IMG/VR virus record: IMGVR_UViG_3300037067_026422
Direction: 5' to 3' (one strand)
Origin: a virus
Taxonomy: Duplodnaviria; Caudoviricetes
DNA: 64,000 nt
Both the position numbers and the translations under genes were made by a program. Each line of letters starts with the position of its first letter. Positions within the stretch are counted from its first letter, which is position 1. Below, piece after piece: positions 1 to 64,000 of this stretch. The notes beneath the pieces were generated by a model. The model was not told the origin of the DNA. It made no database searches and saw nothing but the letters and a program-made list of their open reading frames with translations.

Positions 1-503
1 ACAAATTTTTCCAGGCAGCTTTGAAGATATTCTGATTTAGAGGGATCATTTGATGTATCGACCCCCTCAAACCAGAAATTGGCCCCATCATAACGACAAA
101 TGACTCGATCAAAATCTAAAACCGAGTCATCTGATAAAAGTACCGGAATCAGCTCACTGAAAGGCAACCCGTATTTGTTTGTTTTATCAGGTATCGCTAG
201 ATAAACATTTCCTCTTCTCAGAGTCAAAGTCACCCGTAGCTTACCCAAATGCTTCAAATACTGTTCACGATCAATAATATCTGCATCACCGATAATAATA
301 GCCATCGAAGAATTGACGGGTTTAATCTTATACCACCCACTTAGCTTATTAGCCTCAGTAGGAAGTGAGAACTTATATATCAACCCGTCAACACGAGTTA
401 CAACAGTGTTGTTGAAAAAAACTGGAGAAATAAACTCCAAATCTACAATTTCTTGTTCTTTTTCCCCTATCTTATTTATGACACTAAGTACATCTATAGG
501 CAT
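1..503 (-). CDS. Conserved hypothetical protein of the Ubl/vWA operon (partial, runs off left edge; not in ORF track)
   Basis: ATG at 503 with upstream GGAG RBS; open frame MPIDVLSVINKIGEKEQEIVDLEFISPVFFNNTVVTRVDGLIYKF...GWYKIKPVN... to window edge. From memory it resembles the gene that follows the vWA gene in bacterial Ubl-vWA-ThiF operons. Confidence 0.8.
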   Translation of the reverse strand, partial: MPIDVLSVINKIGEKEQEIVDLEFISPVFFNNTVVTRVDGLIYKFSLPTEANKLSGWYKIKPVNSSMAIIIGDADIIDREQYLKHLGKLRVTLTLRRGNVYLAIPDKTNKYGLPFSELIPVLLSDDSVLDFDRVICRYDGANFWFEGVDTSNDPSKSEYLQSCLEKF

Positions 504-552
504 AAATATACCACTCCATAAAATCTATGCATAAGTAATACTACTCATTAAT

Positions 553-801
553 TTATCTGCTATCACTCCAGCTCCTGCTCCAGCTACCACTCCTGCTCCA
601 GCTACCACTACTGCTCCGGTTCCAGCTACCACTCCTGCTCCTGCTACCACTCCTGCTCCTGCTACAGCTACAGCTCCTGCTACAGCTCCTGCTCCTGCTA
701 CTGCTACCAATACAGCTCCTGCTACCGCTACCGCTACTGCTACTGCTCCTGCTACTGCTCCTGCTATTTTCATAACCTGTTCTAAGTATGGCTTGGTTCA
801 T
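553..801 (-). CDS. Ser/Arg-rich low-complexity microprotein (copy 2)
   Basis: MNQAILRTGYENSRSSSRSS...SWSRSWSDSR. ATG at 801 lies 1 nt after the stop of copy 1 and shares the N-terminal motif MNQAILxTG...YENSR with it. Confidence 0.7.
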   Translation of the reverse strand: MNQAILRTGYENSRSSSRSSSSSGSGSRSCIGSSSRSRSCSRSCSCSRSRSGSRSRSGSWNRSSSGSWSRSGSWSRSWSDSR

Positions 802-802
802 A

Positions 803-1009
803 TTACTGTCTCCTACTACCTCTACTGCTTCTGCTACAGCTACCACTACCGCTACTTATCCTGCCATTACTACGGCTATAGCTACTGCTATAGTTCCAGC
901 TACCACTATTACTTCTGCTACTGTTCCTGTTTTTACTATCACTAATGCTACTCCTCCTGCTATTTTCATAGCTCAGCGTAAAACCTGTTAGAAGTATGGC
1001 TTGATTCAT
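803..1009 (-). CDS. Ser/Arg-rich low-complexity microprotein (copy 1)
   Basis: MNQAILLTGFTLSYENSRRSS...; AGGGA upstream; tandem paralog of 553-801. Confidence 0.7.
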   Translation of the reverse strand: MNQAILLTGFTLSYENSRRSSISDSKNRNSSRSNSGSWNYSSSYSRSNGRISSGSGSCSRSSRGSRRQ

Positions 1010-1121
1010 GTACTATATCCCTATTGTCTGAGTCTACTTGTCAGGTGTACTTTCACAAATAAAGATAGCACGGTTGCGCTCCCCTCCATAGACTTTCCCA
1101 CCCACAAGATCATAAGAAAAC

Positions 1122-2702
1122 TTATTTAAAGTCTTTTCTTGTCAACAAAGGAGTGTCCATGACTTCCAGAACTAAATCCAGTTTATTAGTCTTCGCAAGA
1201 AGAGGGATAAGCCCCGGCAGAGCATAATAATCGTTCCCCTGGGGAGTATATATATCAAACTCGATCCCAGCACTCTTCAAATTAGAAGAAAAGGTATGGT
1301 CTGCAGGCCCAACATGGATAATCACAACATTCGGACGAGTGTTGAGTCTCTTTGCATACTCCTCATATGTCGGAGCAAACATCGGAGTAGCATTCTCCCC
1401 CTCATCTGTGATCACTACAATCGTATCCACCCGGATCCCTTTCTTAATCAGTAAACTAACAGCACAACCCATCGAGGTAGATCCACCCGGATGAATTGGA
1501 CTAAAAGCCCTCTCCCAATCACTTAATGCTTTTCCTTTCGCTACTATCTCCATAGGAGTAGTATCAAAAGCTATAACTGTCAAATTGGATACAGAAGCAC
1601 CGGAAATAAGCGCTGCTGCATTCTTACCCACCAAGATAGCCTCATGCATCGAACCTGATCGATCAACAAATACCGCGATATCCGAAGCAATAACCCCGCT
1701 CTTCTTGACCTGCTCATCAGCAACTTTATCCATCTGCTGTATGATCGTTTCATCTTTAATACGACCGGTTTTCACTGCCGTTTTAGTCTTCAGAGTAGCA
1801 ACATTCTTGGACTTCTCCGCCTTTTTGAGCTTCTCCTGAATAAGGGCCTTTGTCTGCTCATTAGCCATAACACCCTTCTCCTCAAGAGAAGCCATGTTAT
1901 TAATAACTTCCATCGGAGACATACTGTTGATAAGAGCAACCAAGATAGACGGTGTAATCTTCGGTACTATCCCTACAGCTACAGTATATGGAATATTATA
2001 GGTCACAATTAACTTTGCTGCTTCATCCGGTGCCGCAGATGCAATTTGCTTTAGAACATTGAGCTTTGAATCCTCCGGTATCTTCTTATCAAAAAGAATA
2101 GCCTGAGCCCGATCGCTACGCTTTATACAATGCTTCGACGTCTTAGAAACAAAATACAAGCTCTTAAGATCTGCACGATTTTTAAGGACAACCGCATCAA
2201 AACGCTTATCATCAGCCTCCAGCCAATGCAAATACTTCTCAACATCCTTTTTGAAGCTGGTAGGGACATTCACCTTAAGGCCTACTTCCTTCTCCTTGAT
2301 CTTAACCTCATCAACCGTCTTCTTTCCAAGCTTGATCTTATTCCCAGTCTTCTCACGAAGCTTAACTTTCTTCCCCTTGATGAAGCCAAGAATACGCGCC
2401 TTCATAAAAGGAGCATGCTCCCGGAAAAGAGCAAGACCAACCTCACGGTTATCCAGAAATGGATCTGTAATCAACATCGAAGCAAAAACTTCATTATGAT
2501 CCCGCACCTCTCCCTTTTTCAGATACCAACACGCAAGATGAGAGTAAAATAACGGATCCTGAGCCCGTATCTCTTCATGAATCTTCTTAAGGCTATCGGT
2601 ATCCCGATGAGGACACGACATAAAAGAGTTAAGGATTCTTACACGAATATCCCCCTCAACTGCCGGAGCAGCTTGAACCGGTAACGCACGACGAATAGTC
2701 AT
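1122..2702 (-). CDS. vWA-domain protein with helical N-terminus (Ro60/TROVE-like architecture)
   Basis: MIDAS motif DRSGS, GGSTSMG and VITDEGEN in a C-terminal vWA domain. ATG at 2702 has GGAG 9 nt upstream (ORF track start is TTG at 2717). Confidence 0.85.
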   Translation of the reverse strand: MTIRRALPVQAAPAVEGDIRVRILNSFMSCPHRDTDSLKKIHEEIRAQDPLFYSHLACWYLKKGEVRDHNEVFASMLITDPFLDNREVGLALFREHAPFMKARILGFIKGKKVKLREKTGNKIKLGKKTVDEVKIKEKEVGLKVNVPTSFKKDVEKYLHWLEADDKRFDAVVLKNRADLKSLYFVSKTSKHCIKRSDRAQAILFDKKIPEDSKLNVLKQIASAAPDEAAKLIVTYNIPYTVAVGIVPKITPSILVALINSMSPMEVINNMASLEEKGVMANEQTKALIQEKLKKAEKSKNVATLKTKTAVKTGRIKDETIIQQMDKVADEQVKKSGVIASDIAVFVDRSGSMHEAILVGKNAAALISGASVSNLTVIAFDTTPMEIVAKGKALSDWERAFSPIHPGGSTSMGCAVSLLIKKGIRVDTIVVITDEGENATPMFAPTYEEYAKRLNTRPNVVIIHVGPADHTFSSNLKSAGIEFDIYTPQGNDYYALPGLIPLLAKTNKLDLVLEVMDTPLLTRKDFK

Positions 2703-2765
2703 ATATTGTGTCTCCAAATTATTTGTTATCTTATATATTAGAGCATCTTTTTATTTAATGCTTCG

Positions 2766-3029
2766 TCAAACACTTCTTCCAAATGGAGTATTCGGTCTCA
2801 CTGTAATATTTCCATTCGGATTGATCTCAATAAAAGATTCCGAGAACTCTCCAATACCAACATCATATTTCTGAGCCAATGCCATACGAATCTGTACCTC
2901 TGTAACTGTTGAAGGCAGCACAGCAGTTCCCGATGGTATCCCGAGAGCTTCATGTCGCTCTACTGGGAACAACTCTTCAAAGGACAAATCTTCTTGTCTA
3001 CCACGAATCATAACATGTACACCTGACAT
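2766..3029 (-). CDS. Small putative ubiquitin-like (beta-grasp) protein
   Basis: 87 aa; VHVMIRGRQEDL...IEINPNGNITVRPNTPFG-RSV. Resembles (from memory) small bacterial proteins ending ..IVRPEAVYG that precede this vWA family. AGGGGG RBS. Confidence 0.55.
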   Translation of the reverse strand: MSGVHVMIRGRQEDLSFEELFPVERHEALGIPSGTAVLPSTVTEVQIRMALAQKYDVGIGEFSESFIEINPNGNITVRPNTPFGRSV

Positions 3030-3083
3030 ACACACCCCCTGTTGGGTTATAATATAATGTTATAGTAAATTTTAATAAAGTTG

Positions 3084-3398
3084 TTATTTTCCTATTTTCA
3101 ATCGCCACATCACGAATACCTTTAAATCCTTGTCATTTATGTATAGAGGTACCATACTTAATTCTATCTCAAACATAAACTTAAAAGCTTTTATGGCAAA
3201 GGCGCTAGAATAAGCAACCGATAACCAATTATTCAAAAAAGAAACAATGCTGTCCTCCTGTATCTCCTGCTCCTCCGATAACCTACTTTTTATTACAAGC
3301 ATAACCTTATGATAATAACTATAGCTTCTATTTTGATCCCACTCATTAAGTACCTCATGAAGCTTAATCAGGTCACCTATTACATAGCGTATACCCAT
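3084..3398 (-). CDS. Hypothetical protein
   Basis: 104-aa ORF ending PLYIND...WRLKIGK. Upstream TTGCAA-N16-TATATT lies 7 nt before the ATG (possibly leaderless). Confidence 0.7.
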   Translation of the reverse strand: MGIRYVIGDLIKLHEVLNEWDQNRSYSYYHKVMLVIKSRLSEEQEIQEDSIVSFLNNWLSVAYSSAFAIKAFKFMFEIELSMVPLYINDKDLKVFVMWRLKIGK

Positions 3399-3437
3399 TG
3401 TAACAAATATACTTTTTTAAAATTAATTTGCAAGCAT

Positions 3438-3479
3438 AAAAAAACCCTGGTAGAACTTTTTAGCTCTACCAGGGTTTTT
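3438..3479 (-). terminator. Rho-independent terminator
   Basis: Minus strand AAAAACCCTGGTAGAGCT-AAAA-AGTTCTACCAGGGTTTTTTT. A G-U pair forms only on the minus strand, and a U-tract follows the stem. Confidence 0.9.
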
Positions 3480-3511
3480 ACCTTATCCTAAATCTCATAG
3501 AGCATCACATA

Positions 3512-3539
3512 GGGACATCCTCACTCGCGTAGAGAAAGC
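3512..3539 (-). CRISPR. Solitary degenerate type I-E-like repeat followed by a 32-nt spacer-like segment (3480-3511)
   Basis: GCTTTCTCTACGCGAGTGAGGATGTCCC is 22/28 identical to the repeat at 16069-16096, with the same GCGA loop. Confidence 0.6.
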
Positions 3540-3635
3540 CATCACAAAGTCCTGTCCTACTAAACTTTGGTATTTCTTGCTCTTTATCAAGTATTAAGTG
3601 GTATAGTCTCATGTATCTTAATTCACACTTTTATT

Positions 3636-3662
3636 GTTTCAATCCACGCTTTTTATAGCGAC
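3636..3662 (-). CRISPR. Shortened type I-C-like repeat
   Basis: GTCGCTATAAAAAGCGTGGATTGAAAC: GTCGC start, CGCT/AGCG stem, canonical GCGTGGATTGAAAC 3' end. Confidence 0.75.
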
Positions 3663-3708
3663 AAACTCAAGATAAAAATTGAAACAACAAGTTACATAAG
3701 TCGTGTCT

Positions 3709-3781
3709 GCTAATTTGAAGGAGTTGAACCTTCGACCGAAAGATTAACAATCTTTTGCTCTACCAACTGAGCTAATGTAAG
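3709..3781 (-). ncRNA. tRNA-Asn(GTT)-like RNA with defective acceptor stem (tRNA mimic / Y-RNA-like candidate)
   Basis: D arm TAGCTCAGTTGGTAGAGCA, anticodon arm AAAGA-TTGTTAA-TCTTT and T arm GAAGG-TTCAACT-CCTTC are intact. Acceptor CTTACAT/AAATTAG pairs only 4/7 and there is no CCA. Enclosed by a long outer stem 3678-3696/3795-3814. Confidence 0.8.
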
Positions 3782-3806
3782 CCTTCACAGTAATTGTAAC
3801 TTGTTT

Positions 3807-3840
3807 GTTCCAATCTACGCACCGCTTCTTTCAGTGCGAC
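3807..3840 (-). CRISPR. Type I-C-like repeat
   Basis: GTCGCACTGAAAGAAGCGGTGCGTAGATTGGAAC: 7-bp stem CGCACTG/CGGTGCG, matching the I-C pattern GTCGCAC...GTGCGTGGATTGAAA(C/T). Confidence 0.75.
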
Positions 3841-3846
3841 CCTATA

Positions 3847-3875
3847 ATAATACTATATTCTTTTTTAAAAAACAA
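3847..3875 (-). promoter_or_regulatory. Sigma70-type promoter for the ncRNA unit
   Basis: TTGTTT-N17-TATTAT; predicted +1 falls at about 3840, the first G of the repeat. Confidence 0.6.
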
Positions 3876-3930
3876 ATACTTTTTTAAAATGAAATTCGTG
3901 GGATATTTTATATAGATCGTGTAGAATAAT

Positions 3931-4287
3931 TTATTTTTCTACTTTCATACCAGGAAACTTACCTTTAACCGCCCGATATACTGCATTTTTTAATTCCTCC
4001 AAGGATCCCTTCCACCAGTCCGGTGCAGCAGAATACTGATTTACACGTGCAAGGGCATTCTGTCCATGGGCCTTGTCAGGAATAGGAAAATGATCATTTT
4101 TATCTTTCACCTTAGGATGCTCAGCAGGAAATATAGCAGCAGGACGATCCTTACCCGCAGGAAGCACTTTAGCCATCTTCTCAATAGTATTGGCTATAAT
4201 ATCCAATTCTTCCGCCTCTTTAAGCAGGCCATTACTTTCCACATCATTAGCTACATTATCAAGACTGGCTACAATATTTTTAAACAT
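3931..4287 (-). CDS. Hypothetical protein (DUF6582-like C-terminal motif)
   Basis: HFPIPDKAHGQNALARVNQ motif; helical N-terminus IVASLDNVANDVE...EAEELDIIAN. Confidence 0.75.
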   Translation of the reverse strand: MFKNIVASLDNVANDVESNGLLKEAEELDIIANTIEKMAKVLPAGKDRPAAIFPAEHPKVKDKNDHFPIPDKAHGQNALARVNQYSAAPDWWKGSLEELKNAVYRAVKGKFPGMKVEK

Positions 4288-4291
4288 ATTT

Positions 4292-4570
4292 TCACCCCTT
4301 TTTTGACTCTATTCTTTTAAGTCTTTCTTCATCAAAAGGCTTACAACATTCTTCTCTGTTTTCAAACTCTGGGCATAACCCACATCTTATACATTCATAT
4401 GGGATTGATTCTGCCCACTCCCGAAAAGATGCAGCATATTTTCCCACCCACTCCAATATAGCCGTATCGGACATATCTTTTTTGCACTGCTCAGATACAA
4501 GCCATTTATGCTTCTCTATCTGATGGGCTTGCTCACGATTTACTTGTTTTACATGATCCTTAAATCCCAT
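4292..4570 (-). CDS. DUF4032-like small protein with Cys-rich C-terminus
   Basis: IEKHKWLVSE...D...AILEW motif; CxxC...C...CC; GGAG RBS. Confidence 0.65.
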   Translation of the reverse strand: MGFKDHVKQVNREQAHQIEKHKWLVSEQCKKDMSDTAILEWVGKYAASFREWAESIPYECIRCGLCPEFENREECCKPFDEERLKRIESKKG

Positions 4571-4623
4571 AATACTCCACCTAAATAAGCATTAAGATCA
4601 CTCCTTATTAAATATGCATAAAA

Positions 4624-4632
4624 AGATTATTA
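4624..4632 (-). promoter_or_regulatory. Putative phage late-promoter motif TAATAATCT
   Basis: Same or near-identical motif recurs in intergenic gaps at 9272, 30752, 36741, 43145 and 56511. Confidence 0.5.
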
Positions 4633-4709
4633 GAATAGTATAAAACAAAAAAAGCAATCCAGAAATTTTTCCTGAATTGCTTACATTAAGATTCATTATA
4701 TAAAACTTA

Positions 4710-5825
4710 TTAACCTACCGGTAATCCAGCAAGCATCCCATCTTTGCAGTCTTTGAAATCCTTCATCCCTCCTGCTGCCAATCTCTCGAACTCTTCCTGG
4801 AAAACAAAATAAATGGTCATCACTGAATCTGGTTTGTCCTTCCAACTATCCAGTGGATAACTATCTTCTGGTAGCTTCTGTCTTATCTTAGCTCCAGCTC
4901 CTACTGCCACTTCTTTTTCCGGAGTATAAGTCGATCTCTCCTTATAAGTTTCCATAACATTCTCACCACACAAGCAATCCAGACTCCTACCTGTGTCTGG
5001 GGACACCATATAGAGTGTCTGTTGTTCACTATTACATACACTATTAGCCTGTGTATCAGCAACAGGAGACACAGAATCTTTTATAGCACTTCTACACCGT
5101 AATTCCCCTATACCCCTCAAAAATCCCTTGCTTTTCTTTTCAATTGAATTACTTAGTGTATAATTAAGCGAATGAGAGTACGTAGGCAATGTAATGTAAT
5201 TCACATAAGACTCAGGCTCTTGGTAAATAAGATTTAAACGAGTACTCGTGGATGTAGGGGAACGGGGCTCTTTAGGACGATAAAAAGCAAATCCAAAAGC
5301 CGGTACTGTATTATCCTTACCAATCATATGTGTAGCAATATCCCGCATCATATCTTCTGTAAAAAAGAATTGACGTACGTCACCACCTGAAGTAAATCCG
5401 TCCCACCATAAGGGGTTATTACTTACATAGTTGCGTGATTCCCATTTATATCCGCACTCCGGGCAGAATCGTACAGCCTGAAAATCACACCCATGTATTG
5501 GGCACTTATTATCATATCTCTCCATAAAAAAACCAGTAGTCTGAAGCCCAGTAATTGGGTTACATCCCTTTACCGTAGGGATGACCGCGGTATTGTTTGC
5601 ATCATTGTCTCTCCAGTCAAACCAGAGTCCTTTATTGGGCTTTACGGGCACTATGAATACACCCGGTCCCTTCATCCAGCCTAAAGGGTAGTTATTAAAA
5701 GCATCCGCATAATAAACCGGTAAGGGTGTCCCTGGAGGCAATCCATGTGTCATACTCCCGGTAAGTCTTGGGGCCTCCATTATCTTTGCAAAAAAGCCTT
5801 TATGTTCCATTTTTGTCATCTGCAT
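4710..5825 (-). CDS. Conserved hypothetical protein with Zn-ribbon insertion
   Basis: LPPG..LPVY...W...PGVFIVPV...LWFDW; CPIHGC...FCPECG; C-terminal GAGAKIRQ..ED.YP.DSW. ATG at 5825 has an AAAGGGA RBS. Confidence 0.75.
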   Translation of the reverse strand: MQMTKMEHKGFFAKIMEAPRLTGSMTHGLPPGTPLPVYYADAFNNYPLGWMKGPGVFIVPVKPNKGLWFDWRDNDANNTAVIPTVKGCNPITGLQTTGFFMERYDNKCPIHGCDFQAVRFCPECGYKWESRNYVSNNPLWWDGFTSGGDVRQFFFTEDMMRDIATHMIGKDNTVPAFGFAFYRPKEPRSPTSTSTRLNLIYQEPESYVNYITLPTYSHSLNYTLSNSIEKKSKGFLRGIGELRCRSAIKDSVSPVADTQANSVCNSEQQTLYMVSPDTGRSLDCLCGENVMETYKERSTYTPEKEVAVGAGAKIRQKLPEDSYPLDSWKDKPDSVMTIYFVFQEEFERLAAGGMKDFKDCKDGMLAGLPVG

Positions 5826-5896
5826 ATGATATCCCTTTATTTTATTTTCTGAAGAATAAGATAAAAGGGCAGATAATACCTGCCCTTTTATCAAAA

Positions 5897-6877
5897 TTAG
5901 AACTGACGTTTACCTGAAACATGAAAAGGATCCTTAAGCTCTACCGGAACCTGTGCCGGTCGATCAGCTATTCTTTTCAACTTTGGAAGGTTACCTGTAA
6001 CTTTTAACTCGTCAAACTGTTTTGCAATACCAGGCCATTCAGCTTTAAGACTATCAATACCTTTACTGGCACAAACCCCAAGAGCTTTACGATCTGAAGC
6101 TGATTTAGGGTTTATTTTACCAGCATCAACAACCAGCTTAACATAAGCACGCTCATCATCTCCGACACCTGAAAAATTTGATTCACAAGCAGAGCAATAC
6201 CCTTTCCAAAGTATCTCACCACAAATAGGACAGGTGTCTATGATTCTATCATTGATATTGAGTTCGGTGATCTTATAAACTGTCGCAAAGGTATTTTCTT
6301 CATAGGGTACGATCGTTGGATTGGTACGCTTTCGAGCTGCTTTGAGTAACTCCAAAGAATACGCAATATCAACTATCTCTTTTCCTGGAATATGCTTACC
6401 GGGTTTTAATACTATAAATGCTTGACTTCTACTTCTACGATTAAGCTCCTGCTCCATATTCTCATCCCGGTTTGTATTCCACATAGTCAAAAGCTCAGTA
6501 TCTGTCATTTGACCTATGGGTTTGTTTGCCTGGATAAACTCAATGATAGCAGAACTTGAAGTATCCGAAGATACACCATTATCCGGTTTTACAACTTTTG
6601 GGGTTTCTTCCCCGAAAGGATCTTCACCTTTGAGGTACATAGAGGCTGCTTTGATGCAGAACTTCCCTTTACCTTCAAAATTCTTGGTAAGGATTTCAAC
6701 GATATCTTCCTGGCTAATCACTCGAGAATTCAAGTATTTCAGACCGGCACCATCTTCATCGATACCAAATGCAGAAAGAGCTTCTTTGAGCTTAGGTACT
6801 TCAGAATCTTGGAGTTTGAGGGATTCTGCAGCTTTTTGAAAACGTGCGGATACAAAGGATAGATTGGTGGTAGACAT
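5897..6877 (-). CDS. Hypothetical protein with Zn ribbon
   Basis: 326-aa ORF; CPICG...YCSAC; AGGAG RBS. Confidence 0.8.
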   Translation of the reverse strand: MSTTNLSFVSARFQKAAESLKLQDSEVPKLKEALSAFGIDEDGAGLKYLNSRVISQEDIVEILTKNFEGKGKFCIKAASMYLKGEDPFGEETPKVVKPDNGVSSDTSSSAIIEFIQANKPIGQMTDTELLTMWNTNRDENMEQELNRRSRSQAFIVLKPGKHIPGKEIVDIAYSLELLKAARKRTNPTIVPYEENTFATVYKITELNINDRIIDTCPICGEILWKGYCSACESNFSGVGDDERAYVKLVVDAGKINPKSASDRKALGVCASKGIDSLKAEWPGIAKQFDELKVTGNLPKLKRIADRPAQVPVELKDPFHVSGKRQF

Positions 6878-7028
6878 AAAGTTTCTCCTATACTTGCCAA
6901 CGTATTACAGTCAGCGAATTTTTAGAGCTTCTCGATAACAGCGGCTCTTTCCTGTACATGCCTTCAAACCTGCATGTTCGGTCTCTTAGGAAGTCTTATA
7001 GAGATCCTATAAGACTTCCACTATTTCA

Positions 7029-7057
7029 AACATAAATTATAAGAATAAAAAAGTCAA
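7029..7057 (-). promoter_or_regulatory. Sigma70-type promoter followed by a structured ~145-nt leader
   Basis: TTGACT-N17-TATGTT; perfect 13-bp hairpin at 6989-7019 immediately downstream. Confidence 0.55.
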
Positions 7058-7063
7058 TACTAT

Positions 7064-7456
7064 TTAGTTTATTATTTCAATAATGTCTTTGAGGAGTTTA
7101 ACCTTCAAGGGTGTCATTGTAACTGAACTGTCAACCTTTATGATACTATTAAGGGAAATATCTACTTCTTCCTCAAGAACTTCAACCAATTCTTCCATAC
7201 ATTCCTTTTTAGACTCTTCATTCTCAAAAAGGATATTCCCGGCACCATCTGAAAGAACCTTTCCTGCACTATCTTTCTTACACAATCTCTCAATTATTGC
7301 TCTTCTTGTCCTCTGAACTATTTTTCTCTGTCCACTGATTTCATCCACTGAACTGGAAACTTCAAGGCATTGCTTGGCTGACATCGGAAGAGTCAATAGA
7401 CTCAAAAAAGCATCCAAGAAATTGTCATCCAAAATCATCTTGTTTTTAATCTTCAT
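7064..7456 (-). CDS. Hypothetical protein
   Basis: 130-aa ORF with AGGAG RBS. Confidence 0.75.
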   Translation of the reverse strand: MKIKNKMILDDNFLDAFLSLLTLPMSAKQCLEVSSSVDEISGQRKIVQRTRRAIIERLCKKDSAGKVLSDGAGNILFENEESKKECMEELVEVLEEEVDISLNSIIKVDSSVTMTPLKVKLLKDIIEIIN

Positions 7457-7498
7457 ATAGATCTCCTGATATAATTTGATATGATATTATTTACTTAC

Positions 7499-9214
7499 TT
7501 AGTCTATGTATATGCTATTATTACAAACACGTACTCTTTTTGAAGAACTTGTATATCCATCATAAAGCCAAATGTCTGTAAACCCATAGCTAGAAGACCC
7601 TAATGATGTATTATTGTTACCCCCTGGCTTCCATACATAGTCACCAATTGTAATAGAGGTAACATCTGTCCCATCATGGGCGGACAACTTTATAGTAGGA
7701 TGACCACAAATTACCACGCTATCTGTGATTAACCCAAATTTTGATCCCTGAAAATAATCCGAAGTTACCCTGTCTGAAAATATCCCCCTGACTGCTGTGA
7801 TATCCCCTGAAAGAGTTATATCTGTAGCTGTTATACCTTGAGCGGTTATCATAGTAGCCTGTGCAAAATCGATACCATCTTTATTAAATTCATATGAGGT
7901 ACCATTAATGGAAAATCCCACCGAACAATAAGCTAAAATATTACCCGGATTAACATCATGAATAAACAAGTTTGCTTTACCAAAAGTCAATACACCCTCA
8001 GCGCCTGGATCAAAAGGAGACTCCGCTGTAAGTACAAATGACTCATTATCGGTAGCAGAAATAAGCGTGAGTGTGTCCTTTGTCAGCATAGCCCCATAAC
8101 ACCCTATGATTACCTTACCGGTATTCTCTGTAAGGGTCACATCCCCACCAGTAGTTAAAGCCCCTAATGAAAGTGCTACTCCAGGTGGAACAATCATTTC
8201 TGTATCCCCAAATAAATATGGCTGACCATTTACAGTAAACGATATATAGCAACTGGATCCATCCTCATATAAAGTAACTTTTACTCTGCTACTACCTACA
8301 TCAGTACCATAATAAATAGTACCCTCGTTAGTAGTGCTCTGTGCTGATATACCCAGATAAAGACCACCCGCACCTATATACACTTCAGGTGTAAGTATAT
8401 CCATCTCACTACTTCCAAGCAAATAATGACTTGTTCCAGAATCAAACCCAAAAGAAGGACTCACGCCGTCATCATATAAAATGATTTTTGCATCTTTAAA
8501 CTTTATTACTGCTTCAGTATCCGGAATGATTAGGGGTTCTACAGCAGGATCTGTGGTTAAAATCAAGGGATAATTATTGCTATTATCAACCCTAAGGGTC
8601 TGACCATCAAAGGTAGCTGCATTTTCTAAGAAAGAATATTTAGAACCATTTACTGTTATGTCCGTAGTACGAGTAACAGTATCGTCAAATAGGACCATAC
8701 TAACGGTTCCTATTTCAAGAATTCCCTCACTAGCTAATGTATATACATTGAACGGGCCATTAGTAGCGGGGATGTTAATCGCAGTCTCTGAAATCTCAAA
8801 TCCTGCAGTACCTATAGTAATAGTGTTGGCATCCCCATCAAGAATAATATCACCAAGAGTCAAACTTGGTACACTTAGATCAAATACACCGTCATCGATC
8901 CCAGCACGACCGATTAATCTGATCATGTTCTTGGCGACATTGAGTTCAGATCCCGCTTCACCAGGAACAAGACTTATAGTGGAAATTGCATTATAAGGAT
9001 CAAAAAGAGTCTTATAGATCCTGGCAATATAGTCCGCTGTACGCTCATCAGCTATCCGATCCGTACGCCCCCACTCATCATCATCATCCGACTGAGGAAC
9101 ATTAAGGATAAATCCAGGAAGCATCTCATCGCCAATACCGTAATAAATGCTTTTTGGACCCTTAGAAAAGGTACTATATACCGAACTATAAGACAGAAAA
9201 TCTTGGTCAGCCAT
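7499..9214 (-). CDS. Putative virion fibre/spike protein
   Basis: 571 aa, G/T/S/D-rich beta-repeat character, C-terminal LGSSSYGFTDIW fibre-like motif; preceded by the late-type motif. Confidence 0.55.
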   Translation of the reverse strand: MADQDFLSYSSVYSTFSKGPKSIYYGIGDEMLPGFILNVPQSDDDDEWGRTDRIADERTADYIARIYKTLFDPYNAISTISLVPGEAGSELNVAKNMIRLIGRAGIDDGVFDLSVPSLTLGDIILDGDANTITIGTAGFEISETAINIPATNGPFNVYTLASEGILEIGTVSMVLFDDTVTRTTDITVNGSKYSFLENAATFDGQTLRVDNSNNYPLILTTDPAVEPLIIPDTEAVIKFKDAKIILYDDGVSPSFGFDSGTSHYLLGSSEMDILTPEVYIGAGGLYLGISAQSTTNEGTIYYGTDVGSSRVKVTLYEDGSSCYISFTVNGQPYLFGDTEMIVPPGVALSLGALTTGGDVTLTENTGKVIIGCYGAMLTKDTLTLISATDNESFVLTAESPFDPGAEGVLTFGKANLFIHDVNPGNILAYCSVGFSINGTSYEFNKDGIDFAQATMITAQGITATDITLSGDITAVRGIFSDRVTSDYFQGSKFGLITDSVVICGHPTIKLSAHDGTDVTSITIGDYVWKPGGNNNTSLGSSSYGFTDIWLYDGYTSSSKRVRVCNNSIYID

Positions 9215-9326
9215 GACGGACTCCTTATTTTTTCATAATAACCATACCATCAATAATACAATCGTATTAAGAGAATATTATGAAAATTCAGGAGTTCCCT
9301 TCATGTAACATACCAAGACAAATAGA

Positions 9327-10232
9327 TTAATCAATAGGTTTAACTTTCAATTTGAAGGTCACATAACACTTAAATTTCTCAGGGTGACGAAGATATTCAA
9401 GATAATGCTCCATAGGTACCTCTTGATCTTCATCCTTACCAAGGACCCGAAGTATCTCTTTATCCCCCTGCTTTTCAAGTACCAGCTCACCTTTATGTGC
9501 GTACTCAATTGGACTATCAGCTGTAGGTTCAGTATTTACAGGAGTGTCATCCATCTTACCAGATCCTCCGGATCCCCCTGCCGCATCAGGATCAATATTA
9601 TCCAGATCATAATTTTTCTGGATAGACTTAAGAACAGTCGGAACATCCTTAGCCGGGGTCTCATGCTCAAGTATGAAATCTACCGTATCCTTGATGACAT
9701 CCGGATCATCCGTTTTCTCCGAAATATGACTCCAATGTAGATCATTGAACTTAGATTCCCCTACCGGTTTGGAAAGTTCTATCTTCGCCTCTTCTGGAAT
9801 CCTACCCATACCCTCCGATAAAGCTGCCAAACGCTTCAACCTATGCGGGGTCACTCCAAGTATCTCTGCAATTTCTTTATCCTTGTGACCTTTCCCATTG
9901 AGCTTTAAATAAGCCCGGTTAAGATCCATGGGACTTAAATTTCTACGGTAGACATTCTCAGCAAGAGATATAAGATACCCTTCTTCATCATCCGCATCTA
10001 TGATGATATACTCAGTATCTGGTAGTTCATAATCCTTACCGTGTAACTTCTCCAGGGCCTTTCTACGACGCTGTCCAGATATGATCTCGAACACCCCATC
10101 TTTCTCCCTCAGCACTATTTTGCTTATGAGGTGATGCTTTTTGATTGACCCAGACAAGGGATCTATCCCGTCATCATCCTCAACAACTGTACGGGCATTA
10201 CACGTCGATACTACCAAATCCTGTAGCTTCAT
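9327..10232 (-). CDS. ParB/Srx N-terminal domain protein with HTH
   Basis: FEIISGQRRRKAL, ISLAENVYRRNLSP and KEIAEILGV motifs. Confidence 0.85.
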   Translation of the reverse strand: MKLQDLVVSTCNARTVVEDDDGIDPLSGSIKKHHLISKIVLREKDGVFEIISGQRRRKALEKLHGKDYELPDTEYIIIDADDEEGYLISLAENVYRRNLSPMDLNRAYLKLNGKGHKDKEIAEILGVTPHRLKRLAALSEGMGRIPEEAKIELSKPVGESKFNDLHWSHISEKTDDPDVIKDTVDFILEHETPAKDVPTVLKSIQKNYDLDNIDPDAAGGSGGSGKMDDTPVNTEPTADSPIEYAHKGELVLEKQGDKEILRVLGKDEDQEVPMEHYLEYLRHPEKFKCYVTFKLKVKPID

Positions 10233-10245
10233 ATAAATTTCCTTT

Positions 10246-12204
10246 TTAAAAAAGAGTCTCTGATTCTATAATCACATCCTGTTTTTTTATTTCCTGATTT
10301 ATAGGCTCTTCCTTCTTATATCCCCCTATAAGTTTCAGGAATTCATCTTCATTTATTATCTTGACCCCCAACTTCCTGGCTTTTTGATTTTTTGAGCTGC
10401 CTGAGTCCTTGTCATTTGTCAAAAGGTACGTAAGGCCTTCAGAAACAGTATCCTTGGCGACCCCTCCAAGATCTACTACTACAGCCTGAAATTCTTTTCT
10501 ACCCATAGAGGATAAAGATCCTGTTACACAAAAGGACATCCCCGTCAAGACACCCTTTTTCTTTTCCTTGATTTTTATTACCTTCAAAAGGTCATCCGCC
10601 ATGCTTCTAACTTCAGCTATACCCTCACAAACATTATGAGCAGAAATTGCCGCGAACCCGGAAATTTTTCCCAAGTCAGAGGGCACTACACAAACGATCT
10701 CATCCCATGATCCGAATCTCTCCACCAGAATCCCGGCAGTAGCCTTAGAGCACGTAGGTATTCCCAGTGCAGTCAGAAAATGTTCCAAAAACAGTTCGGA
10801 GGTACTTTTCATAGTTTCAAAGAAAGCTTTAACAGTCTTCTCCCCTATACCTTCTACTGCAATAAAATCATCTGCAGTAAGCTTATACAAATCAGATACA
10901 GATCGTACCTTACCAAGATCCCATAACCGCCCTACAAACTTTTCCGAGAAGCCCTTCATACCCAATGTCTGTATCCAATAAACAATACGATTAATATCCC
11001 GCTCTTTACAGACAGCATTCCGACACCAGATATTTACCCCATCATCTTCCACAGGACCCCCGCACGACGGGCATACTTTAGGTTTCTCAATGGGCCCCCC
11101 CTCCATGAGTACTTCCGTCACCTGGGGAATAATGTCACCTTTCTTCTCTATGGCTACCTCGGAACCTATCCCAATACCCATCTCCACCATATAAGAAAAA
11201 TTATGAACGGAAGCCTTCTTGATAGTACTCCCCATAAGTTCCACTGGTTCCAGGATTACTACTGGAGTGATCTTACCTGTACGTCCCACCTGCAGCAATA
11301 AATTTAATACTGTTGTACATACTTTTTCAGAGTCGAACTTTAAAGCTACCTGACCCTCTGGACGATTTCTCTGTACTCCGAGTTTCTCCTGAAGATCTAT
11401 ATCATTAAGTTTCAATACCAAACCATCTATCTCATACGGATACTGATCTCTGTGTTCATCCCTGATAGACTTATAAATAGTTATGATTTCCTCTACAGTA
11501 GTGCATACAAAGGTTTGTACAGTAGAAAAGCCAAGCTTTTTAAGGGTGGCGATCTTATCAGTCTCTTTTTTTACTTTAGCATTAATATCATAGGTGATAA
11601 TCCTGATATGCGAGCTATTTTTACCGTCATATCTACGACTGATACCACTGGCGGCATTCCGGGCATTTTTGTAGTGACCCCCACTTTCTGCCTGCAAAAT
11701 CTTGAAGGATTTTTTGAGGAGTACTCCTTCACCACGTACCACGACATTATTAGAGATAGGAATCTTAACCGGGAGTTGCTTAAACAATAAGGTATTCTCA
11801 TAAATATTTTCTCCGATATACCCGTCTCCTCGAGTTACACCACTCTCAAGCACCCCATTGACATACCCTACCTCAAGAGAAAATCCATCAATCTTATGCT
11901 GCAGAACAAATTCAGGATCTTTTATCCCCAATTCATCTATAATCTTTTTAACCCACTCCCGAATAGCCCCCTCTGAGGATACTTTGTTTTGGGAACCCAT
12001 AGCGATGACATGCTTTTTCTTAGGCCATGAGCTTACTACTCCATGCCCTACCTTGCTCCATCTCGGATGATTAGGAGGAAGAAGCTTATATACTCTCTCC
12101 TTAAAAGCATCATACTCCGTATCACCCATAAGCTGTTGCTCATTATAATAAGCATCATCAAGCTCATCAAGCCTCTTCAGCAATACCTCTAGCTTTTCAC
12201 TCAT
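10246..12204 (-). CDS. ligA: NAD-dependent DNA ligase
   Basis: KIDG adenylation motif, TRGDG, RGE, NARNAASG, IDGLV, VGRTG, Zn finger CPSC...C...C, HhH and BRCT (FCVTGSL...GSSKNQKA). Confidence 0.97.
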   Translation of the reverse strand: MSEKLEVLLKRLDELDDAYYNEQQLMGDTEYDAFKERVYKLLPPNHPRWSKVGHGVVSSWPKKKHVIAMGSQNKVSSEGAIREWVKKIIDELGIKDPEFVLQHKIDGFSLEVGYVNGVLESGVTRGDGYIGENIYENTLLFKQLPVKIPISNNVVVRGEGVLLKKSFKILQAESGGHYKNARNAASGISRRYDGKNSSHIRIITYDINAKVKKETDKIATLKKLGFSTVQTFVCTTVEEIITIYKSIRDEHRDQYPYEIDGLVLKLNDIDLQEKLGVQRNRPEGQVALKFDSEKVCTTVLNLLLQVGRTGKITPVVILEPVELMGSTIKKASVHNFSYMVEMGIGIGSEVAIEKKGDIIPQVTEVLMEGGPIEKPKVCPSCGGPVEDDGVNIWCRNAVCKERDINRIVYWIQTLGMKGFSEKFVGRLWDLGKVRSVSDLYKLTADDFIAVEGIGEKTVKAFFETMKSTSELFLEHFLTALGIPTCSKATAGILVERFGSWDEIVCVVPSDLGKISGFAAISAHNVCEGIAEVRSMADDLLKVIKIKEKKKGVLTGMSFCVTGSLSSMGRKEFQAVVVDLGGVAKDTVSEGLTYLLTNDKDSGSSKNQKARKLGVKIINEDEFLKLIGGYKKEEPINQEIKKQDVIIESETLF

Positions 12205-12234
12205 ATGCTACCTTTCTTTTGACTCACTATCTGG

Positions 12235-12750
12235 TCAAATTTTTTCAGTACAGCTGATTTCCACTAATATATTGCTCATGTCATTACTCAATATATACAA
12301 CCCCTTCTTTAACATATTTTTTACCACACAATGACAGGGTAAAACCACTGTCCAGAACTTAGCGGCTTTCTCAGTTTCAATGACAGCCTGCTTCTGTTCT
12401 TCTGTAAGATCTTTTAAGGAAACCGGTGCAATCATCACAAAATCATCAGTATTCGAGATACGATGCTTTTCAATCTTCATTATCTTTCTGCCTGTACCAT
12501 AGCACTGATTGCAGTTTGACTTTCCATGCTGTGTAGATTCACTTAAAGGGATATGACGAGCACTAATGATATAAGTCTTACTATCATGAGTTTTTACAAT
12601 ATCCGAATAGGTGAACTGATCGTCCCCCGCGCACTTCCGACTGCTCATGACTTCCTTATAAATAAGTTTTACCATCGTCTGCGGAAAAATATCCTCAACA
12701 TGAAGTACTTCTCTTTTAGCTTCAACAACATTAGCAGATAACATCTTCAC
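12235..12750 (-). CDS. Hypothetical protein with CxxCxGxG...CxC Zn motif
   Basis: CNQCYGTG...PCHC; start overlaps the upstream stop. Confidence 0.7.
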   Translation of the reverse strand: MKMLSANVVEAKREVLHVEDIFPQTMVKLIYKEVMSSRKCAGDDQFTYSDIVKTHDSKTYIISARHIPLSESTQHGKSNCNQCYGTGRKIMKIEKHRISNTDDFVMIAPVSLKDLTEEQKQAVIETEKAAKFWTVVLPCHCVVKNMLKKGLYILSNDMSNILVEISCTEKI

Positions 12751-13940
12751 AGATCCCTTTCTTTTTCTTCCACTGTATTAGAACCATCTGAGAAAAATAA
12801 ATTTAGATATATACCAATAGCTTTCTCAATTTGTGATCTTTTCAAAGCATCGAAATCTTTTGCCACCAGACCCACATGCATCGCCAAATCCCATGGACTC
12901 TTTATGCTATCAAGGCACTCACTTACTTGATGGTATATTGCCTTCTTTACCGCAGAAGTAAGTCCTTTTCCCCGGCTTATTTCAAGAGCATCCGTCTCTG
13001 CACAAAAATCCTTCTGAGCTTCTATCTGCTTTTTTTCCAACCTGGAAAAAATCTCAGGGATCTCCTCATTCAACCGGTTCAGCATTACTGGTAGAATATC
13101 TTTTATACTTGAAGGCTGCAAACCCGTGTAATCAGATTTGAAAAAAGATTCCCCACCATAGCTCGCCACACAGCTGGTCTTACTCAGCTTATTATATAAA
13201 AGTACATCTATGGACAATGGGCATGCACCTAATTCTGAAGCAGTAACAGAAAAACCCATACAAACCGGACCATTAAAAGTGTACTCCTTTTCAAATAAAA
13301 ATCGGGCATGAAGTATCAGATCATCCTTCTCATCCCCATAAGCACACTCAAGCTTAAAAGGCTCTGTTACCGAATCCTTGATTATCTGAATCAATTCATG
13401 TAGAGGAATAATTAGTTTAGAAACTGGAGTTATAGCCCTTATTATTGTACAACCCTTTGACTCTCTTATCTTTATAATATTTTGAGCTTTTTTTATATCA
13501 TCGGCAAGTCCTGCCTGCCAGGTTTTTACAATATTGGTTTTGAGAGTCGGTCGACATGAAGCAAAAAAAGCATATGGGATGCTGATTATTTTACAAAGTT
13601 GTTTGATAGCATGTACCACCTTAGCATCTTTTGGCTTCTGGGGGTCCAATTTAAAATAAAGCCTGTTTTCATAGTAATTCTTATCATTGAACTCAAGGAA
13701 AGAATCCTCCTCCGAAATGTTATATGAAACACTTCTTAAATCAATCAATAAATCTCGACAATTTTCATGCCACATCTTAAGTCGTCCGGATAGCTCAGAG
13801 ATATCCTTCGAATCTCCAACTTTTGTTTCTTGTTCCCGCCCTTCTAAAGGATCAGAAGGTTCATCTGAGGTTATTTTTTTCAGAACCTCTTTTTCGAGGG
13901 TATCCTCACACAAAAGAATATCATCTATGTCTATTTCCAT
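12747..13940 (-). CDS. Hypothetical protein (DUF932-like)
   Basis: 397 aa; AIKQLCKIISIP and GFSVTASELG pattern typical of DUF932-type phage proteins. Confidence 0.5.
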   Translation of the reverse strand: MEIDIDDILLCEDTLEKEVLKKITSDEPSDPLEGREQETKVGDSKDISELSGRLKMWHENCRDLLIDLRSVSYNISEEDSFLEFNDKNYYENRLYFKLDPQKPKDAKVVHAIKQLCKIISIPYAFFASCRPTLKTNIVKTWQAGLADDIKKAQNIIKIRESKGCTIIRAITPVSKLIIPLHELIQIIKDSVTEPFKLECAYGDEKDDLILHARFLFEKEYTFNGPVCMGFSVTASELGACPLSIDVLLYNKLSKTSCVASYGGESFFKSDYTGLQPSSIKDILPVMLNRLNEEIPEIFSRLEKKQIEAQKDFCAETDALEISRGKGLTSAVKKAIYHQVSECLDSIKSPWDLAMHVGLVAKDFDALKRSQIEKAIGIYLNLFFSDGSNTVEEKERDL

Positions 13941-13942
13941 AA

Positions 13943-14149
13943 TTACTGCTGCTTCCTGTATGCATCTCGTATTTTCTTATTGGTATGTAATAGCTTAGTC
14001 TTAAGAAACATGAATCTACAAAGAGTATCTTTATAGCACATATCCCCCAAAGCTGTATCATCTCCACCTCTATACTTGGATAGTCTATCTTTAATGGTAA
14101 TAATCTCATCAACAAAAGACTTATACTTTTCTATCTCAGGGTCTTCCAT
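13943..14149 (-). CDS. Hypothetical protein
   Basis: 68-aa ORF filling the gap between neighbours in the same orientation. Confidence 0.55.
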   Translation of the reverse strand: MEDPEIEKYKSFVDEIITIKDRLSKYRGGDDTALGDMCYKDTLCRFMFLKTKLLHTNKKIRDAYRKQQ

Positions 14150-14742
14150 AAAATAAATCTCTTTTGTAGGCGTTGCTTAATAAGTTTGACCAGATTATCG
14201 GATACCCCCAATACCTTTGCTATATAAGCTGATTTAAATCCTTCCTGCTTATACTCCAAATAAATCATCATCTGTTTAAAGCTATTTTCAGACTCTGTCC
14301 TTTTAAGATATTCCTTGAACTCCTTAAGGCACTGTTCAAAAAGTTCATCAGGACTACATTCACCTGTATCAGGAATAAATCCTGTACGGTCAAATTTGTA
14401 TGGCCCAGTAAAATCAGTAGTATGCTCCCAAATATCCTCAAATTCAGAGACGCCATGCCGGATCTGCTTAGCCACAGAAACAAACTCATGCTGGATAGAC
14501 ACATTTTTTTTAGCCATGGCAGGAAGTACCCAACAGAGAAGCGTAGCTATATATGTATCAAAGTTACCTTTCTTCTTGTCATACCCTTCCAGAGCTTTAG
14601 TTTGTATGAGCTTCACATAGAATTCCTGGATGTGCTCATCCACCATATCTTTATCAAATATACCTGTTTTATACTTGAAAAATCTTATAAGTTGCTCCTC
14701 ATTCTTGACTGCAAATTCTTTAACGTTTCGAACTTCTACCAT
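14131..14742 (-). CDS. Phage RNA polymerase sigma factor-like protein
   Basis: Region 2-like YDKKKGNFDTY and region 4 HTH EGFKSAYIAKVLGVSDNLVK. Confidence 0.75.
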   Translation of the reverse strand: MVEVRNVKEFAVKNEEQLIRFFKYKTGIFDKDMVDEHIQEFYVKLIQTKALEGYDKKKGNFDTYIATLLCWVLPAMAKKNVSIQHEFVSVAKQIRHGVSEFEDIWEHTTDFTGPYKFDRTGFIPDTGECSPDELFEQCLKEFKEYLKRTESENSFKQMMIYLEYKQEGFKSAYIAKVLGVSDNLVKLIKQRLQKRFILWKTLR

Positions 14743-14765
14743 AGCTACCTCACAAATAATGCGTT

Positions 14766-17700
14766 TTATATTCGGTACATGATGCAGAGTATTAAAAATG
14801 CGTCTATTGATATATTGTCTGTTGATTTGTAAAAAATCTCTCCATCCCTACTCAGTATGCATAACTTTTGCTTGGGCCCTATAAACAGGTTGTCACCCCC
14901 AGTTCTAATTATCTCTAAAATATGTCGTAATTGACGAGCTGATACCGGATCAATGTCCATAGGATAATTGAAATAGCCTTCAGCATCAATTCTATCCATT
15001 ATCTTTGCATCCTTAAACAGCGTATCAGCTATATTACTTGCTGTTTTATTCAGTACTGCATGAGCATCACTTTTAATATCCACCCCATCGACAAGCATAC
15101 TCTTAACAGTAATATCTTTATAATAGTTATCCGCACTACTTAAGGTAGTACTGACAGGTTCTACTATCGCAGGATCAGAAGTTGCAGGATCAGAAGATGT
15201 TTCAACGACTGGTTCAGTTTTATGAGCTACTTCAAAATTACCAGTACCTTCTTTTTTTATCTTTTCCTTATATTCTTCCCAATAGTTATGGTCAACATCA
15301 AAAGTATCACCATACTCAGCATCCACATCAAAAGGAACTTCCCACTTGAGCTTGTCCGTAAGATCTCTCAGTTTCATAATCCGACATAGCTCCGGTATTA
15401 CAAAATCAAGCTTATCTTCTTTTACCTCAAAAAGAATTTCATCATGTATCGGGAGAAGAATCTTGATATCCTCCTGAAGATTGTTTTCACAGATCCATTT
15501 ATAAACTCTCCATAAAGCAATCTTTATTACATCAGCCCCCGTATTTTTACTGATGATACCTGCTGAATCAAACCTGTGTAGATCAGAATGAACGGATAAT
15601 GTAAAGGTATCTTCAGTTTTATCTATAATAGTTTTCTTTTTTAATTTATAGTGATAGTATATCTCGGATGGAAGCTCACACCCATATTTCTTCATCATCA
15701 AGAGCATACCCGGCAAGGTTACTTTTTTACCCGTATTAAGCTTACAAAAGTATGCACAATCATTAACATTCTTTCTGTCATATACTGAATAGAGTTTATT
15801 TTGAAATTCCTTTCTCAAAAATTCCGGTAGGATCATCTTGTTAATAGTACTTCTTCTTTTCCACTCTGTAGAAGGTAATCCCAACACCTCCTCTACTTTT
15901 TTAAGATCTTGCCATTCAAGTTTATAGGTATCTTCAGAAACCTTCCTTACAATAGAAGGCAGCCCAATTGACCAGCCTATAAGTTGTGTATCTCTTAACA
16001 ATGCTACAGAAACACCTCCACTCGCGTAGGGAAAACTTATACTTATGTGATGATCGAGAATGAGCTCGGAAACACCCCCACTCGCGTAGGGAAAACTATT
16101 ACAATCATCTGTATCAAAGTATCCCTTTATAAAAGCTGTCCTCATACTAATAGGAGATCTAAAAATCATTTCCGGTATACGCTTAGGTCTTGAGTCAGCA
16201 GGTTGATAACCTAATTCTATAAATAGATCAACCAAACCTTTTGAATTTATCTCCGGAAGATATTTTTTTAATCTTTCATCTTCCAGATTTAATTTCAGGG
16301 ACAATCTGGGGTTAGTTCTTATATCATCTCCTACTACATACCCCATCAAATAGGCTATAAAATCCCATTGCTCTTTAGAGTCTATGACAAAACTTTTTCC
16401 ATTATGAACTGATGCCTTATATTCATATCTTGGTGGATAGCTTCCAAATTCTTTAGCCAAAGGAATAGACACGCATATATCGGTATTTTCATCAAGGTCC
16501 TTAAAATGCCGAAATTCATACCCTTTTTCACCTACAACCAAAACTTCGTGTCGTGTATCACACCTTAAAAGCATACCATTAGATAGTTCTATTGTTGCTA
16601 ATTGACACTTCCCCCTATTAAGAACATCAAAGCTAGCCCATGTGGTACCCGTCCATATTTTTAGATGCTCTCCTTTATCCTTAAACTCCTTAATAGTTCC
16701 TATTGATATATAACCATACTTATCCGTTAAGCACCGCTCTTCCTTAACAAGGCAACCCTGTACGGCTGAATTTATTGCGCATCTATCTCCCTTCGCCTGT
16801 ATCCCTTTATCAGGAGAATTGTAGAATTCCCCAAGAGAACGTCGTCGACCAAACGCAGTCTTACTATACCCACGCTTCTTGGCAGCTTTCCATTCACGCT
16901 GGATCCAGCTACTCAAACCCTTATATTCCTTAAAGAAATTAATAATCATCTTTTTGGCTGTCTCATAGGGTATCTTTGCTTGTGCAGCAAATCCTCCTGC
17001 TCCTCCCCCATATAAAGTTAGGAAATTCAAGGTCTTACCGATCCCGCGTTCTCTCTTGGTAATCTCACTTTTACCCGTGATAATCTTACCTGTGATAGTA
17101 TGCAGATCGCCTGTACCGTGAAGAAACTCATGCAACCATTTAGGCTCTTTAGAAACATTGGCAGCTACCCTCAATTCTTCTCCACTATAGTCTATGGACA
17201 ACATCTTATATCCAGGGTGCGCTATCATTGCTTTACGGAGGTTAATAGAGTGCGGGTCTTCTTTATTATAGGTAGGGACATTCTGACAGTTGACACCACA
17301 GTAACCATCTATTTTCACACCATAACCACCCGAACCGCTAAAACGACCCGTATCCGCCTGAACCTGATTTAGTTTGAATTTAACCTCATCATTTTCATCA
17401 GCATTGATTAACCAGTTGTGCAAATAGGTGCTTTGAACTTTGACATAACCACGATAGGTCAAAACCATATTCATTAGGGGATTTTTAGTCTCCACCATCT
17501 CAAGCACTTCACCATTAGTCTGATACCCCCCAGCTTTTGTCCTTTCAGCTTTTTTAGGATATGGTAATTTAAGCTCATCAAATAAGATCACCCCAAGCTG
17601 CTGTGCAGAGTTTATATCAAATTCATGCCCTACGATGGTATATATCTCTTTTAACAGCTTCTGCATCCTACGCTCTACTTCAATATTCACTTCCTCAAGA

Positions 17701-18497
17701 TATCTCTTATCAATCCTTACATAGTTTCTTTCCATTTCCATCGTAACGAACAAGCAACGCTTTTCAATCTTATATATCGCCCATGGACCATCCCTGCCCG
17801 TCGGATCCTGTTGGTCTATTTTTTCCTTTAAATAAAAGTATAGTGCCAGCGTATTCATCCCATCACCACCACCATAATAAACAGCCTTCTGCGGTGGGAT
17901 CATTTCAAAAGCCACGACAGACTTTTTACGCCCTTTCACACCCATATCATCAATTTCAAGCTGAGGTCGATTGAGGAGAGCCCCTGACAGATATTTTAAA
18001 CCTTTCTCTCTCCTGGAAGCATCTTCTACTGCTGCCATGAGAAAAGTATCCTCATACATTTCTTCACGATCTATGAAGATGCCATGATTCCTTAAAATCT
18101 GACCATCATATTTGAAGTTGTGAAAAACTAATACACAGCTAGCCACAAGCCTGGCAGTTTCCCGAAGCATAAAACTTAATGAAACATTGTATTCCTGAGC
18201 ATCCTCATGAGAGATAGGGATATATACCCCTTCATCTGGATCATGAGCCATGCATATCCCCACGATCCGTATAACAGGCTTACCCTCGGAATCAAGTCTC
18301 GTATTGAGACCTGTAGTCTCAAAATCGTATGAGCATATCCCCTTTTTTATACAGAGATCAATAAAAGCTTCAATATCTGTCTGCTTTTTAAGCAGTATGA
18401 ACTTCTTTGTTTTCATCCATGGACGAAGCTCTATAAGCTCTTTGACACTACTTTCTGTAAAATCATCTAAAAGTTTTGAGGCTATATCAATGGACAT
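14766..18497 (-). CDS. polA: DNA polymerase family A (3'-5' exonuclease + polymerase) with intein
   Basis: Exo I DFETTG, HNFKYD, TGRFS, motif A DYSGEELR, motif B RGIGKTLNFLTLYG, motif C IHDEI; no 5'-3' exonuclease; ~160-aa C-terminal extension. Confidence 0.95.
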   Translation of the reverse strand: MSIDIASKLLDDFTESSVKELIELRPWMKTKKFILLKKQTDIEAFIDLCIKKGICSYDFETTGLNTRLDSEGKPVIRIVGICMAHDPDEGVYIPISHEDAQEYNVSLSFMLRETARLVASCVLVFHNFKYDGQILRNHGIFIDREEMYEDTFLMAAVEDASRREKGLKYLSGALLNRPQLEIDDMGVKGRKKSVVAFEMIPPQKAVYYGGGDGMNTLALYFYLKEKIDQQDPTGRDGPWAIYKIEKRCLFVTMEMERNYVRIDKRYLEEVNIEVERRMQKLLKEIYTIVGHEFDINSAQQLGVILFDELKLPYPKKAERTKAGGYQTNGEVLEMVETKNPLMNMVLTYRGYVKVQSTYLHNWLINADENDEVKFKLNQVQADTGRFSGSGGYGVKIDGYCGVNCQNVPTYNKEDPHSINLRKAMIAHPGYKMLSIDYSGEELRVAANVSKEPKWLHEFLHGTGDLHTITGKIITGKSEITKRERGIGKTLNFLTLYGGGAGGFAAQAKIPYETAKKMIINFFKEYKGLSSWIQREWKAAKKRGYSKTAFGRRRSLGEFYNSPDKGIQAKGDRCAINSAVQGCLVKEERCLTDKYGYISIGTIKEFKDKGEHLKIWTGTTWASFDVLNRGKCQLATIELSNGMLLRCDTRHEVLVVGEKGYEFRHFKDLDENTDICVSIPLAKEFGSYPPRYEYKASVHNGKSFVIDSKEQWDFIAYLMGYVVGDDIRTNPRLSLKLNLEDERLKKYLPEINSKGLVDLFIELGYQPADSRPKRIPEMIFRSPISMRTAFIKGYFDTDDCNSFPYASGGVSELILDHHISISFPYASGGVSVALLRDTQLIGWSIGLPSIVRKVSEDTYKLEWQDLKKVEEVLGLPSTEWKRRSTINKMILPEFLRKEFQNKLYSVYDRKNVNDCAYFCKLNTGKKVTLPGMLLMMKKYGCELPSEIYYHYKLKKKTIIDKTEDTFTLSVHSDLHRFDSAGIISKNTGADVIKIALWRVYKWICENNLQEDIKILLPIHDEILFEVKEDKLDFVIPELCRIMKLRDLTDKLKWEVPFDVDAEYGDTFDVDHNYWEEYKEKIKKEGTGNFEVAHKTEPVVETSSDPATSDPAIVEPVSTTLSSADNYYKDITVKSMLVDGVDIKSDAHAVLNKTASNIADTLFKDAKIMDRIDAEGYFNYPMDIDPVSARQLRHILEIIRTGGDNLFIGPKQKLCILSRDGEIFYKSTDNISIDAFLILCIMYRI
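15543..16754 (-). mobile_element. Intein (404 aa) in PolA with degenerate LAGLIDADG endonuclease
   Basis: Inserted in NSAVQG|TGAD; starts CLVKEE, block B CDTRHEV, ends SAGIISKN|T; motifs YLMGYVVGDD and FIKGYFDTDD. Confidence 0.9.
16009..16096 (-). CRISPR. Type I-E-like mini-array (2 repeats, one 32-nt spacer) inside the intein coding sequence
   Basis: GTTTTCCCTACGCGAGTGG(G/A)GGTGTTTC at 16069-16096 and 16009-16036; spacer CGAGCTCATTCTCGATCATCACATAAGTATAA; translates as duplicated SFPYASGGVS. Confidence 0.85.
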
Positions 18498-19050
18498 GGC
18501 TACCTCTTATTTTCTCGAAAACTCTAAGCATACCATCCTTGAGCTTTACATATTGTACTTTAAATTTGTCATCTGGTATAACATACTTTAGCATCATATA
18601 GGCATAAACGAACTTAGCATATACATTTAAATCAATATCATCCCTTGCTGCCAAGATAGCCATTCGTAATCTTTCAAGGGACATTTTTCGTTCATCTACT
18701 TTTGGTTCTACTCTTACCTGTAACTTCCGTACATGTTCTTCAGTAGCTTCAGGCAATTTAGAAAGATCCAAAGAATAATCCTTAACTATCCTGCTTATCG
18801 CCTCACCAAACCCGATACCCTCCTTCTTCCTCACATAGGAGATAGCATCCCACTTTTCCTTGCATACCCAACAATATGCTGTATCTGTAGCTTTATAGTA
18901 TCGAGAGCTCTTTTTCCTATCTGCACCATGAAAAGGACAAGAAAACTGCTCCTCTTCCTGAGAGTTGGTTATTCTACCATCCAGTCTAAGCATCTCCCCC
19001 AAGGAAACCTGCTCTTTTATTAGACCTTTTACACTCTCGATATCTTTCAT
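18487..19050 (-). CDS. CHC2 zinc-finger protein (primase Zn-binding domain only)
   Basis: CPFH...S...YCWVC...DAI.YV...EGI.F.EA; no TOPRIM domain. Confidence 0.85.
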   Translation of the reverse strand: MKDIESVKGLIKEQVSLGEMLRLDGRITNSQEEEQFSCPFHGADRKKSSRYYKATDTAYCWVCKEKWDAISYVRKKEGIGFGEAISRIVKDYSLDLSKLPEATEEHVRKLQVRVEPKVDERKMSLERLRMAILAARDDIDLNVYAKFVYAYMMLKYVIPDDKFKVQYVKLKDGMLRVFEKIRGSHVH

Positions 19051-20582
19051 ACTAACGAGCTCATATCTATAAGATTATCGTTATTCTCAATGGCATGAGA
19101 AAAGTTCCAAATGAATCCTGTTTCATAATCTATACAGGCATCAAAAGGTTTGAATAGCTTATTCCTTCTATTCTTAAGGCAACATAACTTTAAGCGATTG
19201 TTGTCACCCTCTTCATCAAATTTATAAGTTGAAGCTACCAAATCAGCGCTACGTTCCACTTCATGGTTATTACTCAAAGCCGTAAGATCATACAACCCCT
19301 CATTTTTCTTAGCTTCACGATACCCGTCACGATTAGCCTGGTGAGGAGATAGTATTCTCATCCCTTTACCATTATTAAAAGTGAGGCATAATCTCTTAAG
19401 ACTCTTGACTACATTATTTGTAGTTTCATTGTGATCTCTGGAACGCTCCCCCTCATCCGCTCCCATAAGACTGATGTAATCTATGACCCCAAATTCCAGA
19501 TCTCTACCCGACATTTGTAAGTCTTGCTGATACTGCCTGAACTTTAAATCTATCTCGGATAATGTCGTAATGGTCTTTTCAGGCTGCCATATAAAAAATC
19601 TACCATATCCAGAGCTTTCAGTAGAAGAATCAAAATCTTCACAAACTCTGAAAAAGTATTCCTTTTCATCTTTTGACAGTCTTCCATATCTGACATTGTT
19701 ATAGGTGACTTTACCTACAAGATGAGCAAACTTAGGCCACAAGATTCTAAACTTTGGATTACAGGAGTGAAGTACATACATTTTATCACGCAGTTCACTG
19801 AATGTCATTTCAAGAGTGACAAAAGCTGTATTCCAACCCCCATATAAAGCCCGATAAGCCATGTTCAGTGAAAAGGTAGTTTTACAATGTCCCGTAAAGG
19901 CTGTAATGATCATCAGCTCACCTGATTTAAGCCCCCCTGTGGCATCATCAATCTCTTTAAGCCAGGTCTGGATCCCGATCGAATCCGTAGGACTCGATTC
20001 AGTCTTAGTGTACTTATCCCTAACTTCCTTAGAGTCCTCTTCACTTACTATCTGGCTCTCGGTTTTTATTCCTGTCAGATTCTGATGAATATTTCGAGTC
20101 TCTCGAGCAAAGTAGCTAATTGAATCCGAAATCCCCTTAAGCTTTGTCTTATGCTTGCCTTTCTGTACCTCCATACCTATGGAAGCTATCTTCTGGGCAT
20201 TATTGAGGACTTTCTCAAGTTCTAATACCTGTTGCTGCTCATTATAATCCTTGAGGATGGTCCTAAAATCCATACCTACATATGGCTGCTGAATTCGAAT
20301 CTTATCCAGGATCACCAGAACCGATTCACTACCCTCAATAGTTTGAAAATGATTTTTTACAAACTCATAAGATGGAACTGAAAATTCTTCAGCATCACAC
20401 TTCTTTACATAATCAAAGATAAAATAATAAAGACTTTTATAAGCTTTTTCTTCCGGGGGATACGGGATTATTTGCTGCAAAGCCCGGAAGTTCTTCATAC
20501 AATCCTTTTGGGAGATTGTTTCTATCCCGGCTTCTGTTTTTATATAAATAATGGATCTGAATATAATGTCTATCTCAATCAT
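19047..20582 (-). CDS. dnaB: DnaB-like replicative helicase
   Basis: GGLKSGEL..AFTGHCKT Walker A, VTLEM, VIDYISLM, HQANR, VERSAD, KNR. Confidence 0.9.
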   Translation of the reverse strand: MIEIDIIFRSIIYIKTEAGIETISQKDCMKNFRALQQIIPYPPEEKAYKSLYYFIFDYVKKCDAEEFSVPSYEFVKNHFQTIEGSESVLVILDKIRIQQPYVGMDFRTILKDYNEQQQVLELEKVLNNAQKIASIGMEVQKGKHKTKLKGISDSISYFARETRNIHQNLTGIKTESQIVSEEDSKEVRDKYTKTESSPTDSIGIQTWLKEIDDATGGLKSGELMIITAFTGHCKTTFSLNMAYRALYGGWNTAFVTLEMTFSELRDKMYVLHSCNPKFRILWPKFAHLVGKVTYNNVRYGRLSKDEKEYFFRVCEDFDSSTESSGYGRFFIWQPEKTITTLSEIDLKFRQYQQDLQMSGRDLEFGVIDYISLMGADEGERSRDHNETTNNVVKSLKRLCLTFNNGKGMRILSPHQANRDGYREAKKNEGLYDLTALSNNHEVERSADLVASTYKFDEEGDNNRLKLCCLKNRRNKLFKPFDACIDYETGFIWNFSHAIENNDNLIDMSSLV

Positions 20583-20593
20583 GGATTATCCTC

Positions 20594-21274
20594 TTATATA
20601 TTTGCTAGGCTATCATTTATTCCACTCTCAGTTTTTTTCATTCCTTCTTTTCTTGAAACATACCCCTTTAAATAGTCAAGATTATTCAAGCTTATCTTTT
20701 TGTATGAGTCAAAATAATATTTCAAATCTGGACTATACTCCCGAGTAGCTTCTATTGTGGTAAAATCACGAACATATACCCATGTAGGCTTAGATAGCCT
20801 GTTACGATTTTTTATCACCTCAGCAACACAATCTTTAAGACTTGTATATCGAGCAGTAGTAGTAAGAAGCAAGGCCAGCATATCATACTGATTCAGGTGA
20901 GACGTAGTAAGCCAATCTCCCGTAGTATCCTTGGGTACATTATACTTTTCTACAATAGTACCCCCCTCAAGGATAATGTAATTTTTATACATAAATCCTT
21001 TTAGAAAATAGCACTTTACAAGATAAAGAAAAATTTCTTCTGATCCATGAAAGATATAATCTTTATCTCCATAAAGATTGTGGACAGCTTCTGAATCTAT
21101 TGGATTTGCATCCCCTACAGGGGATAACATCCCATATTTCTTGCCTATGCAGAAATTAATCTGACAGAAACATGGCTCAGTATATGGATATAATGCACGA
21201 TGCCCGGATTCGACAACCTCTTTGAATCCGGTAGCAATATACCCAGTTCCATTACAGTACTTACAAGTTTCCAT
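20594..21274 (-). CDS. Putative helicase loader (DnaC/IstB-like, degenerate P-loop)
   Basis: N-terminal CKYCNGTG...PCFC, later EVIKNR....KPTW; directly upstream of dnaB; no Walker A seen. Confidence 0.5.
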   Translation of the reverse strand: METCKYCNGTGYIATGFKEVVESGHRALYPYTEPCFCQINFCIGKKYGMLSPVGDANPIDSEAVHNLYGDKDYIFHGSEEIFLYLVKCYFLKGFMYKNYIILEGGTIVEKYNVPKDTTGDWLTTSHLNQYDMLALLLTTTARYTSLKDCVAEVIKNRNRLSKPTWVYVRDFTTIEATREYSPDLKYYFDSYKKISLNNLDYLKGYVSRKEGMKKTESGINDSLANI

Positions 21275-21286
21275 AAACTATCTGCT

Positions 21287-24200
21287 CTATTTGAAAACAG
21301 AACTATATAGGGCATCAACCGTGCCCTCATCATCCTTAAACAGTATATTATCTTTAAAATCTATTGCACCCTCAGCTATATCACCTATGACATTACCTAT
21401 AAGATCCTTTTTAGAATCCAGTATCTGAAGCACATGTTCATCTATGGTTTTTTTATTTATCATATGAAGCAGTAATATGTGCTCACGAACGCTACCTATG
21501 CGCTGGGCCCGCCCTATAGACTGATAAAGGTCCCCATAAGACCATGGCGTGTCGTAATAGAGTATTACGCCAGCAGCTTGAAGATTGATCGCTGCTGATC
21601 CTGCCTGAGTAATAAAAATAACCTTGCAATCCTGATTCATGTCCTGAAATAATTTCTTGGAGTTATTACGGGCTATCGAATCATCATCTCCCGTGATCCT
21701 GACATGCTTTATCTCAAGCTCATCAAGAGTGTGTGCAAGTCGTTTGATACCCGATTTGAATCTGGTAAACACTATCGTTTTCTCCTCCGATAGCTCTTGC
21801 TCAAAAAGTCTCCGAAACTCTGTTTCTTTTGAACTCTCTCCCTCTTCCCCCAACCACCCTGGACCATTAGAAACAAGCTGACAATAGGATAATGCAGCAA
21901 TTTTATTTTTTAGAAGTCCGTCTTTTGTAAGGGATTCTTCATATCTAAGCTTAAGTAGCTCAAAAGTTTTACTCTCTTTTTCAGTCAACTCAGCCCTGCC
22001 ACTACAATACTCTTCAAACTTAAAGTACTTTTCTTTGATCAGTTTACGATAAAGCTCACCACTCAAAGCTTTCCTATATAATTGCTCCTGATCTTCAGAC
22101 ATTTCAAGTATAAGCTTTCTGGAGATAAGCTGTGGCAGTTCTGATGCAACATCACGAGTTTTACGCATCAAGAAGAAAGGGTCTATAAGATCCTTAAATT
22201 GTGCAAGATTCTTATATCCTACAGTTTTATTGAAATAACGCTTTCTTCCCTTTTGCCACAGAGTCATCTTCTTTCTTATAACGTATTCCCTATTAAATCC
22301 TATCTTTCCCGGGAATAATCCTGGCACTATTACTTTATATATATTATAAGGTTCCTCAAGCCGGTTCTTTATAATCGTAGCAGACATCCCATAAACGAAG
22401 GTGGCTTTTGAGGATATTTCATTAGCTCCGAACCATGTCTTAGTTGTACTGTTTTTGATCTCCTGTACTTCATCAAAGGCAACCTGAAACAACGTACCAC
22501 GATTTTCAGCCAAAAATATATAATCATCCTGCACGACATGATAGTTACAGATAAGAACATGGGCTTTTATATGATTATACTGCGCTTTCCGTGCTTCAAT
22601 CCCACGAAGAGTCTTATACTTCTTTCCAGACACTTTAAGCTCTTCGATAGAGCCATACTGATCTACGCCTTTTACCTTACCATATTGGTTGGTGAGGACG
22701 TGAACAGTAACTCCCTCACAGAATCTCTCAAACTCCTCTTTCCACTGCTCCATAGCCGATTTTGCAGTCACTACAAGAAGTTTCAGATTTGGAGTAGACA
22801 TAAGACGATAAGCATATGCAGTTATCATCTGAAGCGTATTATGATTAACGAAACCATTACCTATAAAATGATTCTCCACCGGGACATTAAAATCAGCAAA
22901 AACAGCTTTTACTGGTTCTATAGATACTATTTTATCAAAATAAAAGTTTTGATCTTGAATAAACTTTAATGTTGAATAATTCGAGACTATTTCTTTTAGA
23001 TTATATCTATCTATCTCTTGTATAAAAGAATCCAGCAATTCATAAGTCAGTCCTTTTTTCTTATAGATGACTTCTTCTAGCATTCTTTTTAAATGGTATC
23101 CAACCATACCTTTCCAACCAGACCCTTTAACTGAAAAACCTTTATGTTCTGGAAGAGTCTTTAAATGGGAGATTATATCATTTATTGCCTGTTTTACTAA
23201 AGGTTTCCCTATAGATATTATATCCAGATTAGAGTTTCTTTTTTTATTTATTACTTGGCTAAGAAATTCATTTTTCCTATTCGATATAAACCCTATAGTC
23301 TTCTGAAATTCCACAGCATCCCTACCGCAAAAATAAAGAAGAAAGTAAGGTCTCCGTTCATTTCCTACGCTTACCATTTTTTTCTTTAATCTTGATGTAA
23401 CCCCAAAGTTTAATAACAATAGTTGTGTTTGCTTTAGAAGTATCTGAGATTTTGAAGAGCAGCTAATTATGCCATTTGAAACCTCTACACTACCATTCCC
23501 CTCATAATATGCTCTTAAAAAAGCCCTAATAACAGATCTTGGGGAAGACAATATAGAATCTGGTACTTTTTGATCCCCAGACCTTGCCTCAAGGTTAATA
23601 CCTAATAACTCAAAGATCTTTACTATCTCCAAGCTATTTATAGTTATTTCTTCGTTGTAATTTAAAGTATTTTCGGATTGAACATAACCAAAAATACTTG
23701 ATAATAATTCCCGTATCTTTTTATGAATAGGAGGATCGAACTGAGTAATGACTATAGTATACTCACGTGAGCCGTGCCCCTCAGAGACATAGAAGCCTAG
23801 TAATTCCGCCAGATTCTCATCAAGATATGATGGGATCTTATACCCTTTAGAACGAGTACTGTTTTTTTCATACGTGATATTAACGTACTTGTCCGAGAAC
23901 AAACCACCTCTATAAATACAGGCGTAATCCCCTACACTCAAAGTATCAAGTCGCTTATATTCAAAAGAGTCAACAGTGGGAACATAAAGGGGATGATGCC
24001 CCAATCCTATTAGTTCATAACCTTTTTGAGTGGTTATTTTTAAGCCATCTTTTTCACCACAATAGTATATAGCCCCAGGTCTCTGAGGACCATTCATAGT
24101 TAAGATATCTAAAGCATGCAAAAAAGAATATAACTGATCTTCCTTAACATCAAGGGGTAACAAATCCTTAAGTTTTTTTAATCCATTAGTGGTCGGGATA

Positions 24201-24412
24201 TAAGATTCTACATCGATGCACTTTCCCAAACCTACACCATCTCCAAGAATCATTCGAGAAAGAGAAAGAAGATGTACAACCCCAATGGTCTGATACCCAC
24301 GAAGTTGCGTAGAGGGGTTTAGATATTTGCAGGGCTTAAGACTTGCTTTTTTGGACTGACGGAGCTTTTTGAGAAAAGCATAATTAGACGGTTTGCTGCT
24401 AACGCCAGCCAT
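21287..24412 (-). CDS. SNF2-family helicase with intein
   Basis: LRGYQ, GDGVGLGK|T, DEVQ, MSAT, AAINLQAA, QSIGRAQRIG. Confidence 0.92.
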   Translation of the reverse strand: MAGVSSKPSNYAFLKKLRQSKKASLKPCKYLNPSTQLRGYQTIGVVHLLSLSRMILGDGVGLGKCIDVESYIPTTNGLKKLKDLLPLDVKEDQLYSFLHALDILTMNGPQRPGAIYYCGEKDGLKITTQKGYELIGLGHHPLYVPTVDSFEYKRLDTLSVGDYACIYRGGLFSDKYVNITYEKNSTRSKGYKIPSYLDENLAELLGFYVSEGHGSREYTIVITQFDPPIHKKIRELLSSIFGYVQSENTLNYNEEITINSLEIVKIFELLGINLEARSGDQKVPDSILSSPRSVIRAFLRAYYEGNGSVEVSNGIISCSSKSQILLKQTQLLLLNFGVTSRLKKKMVSVGNERRPYFLLYFCGRDAVEFQKTIGFISNRKNEFLSQVINKKRNSNLDIISIGKPLVKQAINDIISHLKTLPEHKGFSVKGSGWKGMVGYHLKRMLEEVIYKKKGLTYELLDSFIQEIDRYNLKEIVSNYSTLKFIQDQNFYFDKIVSIEPVKAVFADFNVPVENHFIGNGFVNHNTLQMITAYAYRLMSTPNLKLLVVTAKSAMEQWKEEFERFCEGVTVHVLTNQYGKVKGVDQYGSIEELKVSGKKYKTLRGIEARKAQYNHIKAHVLICNYHVVQDDYIFLAENRGTLFQVAFDEVQEIKNSTTKTWFGANEISSKATFVYGMSATIIKNRLEEPYNIYKVIVPGLFPGKIGFNREYVIRKKMTLWQKGRKRYFNKTVGYKNLAQFKDLIDPFFLMRKTRDVASELPQLISRKLILEMSEDQEQLYRKALSGELYRKLIKEKYFKFEEYCSGRAELTEKESKTFELLKLRYEESLTKDGLLKNKIAALSYCQLVSNGPGWLGEEGESSKETEFRRLFEQELSEEKTIVFTRFKSGIKRLAHTLDELEIKHVRITGDDDSIARNNSKKLFQDMNQDCKVIFITQAGSAAINLQAAGVILYYDTPWSYGDLYQSIGRAQRIGSVREHILLLHMINKKTIDEHVLQILDSKKDLIGNVIGDIAEGAIDFKDNILFKDDEGTVDALYSSVFK
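22838..24220 (-). mobile_element. Intein (461 aa) with LAGLIDADG endonuclease in helicase Walker A
   Basis: GLGK|CIDVES...GNGFVNHN|T; motifs LLGFYVSEG and FLRAYYEGNG. Confidence 0.93.
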
Positions 24413-24627
24413 CAGGTATCCCCCTGTTCGGATTTCCAGAAACTAACCTTCATCAGGTCATAAGACTAATCAATAAAATAAAAGCTAATCCAAAAATGAC
24501 AGGCTATGCGTTAGGAGATTTTTTCAAATTAAAAAAATTTGAAGTTATATTCGTAACCCCTTATCCACCCTAAAAATAAGTACGGGTGCTTCTTTCCTAT
24601 CTCCCTGTCGAAGTTTAACTATCAATA

Positions 24628-24656
24628 AAACTATATACAAAAAAAAGTACTGTCAA
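24628..24656 (-). promoter_or_regulatory. Sigma70-type promoter ahead of the replication operon
   Basis: TTGACA-N17-TAGTTT in the 265-nt intergenic gap. Confidence 0.6.
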
Positions 24657-24677
24657 CGACTTTATCTAAAATACTTT

Positions 24678-25865
24678 TTAAGGTGTCCCAAGCTGCTGAA
24701 ATTGCTTCATTGCTTGAGCCATTTCATCATATTTTTTAGCTTTAGTTCGGGATTGGGTAGCTAGAGCTTTAAACTCTGCTACATCCGTCTTCGGGTTACC
24801 CCCAATACCTTTCACAGTAGTCCCCGTGGATATAGCATCCTTATTGGTCGAATCTTCCCTATACTGGGCTATAACACTCCGAGTCATCCTCTGAATATCA
24901 AATGAAAATTTTTTGACTGGTTCAGCCATAAGACTTCCTTTTGGTTGATCTATAATGTCACCTTCATTTCTTTCGGTCTTATTTTCATCCACGGGCTCAA
25001 AAATACCCCTATCCGGAGCATTTTTGGACTTCTCTTCAAGAGGATGCTCTTGCTGTGTAGCCTGCTGCATCTTTTGAAGTGCCGGGCCTACAACTTTATT
25101 AAAAACATCCTGACCCCCCTGGTAATATCCTCCCTGAACATCATCCTCTTTAGGCTGACTTCCATCCGGCATCCGCAAACCCCCCACATTACCCTGCCCA
25201 ACCCAAATTCGATACTGATCGAACATTTGAACAAAATCTTTATACTGTTCAGCATTACCCTGTGGCATAAAACCTTTATTTATAGCCAAACGAGCTATAT
25301 TAGCTGGAGGCTCCGCATTTACATAAACTGAATCACTGGAAGTATCCAGGTTAATGATCTGTCTTGATCCATCCATCTTATATATCGCAAGATCTGCCTC
25401 AATCTGTCGAGCAGGTATAAGATTATCTGGATATACTCTCTCAGTCCCTGCAGATTTTCTACCATCATTGGTGAGACCACACTCATATGCCACTACTTTT
25501 TCCTCACCGCGTGAGTATTGATTAGTGACTATAATTAACTTTTTCCATTGAAAATAATCCGCATGAAAAGCCCCAGTATTGCCCCCCTGAAGCTTCTTTA
25601 TGAGAGATTCTTTCTCACCCCGAGTATCCTCTGATTCAGAATTCAAAATACTTGCTACCCCATCAAAATTGATACTCATCTCTTTTGGTGCCAAATAATA
25701 ATAATATCTACGGGTATAGGGTAAAATCTGCTTTTGAGTTTCTGCCGGAACTTGTTCTTTACTTTGTGTATCAGTATCCACTGGTGGTGCCTGCTCAGGA
25801 ATAGAAGTTTCCTTACCTGCCGTGAACATCCTTAACACATGATTCAAAATCTTCTTATCGACCAT
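24678..25865 (-). CDS. Hypothetical protein (possibly virion-associated)
   Basis: 395-aa ORF at the end of the structural operon. Confidence 0.75.
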   Translation of the reverse strand: MVDKKILNHVLRMFTAGKETSIPEQAPPVDTDTQSKEQVPAETQKQILPYTRRYYYYLAPKEMSINFDGVASILNSESEDTRGEKESLIKKLQGGNTGAFHADYFQWKKLIIVTNQYSRGEEKVVAYECGLTNDGRKSAGTERVYPDNLIPARQIEADLAIYKMDGSRQIINLDTSSDSVYVNAEPPANIARLAINKGFMPQGNAEQYKDFVQMFDQYRIWVGQGNVGGLRMPDGSQPKEDDVQGGYYQGGQDVFNKVVGPALQKMQQATQQEHPLEEKSKNAPDRGIFEPVDENKTERNEGDIIDQPKGSLMAEPVKKFSFDIQRMTRSVIAQYREDSTNKDAISTGTTVKGIGGNPKTDVAEFKALATQSRTKAKKYDEMAQAMKQFQQLGTP

Positions 25866-25868
25866 ATC

Positions 25869-28800
25869 TTAACCTCTTATAATGGGTCTACCCACCAGTT
25901 CAAAGATATCAACTACATCCCTATCAAAAAATGGGTTCAGTATATTCTTTTCATAATCTACAGTTTCACCCGCAACAACCATTAAGTATACTTTTCCCAT
26001 AAGATCGGGGTTATTTTCCATATATCCCTTCCCAGATCTTATGAATAAATAAAATTGATAAACTTTCTTATGCATAGGATCAGCCAAAATAGATACATCA
26101 TTATAAGCAACATAAGGCCTACCTTCACCCACCTTATATATTGCATTACCACTGATAGTCAATTTAAAGTTATTTCTACCTCTTTTTGCTGTGGTATCCG
26201 ATCCTAAAATAAAGTCATTAGTTAAAGCATTCAGGGGATCCTGAAGTTTTCTCTTGGGGGAGGTCATTATGAGATCTCCATTATCAGACCCTGATGTCAA
26301 AGGATTAGAATAGCACTTGTAATCTGTAATATCCCCTGATGACACTACGCTCAAAGCCGGTAACCTATCTACCACATTTGATATAACAGAATCAGCAACA
26401 TCCAATCGTATTATCTGGTACACAGCAGAAGATATACTATCCTCAGCATAATTTTCAGCAAGCGTAAGTCCCGTGTCTGATTCTACACTAAGTATCCTGT
26501 AACTTCTTGCAGATCCTCCTATCGCTATATAATCACCAGACGCTACATAAGCTACCCACTCTGTACTATTACCAACTACTGCCGGGGTACCCGAGACAAA
26601 AGAAACGGTACCAATAGCATAGGTGTAGTTTACTATTCCCCCCGATCCCAGCGTAGTAATAACTCCTGGACCCTCTTCAACAACTTTTCCATAAATTGCA
26701 TCACCAGTAGTATTGAGCATACCTTGATATGGGACAGTTTTATAGTAGAAATTATAAGGAGCTTCAGTATTAGTCACATAGCTATGTACCAACACCGGCA
26801 CTCTTATCGTCGGATAACTTGAAGAAACTGACACATACATAACCGTAGGCAGCATATCTTCAGTGTAGCTATCCCCACTAATAATTGGGAGGCTTCTATT
26901 TATAGCAGGATCAGAAACAAAAACTGCCTGTGTTTCTGTATTAGCCCCTGTAGCATAGTACCCAAAGGAGCCTACAACACCTGATGCCATAGATGTAGCC
27001 AATTTTATTATGGGCTTATCTCCAGTATCAATCTTATATATACCAGGACTATCATATGTAGCGATTACCTCTATAAGTTCATATGTGTCTATTATCCCTC
27101 TACCCTGTTTGGATAATTCGAAAAACTTAACCGAATCCGCTACAGAGTAAGAATCACCCGAGTTCTGAAGGAATTTGCTACCTGTATATAAGACTATTAC
27201 TAACGCTTTATTTGAGTATCCAGAAGCTGTTATGATATAATCAGTAACAGCATAAGGAGAAGTTGTCACCAATCTTTCCACAGTAAAAATTACGGGCACC
27301 AATTCCTCTGATACTGACTGGTATACAGCTTTTACTCCAAGTATATAATGCTGTCCAAATTTACTATTAGCATCAAGAGAAATAGTTATTGTATCCGAAC
27401 CGCTGGTAGTTCTGTATAAGACTAATTCATGTCCAAAATTTGATAACTCAGTATAGTTACCCCCACAGTATCTTAAGAAATCTATATCACTGATATAAGT
27501 AGGGTCCCCTGGATTACCTGGAAAACCCGACTCACCAGATGAAGCCCCAAAATTAAGAAGCTCACCAGAAATATTATGCTTTAACAAAGCATCATTATCC
27601 CGTGTAGCAATTGTAACCGTATCATTTTTTGTTATACCAAGAAATTCTTTAGGGATGTCTTTAAAACCATTTGAAGATGAGTAATATTTATAAGTAAATT
27701 CCATAAAGAGCCTATTAGACGTACCTGTTATAGGATAGAGGCCCTCATTTGCTATAGTTATACTGACCCCATCAGTGGTAACCCCAGTTACCAAACCCTG
27801 ATCTGAATAAAAATAAATTTTATTTGAATCCGGAAATTCACCATCCGGCAGAGTAACCTTTGAGGCTATCGTGAAACTACCCGCAACCCAGACTGCTCCT
27901 CCATTGGTTATCTCAACAATATTATGGTCATGAACTATCTCAGCATTACAAAAAGCTCTCCTCTTAAAAGTTGAGGAAGCAACATCCGATCCCACTCCGA
28001 TATCCGGGATATTATCCCCCCCAGGACTATTTACACGCTCAATTTTTATAAGGGTATTACCCCCAGAGCAGGCATTGGTTATTGAACCATTCTCATCAGC
28101 ACCTTTTTTCAGAGTAGTAGTAAGATCCCCCGCTAATAATTTACTGATAGTTTCATCTACCAAACATTTAAGGTCGGAAGAGGTAATAATCTTATGCCTT
28201 AAATCCACGATATCATCTTTGTAAATTATATCTGATACTTTGTTATCCGGGCGATCAGATCGATATCCTTCAATCATCATCTCTTTAGTAACTTTTGTCT
28301 CATTTATTCTGGTAGCACTAAATTCCATACTGGACAAAATCCTGCGAGACACTATGCACATCGGAATGGCATACACATAACCATCTACAGTGTTAAGGTA
28401 TTCTTTATTGCTCTCCGACCCATCTCCTGCAATATATAGCCCAGGATCAGAAGACCCAAATTTTTCAAAAGTCTGAAAAGTAGCTTCTCCAGTAGTTCTT
28501 CCACCTATAGGAGATATATTTATAAGATCAAAAATTTCTTTGGTGACATCAATAAGAGAAGAAGAAACTCTCACATGGCGTATACGGTACTGTATCTGGA
28601 CTCTTTTAGTAGTTTCACACCCTACCACATTCCATTCTATTTCATTATCAGAATACGGGTAGGTCAAAACATTACCATATGGATAGATATCATCATCAGT
28701 ACCCACTAATTTCCGCCAGACTTCCAGAAATACAAAATTATACAATTGTCCAGAGGGGGCATCAAGTCTTATAACATTATTGCTATCACTACTTTCTGTA

Positions 28801-29132
28801 CCCTGAACAAGAATAGGCCACCCATTTACTACAGCTATATTGTTATTCAAGGATACCAATTTAAAAGTATTTGCATCATAACTCTCTGAGCATATTATGC
28901 AGCCGGTTCTTGCATCTGTTTCAAGAGTACTCTGTAAGATTTCATTTGGGTACAGCCACCCTGAAGGCAAAGAAACTTTGGCGAGGTTTTGAACTTTTTC
29001 ATTACCTATCTGATTTATAAGATTCCATTCCGAGGTCAAAGGAGGGTGCTTATATTGAAAGACTACATTATCAATATTCCTATCAGCAACACTGAGAACT
29101 CTATTTTGTTCACTCCCAAAGTTATCTGCCAT
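25869..29132 (-). CDS. Virion structural (baseplate/tail) protein, paralog of 47983-52383
   Basis: Shared blocks VNGWP, LEVWR, VGxETxKRxQIQYRIR and RPD...DIxDxR. Confidence 0.65.
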   Translation of the reverse strand: MADNFGSEQNRVLSVADRNIDNVVFQYKHPPLTSEWNLINQIGNEKVQNLAKVSLPSGWLYPNEILQSTLETDARTGCIICSESYDANTFKLVSLNNNIAVVNGWPILVQGTESSDSNNVIRLDAPSGQLYNFVFLEVWRKLVGTDDDIYPYGNVLTYPYSDNEIEWNVVGCETTKRVQIQYRIRHVRVSSSLIDVTKEIFDLINISPIGGRTTGEATFQTFEKFGSSDPGLYIAGDGSESNKEYLNTVDGYVYAIPMCIVSRRILSSMEFSATRINETKVTKEMMIEGYRSDRPDNKVSDIIYKDDIVDLRHKIITSSDLKCLVDETISKLLAGDLTTTLKKGADENGSITNACSGGNTLIKIERVNSPGGDNIPDIGVGSDVASSTFKRRAFCNAEIVHDHNIVEITNGGAVWVAGSFTIASKVTLPDGEFPDSNKIYFYSDQGLVTGVTTDGVSITIANEGLYPITGTSNRLFMEFTYKYYSSSNGFKDIPKEFLGITKNDTVTIATRDNDALLKHNISGELLNFGASSGESGFPGNPGDPTYISDIDFLRYCGGNYTELSNFGHELVLYRTTSGSDTITISLDANSKFGQHYILGVKAVYQSVSEELVPVIFTVERLVTTSPYAVTDYIITASGYSNKALVIVLYTGSKFLQNSGDSYSVADSVKFFELSKQGRGIIDTYELIEVIATYDSPGIYKIDTGDKPIIKLATSMASGVVGSFGYYATGANTETQAVFVSDPAINRSLPIISGDSYTEDMLPTVMYVSVSSSYPTIRVPVLVHSYVTNTEAPYNFYYKTVPYQGMLNTTGDAIYGKVVEEGPGVITTLGSGGIVNYTYAIGTVSFVSGTPAVVGNSTEWVAYVASGDYIAIGGSARSYRILSVESDTGLTLAENYAEDSISSAVYQIIRLDVADSVISNVVDRLPALSVVSSGDITDYKCYSNPLTSGSDNGDLIMTSPKRKLQDPLNALTNDFILGSDTTAKRGRNNFKLTISGNAIYKVGEGRPYVAYNDVSILADPMHKKVYQFYLFIRSGKGYMENNPDLMGKVYLMVVAGETVDYEKNILNPFFDRDVVDIFELVGRPIIRG

Positions 29133-29137
29133 GACTT

Positions 29138-30106
29138 TTATCCTACTTTATTTTTACTAATGAAATTATGTCGCATCATATCGAGAGGATATATAATTTC
29201 CTGCTCGAATCTTGGGATCTTAAGAGCAAACAGGACAAGATTCCTGTAATCCAACTTCAAATCCTCAAACATATCTTTATTTATAAACCAACTTGATGGA
29301 TATGAAGTATTCTTTTTAAAAACTTCATCTATATATACAAAATTAGACAGCATCAACAAAACATTTGATACTACTGATTTTATCTTTTCAAAACTCTGAA
29401 TGACATTAGGAATAAGTACAGTATTAACTACCTTCTTCTCCTCATCGCATACATCAAACAGAGTCATATTTAACTTATGTGTAAGTCTATCAATAGACTT
29501 TAATATCATACTTATATAAAATTCAAGCTTATCCCAATCCTCATCCTCTTCAACACCATTTCTTAGGTTTATTATAACCTGCTGGGTTTGCTTTGCCCCC
29601 CACATAGTATTAATCAATCGACCGTGAGTTAAAGACAAGACATCTTCACGACATACCTTCAAAGTCTCATTTATATCATGTAATGCCTGTGCAAATTCCT
29701 TTAGTTTAATAAGAAACCTATCTGGGGCAAAGACTTCTTCCAGATCAAACTTAACCGGATGATTATGTGGAATCTCCATGGATTGATTTATAATCTTTAC
29801 TGAAGAATCAAGCCCACTCTTTAATTTATTGATGATAGTGTTGGATATCTTTGAATCAGCACTGATGTAATATTCCATAGGCTTTGATGGATTAGTTTCT
29901 ATGCTGTTCAATACTAAATCTTTTACCAGATGTGCTATTTTTTCAAAACCTGCCCCTAATTTACTACAATCAAATAACTCACACCCATCTACAGAAATAT
30001 TTGATTTTTTACCATTGGAAGTAAGATCAAAAGACCTATTGCCCACTTTGAACTGGGCAATAATGATATTATTAGAAACCTTAATATTAGTCAGCAAATG
30101 CTTCAT
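29138..30106 (-). CDS. Hypothetical protein
   Basis: 322-aa ORF, tightly packed with neighbours. Confidence 0.7.
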   Translation of the reverse strand: MKHLLTNIKVSNNIIIAQFKVGNRSFDLTSNGKKSNISVDGCELFDCSKLGAGFEKIAHLVKDLVLNSIETNPSKPMEYYISADSKISNTIINKLKSGLDSSVKIINQSMEIPHNHPVKFDLEEVFAPDRFLIKLKEFAQALHDINETLKVCREDVLSLTHGRLINTMWGAKQTQQVIINLRNGVEEDEDWDKLEFYISMILKSIDRLTHKLNMTLFDVCDEEKKVVNTVLIPNVIQSFEKIKSVVSNVLLMLSNFVYIDEVFKKNTSYPSSWFINKDMFEDLKLDYRNLVLFALKIPRFEQEIIYPLDMMRHNFISKNKVG

Positions 30107-30108
30107 AT

Positions 30109-30696
30109 TTATGATGTAATCCTGAATATCACCGTGACACTCATTGTCGAGGTCTTATTCACTACAGGAAATGTACGCCAGTTAATCATCGTACCAGAAT
30201 TTACTTCAGAAGTAGCGTCCCCACCGAACAAACCCATCTCCACAATCGGACCTACTGCTTCACCCTCACCTAAAGTCACAGCATAATCTACAATGTTCGT
30301 ATAGGCACTTGTAGGCTCTCCAGTCTCAGGGTGTACGAAGGTGGACAAATCAATAGCCTTACGATAGAACTCATTCTCCAGATATATCTGGGAGGTTGTA
30401 GGAGCTGGTGGATCAAATAAATCCCATTCCCCACTCCCACTACCAATTGCCAGGTAAGATATTCCTCGCTGTGGCTCTGTGTTGTTCTTGAGAAGACGTG
30501 CAATGAGTATCGAAGCAGTATTAACTATGATATTTGTATGATGGTAACTATATACCAGCTTACCTTCCTGAGCCATATCATATGCCTTGAGGATTAACTC
30601 ACCCTTTAATCCCGGGACATCCTCCTTCTCATGCATCACAGAATTAAACTTAAACATATTCAAGACTCTTTTGGTTTTTTCTTTGAAAAAGCTCAT
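30109..30696 (-). CDS. Phage tail/baseplate fibre-attachment protein
   Basis: NIIVN...YLAIGSG...LENEFYRK...EMGLFGG...RTFPVVNK pattern typical of tail-collar/baseplate proteins. Confidence 0.65.
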   Translation of the reverse strand: MSFFKEKTKRVLNMFKFNSVMHEKEDVPGLKGELILKAYDMAQEGKLVYSYHHTNIIVNTASILIARLLKNNTEPQRGISYLAIGSGSGEWDLFDPPAPTTSQIYLENEFYRKAIDLSTFVHPETGEPTSAYTNIVDYAVTLGEGEAVGPIVEMGLFGGDATSEVNSGTMINWRTFPVVNKTSTMSVTVIFRITS

Positions 30697-30765
30697 GGTA
30701 AATCCTTCTGGTGTTTTACACTTTACCCCATAAAAAGCAAAATATATTGATAGATTATTAAAATC

Positions 30766-33700
30766 TTAGAATATAGGAACAAGCTGTTGTATTTCTGTTA
30801 TCTGAACTAAATCATCGTGTCTAAGCTCACGTATTAACATCTTATTAATCTTATAACTGGAATCGTTTAAGTGATATTCAGGTCGTTCTACCACAGGATT
30901 AGACAATCTTCTAATATCATCATGCTCATTAGCAGTCAATAATATAAGACCTTTAGGATAAGACCCTGCCGGGGCACTCAAAGATACCAACTCTACAGAA
31001 GTAATAAGGGTACCTGAGAATCTTATTTCCCGAAGGGATGCTGAGCTAACTTCCCAGAATGTCATAAGGATATTATCCCCTATATCATCACCAGTTAAGA
31101 TAGGATCTTCCTCTATTATCCCAGAAGGGGTCAAATTAACAATCATCATGTCCTGATCAAAGTTCCTCCACTGTACCCGATACTCTGCTTCACTATAAGA
31201 GATATATGCCCCGGTATCTCCAGAAGGAATCGTATAGACATCATAGGCATCTACTGTTCTTGGATTCGGATATTCAACAGGACCTGTGATTCCAAGATTA
31301 AGAGCTCCTACTGGTCCTGTTACCCCTACCATACCAGTAAAGCCATAGGTTCTTCCTTCAGCATCTATTATGTTGGATGTATTTACTATCCCAGTTACAC
31401 CTTTCGAACGATTAGTGATGTATGTCTTACCATCTATGATAGAAGGCTCTATATCATAGTAAGAAACTGAAGGGTGACCTATCCAAGGATTATCAGGATT
31501 TCGAGGATATGGATCAGGATCCGGATCAGGAAAAGTTATTGTATACCCTTCAGGATAGTGAGCTATTTGATCTGCAGATAAACCATAATTAAATCCTATT
31601 TTATTATTCAGCACCAGTAATCTATTTACCTTATCCAGGTATACATCTACTGCATAAGTTTTACTTCTGGTAAGTATATAGTCATATTCACCCGATGTAC
31701 CACTATAAGGTTTGCTTAATCTCCCCGTCTCAAAGTCAATTATTTCTATAAGAGTCCCATTAACATCTTTATAAACTGTCTCCCAATGTCCCGTACCTAT
31801 CGGACCTACCCACTCCCTAAAGGGAACATTTTTAAGAGTTAATAGATCTCCAATATTAAGCGATCTGAAATTAACCGTCTTACTCTTTATAATTACAGAA
31901 CCTTTAATTACATTCACCTGACCATATCTCAACTCTGTTGGCACCTGATTTATAAAATCAAGATAATCATTCGTACGAAGCTCCCGATCCGGGTAATACT
32001 GTTCGATATATGTAAATTGGAAGGGAATCGATGAACCCGAGTCATCTATAGTAGCTAATGGTGCATCATACCCAGTATTGGTGTGCTCCACTATCTTGAG
32101 ATCAGAATAAAGATTAATCTTATTTTTATCCGTAAATTCGCAGATAGAATTGTAATCAATAATCCCGGAGTTGTCTGGTTCAATAATTGAAAAGGATGCC
32201 CATAAATCCATACCCCCCTCAAAATCTGGATCATATGTCTCATGCTCATCTGCAATAATAAGTGTCTTATGATGCCCATCATCTGTGTATGTTTTAGCAA
32301 ATATAGGAGTACCCGGATTCAAGGTTGTAACTGCAGGGAGATCCTTATAAAGATACTTGTCATTCAGGATTATATTTCTATCCTGATCCTGAAGATACTC
32401 AGGGCTGTACACCAATCCAAACCTGCTTATATTACTTGGTCCTGTATTAAATGAAGCCTTATCCCCATATCTCTGATAATCATTAAGAACAAATCTCTCT
32501 GAATTAAGTACAGAAGAGTTTGATAAACTAAAAGCCCTATACCGATACCCTATCTTAAGCAGCTCCTCAAAATCCCAGTAAGGTTGATCAAATACATCTG
32601 GATTCTGGTCCACCAGAAGACTATATCTGTTTACAGAGCTATAAATAGTATCCGGGGTATAAGAACTGGAGCCATAACGCTCACTATCCACATCTATAGG
32701 AGCATCAGGCATCATTAAATAATTTCTTTTCTGACTCGTGTAATAATAGTCAAACTTTATATAACTGTTCACGGGAGGCAAAAAATTAACTCTCACATGA
32801 CCTAACAAAGGTCTTACATCCGTTATAGCTCCAGGAAGTTCATTAAATCTCAGGATAGTATAGGAATACTCTGCACCCAGTGTGGGTAATCGATTTGGAA
32901 CTATACAAGTATTAGACAATAAATCTACTGATTCAACATAATAGATATGAGTACTATCAAGATAATTGGGTATAGTAATAACAATCGTATCTCCATCTGC
33001 TACATCCACCCAATCTACTCCCAAACTCTCAAGTGTAGTCTTATTGGTCTCAATATTAATATTGATGACCCTCAGAGTCCCGGAAGCTATCGATGAACCC
33101 ACCTTCACCAAGATTTCTTTAGAGGTAGCCAATTCTCCACGTTGATTCAATATCGGAAACTTATCCATCTGATAATCAAGATCATTCCCATATAACTCGG
33201 GATTACTTACATCAAAAGGCCAGACCAACCTTGAAACATTACCCGTACCAATGACCGTCAATATCCCCGGGAGATCCCCCGAAACCGGACTCGGTATATC
33301 ACTTCTGATTTGCTTTAAATAATAAACAGAATCAGGATACCTTTTTGCATAATAATAATCTATCCTGAGCTTACTATCAAAAGGGGGTATGAAATTAAGC
33401 CCTATGATCCCTCCCCAAGGATCAAGATAAGCAACGGCATCAATTATAAGTCTTCCATTGAGATATACAATGATATCCTCTATACTTGCTACTTCACCGG
33501 CACTATTGAGCATGGGAAGAAGTGGCATAATATAAGTATTGGGCTCATAAGACAGATAATACCAGGCACCCACATCAAAAGCACCCTCTGGGGGATCAGT
33601 TACCTCAAACTCATGACTTATGTTAAAAAATCCTGAGGTCAACTGAATATCAGGCCATGGAAAATATTTTCTGGTATCCTCATAAAAATTTTCCAGTACA

Positions 33701-35385
33701 CAATTAGCTTTCTGATCACAAAACTCTGTTTGAGTGCCTACAGCCTGTACAATTGATTCTGACGAATCTTCTACCAGCTCACCGGTTCTATTTACAGTAA
33801 TACTATAATCAACTCCTGGAACCTGTATCCCTGTATAACCATAAGAATTGATAAAAACATTTTTTGCTTCATCAATAGTAAGAGCTCTTACCGGATTATC
33901 TACCTGGAATTGATTTTGGAAGGTATCCTCAATATAAAGGTTATACTTGTGTACATCAATAGCCTTGTAATTTTTAGAGTTAGCTCTTTTATAAAACTTT
34001 GAACTAATCTTTTTTAAAACCGCTACACCATTTTCTATGACTATGCTATATCCTTCTTCATAGCCCTCTGGGATCGCTTTAGCTTTTTTAACGTACTCCT
34101 GGAAGACCGGCTTGGATATAACGTTCGGATCAAACTGCTTGAAGAAGTTTTGTGTCACCTCTTCAGGGGTAGTATAGAATTGAAAACTTCGAGTATACTT
34201 TTCCGCTTTATAGGCTATTTCATTCCCCACAACAAGATCAAGTACTTCTATCCGATACTCTCCGGCATAATCCCGAGTATACACAAGAGTATCTGAATTA
34301 TAAACTATAAGACTTCCATCAGCAAGTTCAATGATCTCATCATTAGGATATATATCCACTATAATACCTGTATACTCCCAGGTATCCTCTATAATATCAG
34401 AAGTCACCGAAGTATCTTTATTTGCATAATACCTTATATCATCCCCAACTTCAAACAACTCATGGACCACCAACCTATCTCCTGATTCGTCCCGAATATA
34501 AAAGCTTGTTAAGACATCATAAACAAGTGTGGTACCATCTGCAAGATAAAAAGTCCCAGAGCTAAAATTTATTGATGAAATAACTCCAGACACCCATGTT
34601 TCTTCAGGATCCACTGGGTCTACTCCATCAAACTTATATATCTTTTCAGCAAGATATGTAATCTTATAGAGATATGACGTTCCATATACATCATATTCCA
34701 TATTCTCGGTGATATATGAAGGCTTACAGGTACCTTCTCTATTGATGAATGTATCGGACCAAACAAGCCGGGTATCATATAAAACATGAGCAGGTTTTAT
34801 CAGATCAATAAAAAACTTTATGTCATCCAGTATAAGACCAACATTGGAGGAGGCAGTTACTTCATCCATAATAATATCAAAAAACATCATATGGGTGTCT
34901 TTGACTGTATAAGATGTATCCTCTTTTCTAAGATCAAGATACACCTCTTTTAATAGTACCGGAAGACCAAGAATATCCGAAACGGCAGATTCGATATTAT
35001 CCTTACGACTCCCCTTGAAGTAAGCATTTCTGACTTTTATCAAAAAGTTTCTATAAGAAATATCATCTACATTTTCATTTATAGCTCTTTCACCAAGGAA
35101 TAACGAATCACCAAGTATCTGAAACAGATATTCTGTTCTGGTATTATTATGATATTTGTCTTCATTCACATCAGAAGTTGATATTTGTAGTCTGGCAAAC
35201 TCTTTGGCGATAGACCTGAAAAACTCTGCTAAATTAGTATTCTGACTCTTGGGATAATTACTGGATAGATTATTCAGCATCCTCTGCTGGATGGATCTGG
35301 TGAGATTAAGAAGCTCTTTCTGAAACTCTATCCCGGTTCTGAAGCGCTGTATGGTAGGTTTATATAGCGAAGTAAGAGAAGACAT
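30766..35385 (-). CDS. Large baseplate wedge/tail protein
   Basis: 1539 aa; N-terminal YRNFL...GS...IDLIKPAHV resembles gpI/wedge domains; repeated LxFxPP..S..xDYYY blocks. Confidence 0.55.
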   Translation of the reverse strand: MSSLTSLYKPTIQRFRTGIEFQKELLNLTRSIQQRMLNNLSSNYPKSQNTNLAEFFRSIAKEFARLQISTSDVNEDKYHNNTRTEYLFQILGDSLFLGERAINENVDDISYRNFLIKVRNAYFKGSRKDNIESAVSDILGLPVLLKEVYLDLRKEDTSYTVKDTHMMFFDIIMDEVTASSNVGLILDDIKFFIDLIKPAHVLYDTRLVWSDTFINREGTCKPSYITENMEYDVYGTSYLYKITYLAEKIYKFDGVDPVDPEETWVSGVISSINFSSGTFYLADGTTLVYDVLTSFYIRDESGDRLVVHELFEVGDDIRYYANKDTSVTSDIIEDTWEYTGIIVDIYPNDEIIELADGSLIVYNSDTLVYTRDYAGEYRIEVLDLVVGNEIAYKAEKYTRSFQFYTTPEEVTQNFFKQFDPNVISKPVFQEYVKKAKAIPEGYEEGYSIVIENGVAVLKKISSKFYKRANSKNYKAIDVHKYNLYIEDTFQNQFQVDNPVRALTIDEAKNVFINSYGYTGIQVPGVDYSITVNRTGELVEDSSESIVQAVGTQTEFCDQKANCVLENFYEDTRKYFPWPDIQLTSGFFNISHEFEVTDPPEGAFDVGAWYYLSYEPNTYIMPLLPMLNSAGEVASIEDIIVYLNGRLIIDAVAYLDPWGGIIGLNFIPPFDSKLRIDYYYAKRYPDSVYYLKQIRSDIPSPVSGDLPGILTVIGTGNVSRLVWPFDVSNPELYGNDLDYQMDKFPILNQRGELATSKEILVKVGSSIASGTLRVININIETNKTTLESLGVDWVDVADGDTIVITIPNYLDSTHIYYVESVDLLSNTCIVPNRLPTLGAEYSYTILRFNELPGAITDVRPLLGHVRVNFLPPVNSYIKFDYYYTSQKRNYLMMPDAPIDVDSERYGSSSYTPDTIYSSVNRYSLLVDQNPDVFDQPYWDFEELLKIGYRYRAFSLSNSSVLNSERFVLNDYQRYGDKASFNTGPSNISRFGLVYSPEYLQDQDRNIILNDKYLYKDLPAVTTLNPGTPIFAKTYTDDGHHKTLIIADEHETYDPDFEGGMDLWASFSIIEPDNSGIIDYNSICEFTDKNKINLYSDLKIVEHTNTGYDAPLATIDDSGSSIPFQFTYIEQYYPDRELRTNDYLDFINQVPTELRYGQVNVIKGSVIIKSKTVNFRSLNIGDLLTLKNVPFREWVGPIGTGHWETVYKDVNGTLIEIIDFETGRLSKPYSGTSGEYDYILTRSKTYAVDVYLDKVNRLLVLNNKIGFNYGLSADQIAHYPEGYTITFPDPDPDPYPRNPDNPWIGHPSVSYYDIEPSIIDGKTYITNRSKGVTGIVNTSNIIDAEGRTYGFTGMVGVTGPVGALNLGITGPVEYPNPRTVDAYDVYTIPSGDTGAYISYSEAEYRVQWRNFDQDMMIVNLTPSGIIEEDPILTGDDIGDNILMTFWEVSSASLREIRFSGTLITSVELVSLSAPAGSYPKGLILLTANEHDDIRRLSNPVVERPEYHLNDSSYKINKMLIRELRHDDLVQITEIQQLVPIF

Positions 35386-35388
35386 TGC

Positions 35389-36030
35389 TTAACCTCTATC
35401 CAACAAGAATGCCGGTATAGCAGATCCCTCGGCACCCTGTAGCCCTGTTACTCCATGAACTATACATGATGGAAGTCCTGTTACACCCTGATTACCTGTT
35501 ATACCGAATGTACCTGTTATACCGAATGTACCTGTTTCTCCATACATTCCTGTAACACCTTTATAACCTTCTTCTCCTTGGTCTCCACGGAGCGTAAAGT
35601 TACCATATCCCTTATATACCTCTATATCATTTCTTGTAATTACTTTAAAGGCTTTTAAATCTGTACTTCCATTTTGTTGTATTTTCACAAGTATAAGGGG
35701 GAGTTTTCCCGAGATATTAGAGAAAATTTTTACATCACCAAAACTTTTTTTATTATAGGTGATACTTGGTAACAGCTCTATTTGCTTATATTTATTAAGG
35801 GTTATCAAAAAGTACAGGATATCATTATAATTATTAAATATCCTTCGTGAGGTATCCAGAGCATATTGAGTAATTAATTGAGCAACATCTATACGTAGAT
35901 CATTAAAAACTACCCAGCGATCCTCAATTATTACTGATCCGCCCTTTATAAAGACAATATTTTCACCATGCTCCTGAGTATCTTTCAGGCATACTGAAAA
36001 ATCCTTCTGATTCTTAGAGATAAACGCCAT
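35389..36030 (-). CDS. Collagen-like repeat virion protein
   Basis: C-terminal GxT/Gxx triplets (GVTGMYGETGTFGITG...), including an 18-nt tandem duplication. Confidence 0.7.
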   Translation of the reverse strand: MAFISKNQKDFSVCLKDTQEHGENIVFIKGGSVIIEDRWVVFNDLRIDVAQLITQYALDTSRRIFNNYNDILYFLITLNKYKQIELLPSITYNKKSFGDVKIFSNISGKLPLILVKIQQNGSTDLKAFKVITRNDIEVYKGYGNFTLRGDQGEEGYKGVTGMYGETGTFGITGTFGITGNQGVTGLPSCIVHGVTGLQGAEGSAIPAFLLDRG

Positions 36031-36056
36031 GTTAAGGGGAAGTTATTAAGACTTTA

Positions 36057-36704
36057 TTAAATTAGAACTTCAAAAGGTATGTTTATATCCCAATTTATGC
36101 CCGTCATTCCTATAAGACCCCTTTCTCCTGATGGGGCAATAGGCTTATACCCGGGATATCCTGTAATCCCTATAAATCCTGTTTCACCTTTAAAATTTCT
36201 TATCCCCGTCTCTCCATAATGACCGGTTTCCCCACAGACAGTACTATTGTTTCCCAGGATACCTTTGAGATTCCTGTCCAGGATATTACCCGACCCTGAA
36301 AAAAATAGAATATTTTCATTGGACAGAGGCTTAAAGCCATAGCTCAAATCCAGGGTATTATCTTGAATCAGTATCAAACCTATAAGGGGTAATGCTGTAA
36401 ATGTCTCAGGAGCAGGCACAGCTTGTATAGAAGTAAAAAGAACATGCTTACCCTCTACTACTATAATACCTTCATTGGGATCTATGCATATTAACAGATA
36501 AACAGCATAATTTCTATCTTTAAAAAATCTTGTTCTGTTTCCTACTACCACACTGGCGATATAATCTCTTACCTTGAAAACTGCCCCATTGAAGCTTATC
36601 CAGGTGTTATTTATTATAAAAGATCCAGCATTAATTCTTATAGAATCATTAGACAATACAGGGAGGGCTTCCGCTGAAACTTTTTCTGATTTTGATTTAA
36701 GCAT
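36057..36704 (-). CDS. Collagen-like repeat virion protein
   Basis: GETGHYGETG...GITGYPG; similar layout to 35389-36030. Confidence 0.7.
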   Translation of the reverse strand: MLKSKSEKVSAEALPVLSNDSIRINAGSFIINNTWISFNGAVFKVRDYIASVVVGNRTRFFKDRNYAVYLLICIDPNEGIIVVEGKHVLFTSIQAVPAPETFTALPLIGLILIQDNTLDLSYGFKPLSNENILFFSGSGNILDRNLKGILGNNSTVCGETGHYGETGIRNFKGETGFIGITGYPGYKPIAPSGERGLIGMTGINWDINIPFEVLI

Positions 36705-36749
36705 AGAAATCTATTCCTTCTTACTTATATTATTAATATAAGATTATTG

Positions 36750-37139
36750 CTAAAAATGACTTTTCCAGGCACTAATCTCTACACCTATCTCTTTCTTCTT
36801 AGTAGTTCCATCCCCCCAAAAATATGCTTTAGAATCCGGTTCAGGAGCAAAATCATAAGTGTATATAGACCGAATCTTTATATATTGGAATTTTGTAACA
36901 GTATTACTATCTCCCCCATATGACGCAGTAAGTGTAACGGTATAATATCCTGGTTCTGTATACTCATGAATTGGGTTATGCCCACTGGAATATTCCTCAT
37001 CCCCAAAACTCCAAAGCCAAGTATCTGCCCCACCCGTTGAAGCATCTACAAACTGTACCGACAAGGTACCTACGCCCTCTGTAGTCTCGGTATAAAAATC
37101 AGCAGCTATGCTCATAAAAATATCCTTATATACAGTCAA
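36750..37139 (-). CDS. PKD-domain protein
   Basis: VQFVDAS...WLWSFGD...NPIHEYTEPGYYTVTLT. Confidence 0.85.
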   Translation of the reverse strand: MTVYKDIFMSIAADFYTETTEGVGTLSVQFVDASTGGADTWLWSFGDEEYSSGHNPIHEYTEPGYYTVTLTASYGGDSNTVTKFQYIKIRSIYTYDFAPEPDSKAYFWGDGTTKKKEIGVEISAWKSHF

Positions 37140-37156
37140 CTATAACTTTATAGAAT

Positions 37157-38347
37157 TTAATCAAATATCAGTGTGGGTCCACTATGTCTCTTGTATCCTA
37201 TTCCATTTTCAGTTACTACTTCAGCACTATAAGGATACACTATGATATATTCCACTTTTGTCTCATTGTAACTAAAAATCCCTGCGTATACAGTAAGAGA
37301 CACGGTATAATAACCAGATTCGGTATATGTATGAACAGGGTTCTTCTCCGTAGAATGAGGGGACCCATCCCCGAAATCCCAATCCCAGGCAGTCACAGCT
37401 CCCTCAGTCAGATCTGTAAAGTTAACAATCAAATCAGCTATACCATATCTTGGAGACCCAAAAAAATCCACGATTATTGATATTATCACATCAATTGAAA
37501 TTGTTGAGGACCAGAGGGATTCCAATAATAAAGACGAGGATTGAGCTTTTACTCTATAATAGTATGTTCCATAAGCCGGGACTGTGTCATTATAATTGGT
37601 CTGAAGTACAGTTACTGACACTGGGGTTAAAAAGCTTGGGGTAGTATCCCGTTCAAGAACATATTGATTTGCTCCAATAGAGGCATCCCAATCTATCAAT
37701 ACCCCCCAAGAAGAACCAATCTGAATAGCATTTAAATTCTGAGGAGCTTCTATCGTATAACTTTCTATGTACACATTTGGCGGGGATGCAACGTCAAGGT
37801 AAGTAATATCCAATTCAATTTTACCTTGATTTACATAGCTACTAATTTGACTCAATCTACTTCCGGACCATGTAAGATCTTCTATAGCTGGTAAGTCAGG
37901 ATTTCTTATATTGTGATAAAGGGCAGATTTCAACTCAGTAGCACTATTAAGGGTTATTACTCTTATAGCGTTTCCGGCTGATACATATACATCTACAGAA
38001 GTTATATCAGTATCAAGGCCTGTCTTTGAATACGTAATAACAGGTGGGGAAGCAACATATGGTTCTATTTCATACAGGGATAAGACATGTGATCGATCTA
38101 CTACCCAAATCCAAAATCTATCCGTATCCAATGTAAGGTCATTTTTAAGAGCTATAGTTATCTTATAATTATTAGCTAAAAAAGTGTTAGCTACATAAAT
38201 TTGACCTTCATATTCTTTTACTATAACTCTACCATAACCAAGTTGTACAGCCCATAAAGTGCCCTTTACTATAATACCCTGAGGTTCGGTCTCTATCCCA
38301 ATAGAACTTACAGGGTATTCATTTCTATCTAAAGAAGGTAAGGACAT
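37157..38347 (-). CDS. FN3 + PKD domain virion protein
   Basis: APQNL...W...Y...YYYRVKA (FN3) followed by WDWDFGDG...NPVHTY (PKD). Confidence 0.8.
   Translation of the reverse strand: MSLPSLDRNEYPVSSIGIETEPQGIIVKGTLWAVQLGYGRVIVKEYEGQIYVANTFLANNYKITIALKNDLTLDTDRFWIWVVDRSHVLSLYEIEPYVASPPVITYSKTGLDTDITSVDVYVSAGNAIRVITLNSATELKSALYHNIRNPDLPAIEDLTWSGSRLSQISSYVNQGKIELDITYLDVASPPNVYIESYTIEAPQNLNAIQIGSSWGVLIDWDASIGANQYVLERDTTPSFLTPVSVTVLQTNYNDTVPAYGTYYYRVKAQSSSLLLESLWSSTISIDVIISIIVDFFGSPRYGIADLIVNFTDLTEGAVTAWDWDFGDGSPHSTEKNPVHTYTESGYYTVSLTVYAGIFSYNETKVEYIIVYPYSAEVVTENGIGYKRHSGPTLIFD
37233..37455. repeat. 223-nt direct repeat, copy A (PKD coding)
   Basis: 6 mismatches versus 43563-43785. Confidence 0.9.
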
Positions 38348-38348
38348 T

Positions 38349-41300
38349 TTAAACTGTAAACTTTGTATAAGAGTACGTTAGTGTCAGATTTTTACCGGCA
38401 TCAGCAGCTGCAAATTTAAATTTACCACTGCTGCACATTCTATAAGTACCTGTTGTAGGGTTTATTATAGTGTAATATTGAGTATCCGTACCCGTATCTG
38501 TTATATTAATTGCTGTACCTGTTAAAGCATCTGCATATGATAAAGCCAACTTAATTGTTGTAGTACTAATATTGATAGCATAATAAGTATAATTTGACTT
38601 AAGTGGATAGGGTGTATTATTTATATCTACACTATTATAAACTGTAATTGCTGTACCTGTAGGTATATTTGCAGCTACAGACAGAATATCTGTAGCTGCA
38701 CTCACTGTATATGTGCCAGCTGATGAACTATAGTATGTATAAGGGGTAGTCAGCTCATATACTTCAGTTATGTAGTCTGTACTATCTAAATCTCTGAAAT
38801 TAGGATCAGAAGCTTCTGGAATGGTAATCTCATAGGGAGTTACAGCTGGAACTGTAACAGCATAAGACTCTACTACATGTGCTTCACAAACATAACTTCG
38901 AGCCTTTATCTGGACTGTTTGAAGGTTGTCTTTAATGGGGCAAGGACCAAACACAAAGTTAAAACATTCACCAGAGATAAACTGTAGGTCCCATGATCCA
39001 GACCCATTATTAAAATCTACAGACAGGCCGTTGACAAGGGTGTGCGTAGCTGTTTTTGGTATAGCCCTACTATTAGGATTATCTTTTACCCAAGCAGAAC
39101 CATCCCATCCATAGGCAGTAGATACTACTATATACGGAGTAATTAAATAATTATGCCATAAAAAGCCATACGTATGATTCCCATCGAGATCTATTACACT
39201 TCGTTTTAATGCACCCATAGCCCACCCAAACCCTCCCCCTACCTTTGTATATTGATAACTGGGCTCACTATTTGTTCCATAAGACAAGTTATAATAAACA
39301 GGAGCTGATCCTATTTTATACGTATTAGACATAACCTGACCACTCGCATGTACCCACATAAAGGTATCCGAACTCACTTGACCTATCTGTGCCCCCATAT
39401 CATTAATGCTTTGTGGGGAAGCAAGACTAAAAGATTCAGTAATAGTAGAACTCCCTATATTTTTACCCGTAACCGTAACTGTAAACAAGGTCAGAAGGTT
39501 GTAATAAAGGTAAACAACCTGGCTAGTTCCTTTACGTAAACAGCAGGAATAACAGAGCGCTGAAGCATTTACCCTATAATAACCCACACCATCATCCATT
39601 ACCCATGCTGTTTGATAGTTAGAATAGCTATTATTTTCATAAGATATCCCCCCCCGTAAAATTCTTCCATTATATGCCTCCAACTGACCACAAGTTATCC
39701 TAACCTCATTAGCCGTCATACCTTCTAAAGCTTGACCTGCCCCTGTAAGATATTGAGTAGCAGTTAATGCTCCCGTATCAATTTTAGACAATCCCGTAGT
39801 ATGGCCTGTCCAAAGATACCCGGTTATTGGATCTCTACAAGCATCTGTTATATTATTATCAATCATACCTGTGATAGTAAGCAATACAGGAGCCACAGTA
39901 GGTGTAGCAAAAGTATATTCATAAATTCCATCAGTAGTGCATATATACATTACAGTCCCACCATCAAGCACCGTAATTACTTTTGTTGCTCCCGTTCCAA
40001 ATTTGCATAAAGGTTGTGAGGTTTCAAGTGTATTAAAAAGCCATCTACAAACATTATTTATCAATCCTTTTCGGGATTGCTGAACAGTATATATATAACT
40101 ACCATTCTGTATAGAACCCCTTACCATACTTGCTGAATAATGCGTCACAAACTCCCCCTGATAGGTACCAGAATTATCAGCTATATAATCTCCTTCAGCA
40201 TAGTTAGTATAAATATTAGTTGTAGAATTAAGGTCCGCTGGCATGATATACCCATCATAATCAATCGCCATTGAAAGCTGATATAATATCCAAGGCTTAT
40301 ACATCCAAGCAGATCCGCTAGTGGGGGCTACCAGATTATCCGACCAGGGAAACAACTCTAATCGATAGGTACCCGTATTTTGTCTTATAAGAGTATGGTC
40401 CCCTACACCCTGTGTAGTCAGATCTATAGGAGTACCCGCAAGGGCTAAAGCATAAGTTTGGGCTATTTTAATAGACGTAGAACTCATTCTAATTATATAA
40501 TAATCAGTTCCTGCCACTAACGGAGAAGGAAGCGTACCTGTAGTAGTTAATCTATACTTATCCCCAGTAGCTATATCCTGAGTTACAGCTATTGCGTTAG
40601 TCCCAGTATCCACCGCGGTATAGTTAACAACCTCATCAACCAAATCAGATGCATCTCCCGTTTGGGTTATGCGTATCTTCCCGACAATTGAATATTTATT
40701 TGTTGGTGTCCCTGTTATTGAGACTGTCCCCACTGAAGATGACGGATATGATGGATCACTAAAAATCTGAGTCTCTCTTCCTGCTGGGTGCGGAAAAATA
40801 CGAGATATAGAAGGAACGAGTGTCTTTGTCTGAGAGTATCCATAAGTACAATGAAAAAATCCATAATAGGTACTAGGCGTAGTTAACTGACCCTGGTCTT
40901 TAATAACAAATGCTATTGCCCCCATGGGACCAGGAAAATCTGCTACTGCAGCATCTTTAAGAAAGGATACCCCAAACGGTGATCCATAGTTATACCTTGT
41001 CTCTGCCAGTATAGATTTATATCTAACAGATACCCCCCTTTGCATATAGTTAATATTAGAAGGGGGTAATAAAGAAGTTAAGCAAAATGAAGCGGTCTTA
41101 TATGTATCATATATGTTACCCATAAAGATACTTACATCTGTAAATATATTGTTGTTAAAACCGTACTCCAGATATCTATTATTTGGGGTATTATACCCTA
41201 TCCCAGGTGAATATGTAATATACACAGTATACTTTACATAAAGATACTGATTTGTATTCTGGGTGATAGGAGCAGACAGCTCTATAAATGAAACAAAATT

Positions 41301-41693
41301 GGGCTGGGGAAAATAGTTATTAGTCTCATTAAAAATTTTTATACCTATAACTCTTATTGTTCGGGGGGATGCCGGTTGAGAAAAATTATTATCACAATAT
41401 TTAGATCTTGCTATGTAATTTACATTGTATTGATCTGTAGTACCTGTCGCTAGTATATTAAAAATATTTGATGCCCCAGCTACCCTGTAATCTGTACCCG
41501 GGGTAGGTATACTATCCGATAACAAAATAGCCATACCATTATAGGCTGCTGCAGTAGACCTCGTAATCGATGAAATAAATAAAAAATTTAAAAATCTATC
41601 AGAGATGACATTCCATTGATTCCCCTCTTGCTCTACTTTATTTGTTTCAACGTTAGTAAGCTTCCACTCATAAAAACCCTTTAATTTAAACAT
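38349..41693 (-). CDS. Putative tail fibre/receptor-binding protein
   Basis: 1114 aa; two copies of PxPL...xYYxI..SxTxIKxAxxYAxALxGTxIxxTxxG; propeller-like middle region. Confidence 0.6.
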   Translation of the reverse strand: MFKLKGFYEWKLTNVETNKVEQEGNQWNVISDRFLNFLFISSITRSTAAAYNGMAILLSDSIPTPGTDYRVAGASNIFNILATGTTDQYNVNYIARSKYCDNNFSQPASPRTIRVIGIKIFNETNNYFPQPNFVSFIELSAPITQNTNQYLYVKYTVYITYSPGIGYNTPNNRYLEYGFNNNIFTDVSIFMGNIYDTYKTASFCLTSLLPPSNINYMQRGVSVRYKSILAETRYNYGSPFGVSFLKDAAVADFPGPMGAIAFVIKDQGQLTTPSTYYGFFHCTYGYSQTKTLVPSISRIFPHPAGRETQIFSDPSYPSSSVGTVSITGTPTNKYSIVGKIRITQTGDASDLVDEVVNYTAVDTGTNAIAVTQDIATGDKYRLTTTGTLPSPLVAGTDYYIIRMSSTSIKIAQTYALALAGTPIDLTTQGVGDHTLIRQNTGTYRLELFPWSDNLVAPTSGSAWMYKPWILYQLSMAIDYDGYIMPADLNSTTNIYTNYAEGDYIADNSGTYQGEFVTHYSASMVRGSIQNGSYIYTVQQSRKGLINNVCRWLFNTLETSQPLCKFGTGATKVITVLDGGTVMYICTTDGIYEYTFATPTVAPVLLTITGMIDNNITDACRDPITGYLWTGHTTGLSKIDTGALTATQYLTGAGQALEGMTANEVRITCGQLEAYNGRILRGGISYENNSYSNYQTAWVMDDGVGYYRVNASALCYSCCLRKGTSQVVYLYYNLLTLFTVTVTGKNIGSSTITESFSLASPQSINDMGAQIGQVSSDTFMWVHASGQVMSNTYKIGSAPVYYNLSYGTNSEPSYQYTKVGGGFGWAMGALKRSVIDLDGNHTYGFLWHNYLITPYIVVSTAYGWDGSAWVKDNPNSRAIPKTATHTLVNGLSVDFNNGSGSWDLQFISGECFNFVFGPCPIKDNLQTVQIKARSYVCEAHVVESYAVTVPAVTPYEITIPEASDPNFRDLDSTDYITEVYELTTPYTYYSSSAGTYTVSAATDILSVAANIPTGTAITVYNSVDINNTPYPLKSNYTYYAINISTTTIKLALSYADALTGTAINITDTGTDTQYYTIINPTTGTYRMCSSGKFKFAAADAGKNLTLTYSYTKFTV

Positions 41694-41707
41694 AGTACCT
41701 TCTTTAA

Positions 41708-43048
41708 CTAAAAAGGAGTAGAAATAATAGTAATTTCTGTTTTATAACCTGATGAAACAGCCACATCCCCTGTATCAGTCTCAAAATCTTTAGTTTCTAT
41801 ATACTCTGCTGTAGTTGTTACAGGAGACTTATACCCAGATGATATAGCTACATCTCCTGAATCAAACTCAAAATCTTTAGTCTCTATATATTCTGCTGTA
41901 GTTGTTACAAGAGACTTATACCCTGAAGATAGCGCACTAAAAAGCATGTTATCCTTAGTATCTACTGTGTAGTTATCTGGATCTATCAGTACTGTTTTAT
42001 CTGGATAAGGATATAATTCAAAAAAAACATAGTAATTAGGTGAGGTTACGAATTCATCCGTAAAAAGAATCGTATTTAATCTAATACCCACATACTTTAC
42101 ACCTATAGTCCCAGTCCATAATTTATACCTATTCTGGTACCCTGTAGCCTGATACTTACTAAGAGTATACGTAGCTTCTAAAATATAATCATTCCCTACA
42201 AGAGTAAAAAATTCATAAGTAATACCACTCTTTATATAAGAAAGATAATCTCCCCCAACAGAAGGTAAAAAAACGTATGGCTGATCATTAACGAAAGCAA
42301 AACCTGGTACTCCGATGGGATATTCATTACTTTCAATTACCACCCCGGATTTATATCCAGAACTACACCCTGCAACAGCTAAAGTGTTCTCTGGATCTCG
42401 ATTAAGCGTGATAGTACCTGAAGTAATTGTTATGCTCTGCAATGTCTCCCACGTTAACTCATCCGCAGGATTAAACTCCCTGACATAGGTAGCACTATCT
42501 TTTGTATAATTAAGATAAATATATCCTGTATTAGAGTTATAAAAACACATCGGATTAGAACCAGTGTTCAATAACTCTTCATAATCATTCCATGTCCAGG
42601 TAGAACCCAAAAGCGTTTGCTTCCTGACATAGATGTAATTACCTGAATGCTCTAACTCCTGTATTCTAGTAATAGATGAGTTACCTGAACTCACGTATGC
42701 CAATAAAATGACATCCTTCAAAAATGACATTGTTAGATTAGTACCTATCCCAAGGACACCTGCGGTTGTTACATATACCAGCTGAAAACTATTAGGAGTA
42801 GCTATTAGATTCCCACTACTCCAGGTAATTCCCGATATACCATTTAATTCTCCATTACCTGCTTCTACTGATATGTCAAAAGATGGTGCAACAAAAGTTA
42901 TTCTTGAAAAAGATATCTTACCCGTAGTTAAAAATTTTGAGTAAAAAGCAATTCTCTGTCCTGATGGAAGGACAATAACACTCGGAGAGCTATTGATTCG
43001 ATTATTATCCGTATCATAGGTGAGTTGATAAGTGGTCGTAGCATCCAT
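41708..43048 (-). CDS. Virion protein with C-terminal 29-aa tandem repeats
   Basis: SSGYKSxVTTTAEYIETKDFExDxGDVAx repeated (87-nt unit, 41742-41929). Confidence 0.65.
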   Translation of the reverse strand: MDATTTYQLTYDTDNNRINSSPSVIVLPSGQRIAFYSKFLTTGKISFSRITFVAPSFDISVEAGNGELNGISGITWSSGNLIATPNSFQLVYVTTAGVLGIGTNLTMSFLKDVILLAYVSSGNSSITRIQELEHSGNYIYVRKQTLLGSTWTWNDYEELLNTGSNPMCFYNSNTGYIYLNYTKDSATYVREFNPADELTWETLQSITITSGTITLNRDPENTLAVAGCSSGYKSGVVIESNEYPIGVPGFAFVNDQPYVFLPSVGGDYLSYIKSGITYEFFTLVGNDYILEATYTLSKYQATGYQNRYKLWTGTIGVKYVGIRLNTILFTDEFVTSPNYYVFFELYPYPDKTVLIDPDNYTVDTKDNMLFSALSSGYKSLVTTTAEYIETKDFEFDSGDVAISSGYKSPVTTTAEYIETKDFETDTGDVAVSSGYKTEITIISTPF

Positions 43049-43150
43049 ATTTTTTTACCAAAAACTATAAATTGCACCAGTTAGAGTAGTAACTGTTCCT
43101 TAAACAGCACATCCTATAAGTAGAATTTTATAAAATATATTAGTTGGTTA

Positions 43151-45517
43151 TTAATCAAAGATCAGTGTAGAACCCTGTTCTCTGGCAAATCCTGTTCCGA
43201 GTACCTCTGAAAAAACATTTTTTATTTCTACACCAGTCTCCATCTTTTTAGCCAATCCTGTACCCCATAAATATGCCTTTTTATCTGGATCGGGAGCAAC
43301 ATCATAAGTAGAGACATTAACCACTATGATATAACTATTTTTTGTTACGGTAAATGTCCCACTTATGCCAGATACGGTAAGATAAACAGTATATACCCCC
43401 GGGTGATCATAATAATGAGAAGGGTTTTGTGTGTAAGATACTTCCCCGTCACCAAAAGCCCAGAACCAGCTATTAAAAAAACCAGAAGAAATATCCTCAA
43501 ACTGAACAGTCAAAAATCTATACCCCTGCCTTGGAGTACCTATGAAATCAACATTAATATACGGATACACTACGATATATTCCACTTTTGTCTCATTGTA
43601 ACTAAAAACCCCTGCGTATACAGTAAGAGACACGGTATAATAACCAGATTCGGTATATATATGAACAGGATTCTTCTCCGTAGAATGAGGGGACCCATCC
43701 CCGAAATCCCAATCCCAGGCAGTCACAGCTCCCTCAGTCAGATCGGTAAAGTTAACAATCAGATCAGCTATACCATATCTTGGAGTACCTATGAAATCAG
43801 CATTAATATACGGAGGAATTATAGAAAATTCATACGCACCTATACTGGGGGGGTCTGCGTACTCAATTCCTAATATGTCGTATACTAATACCCCAGATAT
43901 AAACTGCCTTCCTGAATGATAACATGGACTTGTTCCATCTATTGATAGTGGATCGGACCCAGATCCTGCAAATTTTGGATCTTCCACTATTTCTGTAGCA
44001 TCTGGTGCTATAGGTAGTTCATTTTCCAAATACTCAAAATCAACCGTCATTACATTATTTGAGTGTATGAAACCTAACACTAAGCAATTTGATAAATTTA
44101 TTAAAGCGGATGGAACTACTTGATCTGTGTTAATTGCATTATTGTAGAAATGCAATACATTTAAGGGCATTCTACTTAACGATATTGCTACCCCTTGATA
44201 TGTTACACTTCTTATTGAGTTTCCCACTATTATTATATTATTATAATCTCCTACATAATTTGCATCTCTTTTGTAAATACTGCCTGCAGTTGTAGTTACA
44301 GATAGGTATATATCACCCTCTGGTGTTATTGCTATTCCCTGATACAACCTTGCCTGATTCTGTAGTGACGTGAAGGTAGTTGACCCCGCTGGTTGCCTGT
44401 ATACCGATCCACCTTTTCTTACTACATACACATCTCCGTTTGAAGCTACTGCTACTCCTCTTCCTTCAGCTGGTATAGAAGCTACTTGTAAAAAACCTCC
44501 CGTTCCACCAGTTCTTTTATATATTGCACCACCACTTGTTATTGCATATATATCACCATTTGGTGCTGCTCCTATACCTGACCAGTATCTGTCAGGTTCA
44601 TTTAGCGATACAAAACCAGCCCCTGAATCACAATAAATACCTTGATTCAAATTTGGGTCATGTACAACTCCACTAACTGCGTATACATCTCCGTTAGGGG
44701 CTACTGCTACACCCTCCCACGCTACGTCGGTTACAGAAAATATTGGTGTGAATGCACCGGCTCCTACTTTTTTGTATATAAACCCATTAAAGCTCACATC
44801 AGTACATGCATATATGGTATTTCCATCTGGGGATACTGCTACATCCATGTACCATGTGTCCGGGGCACCTAATGACACAAAATTACCTGTCCCCCCCATT
44901 TGTATAAAAATGTCACCTTGGGGTCCTGAGGCTGCTGCATACACATTCCCTAACGCATCTGAATCCATACCTTGCCACGAAGAAGAACCGCCAGGGGACT
45001 GATTTAGGTTTAGAAACTCTCCGTATGTTCCTGTATTGCTTAGTGAGATAGCATCTTCTGTAAAACCCTCAAATGTATTTCCTACGTACGTAATATCTTG
45101 TTTTTCATATTGAACTATTGCATTTGCAGCTATCCCACCACCATTAAATCTACAATGCTCAACCGTTGCGGGCCCATATACAAATTGATTTCCATCTGCG
45201 TCAATAGTATCTGTAAATATCCCAATATTTCTTAAAATACATCCTATAGCATCTGAATAGAAATTTCCAGTGCTTATATTTATCCTATCAATGAGTGAGT
45301 CTGTTCCAATAACAGAAGCTCCATAAACTGGGTACCCACCCCATTCATTAGGCTCTGTTACTAACCCATTTACGTACACTATGTCACCCACAGATAGTTC
45401 ATAGATTCCTTCTGTGTCCAAAGCAAGGAACAACTCATAAAAAGAAGTTGCCGCAGTTATCCTTGAGTCAAAAGGGTAAGTATTAGATCCTGTTGCTTCT
45501 ACATAATAAACTGCCAT
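43151..45517 (-). CDS. Beta-helix + beta-propeller + 2x PKD virion protein
   Basis: Repeated W.GVAVAPNGDVYA blades, SPC...G...D..G.....PSIGAYE, two PKD domains. Confidence 0.75.
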   Translation of the reverse strand: MAVYYVEATGSNTYPFDSRITAATSFYELFLALDTEGIYELSVGDIVYVNGLVTEPNEWGGYPVYGASVIGTDSLIDRINISTGNFYSDAIGCILRNIGIFTDTIDADGNQFVYGPATVEHCRFNGGGIAANAIVQYEKQDITYVGNTFEGFTEDAISLSNTGTYGEFLNLNQSPGGSSSWQGMDSDALGNVYAAASGPQGDIFIQMGGTGNFVSLGAPDTWYMDVAVSPDGNTIYACTDVSFNGFIYKKVGAGAFTPIFSVTDVAWEGVAVAPNGDVYAVSGVVHDPNLNQGIYCDSGAGFVSLNEPDRYWSGIGAAPNGDIYAITSGGAIYKRTGGTGGFLQVASIPAEGRGVAVASNGDVYVVRKGGSVYRQPAGSTTFTSLQNQARLYQGIAITPEGDIYLSVTTTAGSIYKRDANYVGDYNNIIIVGNSIRSVTYQGVAISLSRMPLNVLHFYNNAINTDQVVPSALINLSNCLVLGFIHSNNVMTVDFEYLENELPIAPDATEIVEDPKFAGSGSDPLSIDGTSPCYHSGRQFISGVLVYDILGIEYADPPSIGAYEFSIIPPYINADFIGTPRYGIADLIVNFTDLTEGAVTAWDWDFGDGSPHSTEKNPVHIYTESGYYTVSLTVYAGVFSYNETKVEYIVVYPYINVDFIGTPRQGYRFLTVQFEDISSGFFNSWFWAFGDGEVSYTQNPSHYYDHPGVYTVYLTVSGISGTFTVTKNSYIIVVNVSTYDVAPDPDKKAYLWGTGLAKKMETGVEIKNVFSEVLGTGFAREQGSTLIFD
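43563..43785. repeat. 223-nt direct repeat, copy B (PKD coding)
   Basis: About 97% identical to 37233-37455, offset 6330 nt. Confidence 0.9.
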
Positions 45518-45682
45518 TAAATTCCCTTATTCTCTGAGTTCCACTAGCCACTTGAGTAAGTCAATACAAGATCATAGGTATATGGGGTTACAGACCATAC
45601 AGATTCATCTGACCACATAAGAGACAAAATTCATTATTATTACATACTACTATAATATGTAAAGAATCAAAATAATAATATG

Positions 45683-46186
45683 CTATACAGTACCAAACAC
45701 AGCATCAATACCTACACTATATGCACCATATCCAGAATAGGGATGCAAGGGTCCCTGCATCCCTGTAGCTCCAATTGAATCCCCAAAATCCCACAACATC
45801 CCAGTAAATTGACACCCAGTTGGGGCTATGCTATCTAAATCAAATTGAACCGATAAGGGTTTATCACCACTCCTCGGAATACCTGAAAAATCCAACTTTC
45901 CAAGAATAATATCCCGATTTGGTATACTCACAGAAATAAAAGACCCACCATAATTTCTTATAAAAACAAAAATCTTATGGTATCCATAAGTATTATATAG
46001 GTGAACAGGATTCGCTTTTGAACTTGTAGTACCATCCCCAAAATCCCATAAATACTCATAGGGTGTGAATTCAAGATCAATTAACCTAAAATAAACCTCC
46101 AAAGGCATTACACCCAACAATGGAAGACTTTTGTCTACCAGCTCTCCACTAACCGGGTCTCTTTGAGATATTACAACTGATGTCAT
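45683..46186 (-). CDS. PKD-domain protein
   Basis: Two LWDFGD...HxY..G motifs. Confidence 0.8.
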   Translation of the reverse strand: MTSVVISQRDPVSGELVDKSLPLLGVMPLEVYFRLIDLEFTPYEYLWDFGDGTTSSKANPVHLYNTYGYHKIFVFIRNYGGSFISVSIPNRDIILGKLDFSGIPRSGDKPLSVQFDLDSIAPTGCQFTGMLWDFGDSIGATGMQGPLHPYSGYGAYSVGIDAVFGTV

Positions 46187-46203
46187 TACATTTCCTTGTG
46201 TAA

Positions 46204-46860
46204 TTAAATTGATTCGAGATACCCAGCTTGACCTCTGTTTTCAGTGTAGAAAGACTTGGTATCCTTTTCCACCGACCACACCATAAGTTCATCAATCTTC
46301 ATTGAGCTATTTAATACCACCTCTGTCTTTGACCTTGAAAAAGTCATAGGGGATGTATTTTCATAACTTATAACATCCAACTCTTTCAAATAGTGAGAAA
46401 AGCTACCCATATTCATTTTTCCAGTCATTCTGTGAAAATCAACAAATAGCCACTTATTGGGATCCCCCACTTTATCTCTTGATCTTATAATGGTGGTCTC
46501 ATCCTCAAAGACTAAATAAAAGTACTGATCAAAATAAAACCTCCAGTATTCACCTGATACTACATCAAAAGACTGCGCTATGATCAACTCCGGTATGGGC
46601 CTATAGTCATCAACTATAACATAATTTTCTTTGGTTACAGTAATCTGTTCAGTTTCAGTTTGAGCAATTAGAACAACAGTATATGTGCCAGGATAATAAT
46701 AGGTATGGTTTATAATAGACAAACCAGGCCCTTCTACTACTACTCCGTCCCCAAAGATCCATTTCCTGAAGATGATAGCGTAATCGGTAGGATCACTAAA
46801 GGTAGTCGATAAAAATCCTAATCCTGTTCGGTTTATAACACTAATGTCTGGTGCTGCCAT
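46204..46860 (-). CDS. PKD-domain protein
   Basis: WIFGDG...HTYYYPGTYTVVL. Confidence 0.75.
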   Translation of the reverse strand: MAAPDISVINRTGLGFLSTTFSDPTDYAIIFRKWIFGDGVVVEGPGLSIINHTYYYPGTYTVVLIAQTETEQITVTKENYVIVDDYRPIPELIIAQSFDVVSGEYWRFYFDQYFYLVFEDETTIIRSRDKVGDPNKWLFVDFHRMTGKMNMGSFSHYLKELDVISYENTSPMTFSRSKTEVVLNSSMKIDELMVWSVEKDTKSFYTENRGQAGYLESI

Positions 46861-46863
46861 AAT

Positions 46864-47973
46864 TTAATTTACCATTATAATTTCTGTTTTAGTATGCGCC
46901 CCTGCCGCATTAGTCGCGGTAAAGGTTACCAAATACATTCCGGTCTCCCCAAAGGTATGAGTTACTATACCAGAGGTATACACCGTACCATTTATATCCC
47001 ACCGAACACTTTTCGGGTAGAACATTGAGGCATCTATGAAACGAACGGGATAACCGGTCATACCTGTATAAAATTCACATATAAAATCTGCTATTGGGGG
47101 TTGATTAACATTGATCCAGGTATTAATAGTCCCGGTCAATCCTACATATCTACTATTGGAGTAACCTGCTCTACCCCCCTTATATTGTACACTATGACAA
47201 TTATCAACGATACCCTGTTCCAGTGCATATGGTGATTGCCCCTGATCTATAAACTCTATGCCCGTTTCAACAAAACTGGCTCCCATATATATAATACCAG
47301 TCACCCCTGCACCTGTAGATCCCCATAGCAAATCTCTCTCATAAACAGAATAATCTGTCACATAAATATCATCAGTTTTAAACTTATAATACGCTTGAAG
47401 ATTAAGATCATGGTATACCCCCGTACACCCCTGTAATCCTGTCATACCTTGAAGACCTACACCAGTATCTCCTTGTAGTCCTGTATACCCCATAAATCCA
47501 GGTATCCCTGTAGGACCCTGTAAACCCGTATAACCCAATAATCCTGTATATCCTACCGGGCCTTTTAATCCCTGATCACCTTTTTCATACGTATCTGTGA
47601 TGGTAAATGTGGACATCTTCGAATAAAAATTTATCTTCTTTACCTCAAACCCTACCAAACTCTGCTGAATAATAAACTGCCCTATCGGAACCTCATTAGA
47701 AAGGGCATCCCCATCACAAACATCTATATACTTCTCAGATTTTTTTATGGTATCAAAAACGAACCCACCTTTTGACACTGAATAATAAACATTCACAGCA
47801 GCAAAAAATCTTCTTTCATCCGGAAGACTAAAAAAGGTTTGAGATTTAATTGGAATAACAACATTTGACAATGATACTATTTTATCATTATAAAAAAAGC
47901 TGCCCATAGTCACTACATAATCTATGGATCCATCGATACTCTTACGCTCGAATATGTTATTTGTATTATCCAT
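46864..47973 (-). CDS. Collagen-like + PKD virion protein
   Basis: GYTGLLGYTGLQGPTG... run and C-terminal PKD. Confidence 0.75.
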   Translation of the reverse strand: MDNTNNIFERKSIDGSIDYVVTMGSFFYNDKIVSLSNVVIPIKSQTFFSLPDERRFFAAVNVYYSVSKGGFVFDTIKKSEKYIDVCDGDALSNEVPIGQFIIQQSLVGFEVKKINFYSKMSTFTITDTYEKGDQGLKGPVGYTGLLGYTGLQGPTGIPGFMGYTGLQGDTGVGLQGMTGLQGCTGVYHDLNLQAYYKFKTDDIYVTDYSVYERDLLWGSTGAGVTGIIYMGASFVETGIEFIDQGQSPYALEQGIVDNCHSVQYKGGRAGYSNSRYVGLTGTINTWINVNQPPIADFICEFYTGMTGYPVRFIDASMFYPKSVRWDINGTVYTSGIVTHTFGETGMYLVTFTATNAAGAHTKTEIIMVN

Positions 47974-47982
47974 GCTATTATC

Positions 47983-50900
47983 TTATTTTCTAATAAGAGG
48001 CTTATTCACCAGTTTATACAGTGCTATGGAAGTATCAGCTTCTTCTGTATATCCTGGCAGATACTCAGTACTCGTATCATCATAGTATCCTGTTGCATTC
48101 TCTTTACGGGCCCTGTATGTTTTACTGAATAACATCAGAACTACCTCTCCTCTAAGAAAAGGAAAAGTTATATTAGATCGTACTCTCGCCAAGAATGGTA
48201 TAAAAACCTTCCTCGGAGTAGATATTGTCAAATCCTCACAATGATAGATAATGTCAGAGGAACATGATACATAGAAAGGTCTCCCAAGTTTATCTCCAAT
48301 ATTATTTGGTTCAGACAAAATCAAATCCTCACCCACATATTGAGATATTATAGCGGGAAGCTTTACAAAACCAGTATCTATTCTGAAATTGGCAAAATCC
48401 ATGTCATCAACATTAGAGAAGAAATTATCACTGAAAACATCATTTGAATTTACCGGTATATGCTCTGCTGGAATAGCATAGGGTTCTCCAGATATGAAAT
48501 CACTGGATCCCGTACCCAGATTAGTGACATATATGAAATCAGAGCATTTTAAAACTTCTACCACCATGTCACTTGGTAAATTACCAATAGATTGATATGG
48601 AACATAGTTGTAAAATACAGATGCTACTGGTGAAGATGTCATACCCGGGAGACTACTCAATTTAACCAGAATTGGGATTATCAACTCACCAGAAGTTACC
48701 GTCTTACGCGGATCAAATGTTATAGTAATGATGGATGTCCCTAAACCTTGTACTTGGGCTATAGGAGCCATCGCATAGTAATCTAACTCATTAGCCTTAT
48801 ACCAGGCATATTGCTGAAAAGAATTATCACGAGTTTCACAAGACCCTATCCCCAATATAGTTCCATCCTGTAAACCGGTACTTGGGCTGTGCTCTTGTAG
48901 GTTTATGTATGCCGTTGATCCAGCTATCTGATATGGGCGACATAGTATCCCCGTATACATCCCGGCTACAGCCCTGGAAGCTATGTTGAAATTAGCTGTA
49001 AATGATGTACGGAGGGCATCCTGGGTCTCACCACTATCACTTGCAGTAAACCCCAAATCAGGAAATGCAGGAGTCACCGGACCTAAAGCATTTTCTAATA
49101 CTATAGCTTCAAGAATAACTTCCACAATCGATTCTGCAGGAATAGTAAAAGCCGCATCAAGGTATATCAGTACATTAGAAAGATCTGTCCCATCACGATC
49201 CCTCATAGACTCATTGCCCTGATAATCAATACCAATCTTATAAACAGACCCATTGATATTCTTTACCTGACGAGCTCCTAAAATTGAATATCCATTAAGA
49301 TTTTTGGGGATCTTAATAAGACTGGTCACCACTGTAGTCTTGATATAATGGTGATATAGTACCAAAGACCCACGATACTGCTGACCCTTAAATTTACTCA
49401 AACCCCGTTTGTAATCCTGATCACTATGCTCTTCATGCCCTACTATTTCATAGAGAGCTTCATCATCCACATTCCCCTGAATAGCTTTGGCTGAATATAA
49501 CTCCACATAATCATGATATCCCGAAACATTCTCAGTAAGCTCTTCAAGATTCTTTTTTGAAAGTCTTGAATTGATCCCATTGAAATACAAGGAGGTACCC
49601 GGGTCAGCACTATTGGAGCGGTATTTAACAGCAATTGGATTCTGGGGTACTTTACTTAAACCCGTCTTCGAGTAATCCATGTAATGTGTGGTGATTACAT
49701 ATTCCACTCCCTCCAGATCTCCACCCACAGGCGAAAAATTATCCTCGATATGAAATATGACACTATTCGTACCAAATCCCTCAAATGTACCATTAACGGG
49801 TTCATTTGTGAGGGTACCATCTCTTCTTATATAAGCACTATAATAAGAAGGATCATTATGATAAAGCCCTGTATCTATGGGGCCAAAAGTTAACTCTGAA
49901 GTAGTAATCTGAATATTAGGATCAAGCACCTTCTGATCCTGAGTTATTACTGCAGCTGAAGATACCCCCCCAGTCACTAATCTGGTCATATCCGTAATAC
50001 CTGTGAAGTTATCAACCATGATCATAGAAGCCCCATACTGAAGCCCCTGCTGATTTTTATCATTCATATTAGTACTGAGAGTATTAGATAGCAGTTTCTC
50101 AAGATTTTTCTCAAAAAGATAACTATAAGACTGTATACTTATCTGCCTTCTGATATCAATTATATCTGCCCCTATAATATGATTATAGGTCAAACCATCC
50201 GGTCTTACAGCACCAATATCAAAGTTAGTAGAACCATTGATATTGTTGTTGACATCAAATGCCGAAGAATTTCTTCTCGTAACAAAAAACATTGGTATAG
50301 TCCAGCTATATCCGTCGTAGGTATTTCTACACCTTGCTCTCCACAAACCATAATCCCCATTTTCTTCACCCATATTAGCAAAGGTATAGCTACCAGCTTC
50401 ACTGGTGCTCAAATTAGGCCCCAGACTGTAAATAAAGCTATGACCCAACCCAGCTTCAGGATAAGTGTATGGGTCAACTCCTTCCGCGATTCTTATACGA
50501 TACTGTATTTGAAGTCTTTTTGAAGTCTCTACCCCTACTTGAGGATCTATAATATTGTCCGGTAAGTAATTCTCTACCCCTGACAAGACATTTCCTTCGG
50601 GATAGATACGACCAACAGTCCTCGTATTTAAGTCAGTATCCTGTACTTCTGGTGTTCCCTGATAGTATTTAATAACATATCCATCAGCACCACAATACCA
50701 ACCAATATTATTATCCACATAAAAGGCATCCATCAAATTCACACCAACACCAAGATTAATCAATTCCCACTTAGCTCCACTATTACTGCTATAAAGTGCT
50801 ACCCCATAATCACCCGCTATCCAAGCTTTATCTTCAACTGAGAAAGATATCTGTGCCGGAATCATACTTGAAAAGCTTCCATAAGAAGGTCTGAAATCCG

Positions 50901-52383
50901 ATGGTTTACCAAAAGGCTCATAATCAATAGTAGACTCAAAGACTCTAACCTTCTCACGACTGGCATCTGGAAGTGCAGCATCAGAAGCCTTATATGGACT
51001 CATAACCAAATTTATAGCATCTTTGAGTTCCTCTGAATTTGCATATAAATCAAGATCAAGAACATTAAGGTAACTTATCCCATCCTGTACCCCAGAATAC
51101 TCCAGAACCAAAGAATTAGGGTAGTTACTCGGAGAAATCTTATAAACAAGATTTTTGAAAAAATTCTTAGAACTTGGGTATACTGCTATAGTAAATTTTA
51201 TGGCAAAATCTTTTTTTATAGAAACTTTATTAAACCCTATAGTCTTATCTGGATAAATCTCAGAAATAGTCTTATATACTCCATTGTACCAGATTCGATC
51301 AGTCATCTCAGACCAGGAAAATCCACTATCAGATGTTCTGAAAATCTTTCCATTATCCGTTACCGCTATACCGTCATTAAGATTGTAGAAAGCTATCGAT
51401 TTAACATTATCAGTTACTACCACTCCCAGAGCTACATTGACAATATTATACTTCTGCCAGATATTACCCCCATCTTTGGTCATCAATAATGTGCCCTTAT
51501 CCCCTGCAGCCCACCCTACAGCCACATCATAAAAAAAGACAGAACTAATACTCTCTGTGACATTTGAGGTCTGAGTTGATACAACAAAGCTGATTCCATC
51601 TATAGACAAAAGAATAGTACCATTATTTCCCACTACACAGATATTCTGATCCCCTATTATATACAGATCATTCAGGTTATCTGTTACCGGAGTTTCCAAA
51701 CCAAACCAAGTTTCCCCACCATCAATAGTCTTAATTATTACTCCCCCATCTCCTACAGCATACCCTATATAAAGATCAAAAAAACTAATCTTATTGAAGG
51801 TAACATTTATGGGAGTTTCAATAGATATCCAGTTAAGACCCCCATCAATGGTTTTGAGGATAGTACCACTTTCTCCTACTGCCCAACCGATGTTCTCATT
51901 ATACATCTGGATACCATTCAGGGTACTCACTTTTGCGATAGGCTGAGGTTTGGCGATACTATTATCATTCTCATCCTGTGCAGATACTATAGCTCTCCAT
52001 ACCTCCAGAAGCACGCCATCTACTCGGGCACCAGAACGAACAGCATCATTAAACAAAACTTTGTTTACATGCTTTAACGGAGTATTTGTATTGGTGACAT
52101 AAACAGGCCACCCATTTACCATGGCTACCTCAGGTTTTGCTCCATTCGGATCTTGAGTATAGAAACTATTCTCAAGATCACTTGAAGTATACACTGGTCT
52201 GTAACTCAACCACCCAGATGGAAGATGTGCAGTAGATTTCTTTGTGAGTATCTCCTGAAATTCCTGAGAGGAATTAAGCTCACTATCCAATGCAGGTTTA
52301 CCAGGTTGAAAAACAACCTTATCAAAAGCATATCCTAAACCCTCATAAGAGGTGGAGATATTATCACCATGGTTGATAGCCAT
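47983..52383 (-). CDS. Virion protein with YCF48/BNR-repeat beta-propeller
   Basis: Repeated GWAVGxxGxILKTxDGGxxW; N- and C-terminal blocks shared with 25869-29132. Confidence 0.8.
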   Translation of the reverse strand: MAINHGDNISTSYEGLGYAFDKVVFQPGKPALDSELNSSQEFQEILTKKSTAHLPSGWLSYRPVYTSSDLENSFYTQDPNGAKPEVAMVNGWPVYVTNTNTPLKHVNKVLFNDAVRSGARVDGVLLEVWRAIVSAQDENDNSIAKPQPIAKVSTLNGIQMYNENIGWAVGESGTILKTIDGGLNWISIETPINVTFNKISFFDLYIGYAVGDGGVIIKTIDGGETWFGLETPVTDNLNDLYIIGDQNICVVGNNGTILLSIDGISFVVSTQTSNVTESISSVFFYDVAVGWAAGDKGTLLMTKDGGNIWQKYNIVNVALGVVVTDNVKSIAFYNLNDGIAVTDNGKIFRTSDSGFSWSEMTDRIWYNGVYKTISEIYPDKTIGFNKVSIKKDFAIKFTIAVYPSSKNFFKNLVYKISPSNYPNSLVLEYSGVQDGISYLNVLDLDLYANSEELKDAINLVMSPYKASDAALPDASREKVRVFESTIDYEPFGKPSDFRPSYGSFSSMIPAQISFSVEDKAWIAGDYGVALYSSNSGAKWELINLGVGVNLMDAFYVDNNIGWYCGADGYVIKYYQGTPEVQDTDLNTRTVGRIYPEGNVLSGVENYLPDNIIDPQVGVETSKRLQIQYRIRIAEGVDPYTYPEAGLGHSFIYSLGPNLSTSEAGSYTFANMGEENGDYGLWRARCRNTYDGYSWTIPMFFVTRRNSSAFDVNNNINGSTNFDIGAVRPDGLTYNHIIGADIIDIRRQISIQSYSYLFEKNLEKLLSNTLSTNMNDKNQQGLQYGASMIMVDNFTGITDMTRLVTGGVSSAAVITQDQKVLDPNIQITTSELTFGPIDTGLYHNDPSYYSAYIRRDGTLTNEPVNGTFEGFGTNSVIFHIEDNFSPVGGDLEGVEYVITTHYMDYSKTGLSKVPQNPIAVKYRSNSADPGTSLYFNGINSRLSKKNLEELTENVSGYHDYVELYSAKAIQGNVDDEALYEIVGHEEHSDQDYKRGLSKFKGQQYRGSLVLYHHYIKTTVVTSLIKIPKNLNGYSILGARQVKNINGSVYKIGIDYQGNESMRDRDGTDLSNVLIYLDAAFTIPAESIVEVILEAIVLENALGPVTPAFPDLGFTASDSGETQDALRTSFTANFNIASRAVAGMYTGILCRPYQIAGSTAYINLQEHSPSTGLQDGTILGIGSCETRDNSFQQYAWYKANELDYYAMAPIAQVQGLGTSIITITFDPRKTVTSGELIIPILVKLSSLPGMTSSPVASVFYNYVPYQSIGNLPSDMVVEVLKCSDFIYVTNLGTGSSDFISGEPYAIPAEHIPVNSNDVFSDNFFSNVDDMDFANFRIDTGFVKLPAIISQYVGEDLILSEPNNIGDKLGRPFYVSCSSDIIYHCEDLTISTPRKVFIPFLARVRSNITFPFLRGEVVLMLFSKTYRARKENATGYYDDTSTEYLPGYTEEADTSIALYKLVNKPLIRK

Positions 52384-52384
52384 A

Positions 52385-55300
52385 TCACATTCCTCGTTTG
52401 TTTACTTTTTCATCAATTATCTCTATATCCCTCAAACTGATGCTATCTATCTCAAGATACTCTATATCCGAAGTATATATATCATCTACCGGATTCTCAT
52501 CCGCCGCATAATACGAAAAATAAGATACCTTATAATACTTGGTCTGAGGAGGAGCCCCATCAGTAGTGCTCACTATAATTTTACCATCAGCCTGGATATA
52601 AGCATTTCCTGCAACTTTTGAAACATCCCCAGGAGAGTTCACCTGAGTCAATATCCTGTTGTCCTCATAAACTCCTCTAAAGTAACTTGAATCCCCACCA
52701 TTATCCGTAGTCTTATAAGTGAGTACACTTTCAATACTCCTGTAGGAAGTTATCCCCGAAGCACTCGATTTATTATATACCTCAAAATTAACATATCCAA
52801 CAGGATCCAAAGGTATGAAAGATCCATTCCTTTTCATCATCCGGGTAAAAGGTATCTTCACATCCTTAACACCCTCTACTCCCCTTACTTCACTTGCTAT
52901 AGCACTTTGAGTAAGCGTCTCTCCCATTTTAAGTCTGGAAACATAGTTGGAGATAGCCGTAATAATCCTGGATTTCAATAAGCTTACATCGGTACCTACT
53001 TTTCTAACTACTCTAAAACTCATATCTGCAAAATTATACACAGCTTGTTTTGTAATAGCGTCTCCACAAGCATGTTTCATTTTATCAACTTTTTCCTGAA
53101 CCTGTCTTATAAGGTCATTAGTAATAAAGGTCACATTGAAGTTTTCACTTGCCCTATAAGATACTGAGACTCTATCCCCATGCCTTATCTTACTATGATA
53201 TAACAGCTCAAGATATGTATAAGCTACGTCACTCCCAACTTGTATAGCATAATCAACATCTCTTAAAAAAGCTGTACCACCCCCTACAGGAGTAACCACT
53301 ATAGAGGTATTATCCACACCCTTAAGTATAAGTCTTGCAGGGGTGTCATAAAGCATATCATGCTCTTCATCTGTGACTGTCAAAAATTCCTGTACATTAT
53401 CATCTTCACTGAAGAAAAATTTTACAGCATCTTTAGCTATACTGGAGCTACCATTAATCAGGGGATCCTCATATTTTACCAATCGATACTTGGAGGTATC
53501 TATAACATCACCCCCTGATGTTGTAACTGAAACAATAGACTCTACGGGCTGTTGAGACAGTACCAGCATATTTGAACTTCTGTATAGATATCCAACTTCT
53601 ATAACATCAAAAGTTGCCATGCCTACAGCTATATTCTGCTGATTATCCTCCAACAAAATAGTATCACCCTCCCCAATTATCTGGAGGTTACTAATAGAAT
53701 AATCCTTACCACGAGTAACATTGCGGACCCTGCTCACAGAAACTATTGGGCTATCCACAGAAACACTGGGGTTTTTGCTTCGTAATCTGAAATTAGCAGC
53801 ATCAGATACATAAAAAACTTCACCAACTTTATTTCCAAAAGTATCAGTAGGATATTCATAGCTAAAGGCTACTTGATCTACCAACTGCATAAGCCTATTT
53901 CCTCTGATATATATATCTACTTTACCCCCATAATGCTTTTTGTCCGCAGCATGATAATCGCGCATCATTAGTGGGTCCCCAGCTCGCTCTACTCGTGCTT
54001 GAATAACTCCTGGGGTATCCATGGCTGTAGACCCATATCCACCCTCAGTACCTGAGTCATATTCAAATTTAGCAAGCTTTATTCTATCAGCAAGCTGCTG
54101 GTTAGTCTCTCTGTCATACCCATATTTGGTTGGGACATCATTTATTACCCTTAATCCCGGAGTAACATTCAAAGCCACAGTAATTGATCCAGCAGGGACA
54201 TTACCCTTACTCCCCACTGTCTGGGCTTCTATAACAGACTGAATCTCATATCTTTTTGTCGATGGGTTATAATAAATATCCGTATTGGTGGCACTTAATA
54301 TCTTGGTACCCTTAACTATAAAATTTACAGAACCTATACCAAGATCAATATCTGAAGCCGTGGATATAACCGTATTATCCAAAATAAGAATATCTCTTGT
54401 AGGAAGTATATCAGTATAAAATGTCACGGTACCCGTGGATTTTACAGCTCCCTTACGTGTCAAATCCGAATTAGAAGCATACTTATCAAATTGTTCATCT
54501 ATTAAAAGCTGAACATTAACAGGATCCTTGAGCCCCAGAGCACCAGCTAATGCCCTTTTTCTGGTATTAGTAGTAATGGGATCACTTATACCGTCTCGAT
54601 CTGCATCATCAAAAATCAAAAGGGTATCCAAGGACAGGCATGAAAAAATAAAATCCTGGATAACGTACATTTTTTCAAATTCAAGAGCTATCGGATCTGA
54701 AATATCTCTGATCACCGATCCTGGGACTACATTAATCAGGGTATTATTGAGCATCATCTCCCGAGATAAAGCAAATAAGATGTCACTTCTCGATCTCTTG
54801 GGCATATTCTGATAATCTGTAGAATAAACCAAAAACTGAGATTCCATCTCTTGAGAATACGGACTCTCTACCAGCTGATTCAGAGATTTATCAAAAGTCC
54901 TGACTGTAGCTATGATATAATAAATAATATCTGAACTTAACGTCTCACCATCTGCAAGAAAAATGTTAGGTATCTTGTTCTGCTGAACAAGTTTGGCTAT
55001 GGCAGTCTTATCCAAAGTACAGGAATAATACTCAACAGTAGCCTGTCTTGTCTTAGTAGATGTCACAGTTAAATCTGCTGCAGTATCCTGATATGAAGAC
55101 TCCGTAAGCACAACATCTTCAGATTCTGTTTCATCTACATCTATTACAGGGACATCATTGATAAGTTCATAATCTACACCAGGAGTAAGACTCATGTAGA
55201 AATTGCAACCTGAAAAATCATTATTGGCATTGACCAAGATTCCAGATGCCGGTACCATTATTTTTACACGATTATTATATCTTCGGATTTTCATGCCTGT

Positions 55301-55744
55301 TATAGGCTCAGCAGAAGCCGTGATATCATTTTCATTAATGATATGAGCTATTATTGGGGAGTATACACTCTCATCAAGCACCTCTCCCATATGAAGTACC
55401 TGGTTGCTGACCTTATATACTTTAAATTCTATTGTAAGAATATCATAAGGGAATAGCTCAAAAATACCCTCAGAGTAAAAAGACCATGGAATAGAGGTGG
55501 CAAGAGAAATGGTGGAACCCACTGTGATATTGTCTGAAGATTCAACGGATAATATCCCGGGAACCCCATTCCGATCAATTTTATATCGATACTTAACGAT
55601 GATAATAGTTTCCCGCTCTATTTCACTGGATGCTATAGGCACATATCCGGAAATAGCCTGAATAAGATCACTGGAATAATATGTCTGATCCCCTGTGGCA
55701 GACCAGTTCGTCTTAGGATATAAGATTACAGGTGCTGGTATCAT
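52385..55744 (-). CDS. Baseplate J/gp47-like protein
   Basis: PGSVIRD, R..A..STGTVTF, AQTVGSKGNV.AGSI, G.DRET...L..RI, GGKVDIYI. Confidence 0.85.
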   Translation of the reverse strand: MIPAPVILYPKTNWSATGDQTYYSSDLIQAISGYVPIASSEIERETIIIVKYRYKIDRNGVPGILSVESSDNITVGSTISLATSIPWSFYSEGIFELFPYDILTIEFKVYKVSNQVLHMGEVLDESVYSPIIAHIINENDITASAEPITGMKIRRYNNRVKIMVPASGILVNANNDFSGCNFYMSLTPGVDYELINDVPVIDVDETESEDVVLTESSYQDTAADLTVTSTKTRQATVEYYSCTLDKTAIAKLVQQNKIPNIFLADGETLSSDIIYYIIATVRTFDKSLNQLVESPYSQEMESQFLVYSTDYQNMPKRSRSDILFALSREMMLNNTLINVVPGSVIRDISDPIALEFEKMYVIQDFIFSCLSLDTLLIFDDADRDGISDPITTNTRKRALAGALGLKDPVNVQLLIDEQFDKYASNSDLTRKGAVKSTGTVTFYTDILPTRDILILDNTVISTASDIDLGIGSVNFIVKGTKILSATNTDIYYNPSTKRYEIQSVIEAQTVGSKGNVPAGSITVALNVTPGLRVINDVPTKYGYDRETNQQLADRIKLAKFEYDSGTEGGYGSTAMDTPGVIQARVERAGDPLMMRDYHAADKKHYGGKVDIYIRGNRLMQLVDQVAFSYEYPTDTFGNKVGEVFYVSDAANFRLRSKNPSVSVDSPIVSVSRVRNVTRGKDYSISNLQIIGEGDTILLEDNQQNIAVGMATFDVIEVGYLYRSSNMLVLSQQPVESIVSVTTSGGDVIDTSKYRLVKYEDPLINGSSSIAKDAVKFFFSEDDNVQEFLTVTDEEHDMLYDTPARLILKGVDNTSIVVTPVGGGTAFLRDVDYAIQVGSDVAYTYLELLYHSKIRHGDRVSVSYRASENFNVTFITNDLIRQVQEKVDKMKHACGDAITKQAVYNFADMSFRVVRKVGTDVSLLKSRIITAISNYVSRLKMGETLTQSAIASEVRGVEGVKDVKIPFTRMMKRNGSFIPLDPVGYVNFEVYNKSSASGITSYRSIESVLTYKTTDNGGDSSYFRGVYEDNRILTQVNSPGDVSKVAGNAYIQADGKIIVSTTDGAPPQTKYYKVSYFSYYAADENPVDDIYTSDIEYLEIDSISLRDIEIIDEKVNKRGM

Positions 55745-56487
55745 GTTGTAGCCAATCTCTGTCGAGTATCGTTTAATGCCAAATACTGAGAGTACTCTAT
55801 GGGAGTATTACTCTGAGAAGTAAAATGGACCGTCACCAATATCATGGAGGGGTCTTCAGTCTCTTCTATTTCAATTTTCAGGAGTTTTCCGAAAAGCTCA
55901 CTCGGATCAAATTTTCTTCCTGAAGCCATCATTTGTTTTTGTATCGTTCTTAATTTCTCGATCGCAGAACTTATCTGCTCTCTAATCCTTGTGTACAACA
56001 AATCCCTATCAAAAATCTTTGTACCTATAAGTGTATGAAGATCCGTACCATACCACGAATGAAAGTTGTTAGAGGATAACTTGGTAACGATTATCTTCTC
56101 AACTTGTTGTAACAAAAGAATCTCTTTGGATATTACTTCGATATCTCCATTCCCATTAATGACCATATCATCAACAGTTTTTACGTTAAGACATTTTGGA
56201 CAGGTATCCGCAATACTGACATAATTAACTTCTATAATAGGATCAAAGTGCTTTATCTTATTTAGAAATTCTATATAGCTAACAATAACAAAGCTTAAAG
56301 TTTGTCTTGTACTTTTAATGCTATAATCAGTTACTGGTCTTATGCCCCCATTCAAGCGAACTTGTAAAGAAGCAGCAGAAGCTAAAGGATATGGTAAGTA
56401 GACCGTTTTTCTGTCCACCTCCAATTGTACCCTTTGCCACAAAATCTTATGGTCACAATAGTTCTGCAGTCTAATATCATATGACAT
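55741..56487 (-). CDS. Baseplate wedge protein gp25/W-like
   Basis: L.QQV.KI..T...S..FH.WYGT.L...IG; adjacent to baseplate J. Confidence 0.7.
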   Translation of the reverse strand: MSYDIRLQNYCDHKILWQRVQLEVDRKTVYLPYPLASAASLQVRLNGGIRPVTDYSIKSTRQTLSFVIVSYIEFLNKIKHFDPIIEVNYVSIADTCPKCLNVKTVDDMVINGNGDIEVISKEILLLQQVEKIIVTKLSSNNFHSWYGTDLHTLIGTKIFDRDLLYTRIREQISSAIEKLRTIQKQMMASGRKFDPSELFGKLLKIEIEETEDPSMILVTVHFTSQSNTPIEYSQYLALNDTRQRLATT

Positions 56488-56510
56488 ATTAATTAGTCAA
56501 AAATAATAGG

Positions 56511-56519
56511 AGATTATTA
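56511..56519 (-). promoter_or_regulatory. Putative late-promoter motif TAATAATCT
   Basis: Recurrent intergenic motif (see 4624). Confidence 0.5.
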
Positions 56520-57953
56520 TTAGTGGGACATGATATCACGGTTGATTCGGGTCTCAAATTCGAGTATGTCAGAGGAAGTATCTTTCTTACTTTTTCCAGT
56601 TTTTTCGTCAAAAGCCTCTTTTTTAATAAAAACTTTATTACCACTTGAATCTATAGTCTCCACCTCATCACAGAAAGGAATATTACCCCCATACTTCTGT
56701 CGAACACGCTCCCTAAGATGCTCTTCAAGATTGGTATTTCTATCTTCAGAGGATTTAACCGGGAATCCAAAGGTCAGAGCTATTTTCCGTAAGATATTTC
56801 TCTGGGCTTTTATAAATTTTTCATCAAGATTTTCTATACCCCCCTGTACCCGGCTTTTTATATCCTTAATTTTTCTATTTACACCTTCTCCAACGGTATA
56901 ATTACCACTCTTCACCGTGTCGAGCGTAGTTTGCTCGACTTTTTTAGCAGCTGCGAAAGAATTAGAGATTTCTATGGTAGATGTAACCAAACCCTCTACC
57001 ATAGAGTTTCCTATCCCTTTTACCCCTCGGATAGCATCCAGAGTCTTAATATTATTTGAAATGAGCTTATCAAGGTCATTAGACAAAACTTCAAGTTTGG
57101 TCATAATGTCCTTCTTCATACTTATAGCATCAACATACTGTACTGGAAGACTATCCTTCTGTTCAGAGTCAAAATAAATGGATATATCTTTAAATACAGT
57201 AACATATACTCCGTTCTCAATTTGATCAAAAGCTGTGGTAGTATAACTCTCCTGAAGCATATCTCCAGTAATTTTAATAGTCTTTTTTAATGTGCTATAG
57301 TTCGAACTGTACTTATTAAGGTTATTTGTTTTAAAACGCATATAAGACTCTGCGGTCATTACATCCGGAAGAGAACTAAATAAATATTTGAAATTCAACA
57401 AGCTTATGTATAAATATTTTATTTTATCTAAATTAGACACCGTCTGATCATAATCCTTTTGATTCTCTTTTATCTTACTCTGATACTCCTCAGAAGCTTT
57501 TTTGACACCCTCAAGAGTACCCTCAAGTTGCGCCCTATGAAGTCTCATCTTATATAATTGGTCAGTATACTCCTCAATCTCCCCCTGAAATGTAACATAC
57601 TTATCCTGTAAAAGATTCATAGTCTTAAGAAATGTATCATTAGGGATATTCGGAAGCATAGCCTGTTCTATGGGTATGGATTCCATAGACTGTTCCGGAG
57701 CCGTATCCGGTACTGCCGGGTCTGCGGTAACAGAAGCAACTATTGGATAATTAGGGTCGATATTATTCACCCGTAAAAAATTAAGAAAATCTTCTCTGAC
57801 CACCATGATATCCCTAGTGATTTCCTCTATTTTACGCTTAAGGTGCCTTTCCCTGTAATCCAATACTTCTTTATGGTCCGTGGCAATAGCCATCAATTCC
57901 TGTATGTCAGCTACACTATTAGATCGTACAAACGTATCTTTCCTGCGTCTCAT
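56520..57953 (-). CDS. Coiled-coil hypothetical protein
   Basis: 477-aa helical ORF in the structural operon. Confidence 0.75.
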   Translation of the reverse strand: MRRRKDTFVRSNSVADIQELMAIATDHKEVLDYRERHLKRKIEEITRDIMVVREDFLNFLRVNNIDPNYPIVASVTADPAVPDTAPEQSMESIPIEQAMLPNIPNDTFLKTMNLLQDKYVTFQGEIEEYTDQLYKMRLHRAQLEGTLEGVKKASEEYQSKIKENQKDYDQTVSNLDKIKYLYISLLNFKYLFSSLPDVMTAESYMRFKTNNLNKYSSNYSTLKKTIKITGDMLQESYTTTAFDQIENGVYVTVFKDISIYFDSEQKDSLPVQYVDAISMKKDIMTKLEVLSNDLDKLISNNIKTLDAIRGVKGIGNSMVEGLVTSTIEISNSFAAAKKVEQTTLDTVKSGNYTVGEGVNRKIKDIKSRVQGGIENLDEKFIKAQRNILRKIALTFGFPVKSSEDRNTNLEEHLRERVRQKYGGNIPFCDEVETIDSSGNKVFIKKEAFDEKTGKSKKDTSSDILEFETRINRDIMSH

Positions 57954-57956
57954 AGA

Positions 57957-59681
57957 TTACCCCAATCCAAGCATCTTAATAAATGTGGATATTGCTTTTT
58001 CAGTCTGTTTCAGTCTCTTCTTAAGAGACTCGGTCTGGTTGTCCGGAGCTATCTCTCTCAATCTATCCGGGTCAGATAAATCGGGGATACCATATAAAAG
58101 TATTACCCCCAGCATTATGCCTTTTTCATTGTATGCCGCAATAGAGGTATTCTTTTCAGTCTTTACAGAATTTTTTAAGAAATCCTCAATAGACTTTTTA
58201 TCACTGGGAGTATCTTTCTTAGACTCTCCAGAATAGCATGCTTTGTTGAATCTATCTACGAATCCCCTCATACCCCCCTTCTCCAAAGGTAAATCCAAAA
58301 CCATGAATGTACCCTTCATAGTATATGCGGTTAGTCGTGCCATAAGATTCTTCAATTTTTCTAATACCTCTAACAAGTCCTCAATTCTCTCCCCATAAAA
58401 TTTCAAGTAGTCATTAATGGCATCACTACCCGTATTCACCAAACCTATAAGCTTTTCTGATAAAGTGTCTATATTGTCATACATAGAATCTATTTGATTT
58501 CCTAGCATTCTCCTGATAGTAACAGATTGCCAATCCCCCTCGAAATCAAACGGGGACAAGAGATCCCCATTAATTGATAGATTCATATACTTCTTCAACT
58601 CTGAAACAGGAATGCATTCCTTAGGTACCCTCGCAGGCACAGTACCTGTAGCTATTGGGCTATTTATAGACATTAAATAAGGATGCTCTTTAAGATAATC
58701 ATCCCCGAAGACAGAGTATATCTTATAAAAAGCTATCGTCTCGGGTTCCACATCAAAATCGATATAGCTATAGGTGGCTCTACCAAAGATATACTTAATT
58801 TTTACTATGGGGTCACTGTTTGAAAAAATATTGACATCTATATCAATATTATCCTGGGTCACTCTAACTGGGATACTCTTGCTGTTATTTGTCCGCTTAT
58901 AAACAAAAAACTCACCTATAGGCGAAATAGGAGCCTCCCAGGATAACTTTACCCCTAACGTCTTCTTGCCACTCTTATTATAAAAACCGGGTGTAGCAAT
59001 GAGTTTTTTAGCGGGTGAGGGATAGGGTATTTTAAATCCGAAAAGTTCCCCGAGTTTTTTAAAGTTATCAAGTAGATTTTTTAAATAATAGGGATCATTT
59101 ACCCCCCCAAGCATAGCAATAATCACCCCCCCTACTTTATCCGGGGTATCAAATTTAGGAGCATCCGAATCCATGCTATTTAAACAGGTAGTATTTACTC
59201 TTTGTATAAACTCCTGATATCCCCCAAATACTGGTGCAGTATAATTTGGAAACTTTTTATCAAAATTAGGAACTATAAGACTCATATAAATTCCTGATGA
59301 GGTCAACGAGTCTACAAATTCCTTGAGCTCTCTAGCTAATTGTTTTATGGCAAACTTTAAAAATCCGGACACTGAAATAACATTCCCACTCAACATCCTT
59401 ATTACTTTGAGAAGTTGCGTTATTTGAGAGGATATTCGATCGACTTCCTTAAAAAACTTCTCTGCACCTTTGACTGTAGTATCAATACCGTCCAATGACA
59501 AGGATATAGTCCAATTATACCAGCTATCCCCATTATTCTCTTTTATTATCGGAGGTACTGCAGCAATAAGTGTCGTTGGCTTTAGCTTATATTCTTCAGC
59601 AGTAATATTTACTACATCAAGCTCACCCAGCTTTGGCTTTACAAACTCCGGAGCTATATCATACTTAATTCTTACCGGCAT
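57957..59681 (-). CDS. Hypothetical virion protein (FN3-like middle domain)
   Basis: 574 aa; VKLSWEAP...FFVYKR...YIDFDV...FYKI. Confidence 0.65.
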   Translation of the reverse strand: MPVRIKYDIAPEFVKPKLGELDVVNITAEEYKLKPTTLIAAVPPIIKENNGDSWYNWTISLSLDGIDTTVKGAEKFFKEVDRISSQITQLLKVIRMLSGNVISVSGFLKFAIKQLARELKEFVDSLTSSGIYMSLIVPNFDKKFPNYTAPVFGGYQEFIQRVNTTCLNSMDSDAPKFDTPDKVGGVIIAMLGGVNDPYYLKNLLDNFKKLGELFGFKIPYPSPAKKLIATPGFYNKSGKKTLGVKLSWEAPISPIGEFFVYKRTNNSKSIPVRVTQDNIDIDVNIFSNSDPIVKIKYIFGRATYSYIDFDVEPETIAFYKIYSVFGDDYLKEHPYLMSINSPIATGTVPARVPKECIPVSELKKYMNLSINGDLLSPFDFEGDWQSVTIRRMLGNQIDSMYDNIDTLSEKLIGLVNTGSDAINDYLKFYGERIEDLLEVLEKLKNLMARLTAYTMKGTFMVLDLPLEKGGMRGFVDRFNKACYSGESKKDTPSDKKSIEDFLKNSVKTEKNTSIAAYNEKGIMLGVILLYGIPDLSDPDRLREIAPDNQTESLKKRLKQTEKAISTFIKMLGLG

Positions 59682-59789
59682 TTTTTAGTTCCTTTTCGAC
59701 GAACTCAGTAAGTTGATGTATAACCGGTTCAAAGATACGTGTTATACCAATAGATTCAGTCGCCTCAACTATCCTCCAACAAGGTTTCG

Positions 59790-62700
59790 CTATATCATCT
59801 GACCCAGAGTGCTCATGTCGAAGTCCCCGTTTTGAATAGCTTTCTTTATCATGTTCACTTTCTGATCGCATCCAAACTCCTTATGAAACTTCATATATAA
59901 CCAAAGGTATTCATTTGCTGGGAGAGCTTCATTAACCATTGAATTCTTAACCTGATTATATCTCCCTGTTCTCAAATACCCTAAAAAATTGCTTAGGTCA
60001 ATAGCGCAGGGGTTGTTCTCATTAAAATTCTCAGGAGTATAATAGTCATACTTTAGGTTACCCTGCTCGTCTCTCCAAGGCATCCCAAGTCTCTCCTTTA
60101 GGTAATTATACTGTGCATGAAGATTATAATCCGATATTTGAATAAATCTTATATCCCCCAAAATCCCAAAATAAACATGCGCAGGTATATTATCAGGGTA
60201 TAAGATGGAGGTTTGCATACCCGGACTACCCATAATTACTGAATCAATCGTCATAGGATACACACCACAACTCACAAAACCATCTATATAACTTCCTTTA
60301 ATACCATTCACCATAGACTTAATATTCTTATCCAGGGGTATCGGTGCCGAATAAATCTTATTAGTATTAAGCGTAATAGTGGTATCATTTATACTAAGCA
60401 TACCCCCGGAGGTCATATTCAAAGCTCGAAAAGCCGTTATGTCATTTAGTCTTGCCGATAGATACGTCCCACCAGAATTAATGGAACTATTTGTATCCAA
60501 TAACCGAGTAGACTCATAGCTCTTATATGGGTCGGATAAAGCAGCAGCTTTAAAAAGCCCATTAAATATACTGTCAGTGTAGGGTCTTATAGATGACATA
60601 AAATTTGATAAATTGCCTATGTTAACAGACGTAACGTCATATCCTGTCAAGGCATACGAATTTACATAAGTAAGCTGACATCTTAAAATGAGCTTGTCAC
60701 GAGTCCTGGGTATCTGGAATGTTGCTTTATTAATTACATAATTTGTAGCCCCTACTACAGCCCTCAGTTTTAATTTAAAAGCAGGTACCTTTACTAACCC
60801 AACCCTTATGGATAATATGGTATCCGAAGAAGTCAAACTACTTGGAACAAAGGTAGGTGCCAGAGATGCACTTGCAATACTGTAAAAGGCGGGCACTGCA
60901 GTAGCTTCTATGACTGAATCCAAAATCTCTGGATACAATGAGCTATTTACACTTGCTTCCAGACCACTTAATGTAGAATTAGCGGGTTCATTAAAGAAAA
61001 ATACTCTTTCAAAAGTATAATCATATCTCCAATCACAAGATACATCTATTGTATTGGAATTATCATTTACTGTGATATTTGAGTCTGTAAAAACATAACC
61101 ATCTCCTGGACTAACTGTCATGACCTGATCATCCTTCAATTTTATATCATTAAGGACTGAAGTTGGTACACTTGCAAAATAATTAGGAAGATAGTTATAT
61201 TCAAAATACCCGGGGCTATTCTTATCCCCTCTTGTGAATTTAAGATCAGCATAAAACCATTTATTTACAAGGGCATTGCTGTTTATTCTATTTATCAAAT
61301 CAATCAACTGCTCTCTATCCGGAGCAAGGCTATGGCCTGACCCGGATAGAGGGATTCCATAACCTAATGCCTTATTAGGTTGACCAAGATCCCCTGCCGG
61401 ACTGTAATCCAAAGAGAGACTCTTAAAGTAAATCCAGTTGTCCCTTATCTCATATTGGGCACCACTATCCCAACTGTATATATCAAATGCAAGTATATCC
61501 CTTTTAAAACCCTGAGGATTAGCAGTCAATGTATCCATATAAGCTCTTGCCGGATTTGTTGCAATAAACTTATAACTCGTACCCTGACTATATTTCTTTT
61601 GAGACATTTTCATAGTATACTTAAATTTACCCTCAAACTCCTTCTTAGAAATCTCCCACCCTACAAGTATATTATCCTTGTACAATACTACCCCACTATT
61701 GCTCTGGACCCTGAAAGACTTTATAATTGGAGTGTAGGCAGCATCCAGTTCATAACTTTTATACAAACCTTGTATATTTGTGTCACCAATCAATTTTGCT
61801 AAAAAGAACGATCGAGTACCATTAGAGTCATATACCCCAGAATCATTAAATTTCGCCAGAGTGATAGCCTCAATCAAAGCATTTATGGTATTATACTTTC
61901 TGAGATTCAATCTTAATTCACTCTCATCAGTACCACTTCTTCTTATCAATACCAGTTCTTTTAAAACTGCAACAGAGGGTCTATCTTCAACTACTTTTAT
62001 CTGATTATACTGATCCTCAGTCAATACCTTTCCCTGGTCAATCAGTTCTATGATATCCTGTGGTGCCATATAACTCTTATAATCACCAGAATCATAATCT
62101 GAAAAAGTAGCTACCCAGGATTCCCCATCTATACAGCTTATCTCTATTACAGGCTCATTCTCCAAAACTTCCCAGGAACCCGATACAGGGATACCCTCAA
62201 TAGCTGATTTACTGGGGTTTCCATTAGCAGTGTACATAGGGAATGAAAACACTGCATTTTCCACATTAGCTACCGCCCGGTTACTATTTTCCAAACCCGT
62301 AATAGCTTCCAGGTAGGTATCCACATACACTGTAGTCTCCCAATCATAACCCACAGGCAAAAGGACATCCTTCACCACCACAAATGATGTCAGTAAAGAC
62401 CCATTAGGCTTTGGCTCATAAACTGATTTTAAGGAAAAGATATACTCACCTTTATACCTTGTCAAAGATATCTCAGAGCACAGTTCAGAAATAGTCTTAT
62501 AGGACCCATCAGTTTTGGTAAAGCTAAAAGAAAAGGTATCAGCTACAGTCGTACTCTTTACAACCTGACTTCCATCTGCTATCAACTCATAAAACAGAAT
62601 ATCAAGCTTCATACTATTAACAGAATCTTTGTAAACTTTATAATAAAACTGATTCACACTTTTGGAAATAGAACTATAAAGGGAATTAGTAGTCGCATAC

Positions 62701-64000
62701 AAAGTAGCTTGATAGTTAACAGAATCAACATATCCAGAAGTTACAATAAGAGTGTCACAAGATAATGAGCTTCTTCCTGAATATGCAGAGCAATTAAATT
62801 TACCATCATAAGAAATCTCATAAGAGATCTCATAGAGAGTTTTATAGGTATAAGTAGTCACAGTTCCAGATATCGCTTCCGTATAAAGCTTATAGGTGAC
62901 ATATTCTGTACCCTCATACCCCACATAAGAAAATGTTATAACCTTATTTCCTGTTTCATCCAGAAACACTCCATACTTAAAATCAAGATAGCTACTGGTA
63001 TTAATTAATAATCCAGATGACCCATACTTTAGAAGATAATACCCCCCCAAATAAGACATTGTAAATCCTGGCAATTCTCTAACTCCATGTGTGTATACCC
63101 TGTCTTCTATATTTTTATTTAAATAAAGAATTCTCGGGTCAGAAGATCTATGATCAGCTACATTGGTACACATCAACTGGATCCCATTTACCGGATCCAG
63201 TACCTGATTATCTATATAGCATATCTTTGAAGTAACATCATTTTCATAATGTATAAAAATATTAGAAGCAGTAAATAACGAAACCCCTCCATAAGTATAC
63301 CCGGATATCTCCGAACAAATCTCTAAAATAGATTTATACACCGTAGTAGGAACCCCAGACATATTAGTTTTATTATAGAACAGGACTATAAGAGTCTCAT
63401 TGACTATATCCGCCCCAAGAACACCAAAAGATATCTGAAGATATTTACCCTCATAGTTCGATCTTACACTTACGTTAACATTAGTAAGCGTGTATGATGC
63501 CTGATAAAAAAGCATGATTTTTATAATAGGAACCTCAATAAGGCCTAATGTCAATACCTCGGTGTTTTGCTCATACATTTGCTTAGCCATCTTTTGGTAC
63601 AGTATACCTTTTTCAAGACTTAATACCCATTTTATGTATTCATTTTTCCAAGTATAATTGTTATCTTCATTTAGGGTATAATAAAAACCAAGCTTACCAT
63701 AAAAAGCATTATAAAGATTCCAGGCTGATAATGTCTGATTATATGTTAGAGCTATCTCCGGAGAAGCACTATCTTCCGCGTGAATCAAATCAGGATAAAG
63801 GGTCCTGTAAACAGGCCCATTAACATCCGCAAGAAATCTTAGCTGCTTCTCATATGCTGGTATCCGTATCCTCAAGATATCCGAGATTCCTTCTACAGTA
63901 CCCCCATCCGGTTTAGCAAGATATCCCTGATACTTGCTGTTTTTAATATTAAGATCTCCCTGTTCAAACGCTCGAGCTATCTTATCACTATGATCATACA
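59790..64000 (-). CDS. Very large virion structural protein (partial; frame open beyond the right edge)
   Basis: Frame stays open from 63875 to 63998 (YDHSDKIARAFEQG...DILRIRIP); repeated YKT/SIxELxxEIS motifs. Confidence 0.75.
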   Translation of the reverse strand, partial: YDHSDKIARAFEQGDLNIKNSKYQGYLAKPDGGTVEGISDILRIRIPAYEKQLRFLADVNGPVYRTLYPDLIHAEDSASPEIALTYNQTLSAWNLYNAFYGKLGFYYTLNEDNNYTWKNEYIKWVLSLEKGILYQKMAKQMYEQNTEVLTLGLIEVPIIKIMLFYQASYTLTNVNVSVRSNYEGKYLQISFGVLGADIVNETLIVLFYNKTNMSGVPTTVYKSILEICSEISGYTYGGVSLFTASNIFIHYENDVTSKICYIDNQVLDPVNGIQLMCTNVADHRSSDPRILYLNKNIEDRVYTHGVRELPGFTMSYLGGYYLLKYGSSGLLINTSSYLDFKYGVFLDETGNKVITFSYVGYEGTEYVTYKLYTEAISGTVTTYTYKTLYEISYEISYDGKFNCSAYSGRSSLSCDTLIVTSGYVDSVNYQATLYATTNSLYSSISKSVNQFYYKVYKDSVNSMKLDILFYELIADGSQVVKSTTVADTFSFSFTKTDGSYKTISELCSEISLTRYKGEYIFSLKSVYEPKPNGSLLTSFVVVKDVLLPVGYDWETTVYVDTYLEAITGLENSNRAVANVENAVFSFPMYTANGNPSKSAIEGIPVSGSWEVLENEPVIEISCIDGESWVATFSDYDSGDYKSYMAPQDIIELIDQGKVLTEDQYNQIKVVEDRPSVAVLKELVLIRRSGTDESELRLNLRKYNTINALIEAITLAKFNDSGVYDSNGTRSFFLAKLIGDTNIQGLYKSYELDAAYTPIIKSFRVQSNSGVVLYKDNILVGWEISKKEFEGKFKYTMKMSQKKYSQGTSYKFIATNPARAYMDTLTANPQGFKRDILAFDIYSWDSGAQYEIRDNWIYFKSLSLDYSPAGDLGQPNKALGYGIPLSGSGHSLAPDREQLIDLINRINSNALVNKWFYADLKFTRGDKNSPGYFEYNYLPNYFASVPTSVLNDIKLKDDQVMTVSPGDGYVFTDSNITVNDNSNTIDVSCDWRYDYTFERVFFFNEPANSTLSGLEASVNSSLYPEILDSVIEATAVPAFYSIASASLAPTFVPSSLTSSDTILSIRVGLVKVPAFKLKLRAVVGATNYVINKATFQIPRTRDKLILRCQLTYVNSYALTGYDVTSVNIGNLSNFMSSIRPYTDSIFNGLFKAAALSDPYKSYESTRLLDTNSSINSGGTYLSARLNDITAFRALNMTSGGMLSINDTTITLNTNKIYSAPIPLDKNIKSMVNGIKGSYIDGFVSCGVYPMTIDSVIMGSPGMQTSILYPDNIPAHVYFGILGDIRFIQISDYNLHAQYNYLKERLGMPWRDEQGNLKYDYYTPENFNENNPCAIDLSNFLGYLRTGRYNQVKNSMVNEALPANEYLWLYMKFHKEFGCDQKVNMIKKAIQNGDFDMSTLGQMI

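Follow-up and report, generated by a model that had tools for sequence, protein, structure and literature searches.

A solitary, decayed type I-E-like CRISPR repeat in the last module of a phage small-RNA operon: possible recombination scar or decoy candidate

Single CRISPR repeats in phages have been catalogued as SRUs by Camara-Wilpert et al. (2023; PMC10651486), whose pipeline requires a match of at least 41.1 bits and at least 90% coverage to a database of 17,823 repeats. A match counts as solitary when no full or partial repeat of more than 70% identity lies within 100 bp (PMC10651486). SRUs and the related Racrs are intergenic and often lie directly downstream of a promoter, and type I-E Racrs are known (PMC10651486). 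A Racr is also expected to occur with a host CRISPR-Cas system of the same subtype, to be bound and processed by the Cas6-type nuclease and to inhibit interference. In the published mechanism, that of RacrIF1, inhibition comes from the RNA upstream of the Cas6 cut, and the handle-bearing downstream product is inactive. Cracrs, described by Liu et al. (bioRxiv 10.1101/2024.10.29.618823), carry flanking repeat-like sequences, with I-E examples among them. Their short pseudo-spacer has at least nine PAM-proximal matches to a cas or toxin promoter (10.1101/2024.10.29.618823).

The locus considered here lies in a stretch of 64,000 nt, which was analysed as a whole and is called the window below. 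It comes from an uncultured phage of ~239 kb; the G+C content of the window is 38%, and nearly all of its genes are on the minus strand. A sequence-only reading had described a lone type I-E-like repeat, a stretch of 32 nt and a terminator at positions 3438–3539, and had taken them for a mimic of a crRNA. The three elements are indeed present there, on the minus strand (Table 1). Overall, the unit is best read as a recombination scar or, at most, as an unremarkable candidate for a decoy.

Table 1. Features of the operon, of the counterpart modules in related phages and of the intein comparator (window positions unless a locus is named).
Feature	Position	Strand	Remarks
Operon promoter, two hexamers 17 nt apart	3847–3875	-	conserved in relatives; putative function
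First I-C-like hairpin-plus-tail unit, transcript start	3807–3840	-	
tRNA-Asn(GTT)-like unit, poor acceptor stem	3708–3782	-	flanks conserved in relatives
Short type I-C-like repeat unit	3636–3662	-	same transcription unit as lone repeat (probable)
35-codon ORF containing the lone repeat	3505–3612	-	positional counterpart of the relatives' 30–36-codon ORF
Solitary degenerate type I-E-like CRISPR repeat, 28 nt	3512–3539	-	22/28; next-best site in the window, either strand, 17/28
'32-mer': last sense codon and TGA stop (3507–3505), 8-nt motif (3504–3497), 17-nt linker	3480–3511	-	
Intrinsic terminator, 18-bp stem (3479–3440), loop of 4, T run to ~3434	3434–3479	-	conserved in relatives
Small ORF module, window	3434–3612	-	
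Small ORF module, L002	7087–7246		
Small ORF module, L007	3728–3900		
Small ORF module, L010	3603–3773		
Small ORF module, L012	3653–3824		
Small ORF module, L083	3834–4001		
Small ORF module, L084	3590–3766		
Small ORF module, L085	3976–4151		
Repeat-spacer-repeat inside the PolA intein (family A DNA polymerase)	16009–16096	-	comparator

The lone repeat was compared with the two repeats of a mini-array that the same phage carries inside an intein. It is identical to the first of these (16096–16069) at 22 of 28 positions, as the sequence-only reading had counted, and to the second (16036–16009) at 21. From base composition, ~1.6e-4 sites of at least 22/28 would be expected in the window. The significance test that had been proposed for this match gave a clear outcome: none of 300 windows simulated with a first-order Markov model reached 22, the maximum being 21. 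Because the match is far beyond chance and the comparator is a real CRISPR repeat, the lone repeat very probably descends from a type I-E repeat and would be a decayed copy of one. Repeats of this type have 28–29 nt, a stem of 6–7 bp, a tetraloop and a conserved 3′ tail that becomes the 5′ handle. The lone repeat has the length, the GCGA loop and the 11-nt core of real type I-E repeats, and the core is shared exactly with the mini-array repeat. If Cas6e cuts it at all, the cut is predicted between 3519 and 3518. Rfam gave no match for the repeat even at E ≤10. No second 28-mer within 10 mismatches was found near it. Positions 3536–3517 are, all the same, identical at 15 of 20 bases to positions 3504–3485, 32 nt downstream, a level reached by 2 of 1000 shuffles.

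The comparator itself is well anchored. Its first repeat is letter for letter the repeat of type I-E arrays on metagenome contigs of 41% G+C, where the arrays adjoin cas1-cas2 and a full cse1-cse2-cas6e-cas7-cas5 operon. Spacers measure 33 nt in these real host arrays versus 32 nt in the phage mini-array. Repeat plus spacer in the mini-array come to 60 nt, so that the intein reading frame is kept (compare L005 and L078–L082, with 33-nt spacers). A scan of genomes found a related repeat forming one array, in a Verrucomicrobia genome. A metagenome scan with the repeat pattern returned one real array and one chance match beside a tRNA, and the pattern was absent from IMG/VR. A search for relatives of the intein gave one homologue only, at 26% identity. 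After the second motif, at the corresponding place, a distant LAGLIDADG homologue has Ser-Phe.

The lone repeat is visibly worn. It differs from the host repeat at six positions, all of them transitions. Three of the six changes fall in the stem, where two keep pairing and one gives a C-A mismatch. The earlier count of six stem pairs out of seven therefore stands for the canonical register, provided that two G-U pairs are included; ViennaRNA, however, prefers a slipped register with a bulged U. The predicted hairpin energy is -5.8 kcal/mol, compared with -10.2 kcal/mol for the real repeat and -13.6 kcal/mol for the Verrucomicrobia repeat, and the hairpin is no better than those of shuffled sequences (z = -0.49). 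It forms in a fold of 116 nt. In a fold of 202 nt it is absent from both the minimum free energy and the centroid structures, and its 5′ strand pairs with upstream sequence instead. The 7 nt that would form a 5′ handle agree at four of seven positions with the matching host repeat (the L005 type) and at six of seven with the L004 type. BLAST of the lone repeat against the three real repeats recovered here gave 24–30 bits, a perfect match scoring 52–56 bits, so that in this comparison with three repeats it falls below the published SRU cut-off. All six changes avoid the central 11 nt (hypergeometric p ~0.03), a sparing that could reflect selection on the loop and upper stem.

The repeat lies in a gap of 532 nt between genes 4287–3931 and 3398–3084, a slot whose content varies although the gene order around it is conserved. 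A flanking protein of 118 aa is 58–67% identical in nine related phages. In all nine, the slot opens with the same promoter block and closes with the same terminator, and tRNA-like units with conserved flanks lie between the two together with other small RNAs. A Logan contig has the same gene order, including an identical 532-nt gap between the flanking genes. Closer phage relatives did not emerge: megablast of 20 kb against the phage collection returned none, with the local region matching tRNAs only, and no relative above 77% protein identity was found, so that the insertion of the lone repeat is not datable.

An I-E-like repeat unit is present in none of the nine related operons (0/9). The sequence-only reading had itself named a lack of conservation in related phages among the points on which its proposal would fall, and the result goes against it. 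One hairpin in L007 (from 3281) was considered as such a unit and set aside at 17/28, the noise level. The conserved promoter lies ~330 nt upstream of the lone repeat. No promoter was found directly upstream of the repeat, and the nearer sigma-70-like match is within shuffle expectation. Since the slot has one conserved promoter and only one terminator occurs within 3300–4000, the lone repeat is probably on the same transcript as the I-C-like units. The proposal that one transcript addresses two CRISPR subtypes thus survives in part: a shared transcript is probable and the idea is reasonable for the I-C part, but the I-E part is unique to this phage.

The other members of the operon are better represented among the relatives. 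Counterparts of the unit at the transcript start occur in L010, L011, L017, L083, L084 and L085, though their stem sequences differ. Near-identical versions of the short I-C-like unit occur twice in L017 (~3112–3136 and 3293–3317) and once in L083 (~3307–3335), and this unit matches Rfam CRISPR-DR families only at E = 4–5. Common to the I-C-like units are a 5′ GTCGC, a small loop and a 3′ tail that closes with ATTGAAAC or something very similar. Possible roles are those of a Cas5d decoy, of a processing site or of a processing signal specific to the phage. The tRNA-Asn-like unit of the window has only four of seven acceptor pairs. In the window, in L002 (6481–7009), in L007 (2980–3673), in L010 (3034–3550) and in L012 (2994–3593), each tRNA-like unit lies between conserved 5′ and 3′ flanks that are shared by all of these units and are able to pair. 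The slot of L007 further contains a tRNA with the anticodon TCA (3165–3239), a possible UGA suppressor. L011 is a natural deletion variant of L010 that has lost a tRNA-like unit and the greater part of the small ORF.

Two genes downstream of the operon, a gene on the minus strand (2717–1122) encodes a protein of 531 aa. Its AlphaFold2 model has a mean pLDDT of 83. Foldseek returned full-length matches to Ro60 of frog, human, Deinococcus and a Thermus phage (E 1e-8 to 1e-10, TM 0.49–0.62), and 1yvp, 2nvo and 9l5y are among the matches. Pfam gave weak vWA matches and the Atlas gave TROVE look-alikes. On the evidence of the model, the predicted protein has a Ro60 fold, composed of a TROVE ring and a vWA domain; it is up to 77% identical in many large phages. 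Given this Ro60-fold gene nearby, the tRNA-like units of the operon are probably Y RNAs of the YrlA type.

Two further observations concern the window more broadly. A short A-rich motif ending in GTATATTA lies a few bases 5′ of many gene starts (in the window at ~3406–3425, minus strand; also in L001, L010 and L018) and may be a phage-specific promoter. At 536–975, the window has dense periodic repeats of 12 and 18 nt, with 17 overlapping copies rich in CTGCTACAG-type units, which probably encode a repetitive protein segment.

The nature of the 32 nt is best approached from the terminator module in which they lie. The terminator of the window was recovered by an nhmmer profile built from the relatives (E = 9e-9). 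Across the related loci its stem shows 16 pairs, most of them with compensatory changes. Just 5′ of it, a reading frame is open in 8/8 relatives, with 30–36 codons and the same start, and this frame ends within a few bases of an 8-nt motif that is complementary to the 5′ arm of the terminator. L001 and L017 have two copies of the motif. Over ten loci, 96.6% of cells in the motif–arm alignment pair, and three pairs have changed on both sides in a compensatory manner. In a slid control, with the partner shifted by 1–3 columns, pairing falls to 32–49%. Relatives without any CRISPR-like repeat carry the same motif–terminator module. The small ORF and the arm-pairing motif together resemble a translation-coupled anti-terminator, for which they are a candidate.

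How far the window shares this module depends on the part considered. Its motif is identical to those of L012 and L085 and aligns with invariant columns, and, read in frame after the TGA, it gives the Cys-Ser codons that end the ORFs of the relatives. The window's own 7-bp pairing of motif and arm, taken alone, is not significant, since 23% of shuffles reach it. The first ~15 codons of the window ORF resemble those of L002. A peptide HMM and an nhmmer profile from the relatives recovered the terminator only and not the small ORF of the window, whose homology to the ORFs of the relatives is, as far as the alignments go, positional and motif-level only. The lone repeat sits inside this ORF and supplies nine of its codons. 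The small ORFs of the relatives lack a codon-position signature, and no long hairpin conserved across the ORF region was found by RNAalifold; as coding sequences, these ORFs are putative. Recoding of TGA was considered in view of the in-frame Cys-Ser codons and the TCA tRNA of L007, and was rejected: the standard code gives 96% ORF coverage, so that the TGA is taken as a stop.

The 32 nt that follow the lone repeat consist of a stop codon, the arm-complementary motif and a linker, and as such would be native sequence of the terminator module and not a guide. This view is held jointly with the origin proposed for the repeat below, and with the same tentativeness, somewhat short of an even chance. 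The length of exactly 32 nt, to which weight had been given, does equal that of the mini-array spacer, provided that the run of A's is assigned to the terminator stem.

The sequence-only reading had proposed that Cas6e cleavage would release a handle, a 32-nt guide and a 3′ hairpin, as in a Racr or a regulatory crRNA. As an RNA of the Cracr or CreR type, the product, a 7-nt handle plus the 32-nt guide, would load Cascade and target a rival phage or a cas promoter of the host. Viral crRNA-like regulators of I-E systems are known, the spacing equals the spacer length of the phage's own mini-array, and the 32 nt resemble what relatives carry at the same spot, although their identity to the known relatives is far too low for targeting. 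The search for a target, which had been suggested for cas promoters and mobile elements, found none. Against phages and plasmids in two public collections the best match of the 32-mer had E ≥3, the window has no second site for it, and against the 18.7 kb of host I-E loci (L078 and L079) it performed no better than shuffles and had no seed match. The Cas6e homologue of L079 is encoded at 3246–3905 of that locus. No second repeat or repeat-like hairpin lies 3′ of the 32-mer, so that no Cas6e hairpin would form its 3′ end; the 3′ hairpin is the operon terminator. The hairpin of the lone repeat is weak, the would-be handle agrees poorly with the matching host repeat, and host arrays use spacers that are one nucleotide longer than the 32 nt seen here. 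A guide RNA of this kind is thus improbable, and the architecture on which the proposal was built is poorly supported. The appeal to Racrs fails on a separate ground: the active Racr RNA lies upstream of the Cas6 cut, whereas the product envisaged was the handle with the RNA downstream of it.

The account that is tentatively preferred, at rather less than even odds, is that a decayed I-E repeat has been captured into the last module of the phage small-RNA operon. Illegitimate recombination with an I-E array, either that of a host or the phage's own, would have brought the repeat in, and drift would have followed. Such an event would make use of microhomology, as the motif at the ORF end and the 5′ stem of the repeat agree at 6/8 bases. 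Recombination between phages and arrays through spacer–protospacer homology has reportedly been seen in staphylococci. The 5′ third of the unit agrees at 9/11 positions with the native motif context of the relatives (L085), versus 8/10 with the repeat; what is specific to I-E resides in the loop and the 3′ part, where 14/18 positions match, an exact 8-mer among them. At three of its six departures from the repeat, the unit has the base of the downstream copy at 3504–3485, which hints at a chimera. A 7-mer shared by the end of the host leader and the sequence upstream of the unit was discarded as too weak. In its present state, the captured repeat would contribute nine codons to the small ORF and take part in a longer hairpin; it would give no loadable crRNA, and any CRISPR-directed activity would amount at most to weak binding of Cas6e. 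Several observations sit badly with a relic. The central 11 nt are untouched, and pairing survives two of the three stem changes. The phage also invests in CRISPR-like RNAs, as seen in the mini-array with its exact host repeat and in the conserved I-C-like units of the operon, and a decoy would be well placed in a highly expressed operon. The account further leans on a window ORF whose homology is positional only and on a motif–arm pairing that is not significant in the window alone, and no relative is close enough to date the insertion.

Several of these objections favour a Racr-like decoy, which is somewhat less likely than a relic, yet clearly ahead of the guide. Host Cas6e would bind the hairpin and perhaps cut it, and the abundant upstream transcript would tie up Cas6e and Cas7, as has been shown for RacrIF1, and thereby lower I-E immunity. 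The true descent from an I-E repeat, the identical loop and core with all six changes outside the core, the hairpin in the shorter fold and the conserved promoter of the transcription unit are all compatible with such a role. Type I-E Racrs have been validated experimentally, one Racr is on a bicistronic RNA with a small protein gene, and I-E systems with a sister repeat exist at the matching G+C of 41%. The repeat nonetheless scores below the SRU cut-off; its hairpin is about half as stable as that of the real repeat, adopts a slipped register and is lost in the longer fold; it has no promoter directly upstream and lies within an ORF; and it is confined to one phage lineage. None of 19 host spacers matches the window, so that they link no host to the phage. 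Improbable, in turn, is a chance resemblance to CRISPR in which the hairpin belongs to the attenuator, either structurally or as a further copy of the anti-terminator. On the 5′ strand of the hairpin, six bases (3533–3528) are perfectly complementary to six in the 5′ arm of the terminator, and two motif copies in L001 and L017, the 15/20 copy downstream in the window and the native character of the 5′ third would all fit. The loop and 3′ part, however, match the I-E repeat in register with a probability of ~4e-6 at one fixed position, and the total of 22/28 was never reached in the simulations. The most novel proposal, which is given very little credence, is that capture of the repeat has put the terminator module under the influence of Cas6e. 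Whether the 5′ strand of the hairpin is available as an anti-terminator would depend on the nuclease binding or cutting the hairpin, and read-through into the genes downstream, with the Ro60-like gene among them, would in this way respond to an active type I-E system. A simpler alternative, given equally little weight, is a one-guide weapon against siblings with an intact small ORF.

An active unit would be a further type I-E RNA decoy, useful as an instance yet not new in principle, and its carrier is a huge phage with a mini-array concealed in an intein. The lesson of the capture account, if right, is negative and more useful: insertion of a repeat into a native terminator module is enough to produce a succession of repeat, 32 nt and hairpin, so that spacing alone should not be taken to mean a guide. 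The surroundings merit a closer look than the unit does; they comprise a conserved operon of tRNA-like RNAs by a Ro60-fold gene, the I-C-like units and the arm-pairing small ORF.

Set beside the described systems, the locus is like an SRU or Racr in having a single repeat-like sequence in a phage, with no cas genes near it, that is transcribed with other non-coding RNAs. It differs in its score of 24–30 bits, its weakened stem, its place inside a small ORF and its distance of ~330 nt from the promoter, and is a candidate only. The 75%-identical partial copy 32 nt away could, moreover, disqualify it under the published pipeline. With Cracrs and the host CreR and CreA RNAs it shares a repeat-like sequence followed by a spacer-sized stretch, here in a phage; unlike a Cracr, it has one repeat and a terminator, and it matches none of the host cas loci that were available.

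Phage mini-arrays are said to be aimed at sibling phages, as Medvedeva et al. reportedly described in 2019. Next to these and to lone-repeat guides against siblings, the repeat here is a worn one, and its 32 nt resemble the known relatives only slightly. The trp and his leaders are attenuators that combine a leader peptide with an anti-terminator. Unlike them, the module of the phage has no regulatory codons that could be found, and it sits at the end of an RNA operon and not before a biosynthetic operon. Like them, it has a small ORF that ends a few bases from a sequence pairing with the 5′ arm of the terminator, and this pairing is compensated in ten loci.

What the first reader, a model, noticed from the sequence alone, without database searches (positions are those of the whole stretch)
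3636..3875. tRNA mimic bracketed by type I-C CRISPR repeats in a dedicated ncRNA transcript
Seen (minus strand): promoter TTGTTT-N17-TATTAT firing at the first base of repeat GTCGCACTGAAAGAAGCGGTGCGTAGATTGGAAC, then a 144-nt 'spacer', then repeat GTCGCTATAAAAAGCGTGGATTGAAAC. The 144 nt contain intact D, anticodon (GTT) and T arms but a 4/7 acceptor stem and no CCA. Knowledge: Cas5d cuts I-C repeats at the 3' base of the hairpin; bacterial Y RNAs mimic tRNA and lie beside Ro60 genes; solitary repeats can act as RNA anti-CRISPRs. Inference: the phage uses host Cas5d as the maturase or sensor for a tRNA-like RNA, or the RNA decoys Cascade and/or anticodon nucleases. I know no described system that combines these parts.
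Basis: partly seen in the sequence, partly recalled or inferred. Interest (0 to 1): 0.9.

Follow-up and report, generated by a model that had tools for sequence, protein, structure and literature searches.

The report
CRISPR-repeat decoys in phage Y-RNA operon
A giant groundwater phage makes one small non-coding transcript that combines a tRNA-shaped RNA, probably the partner of a hidden Ro60 protein encoded next door, with two look-alikes of a bacterial type I-C CRISPR repeat, and related phages repeat this pairing, so it looks like a combined RNA toolkit against host defence.

Summary
On the minus strand, 3875..3440 runs from a promoter-like site to a strong terminator. It holds repeat R1 (3840..3807), a tRNA-Asn(GTT)-like RNA (3782..3708; acceptor 4/7, no CCA) and repeat R2 (3662..3636).

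Three points change the reading.

1. The tRNA mimic is one member of a module family. An outer stem that covaries and a conserved internal-loop "platform" carry a variable insert: a tRNA body, a whole tRNA with CCA, a permuted YrlA-like fold, or hairpins.

2. The 531-aa gene 0.7 kb downstream (2717..1122) has no Pfam TROVE match but folds as full-length Ro60. Of 24 related loci scanned, 21 carry tRNA-like genes on the same strand, 20 of them just upstream of this gene. The mimic is therefore most likely a Y RNA.

3. Type I-C repeat mimics recur only in these operons: 14 hits in 12 of 67 loci, against 0 in 978 kb elsewhere. Their hairpins covary, their positions shift, and some copies are decayed. 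Relatives without them keep the same modules.

The repeats are therefore best read as co-transcribed RNA anti-CRISPRs of the Racr type, not as an obligatory Cas5d maturation signal. No binding, cleavage or expression is shown.

This scan has noted lone CRISPR repeats in phage tRNA clusters on other DNA before. I rate it a new variant of known kinds, with interest 0.62.

The parts
3847..3875 (-). Promoter-like site: -35-like hexamer at 3875..3870, a 17-nt spacer, and a -10-like hexamer at 3852..3847, ending 7 nt before R1.
   Evidence: Read. It falls below the consensus scan threshold. The block is conserved in L004, L085, L213 and L291. The transcription start is inferred.
3807..3840 (-). R1: a 34-nt type I-C-like repeat unit with a 7-bp hairpin and an 11-nt handle carrying 2 mismatches.
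   Evidence: Orthologues lie at L213 3267-3297 and L291 8530-8563. The hairpin covaries. The handle is paired into the module's outer stem in the minimum-energy fold.
3795..3815 (-). Outer stem, 5' strand. It overlaps the R1 handle.
   Evidence: Consensus fold shows 12 pairs with compensatory changes. Minimum-energy fold. Duplex energy against mismatched-partner controls.
3775..3792 (-). Platform 5' motif: TACNGT, the 5' strand of helix P2, then CTTACAT.
   Evidence: Conserved in about 40 modules from about 20 phage loci. The P2 pairs are compensated in L213 and L291.
3708..3782 (-). tRNA-like body with D, anticodon (GTT) and T arms. The acceptor position is filled by the conserved, non-helical platform sequence, and there is no CCA.
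   Evidence: ARAGORN. Rfam tRNA at 55.2 bits with three non-standard acceptor pairs. Stem covariation and a variable anticodon loop.
3698..3716 (-). Platform 3' motif: AAATTAGCA, the 3' strand of helix P2, then CGACTT.
3677..3696 (-). Outer stem, 3' strand.
3636..3662 (-). R2: a 27-nt minimal type I-C repeat mimic. Its 5' end and 14-nt 3' end are exact, and its hairpin is 4 bp.
   Evidence: Published I-C repeats. More than 116 IMG/VR contigs carry similarly shortened solitary units.
3480..3635 (-). Downstream non-coding part of the transcript. It includes a hairpin at 3545..3512 that resembles two in-frame repeats inside the DNA polymerase intein (16009-16102).
   Evidence: Its ends are homologous to the last RNA of the operon in relatives. 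Its function is unknown, and its CRISPR type was not confirmed.
3440..3479 (-). Intrinsic terminator: an 18-bp stem followed by a T run.
2766..3398 (-). Two small ORFs (104 aa at 3398..3084 and 89 aa at 3035..2766) between the RNA cassette and the Ro60-like gene.
   Evidence: The same pair is present in L291 and L292. No family or structure match was found.
1122..2717 (-). Cryptic Ro60 homologue: a helical ring followed by a vWA domain with a DxSxS metal-binding (MIDAS) motif.
   Evidence: The window protein has no Pfam match at the default threshold (E <= 0.01). At E <= 1 it has two sub-cut-off vWA matches and no TROVE match, and 8 of 27 family members match vWA_Ro60. The AF2 model has pLDDT 83. 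The top 12 listed Foldseek PDB hits are all Ro60 or TROVE over 544-594 alignment columns, with E from 5e-11 to 1e-8 and TM 0.50-0.59. More than 366 homologues occur on contigs of up to 512 kb.

Best explanation
3875..3440(-) is a promoter-to-terminator non-coding RNA operon of a huge phage. The window's Ro60-like gene was seen on a contig of 239 kb. A related 210-kb contig is rated 45% complete.

The core of the operon (3815..3677) is a tRNA-shaped RNA seated on a conserved platform stem. I read it as a Y-RNA-type partner of the cryptic Ro60 protein encoded 0.7 kb downstream. Two type I-C CRISPR repeat mimics are transcribed with it. Most likely they act as RNA anti-CRISPRs (Racr-type solitary repeat units). 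They would be bound, and perhaps cut, by host Cas5d, and would trap Cascade subunits in dead-end complexes. The stably folded Y-like RNA next to each repeat would be RNA that Cas7 cannot coat.

Shown:
- the anatomy of the cassette;
- covariation of the platform stems and the repeat hairpins;
- the Ro60 fold of the neighbouring protein;
- recurrent linkage of Ro60 gene, tRNA-like modules and I-C mimics in related phages;
- the non-decoding nature of the mimic.

Inferred:
- transcription as one RNA;
- Ro60 binding;
- Cas5d or Cascade binding;
- a host that has a type I-C system.
For: tRNA mimic:
- Searches give a good tRNA score with a 4/7 acceptor and no CCA.
- Seven orthologous modules aligned (nine) keep the D, T and anticodon stems through compensatory changes. 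The acceptor mismatches are invariant, and two relatives carry changes there that leave them unpaired.
- The anticodon loops of the nine orthologues are GTT, GAT, TCT, a 6-nt loop, TCT, TTT, TAT, ATT and TTT.

Platform:
- The same flanks enclose whole tRNAs with CCA, permuted YrlA-like folds and plain hairpins.
- Outer stems differ in sequence but stay complementary. Mean duplex energy is -15.7 kcal/mol, against -6.5 for mismatched partners.
- Permuted modules give sub-threshold Rfam YrlA matches of 27-30 bits.

Ro60:
- Searches support the fold and the sequence link.
- tRNA-like genes lie on the same strand in 21 of 24 relative loci, upstream of the gene in 20 of them.
- Known phage Ro60 genes also have Y-like RNAs just upstream (PMC4201824, PMC12135203).

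Repeats:
- Both ends match real I-C repeats.
- In 17 units from 11 loci the hairpin is 98.5% paired, with 10 double-sided changes and 0 of 500 shuffles as high.
- There are 14 units in Ro60-upstream operons and 0 elsewhere.
- Shortened solitary I-C units are common in viral contigs.
- RacrIC1 is experimentally validated (PMC10651486).
- No Cas5d was found on the relatives' contigs.
- Decayed copies in L290 and L291, and their absence in L004, fit a dispensable counter-defence part.
Against: - There is no RNA data, so neither transcription as one unit nor cleavage is shown.
- The host is unknown, so a host type I-C system is assumed.
- The R1 handle has 2-3 mismatches and is base-paired in the outer stem. 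R1 may therefore be a poor Cas5d ligand.
- Relatives without the R1 hairpin still begin this stem with a handle-like RTTGARRY. I cannot explain this.
- The bacterial Ro60-binding motif GNCGAAN0-1G is absent. Only a TGAAG/CGAAG resemblance occurs, and only in this module type.
- Rfam YrlA does not match the window's RNA.
- Only 12 of 67 loci carry intact units, so the repeats are not a core part of the operon.
- The rest of this phage genome could not be searched for cas genes or I-C arrays.
Confidence: 0.55

Rival explanations
1. Cas5d-dependent maturation. Host Cas5d cuts at R1 and R2 and releases the tRNA-like RNA with an 11-nt 5' handle and a 3' hairpin. This processing would be needed for the RNA to work, or would report the presence of Cas5d.
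For: In several loci a repeat is fused directly, or within 18 nt, to the 5' side of a module (W R1, L213 R1 and R2, L220, L261). Repeat-module-repeat layouts occur in the window, L085 and L219.
Against: L004, L211 and L212 carry the same module types with no repeat, or with one elsewhere. The number of modules between repeats varies from 1 to 3. Some copies are decayed. Only 12 of 67 loci have intact units. The modules therefore mature without Cas5d in most relatives.
Confidence: 0.12
2. The tRNA-shaped modules are decoys or sponges for host tRNA-directed defence enzymes such as anticodon nucleases, with or without Ro60. The repeats would be an independent add-on.
For: The anticodon loop is the most variable part of otherwise conserved scaffolds. 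Whole-tRNA modules with near-identical bodies carry different anticodons: Cys-GCA in L004 and Lys-CTT in L211. Some loops have aberrant sizes.
Against: No nuclease or target is identified. Loop variability could also reflect a lack of constraint in a pure mimic. This reading does not exclude the main explanation.
Confidence: 0.13
3. The repeats are cutting sites for, or leftovers of, the phage's own CRISPR system. A phage-encoded Cas5d- or Cas6-like enzyme would process the operon.
For: Huge phages often carry CRISPR parts. Earlier notes of this scan (unchecked) report a cas-less array elsewhere in this genome, and self-matching lone repeats in other phages.
Against: No Cas5d family match was found on four relatives' contigs, though these are only 9-45% complete. 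No other I-C-like unit occurs in the 64-kb window or in the 210-kb relative. The array noted elsewhere is described as I-E-like, not I-C.
Confidence: 0.08
4. It is an ordinary, if odd, tRNA-Asn gene used for decoding, with processing stems, and the repeat resemblance is incidental.
For: The tRNA score is high and all tertiary-contact positions are present.
Against: The acceptor is 4/7 and its mismatches are conserved. There is no CCA. The ends are buried in a stem of about 20 bp. Orthologues carry seven different anticodon loops, including a 6-nt loop. R2's exact 14-nt match and the 14-versus-0 enrichment exclude chance.
Confidence: 0.04
5. It is a viral crRNA-like regulator. The sequence after a repeat would guide host Cascade to silence a host gene.
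For: Such viral RNAs are described (bioRxiv 10.1101/2024.10.29.618823; abstract seen).
Against: The sequences after the units are not conserved. They are A-rich linkers or structured stems. No target can be sought without knowing the host.
Confidence: 0.05

Closest known systems
RNA anti-CRISPRs / viral solitary repeat units, especially RacrIC1 (Camara-Wilpert et al. 2023, PMC10651486)
   Same: Lone repeat mimics in a viral genome, with no cas genes found in what could be searched, transcribed from a phage promoter. They carry the I-C repeat signature at both ends. Shortened-hairpin forms are common in viral contigs.
   Different: Here two units sit inside a multi-part ncRNA operon, fused to tRNA-like or Y-like modules next to a Ro60 gene. 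One unit's handle is part of a module stem. No known acr gene is recognised nearby. Activity is untested.
YrlA-class Y RNAs with Ro60/Rsr (Chen et al. 2014, PMC4201824; Rfam RF02553)
   Same: A tRNA-like domain with D and T arms carried on a long stem formed by the 5' and 3' ends, encoded beside a Ro60 gene. A YUAY-like element (CTTACAT) is present. Permuted YrlA-like versions occur in relatives.
   Different: The window's RNA keeps the normal tRNA order and a full anticodon arm. It lacks the GNCGAAN0-1G motif and fails the Rfam model. The platform accepts many kinds of insert, and several modules occur per operon. The Ro60 is too divergent for Pfam TROVE.
Thermus phage phiLo Ro60 with Yrl1 and Yrl2 (PMC12135203; PDB 9KOP, 9L5Y)
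   Same: A phage Ro60 with Y-like RNA genes directly upstream. A role against host defence was proposed by that paper's authors.
   Different: The Foldseek rows for these two entries show only 13-14% identity, and the RNA motifs differ. No CRISPR repeat mimics are reported there in the passages I read.
Canonical type I-C CRISPR arrays (for example Legionella, PMC5071653; Xanthomonas citri, PMC9504256)
   Same: The same 5' GTCGC, the same hairpin, and the same 3' GCGTGGATTGAAAC. The GATTGGAAC variant seen in R1 also occurs in natural arrays.
   Different: There is no regular array, no spacers of about 34 nt, and no cas genes. The gap is 144 nt of structured RNA. R2's hairpin is cut down to 4 bp.

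Membership tests
Type I-C CRISPR repeat mimic / solitary repeat unit (Racr candidate) | The sequence signature of I-C repeats at the 5' end, the hairpin and the 11-nt 3' handle. | tested here: met
   R2 is exact at both ends. R1 has 2 handle mismatches. The hairpin covaries.
Type I-C CRISPR repeat mimic / solitary repeat unit (Racr candidate) | Solitary: not part of a repeat-spacer array, and no adjacent cas genes. | tested here: met
   There are only two units in 64 kb, 178 nt apart. No Cas5d was found on the relatives' contigs. The rest of this genome was not searchable.
Type I-C CRISPR repeat mimic / solitary repeat unit (Racr candidate) | Binding or processing by Cas5d, and inhibition of I-C interference. 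| not testable with these tools
   No RNA runs hold the stretch and no assay is possible. The host is unknown.
Y RNA / YrlA | Encoded next to a Ro60 (TROVE plus vWA) gene. | tested here: met
   The Ro60 fold is full length. Members match vWA_Ro60. The gene starts 723 nt after the cassette's terminator. Linkage is seen in 21 of 24 relative loci.
Y RNA / YrlA | A long stem formed by the 5' and 3' ends, with a conserved internal loop, carrying a tRNA-like domain. | tested here: met
Y RNA / YrlA | YrlA topology (acceptor closed by a loop, anticodon stem open towards the Ro60 stem) and a match to the Rfam model. | tested here: not met
   The window's RNA has the normal tRNA order and a closed anticodon arm, and gives no RF02553 match at E <= 10. 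Relatives hold permuted modules scoring 27-30 bits, below the gathering score of 69.
Y RNA / YrlA | The Ro60-binding motif GNCGAAN0-1G near the 5' end (PMC4201824). | tested here: inconclusive
   The window has GTGAAGG at that place and L213 has GCGAAGG. Other module types have neither.
Y RNA / YrlA | Physical binding to Ro60. | not testable with these tools
   No RNA-protein prediction or assay is available.
Functional (decoding) tRNA-Asn | A 7-bp acceptor stem and a 3' end that can carry CCA. | tested here: not met
   The acceptor is 4/7 with conserved mismatches, there is no CCA, and the ends are buried in a long stem.
Functional (decoding) tRNA-Asn | The anticodon is kept among orthologues. 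| tested here: not met
   Nine orthologues carry seven different loops, one of them 6 nt long.

The most novel reading that the evidence does not exclude
The repeat-module units are one coupled machine. Cas5d cutting would yield Y-like RNAs that carry an I-C 5' handle (and, between two repeats, a 3' hairpin). The same RNA would then be held both by host Cascade subunits and by the phage Ro60 ring. That would tether the host's CRISPR complex to a Ro60 RNP, and through it to a host exonuclease such as PNPase, so that the complex is sequestered or its crRNA destroyed. In parallel, the hypervariable anticodon loops would make the tRNA-shaped part a fast-evolving decoy for tRNA-directed host nucleases.
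Probability: 0.15. Interest if true: 0.9.

Novelty: new variant of a known kind. Interest (0 to 1): 0.62.

Why it matters
Three things follow if this holds.

1. A large clade of huge phages (more than 366 homologues, on contigs of up to 512 kb) carries a Ro60 that family searches miss. Each comes with arrays of modular tRNA-like RNAs. This widens the Ro60/Y RNA system in viruses. It also explains tRNA-mimic RNAs that were noted elsewhere in this genome as having "no Ro60 nearby".

2. RNA anti-CRISPRs would be shown to be built into structured ncRNA operons rather than standing alone. That bears on how they are expressed, processed and found by search tools.

3. The recurrent pairing of I-C mimics with Ro60-linked RNAs gives a concrete, testable link between the poorly understood role of phage Ro60 and CRISPR evasion. 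The phiLo study has speculated about such a link.

Tried and rejected
- Exact R1 and R2 scans of IMG/VR found nothing.
- The platform-motif scan of IMG/VR gave 88 stretches, about what chance predicts. The matches outside the relatives already fetched failed the flank check, apart from L085. L071 lies in coding sequence and was rejected.
- No whole genome is held for this window. The contig carrying the window's Ro60 is not on record. The rest of this phage genome, including any cas genes or arrays, could therefore not be searched.
- No RNA holder is listed for the stretch, so there is no evidence on expression or RNA ends.
- Rfam CRISPR-DR models give only weak matches to R2 and none to the intein repeats.
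- The Cas5d family search on the relatives' contigs was blank, but those contigs are only 9-45% complete.
- The two small ORFs between the cassette and Ro60 gave no family, PDB or Atlas lead. Whether they are Acr or Aca proteins is open.
- The genome-wide scan for R1-like repeats hit arrays in many phyla and does not point to a host.
- A CUGAUGA string in the leader hairpin of L085 and L214 was considered as a hammerhead core. It was dropped because no stem II or GAAA geometry is present.

Full report
**What is there**

All genes of the window lie on the minus strand. They include an NAD ligase, an intein-bearing DNA polymerase, a DnaB-type helicase and tail proteins. The DNA comes from a groundwater metagenome. 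The window's Ro60-like protein was seen on a 239-kb contig. A related 210-kb contig is rated 45% complete. This is a huge phage.

Between ORF 4287..3931 and ORF 3398..3084 lies a 530-nt non-coding stretch. Reading the minus strand, it contains:
- promoter-like hexamers at 3875..3870 and 3852..3847;
- repeat R1 at 3840..3807;
- a tRNA-like RNA at 3782..3708;
- repeat R2 at 3662..3636;
- about 155 nt of further RNA;
- an 18-bp terminator at 3479..3440.

ARAGORN calls tRNA-Asn(GTT). Rfam tRNA gives 55.2 bits but marks three acceptor pairs as non-standard, and no CCA follows. An identical 201-nt contig spanning R2, the mimic and part of R1 is present in an unrelated landfill study.

**The tRNA mimic is a module on a conserved platform**

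Related contigs were found through the flanking proteins. They carry one to seven or more such elements at the same place.

Each element has three parts:
- an outer stem of 10-20 bp whose sequence differs from module to module;
- a conserved internal loop and short helix (TACNGT, helix P2, CTTACAT on the 5' side, and ...AGCA, helix P2, CGACTY on the 3' side);
- a variable insert.

The insert takes four forms:
- a tRNA body without its own acceptor stem, as in the window;
- a complete tRNA with a 7-bp acceptor and CCA;
- a circularly permuted tRNA-like fold that gives sub-threshold Rfam YrlA matches of 27-30 bits;
- plain hairpins.

The consensus fold of seven orthologues of the window's module has 32 pairs. 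Fifteen of them show double-sided changes, including the outer stem, both P2 helices, the anticodon stem and the T stem. Across 59 regex-defined modules, which include some false positives, the outer strands pair at a mean of -15.7 kcal/mol. Mismatched partners pair at -6.5.

The acceptor-position sequence (TACAT opposite AAATT) is conserved, and changes there are not compensated.

The anticodon loop is the most variable part. The nine orthologues have GTT, GAT, TCT, a 6-nt loop, TCT, TTT, TAT, ATT and TTT. This RNA is therefore a structural tRNA mimic and not a decoding tRNA.

**The neighbour is a cryptic Ro60**

ORF 2717..1122 (531 aa) has no Pfam match at the default threshold and only a weak PHROG "RNA-binding protein" hit. 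It has more than 366 homologues, mostly unannotated, on contigs of up to 512 kb.

An AlphaFold model built from 27 homologues has pLDDT 83. Its top 12 listed Foldseek PDB hits are all Ro60 or TROVE structures over 544-594 alignment columns. They come from frog, human, Deinococcus Rsr and Thermus phage phiLo, with E from 5e-11 to 1e-8 and TM 0.50-0.59. Lower hits cover only the vWA domain. Eight of the 27 members match Pfam vWA_Ro60. The DxSxS metal-binding (MIDAS) motif is invariant.

In 21 of 24 relative loci scanned, tRNA or tRNA-like genes lie on the same strand. In 20 of them they lie 0.6-3 kb upstream of this gene. Many have odd anticodons or loops.

Bacterial and phage Ro60 genes are known to sit beside tRNA-like Y RNAs (PMC4201824). 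PhiLo Ro60 binds two Y-like RNAs encoded just upstream of it (PMC12135203).

I infer that the modules are Y-type partners of this Ro60. Binding is not shown. The window's RNA fails the formal YrlA tests of topology, Rfam model and 5' motif.

**The repeats**

R2 has the exact 5' GTCGC and the exact 3' 14 nt of published I-C repeats. R1-type ends form real arrays with a period of about 66 nt in Bacillota, Bacteroidales, Ignavibacteriales and others.

Similar units occur in the homologous operons of L085 (2), L213 (2), L291 (2, one decayed), L219 (3), L211, L214, L220, L232/L252, L241, L261 and L277/L278.

In an alignment of 17 units from 11 loci, the flanks are conserved while the hairpin covaries. 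It is 98.5% paired with 10 double-sided changes, and 0 of 500 shuffles reach that.

Under a strict definition there are 14 units in 194 kb upstream of, and on the same strand as, the Ro60 gene, in 12 of 67 loci. There are none in 978 kb of everything else.

Shortened solitary I-C units are also widespread in IMG/VR. More than 116 contigs carry one, and a single variant accounts for 56 of them. A type I-C RNA anti-CRISPR has been validated experimentally.

**Why decoy rather than maturase**

- The positions of the units shift. They occur after the promoter, between modules, or before the last RNA.
- The number of modules between two units ranges from one to three.
- L004 has the same modules and no intact unit.
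- L290 and L291 carry decayed copies.

The modules must therefore mature without Cas5d in most relatives. The bracketed layout in the window reflects a reduced operon with a single module.

Many units are nevertheless fused directly to the 5' side of a module. The R1 handle is also part of the module's outer stem. A functional coupling is therefore not excluded, and I give it as the novel case. Relatives without the R1 hairpin still start that stem with a handle-like sequence. This remains unexplained.

**Limits**

- No RNA run holds the stretch.
- The host is unknown.
- The rest of the genome could not be searched.
- No binding could be tested.

**Earlier notes of this scan**

Lone CRISPR repeats inside phage tRNA clusters were reported before on other DNA (notes e1-5708583, e1-5708601, e1-5481885; unchecked).

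In this genome, notes e1-5753207 and e1-5753208 describe YrlA-like RNAs beside a DUF7873 gene, and e1-5753207 says there is no Ro60 nearby. In the relative L290, that gene lies about 7.4 kb downstream of the cryptic Ro60, and a YrlA-like match of 30 bits follows it. The Ro60 identified here is thus a candidate partner for those RNAs too.

**Verdict**

The locus combines two known kinds, Ro60 with a Y-like tRNA mimic and type I-C RNA anti-CRISPR candidates, in an arrangement I did not find described in the papers I could search.

Noticed in passing
window 16009-16102 (-) and 3512-3545 (-): Two 34-nt direct repeats 60 nt apart lie in frame inside the DNA polymerase intein. The cassette hairpin at 3545..3512 shares their core: 23 invariant columns, including an 11-nt exact run.
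   Followed up: partly
L004 4935-5009 versus L211 1914-1989: Whole-tRNA modules with CCA have nearly identical bodies and acceptor stems but different anticodon loops (Cys-GCA versus Lys-CTT). Other relatives have TAT, CAA or TCA at this position. The anticodon seems to be swapped on a fixed scaffold.
   Followed up: partly
IMG/VR loci L094-L209: More than 116 viral contigs each carry one shortened type I-C repeat unit. A single variant with a UUCG-type tetraloop accounts for 56 of them, many from one metagenome. This is a large family of minimal Racr candidates.
   Followed up: partly
L217 3050-4400: A relative carries seven or more platform modules in a row. Several have their own promoter-like site, and the flank motif varies (GCGTACAT).
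   Followed up: no
L261 3537-3600: An I-C-like unit is followed after 5 nt by a tRNA D arm, so the repeat replaces the 5' acceptor strand.
   Followed up: no
L290 18998-20255: A DUF7873 gene about 7.4 kb downstream of the Ro60 homologue is followed by an RNA with a sub-threshold YrlA match (30 bits). In the window's genome the equivalent lies just beyond the window start, according to earlier notes.
   Followed up: partly
window 3881-3893, 3406-3433 and 3905-3918: A motif AAAAAGTAT(A)TT recurs before the RNA operon and before ORF 3398..3084, and also in relatives. An ACGATCTATAT block upstream of the operon is conserved as well. These may be phage-specific promoter or regulatory sites.
   Followed up: no
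window 536-975: A dense tandem repeat with 12- and 18-nt periodicity (17 overlapping copies) lies inside short ORFs downstream of the Ro60 gene.
   Followed up: no
window 37228-37468 and 43558-43798: A 241-nt duplication at 95% identity, 6.3 kb apart, lies within large structural genes.
   Followed up: no

Follow-up and report, generated by a model that had tools for sequence, protein, structure and literature searches.

A type I-E CRISPR repeat-spacer-repeat unit, very probably genuine, in the polymerase intein of a phage

Phage repeat mimics and mini-arrays form an emerging class of RNA anti-CRISPRs and inter-virus weapons. A 64,000-nt stretch of phage DNA, referred to here as the window, carries two CRISPR-like repeats and one spacer in frame within the intein of its DNA polymerase. 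The locus raises the question of whether this is a CRISPR unit at all and, if so, what it does inside a coding gene. The evidence makes it very probable that a genuine type I-E repeat-spacer-repeat unit, with a repeat identical to that of a low-GC I-E clade, replaces the DNA-binding hairpin in the decayed endonuclease domain of a phage polA intein. Its role is a more tentative matter. The leading reading, held with slightly less than even confidence, is that the captured unit works through its RNA, which would be guide-like or a decoy.

The unit and its place in the intein

The polymerase locus comprises the following features.

14766..18497, minus strand: DNA polymerase gene of family A, 1243 aa, with an intein inside; Pfam DNA_pol_A matches two stretches of it (E 9e-82)
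15543..16754, minus strand: intein, aa 582-985, 404 aa, with an intact Hint splicing domain and a decayed LAGLIDADG endonuclease domain
16253..16254, minus strand: point in the first endonuclease lobe at which 29 aa are missing (between P748 and E749), a deletion unique to this phage in the alignment
16098..16124, minus strand: second LAGLIDADG motif, GYFDTDDCN (GYFDTDGCK in homologs)
16069-16096, minus strand: upstream repeat, GTTTTCCCTACGCGAGTGGGGGTGTTTC, a 28/28 match to the type I-E repeat in metagenomic loci L122, L156 and L157
16037-16068, minus strand: unique 32-nt spacer, between both repeats
16009-16036, minus strand: downstream repeat, 27/28 (GGA for GGG), hairpin of -5.5 kcal/mol

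The unit spans 16009-16096 with a period of 60 nt. It lies in mRNA sense, the minus strand being the sense strand of the polymerase ORF, and translates as SFPYASGGVS-ELILDHHISI-SFPYASGGVS (aa 801-830) directly after the second LAGLIDADG motif. Within each 60-nt unit, repetition is limited to the first 28-34 nt. The upstream repeat shows the stem-loop and 8-nt handle of type I-E: a 7-bp stem closed by a GCGA loop (-10.2 kcal/mol), followed by GUGUUUC and the first spacer base. The spacer starts with C, and natural spacers of the same repeat family start with C or T. The G-to-A change in the downstream repeat is synonymous (both codons encode Gly), breaks the second pair from the stem base and accounts for the fall in hairpin energy from -10.2 to -5.5 kcal/mol. 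An earlier note, made from the sequence alone, had described two 28-nt repeats around a 32-nt spacer, their frame and mRNA sense, their position behind the second LAGLIDADG motif and the synonymous, stem-weakening change; all of these were located as described. Shuffled versions of the window contain zero matches to the repeat at three or fewer mismatches. The open frame of the unit is unremarkable by itself: the repeat is open in 3/3 sense frames and the spacer in 2/3.

Pfam also reports an intein splicing domain in the polymerase ORF, and the residues required for splicing are intact. Cys1 (C582), block B (CDTRHEV), the C-terminal Asn (IISKN985) and the +1 nucleophile (T986) are all as in homologs, and the intein boundaries (QG/CL...IISKN/TGADVIK) and block B are the same in 39 homologs. 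The endonuclease half has decayed. Motif 1 reads GD-D, with one residue lost, motif 2 has DD for DG, and the unit stands in place of the hairpin that follows motif 2, with loss of the DNA-binding strands. Pfam LAGLIDADG_3 is not detected in the polymerase protein, yet it is present in an SNF2 intein of the same window. Among the 39 homologs and the window, such decay is unique to the window. LAGLIDADG inteins late in the homing cycle lose the endonuclease domain to decay and keep the splicing domain. The polymerase intein resembles them in its intact Hint domain, two altered motifs and lost DNA-binding strands, but differs in that a CRISPR unit stands where the hairpin was lost. A literature search returned no report of an intein hairpin replaced by a CRISPR unit.

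Homologous inteins show what the site looks like elsewhere. None of the 39 polymerase inteins from syntenic large phages carries the unit; they have KRRNRYGYHTPN at that position, which bears no similarity to the repeat, and are 412-422 aa long versus 404 aa in the window. The earlier note had proposed aligning homologous polA inteins and had conceded that SFPYASGGVS might be native to them. The alignment instead identifies the unit as an insertion or replacement. The ends of the unit lie no more than about 1-4 nt from those of the repeats, and there are no partial spacers. The relatives share 60-62% protein identity, and the DNA at the junctions is too diverged for a reading of microhomology. 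Conservation of the unit cannot be judged, because it is seen in a single phage lineage.

Structure prediction supports the view that the intein tolerates its insert. The AF2 model has a mean pLDDT of 88.5, and pLDDT drops below 50 solely at intein residues 221-246. The unit-encoded peptide is thus modelled as a disordered loop within a confident intein and would be excised on splicing. The top Foldseek matches are endonuclease-bearing inteins (7qss, 2cw7, 1dq3 and 1dfa).

Cellular repeats and the phage that carries one

Type I-E identity comes from direct linkage to cas genes. The exact 28-mer is the array repeat, or the first array repeat, directly after cas1e-cas2e at three low-GC metagenomic loci. 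In L122, an array of the exact 28-mer with 33-nt spacers begins 35 nt after cas2e. L156 and L157 each have a complete cas3-cse1-cse2-cas6e-cas7-cas5-cas1-cas2 operon, and the first repeat beyond cas2 is the exact 28-mer; in L156, cas6e lies at 5636-6226. The phage unit has the same sense as these host arrays have relative to their cas genes. Members of the same repeat family form arrays with a 61-nt period at more than 120 bacterial loci, and the 1028 natural spacers of the family include 999 of 33 nt, 26 of 34 nt and 1 of 32 nt. The earlier note had recognized a type I-E shape and a normal unit of 61 nt; the cas-adjacent arrays confirm the first, and the spacer lengths bear out the second. 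With 28 + 32 = 60 nt, the phage unit is one base short of the usual 28-nt repeat plus 33-nt spacer, which speaks against function at the RNA level.

Other hallmarks of a cellular array are absent. The leader motif CACAAAAyTTTGyT of L122, L156 and L157 is missing at the unit, neither a sigma-70-like promoter nor a terminator adjoins it, and the 27 larger window ORFs scanned include no cas family. The lack of a promoter or terminator again weighs against a guide or decoy RNA. Rfam gives no CRISPR-DR family for the unit, with E allowed up to 10; this silence is simply a failure of Rfam to detect the repeat family.

A link between phage and host is suggested by repeat identity and GC content, which is 0.37-0.40 in L156 and L157 versus 0.36-0.41 in the window. 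The closest named relatives of the Cas1e proteins, at 75-76% identity, come from a scatter of lineages (Desantisbacteria, the PVC group, Selenomonadales and Sedimenticola), so no host is called. Neither the 1028 family spacers nor those of L122 match the window beyond chance, the best exact stretch being 17 nt, a further point against an RNA-level role.

That a phage carries the unit is supported by baseplate wedge and tail fibre PHROGs in the window and by a replication module syntenic with 135-210 kb phage contigs that hold the polymerase homologs. The best match among phage records is a 485-kb uncultured phage. The phage contig itself is about 239 kb and occurs in groundwater and landfill samples. 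In a landfill metagenome from a different study, a 158-nt unitig covers 15949-16106 with zero differences and spans both junctions of the unit, the upstream one by 10 nt only. The sequencing runs listed for this DNA include no RNA run. The exact repeat is found on no IMG/VR contig and the 88-nt unit matches nothing in phage records; among IMG/VR viral contigs, members of the repeat family occur alone or as mini-arrays of two repeats. In samples X1 and X2, depth is raised over the upstream repeat, which may reflect co-occurring arrays and is not counted as evidence.

These observations dispose of the most mundane explanation, in which the unit has no relation to CRISPR and is either an assembly chimera or native coding sequence that underwent simple tandem duplication. 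An in-frame unit and a 60-nt period equal to 20 codons are what a duplication would produce. However, the native sequence of homologs differs at the site, the repetition stops after the first 28-34 nt of each unit, I-E arrays next to cas genes have the identical repeat, and the junctions recur in a second, independent sample. Homolog sequence, cas linkage and the second sample together refute this explanation, which retains almost no probability.

A role for the RNA or capture without one

Several steps can be proposed for a captured unit that acts through its RNA. Having no promoter of its own, it would be transcribed within the polA mRNA, in crRNA sense. Its frame was probably kept because the polymerase needs the intein translated and spliced, and the 30 encoded residues may be tolerated because they make up a disordered loop, removed together with the intein. 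In a matching I-E host, Cas6e would be expected to bind the exact upstream repeat and cleave it, cleaving the weakened downstream one less well. The product would be a guide-like RNA consisting of the 8-nt handle, the spacer and a 3' hairpin or trimmed tail, and it could occupy host Cas6e and Cascade subunits as decoy or guide. The price would be cleavage of part of the polymerase mRNA. As for origin, a phage-borne single repeat may have gained its spacer from host Cas1-Cas2. Of the lengths found among natural spacers, the rare 32 nt is the only one that would leave an essential gene in frame, as it brings the period to 60 nt.

What the spacer might recognize has been sought widely. IMG/VR contains no exact match and no match with every sixth base left free, 50,697 phage records yielded chance matches only by BLAST, the rest of the window holds nothing within three mismatches, and neither 163 fetched loci nor related phage loci contain a target. 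In L156, L157, L122 and L158, neither the best seed runs nor the total matches exceed what shuffled spacers give. The suggestion in the earlier note that the spacer is directed against a competitor or host gene thus finds no protospacer in any of these collections, and the missing protospacer counts against a guide or decoy RNA.

Nearly as likely, and ranking close behind, is capture without function. An I-E array fragment, from a host or already phage-borne, may have landed in the dispensable endonuclease domain by a rare recombination or integrase accident and have been kept for frame as a neutral passenger whose RNA has no role. The domain is decayed in this phage uniquely and has lost the LAGLIDADG_3 match that the SNF2 intein retains; a decaying domain would accept almost any in-frame insert. 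All relatives lack the unit, which is seen in one lineage only, its peptide is predicted to be disordered, and it has neither a promoter nor a spacer target in the searches. The spacer length is atypical, and the weakened second hairpin is the one that would be retained in Cascade. It also counts against an RNA role that cutting by Cas6e would cost an essential mRNA in a phage that has ample intergenic space. The suggestion in the earlier note that the intein serves as a safe harbour fares unevenly in this light: it fits the decayed endonuclease domain, but the same decay makes a neutral passenger plausible. On the other hand, random capture should rarely end exactly at repeat ends, the upstream repeat has kept all 28/28 positions of the natural repeat, and the unit lies in crRNA sense. 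Exposing an essential mRNA to Cas6e should also be selected against in cas-positive hosts. Finally, another, degenerate I-E-like repeat lies in a terminator-flanked non-coding stretch of the window, suggesting that the phage uses such mimics. Action as guide-like or decoy RNA is the favoured reading by a narrow margin.

A stronger form of that reading is rather doubtful. It holds that the essential polA mRNA doubles as pre-crRNA, that Cas6e excises an in-frame mini-array that loads or poisons Cascade, and that host Cas1-Cas2 wrote the unit into a pre-existing phage repeat. Less likely by far is that cleavage is itself the function, with Cas6e tuning polymerase to the CRISPR status of the host. 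Such regulation would be consistent with a sense-oriented unit in an essential, early-type gene and with type I-E biogenesis, in which Cas6e-type enzymes cut once and remain bound to the product. However, nothing suggests a gain from lower polymerase levels in cas-positive cells, and the spacer would be superfluous since a single repeat would suffice. In the earlier note, the cost of Cas6e destroying an essential mRNA had entered solely as possible regulation.

Either of the leading readings would be informative. If the unit is processed, CRISPR RNAs can lie concealed in coding regions, and in inteins especially, surveys with masked ORFs count too few of these elements, and a single transcript could be both mRNA and pre-crRNA. 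A neutral scar would still preserve rare physical evidence that a phage genome exchanged material with a CRISPR array, or with its integrase, and the 32-nt spacer would then be a readable trace of selection on reading frame. Should the doubtful combination of pre-crRNA and Cas1-Cas2 writing prove true, the intein would be the first example of a safe harbour for a CRISPR array within a protein-coding gene, and it would show directly that adaptation machinery can write into phage DNA.

Known phage elements and a second repeat in the window

Faure (2019), Medvedeva (2019) and Al-Shayeb (2020) reportedly described cas-less mini-arrays of viruses or large phages, which are among the closest known parallels to the intein unit. 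Reviews cover such cas-less mini-CRISPR arrays (PMC11656645; PMC7099407). The intein unit resembles them in having no cas genes nearby, repeats that match a cellular system and one or few spacers, so that Cas proteins would be borrowed from the host. The known arrays are intergenic and have their own promoters, whereas the intein unit is promoterless and in frame in a coding gene; its spacer is also one base under the natural length and has no competitor target in the searches. With an exact cas-linked repeat, a spacer, correct sense and two independent samples, it represents an unambiguous intragenic case.

Experiments have established that phage repeat mimics and mini-arrays can disable I-E systems (PMC10651486; bioRxiv 10.1101/2024.10.29.618823). 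Viral Cracr, which include an I-E array of a Salmonella prophage, are processed by host Cas proteins, for which they compete and which they reprogram; they tolerate a defective last repeat and 3' trimming, and their 21-24 nt spacers partly match a cas promoter (bioRxiv 10.1101/2024.10.29.618823). The intein unit is likewise a short phage array with I-E-like repeats. It differs in its 32-nt spacer, for which no partial PAM-proximal match to a cas promoter was found in the I-E loci, namely L156 and L157, which have the exact repeat, or the related L158.

A third parallel concerns origin. According to the account given in PMC11788318, which cites Nivala et al. 2018, off-target integration by Cas1-Cas2 makes spontaneous CRISPR-like loci. 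The intein unit is like these loci, as described there, in that a duplicated 28-nt sequence stands on both sides of an insert the size of a spacer, away from any array. They duplicate native sequence, however, whereas the intein unit duplicates a foreign, canonical repeat that homologs lack. A single repeat would therefore have had to precede integration of the spacer.

Racr are single phage repeats expressed as small non-coding RNAs, and the I-E representatives RacrIE1 and RacrIE2 inhibited immunity (PMC10651486). In the survey that described them, the search covered intergenic DNA, and matches inside genes were regarded as probable false positives (PMC10651486). Like Racr, the intein unit mimics a host repeat and should engage Cas6 and Cas7, but it has a spacer and a second repeat, lies within an mRNA and lacks a promoter. 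The second repeat of the window bears on this comparison.

3512..3539, minus strand: degenerate solitary I-E-like repeat, possibly related, matching 22/28 with the core CTACGCGAGTG kept, in a non-coding stretch

This level of matching was reached by 0/400 block shuffles. A Ro60-like reading of the ORF at 1122-2717 was rejected, as the ORF matches a PHROG annotated 'RNA-binding protein' only and has no sequence match in Pfam or PDB. The solitary repeat is followed by about 32 nt and then by an intrinsic terminator (3479-3440), and it fits the description of Racr better than the intein unit does.

The repeat unit in polA and its type I-E relatives

The intein of the phage polymerase gene polA carries two repeats around a unique 32-nt spacer, with a unit period of 60 nt. 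The earlier note had described two 28-nt repeats so spaced, lying in the sense of the polA mRNA, translated in frame directly after the second LAGLIDADG motif and differing by a synonymous, stem-weakening change in the downstream copy; all of this is borne out by the following features and their translation.

16069-16096, minus: upstream repeat, exact copy of GTTTTCCCTACGCGAGTGGGGGTGTTTC
16009-16036, minus: downstream repeat, GTTTTCCCTACGCGAGTGGGGGTGTTTC with one G-to-A change
14766-18497, minus (the sense strand): ORF of the family-A DNA polymerase, 1243 aa, whose Pfam DNA_pol_A match is split in two by the intein

The unit reads SFPYASGGVS-ELILDHHISI-SFPYASGGVS (aa 801-830) and is immediately preceded by GYFDTDDCN, the second LAGLIDADG motif. 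The G-to-A change leaves the protein unaltered and weakens the hairpin, whose energy is -10.2 kcal/mol in the upstream copy and -5.5 kcal/mol in the downstream one. In the shuffled window, nothing matches the repeat with three or fewer mismatches.

By sequence comparison, the intein repeat is a genuine CRISPR repeat. A degenerate repeat scan, covering a single genome for each prokaryote species, matched at least 120 loci; among the matches listed, the majority are arrays of 61-nt period with repeats GTCTTCCCCACGCnnGTGGGGGTGTTTC, at 2-5 mismatches from the window repeat. The exact 28-mer occurs at least 5 times, with 33-nt spacers, on a 1.4-kb contig from a metagenome scan (L122), in an array that begins 35 nt past a Cas2e gene (NCBIfam TIGR01873, 98 bits), itself preceded by Cas1e (TIGR03638, 326 bits). 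Close relatives of this Cas1e (93% and 86% identical) are encoded on contigs L156 and L157, within full operons (cas3-cse1-cse2-cas6e-cas7-cas5-cas1-cas2) that terminate in the exact window repeat. These loci uphold the type I-E assignment proposed in the earlier note. Their GC content is 37-40%, versus 36-41% for the window, and the polA mRNA carries the repeat in the orientation that the arrays have relative to their cas genes. An Rfam search did not detect the intein repeat family.

In three operons using this repeat family (L156, L157 and L158), cas6e lies between cse2 and cas7, unlike the E. coli gene order, and the leader from cas2 to the first repeat spans only about 35-90 nt, with a conserved CACAAAAyTTTGyT motif. 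Elsewhere, a single repeat and a terminator follow cas1e-cas2e as an "empty" array (L123:1762-1789), and Limosilactobacillus alvi has one orphan copy, 1 mismatch from the window repeat, with no array around it (L060:370-397).

The host intein and its genome

The DNA comes from a large ("jumbo") phage: the larger ORFs all lie on one strand, the gene content includes a replication module along with genes for a baseplate wedge protein and a tail-fibre protein, the polymerase sits on a 239-kb contig in the protein database, and among phage records an uncultured phage of 485 kb matches best. Contigs from a groundwater run, probably that of the sample of origin, span the polA gene with zero differences. 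A landfill run from another study and another year holds ten pieces of at least 99% identity to the window, including a 158-nt unitig identical to 15949-16106 that contains the whole unit and both junctions. An assembly chimera is therefore very unlikely.

The polymerase intein is common to 65 other proteins, of which the 39 closest, with inteins of 412-422 aa, were aligned, a comparison that the earlier note had proposed. At the unit site these homologs have other native sequence, reading GYFDTDGCKKRRNRYGYHTPNxxLLRD, whereas the window reads GYFDTDDCN-[30 residues]-VALLRD; the unit thus replaces about 12 residues, for a net gain of 54 nt. Judged from this alignment, it is not native to the intein. 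Its boundaries and those of the repeats differ by a few bases at most, with no partial spacers alongside. The closest relatives, contigs of 135 kb and 210 kb, share the gene order (SNF2 helicase, DnaB, primase, polymerase, ..., NAD ligase, ParB) and hold nothing resembling the repeat within 10 kb.

The splicing residues are kept as in all homologs: Cys1, block B CDTRHEV, the C-terminal IISKN and the +1 Thr. The endonuclease domain, by contrast with every homolog, is damaged: motif 1 lacks one residue (GD-D), motif 2 has DD for DG, the first lobe has a 29-aa deletion, the unit takes the place of the hairpin that follows motif 2, and Pfam no longer detects LAGLIDADG_3. An AlphaFold2 model built with the homolog alignment (mean pLDDT 88.5, pTM 0.88) falls below pLDDT 50 only at residues 221-246, the unit-encoded peptide, and the structures that match it best are those of endonuclease-bearing inteins, among them TliVMA, PI-PfuI and PI-SceI. 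Given the intact splicing residues and this confident predicted model, the polymerase can very probably still be made, and the unit peptide would be a loop removed together with the intein.

The SNF2-family helicase (21287-24412, minus) has a second intein in which LAGLIDADG_3 is detectable (Pfam E 1e-18), unlike in the decayed polA intein. In one relative (L160) the helicase is free of inteins and adjoins an IS605 OrfB/TnpB (Cas12f-like) gene; in another locus (L162) it has two.

Origin and possible activity of the unit

Among 1028 spacers of the intein repeat family, 999 are 33 nt long, 26 are 34 nt and 1 is 32 nt. Direct capture of a repeat-spacer-repeat piece should have brought in 33 nt, since any suitable junction could keep the frame. 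A stepwise origin is a possible alternative, in which a single in-frame repeat would have come first and host Cas1-Cas2 would later have inserted a spacer, copying the repeat in the process. Each such event would insert 28 nt plus a spacer, a multiple of three only with 32 nt among the natural lengths. Off-target integration, as cited in PMC11788318 from Nivala et al. 2018, has this duplication geometry, the same as that proposed for the polA unit. If this origin is correct, single-repeat relatives are expected, as is a spacer from the phage itself or its host.

On its strand, the unit is flanked by neither a sigma-70-like promoter nor a terminator, and it would be expressed only as part of the polA mRNA. 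The spacer search against phage genomes that the earlier note suggested gave no target: nothing in the phage records or IMG/VR, nor in the window, related phage loci or I-E cas loci, matches the spacer, and seed-type partial matches of the spacer do not exceed shuffled controls. None of the spacers in the fetched arrays targets the window.

Phage mini-arrays or repeat mimics without cas genes are a known kind. To our knowledge, the present setting (in frame within an intein, in an essential gene and promoterless) is new; a literature search found no report of it. Solitary repeat mimics (Racr; PMC10651486) and crRNA-like arrays (Cracr; bioRxiv 10.1101/2024.10.29.618823) of phages have been shown to disable type I-E systems. 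The Racr survey looked for repeats in intergenic regions, with intragenic matches taken as the false-positive class (PMC10651486), so a unit such as that in polA would have been missed. Viral contigs in IMG/VR hold both two-repeat mini-arrays (33-nt spacer) and solitary repeats of the intein repeat family (L132, L138, L147; L127, L146). The copies on L127 and L146 lie in sense within 600-645-nt open frames, and further intragenic cases may therefore exist.

It is close to certain that the unit is genuinely type I-E and foreign to the intein; a non-CRISPR duplication or an artefact is scarcely credible. Our tentative preference is that it acts at the RNA level, as a guide-like RNA or a decoy engaging Cas6e and Cascade. 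In favour of such a role, the upstream repeat exactly equals the natural repeat, the unit is bounded precisely at the repeat ends and lies in crRNA sense, and the same window has a second, degenerate I-E-like repeat. On the other hand, the unit is known from one lineage only, its host domain is decaying, its second hairpin is weakened, it is one base short, and its spacer lacks a target in the records and loci searched; a neutral passenger with no role is nearly as likely. Activity at the RNA level would also carry a real cost, because Cas6e would cut the essential polA mRNA, and cleavage as a means of regulating the polymerase is very unlikely.

The 3440-3840 stretch and other features of the window

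Within 3440-3539, non-coding, minus: degenerate solitary I-E-like repeat GCTTTCTCTACGCGAGTGAGGATGTCCC, 22/28 versus the intein repeat
3637-3663, minus: type I-C-like repeat GTCGCACTGAAAGAAGCGGTGCGTAGATTGGAAC
3708-3782: tRNA-Asn-like gene
3807-3840, minus: type I-C-like repeat GTCGCTATAAAAAGCGTGGATTGAAAC
1122-2717, minus: 531-aa protein

The solitary repeat retains the unusual CTAC stem variant of the intein repeat, and none of 400 block shuffles reached 22/28. About 32 nt further on stands a strong intrinsic terminator with an 18-pair stem (3479-3440), and a weak promoter-like site lies nearby (3642-3615). The stretch resembles a Racr-type or guide-like small RNA. Directly after the repeat come 9 nt, TATGTGATG, that are the reverse complement of intein spacer positions 18-26; when extended (3500-3511 versus 16043-16054) the match is 11/12, with a rough chance estimate of ~0.004, and may be coincidence.

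The two I-C-like repeats flank the tRNA-Asn-like gene; when this gene is aligned in Rfam, its acceptor stem shows poor pairing. GTCGCTATAAAAAGCGTGGATTGAAAC ends in the canonical TGGATTGAAAC. Rfam CRISPR-DR matches at the 3637-3840 sites are at chance level (E 3-4), and ATTGAAACAA also pairs with upstream TTGTTTCAAT, which makes a plain structural stem another way to read these sequences.

The 531-aa protein contains a vWA-type DRSGSM motif and matches PHROG 850 "RNA-binding protein" (E 1e-7); neither Pfam nor PDB gave a sequence match. The protein may be Ro60/Rsr-like, in which case the tRNA-like RNA, 1 kb upstream, might be its Y-RNA-like partner and not a CRISPR-related element. Tandem repeats within coding sequence occur at 559-893 (periods of 18-60 nt, rich in CTCCTG/CTACTG) and at 41742-41931 (an 87-nt unit in 2.2 copies).
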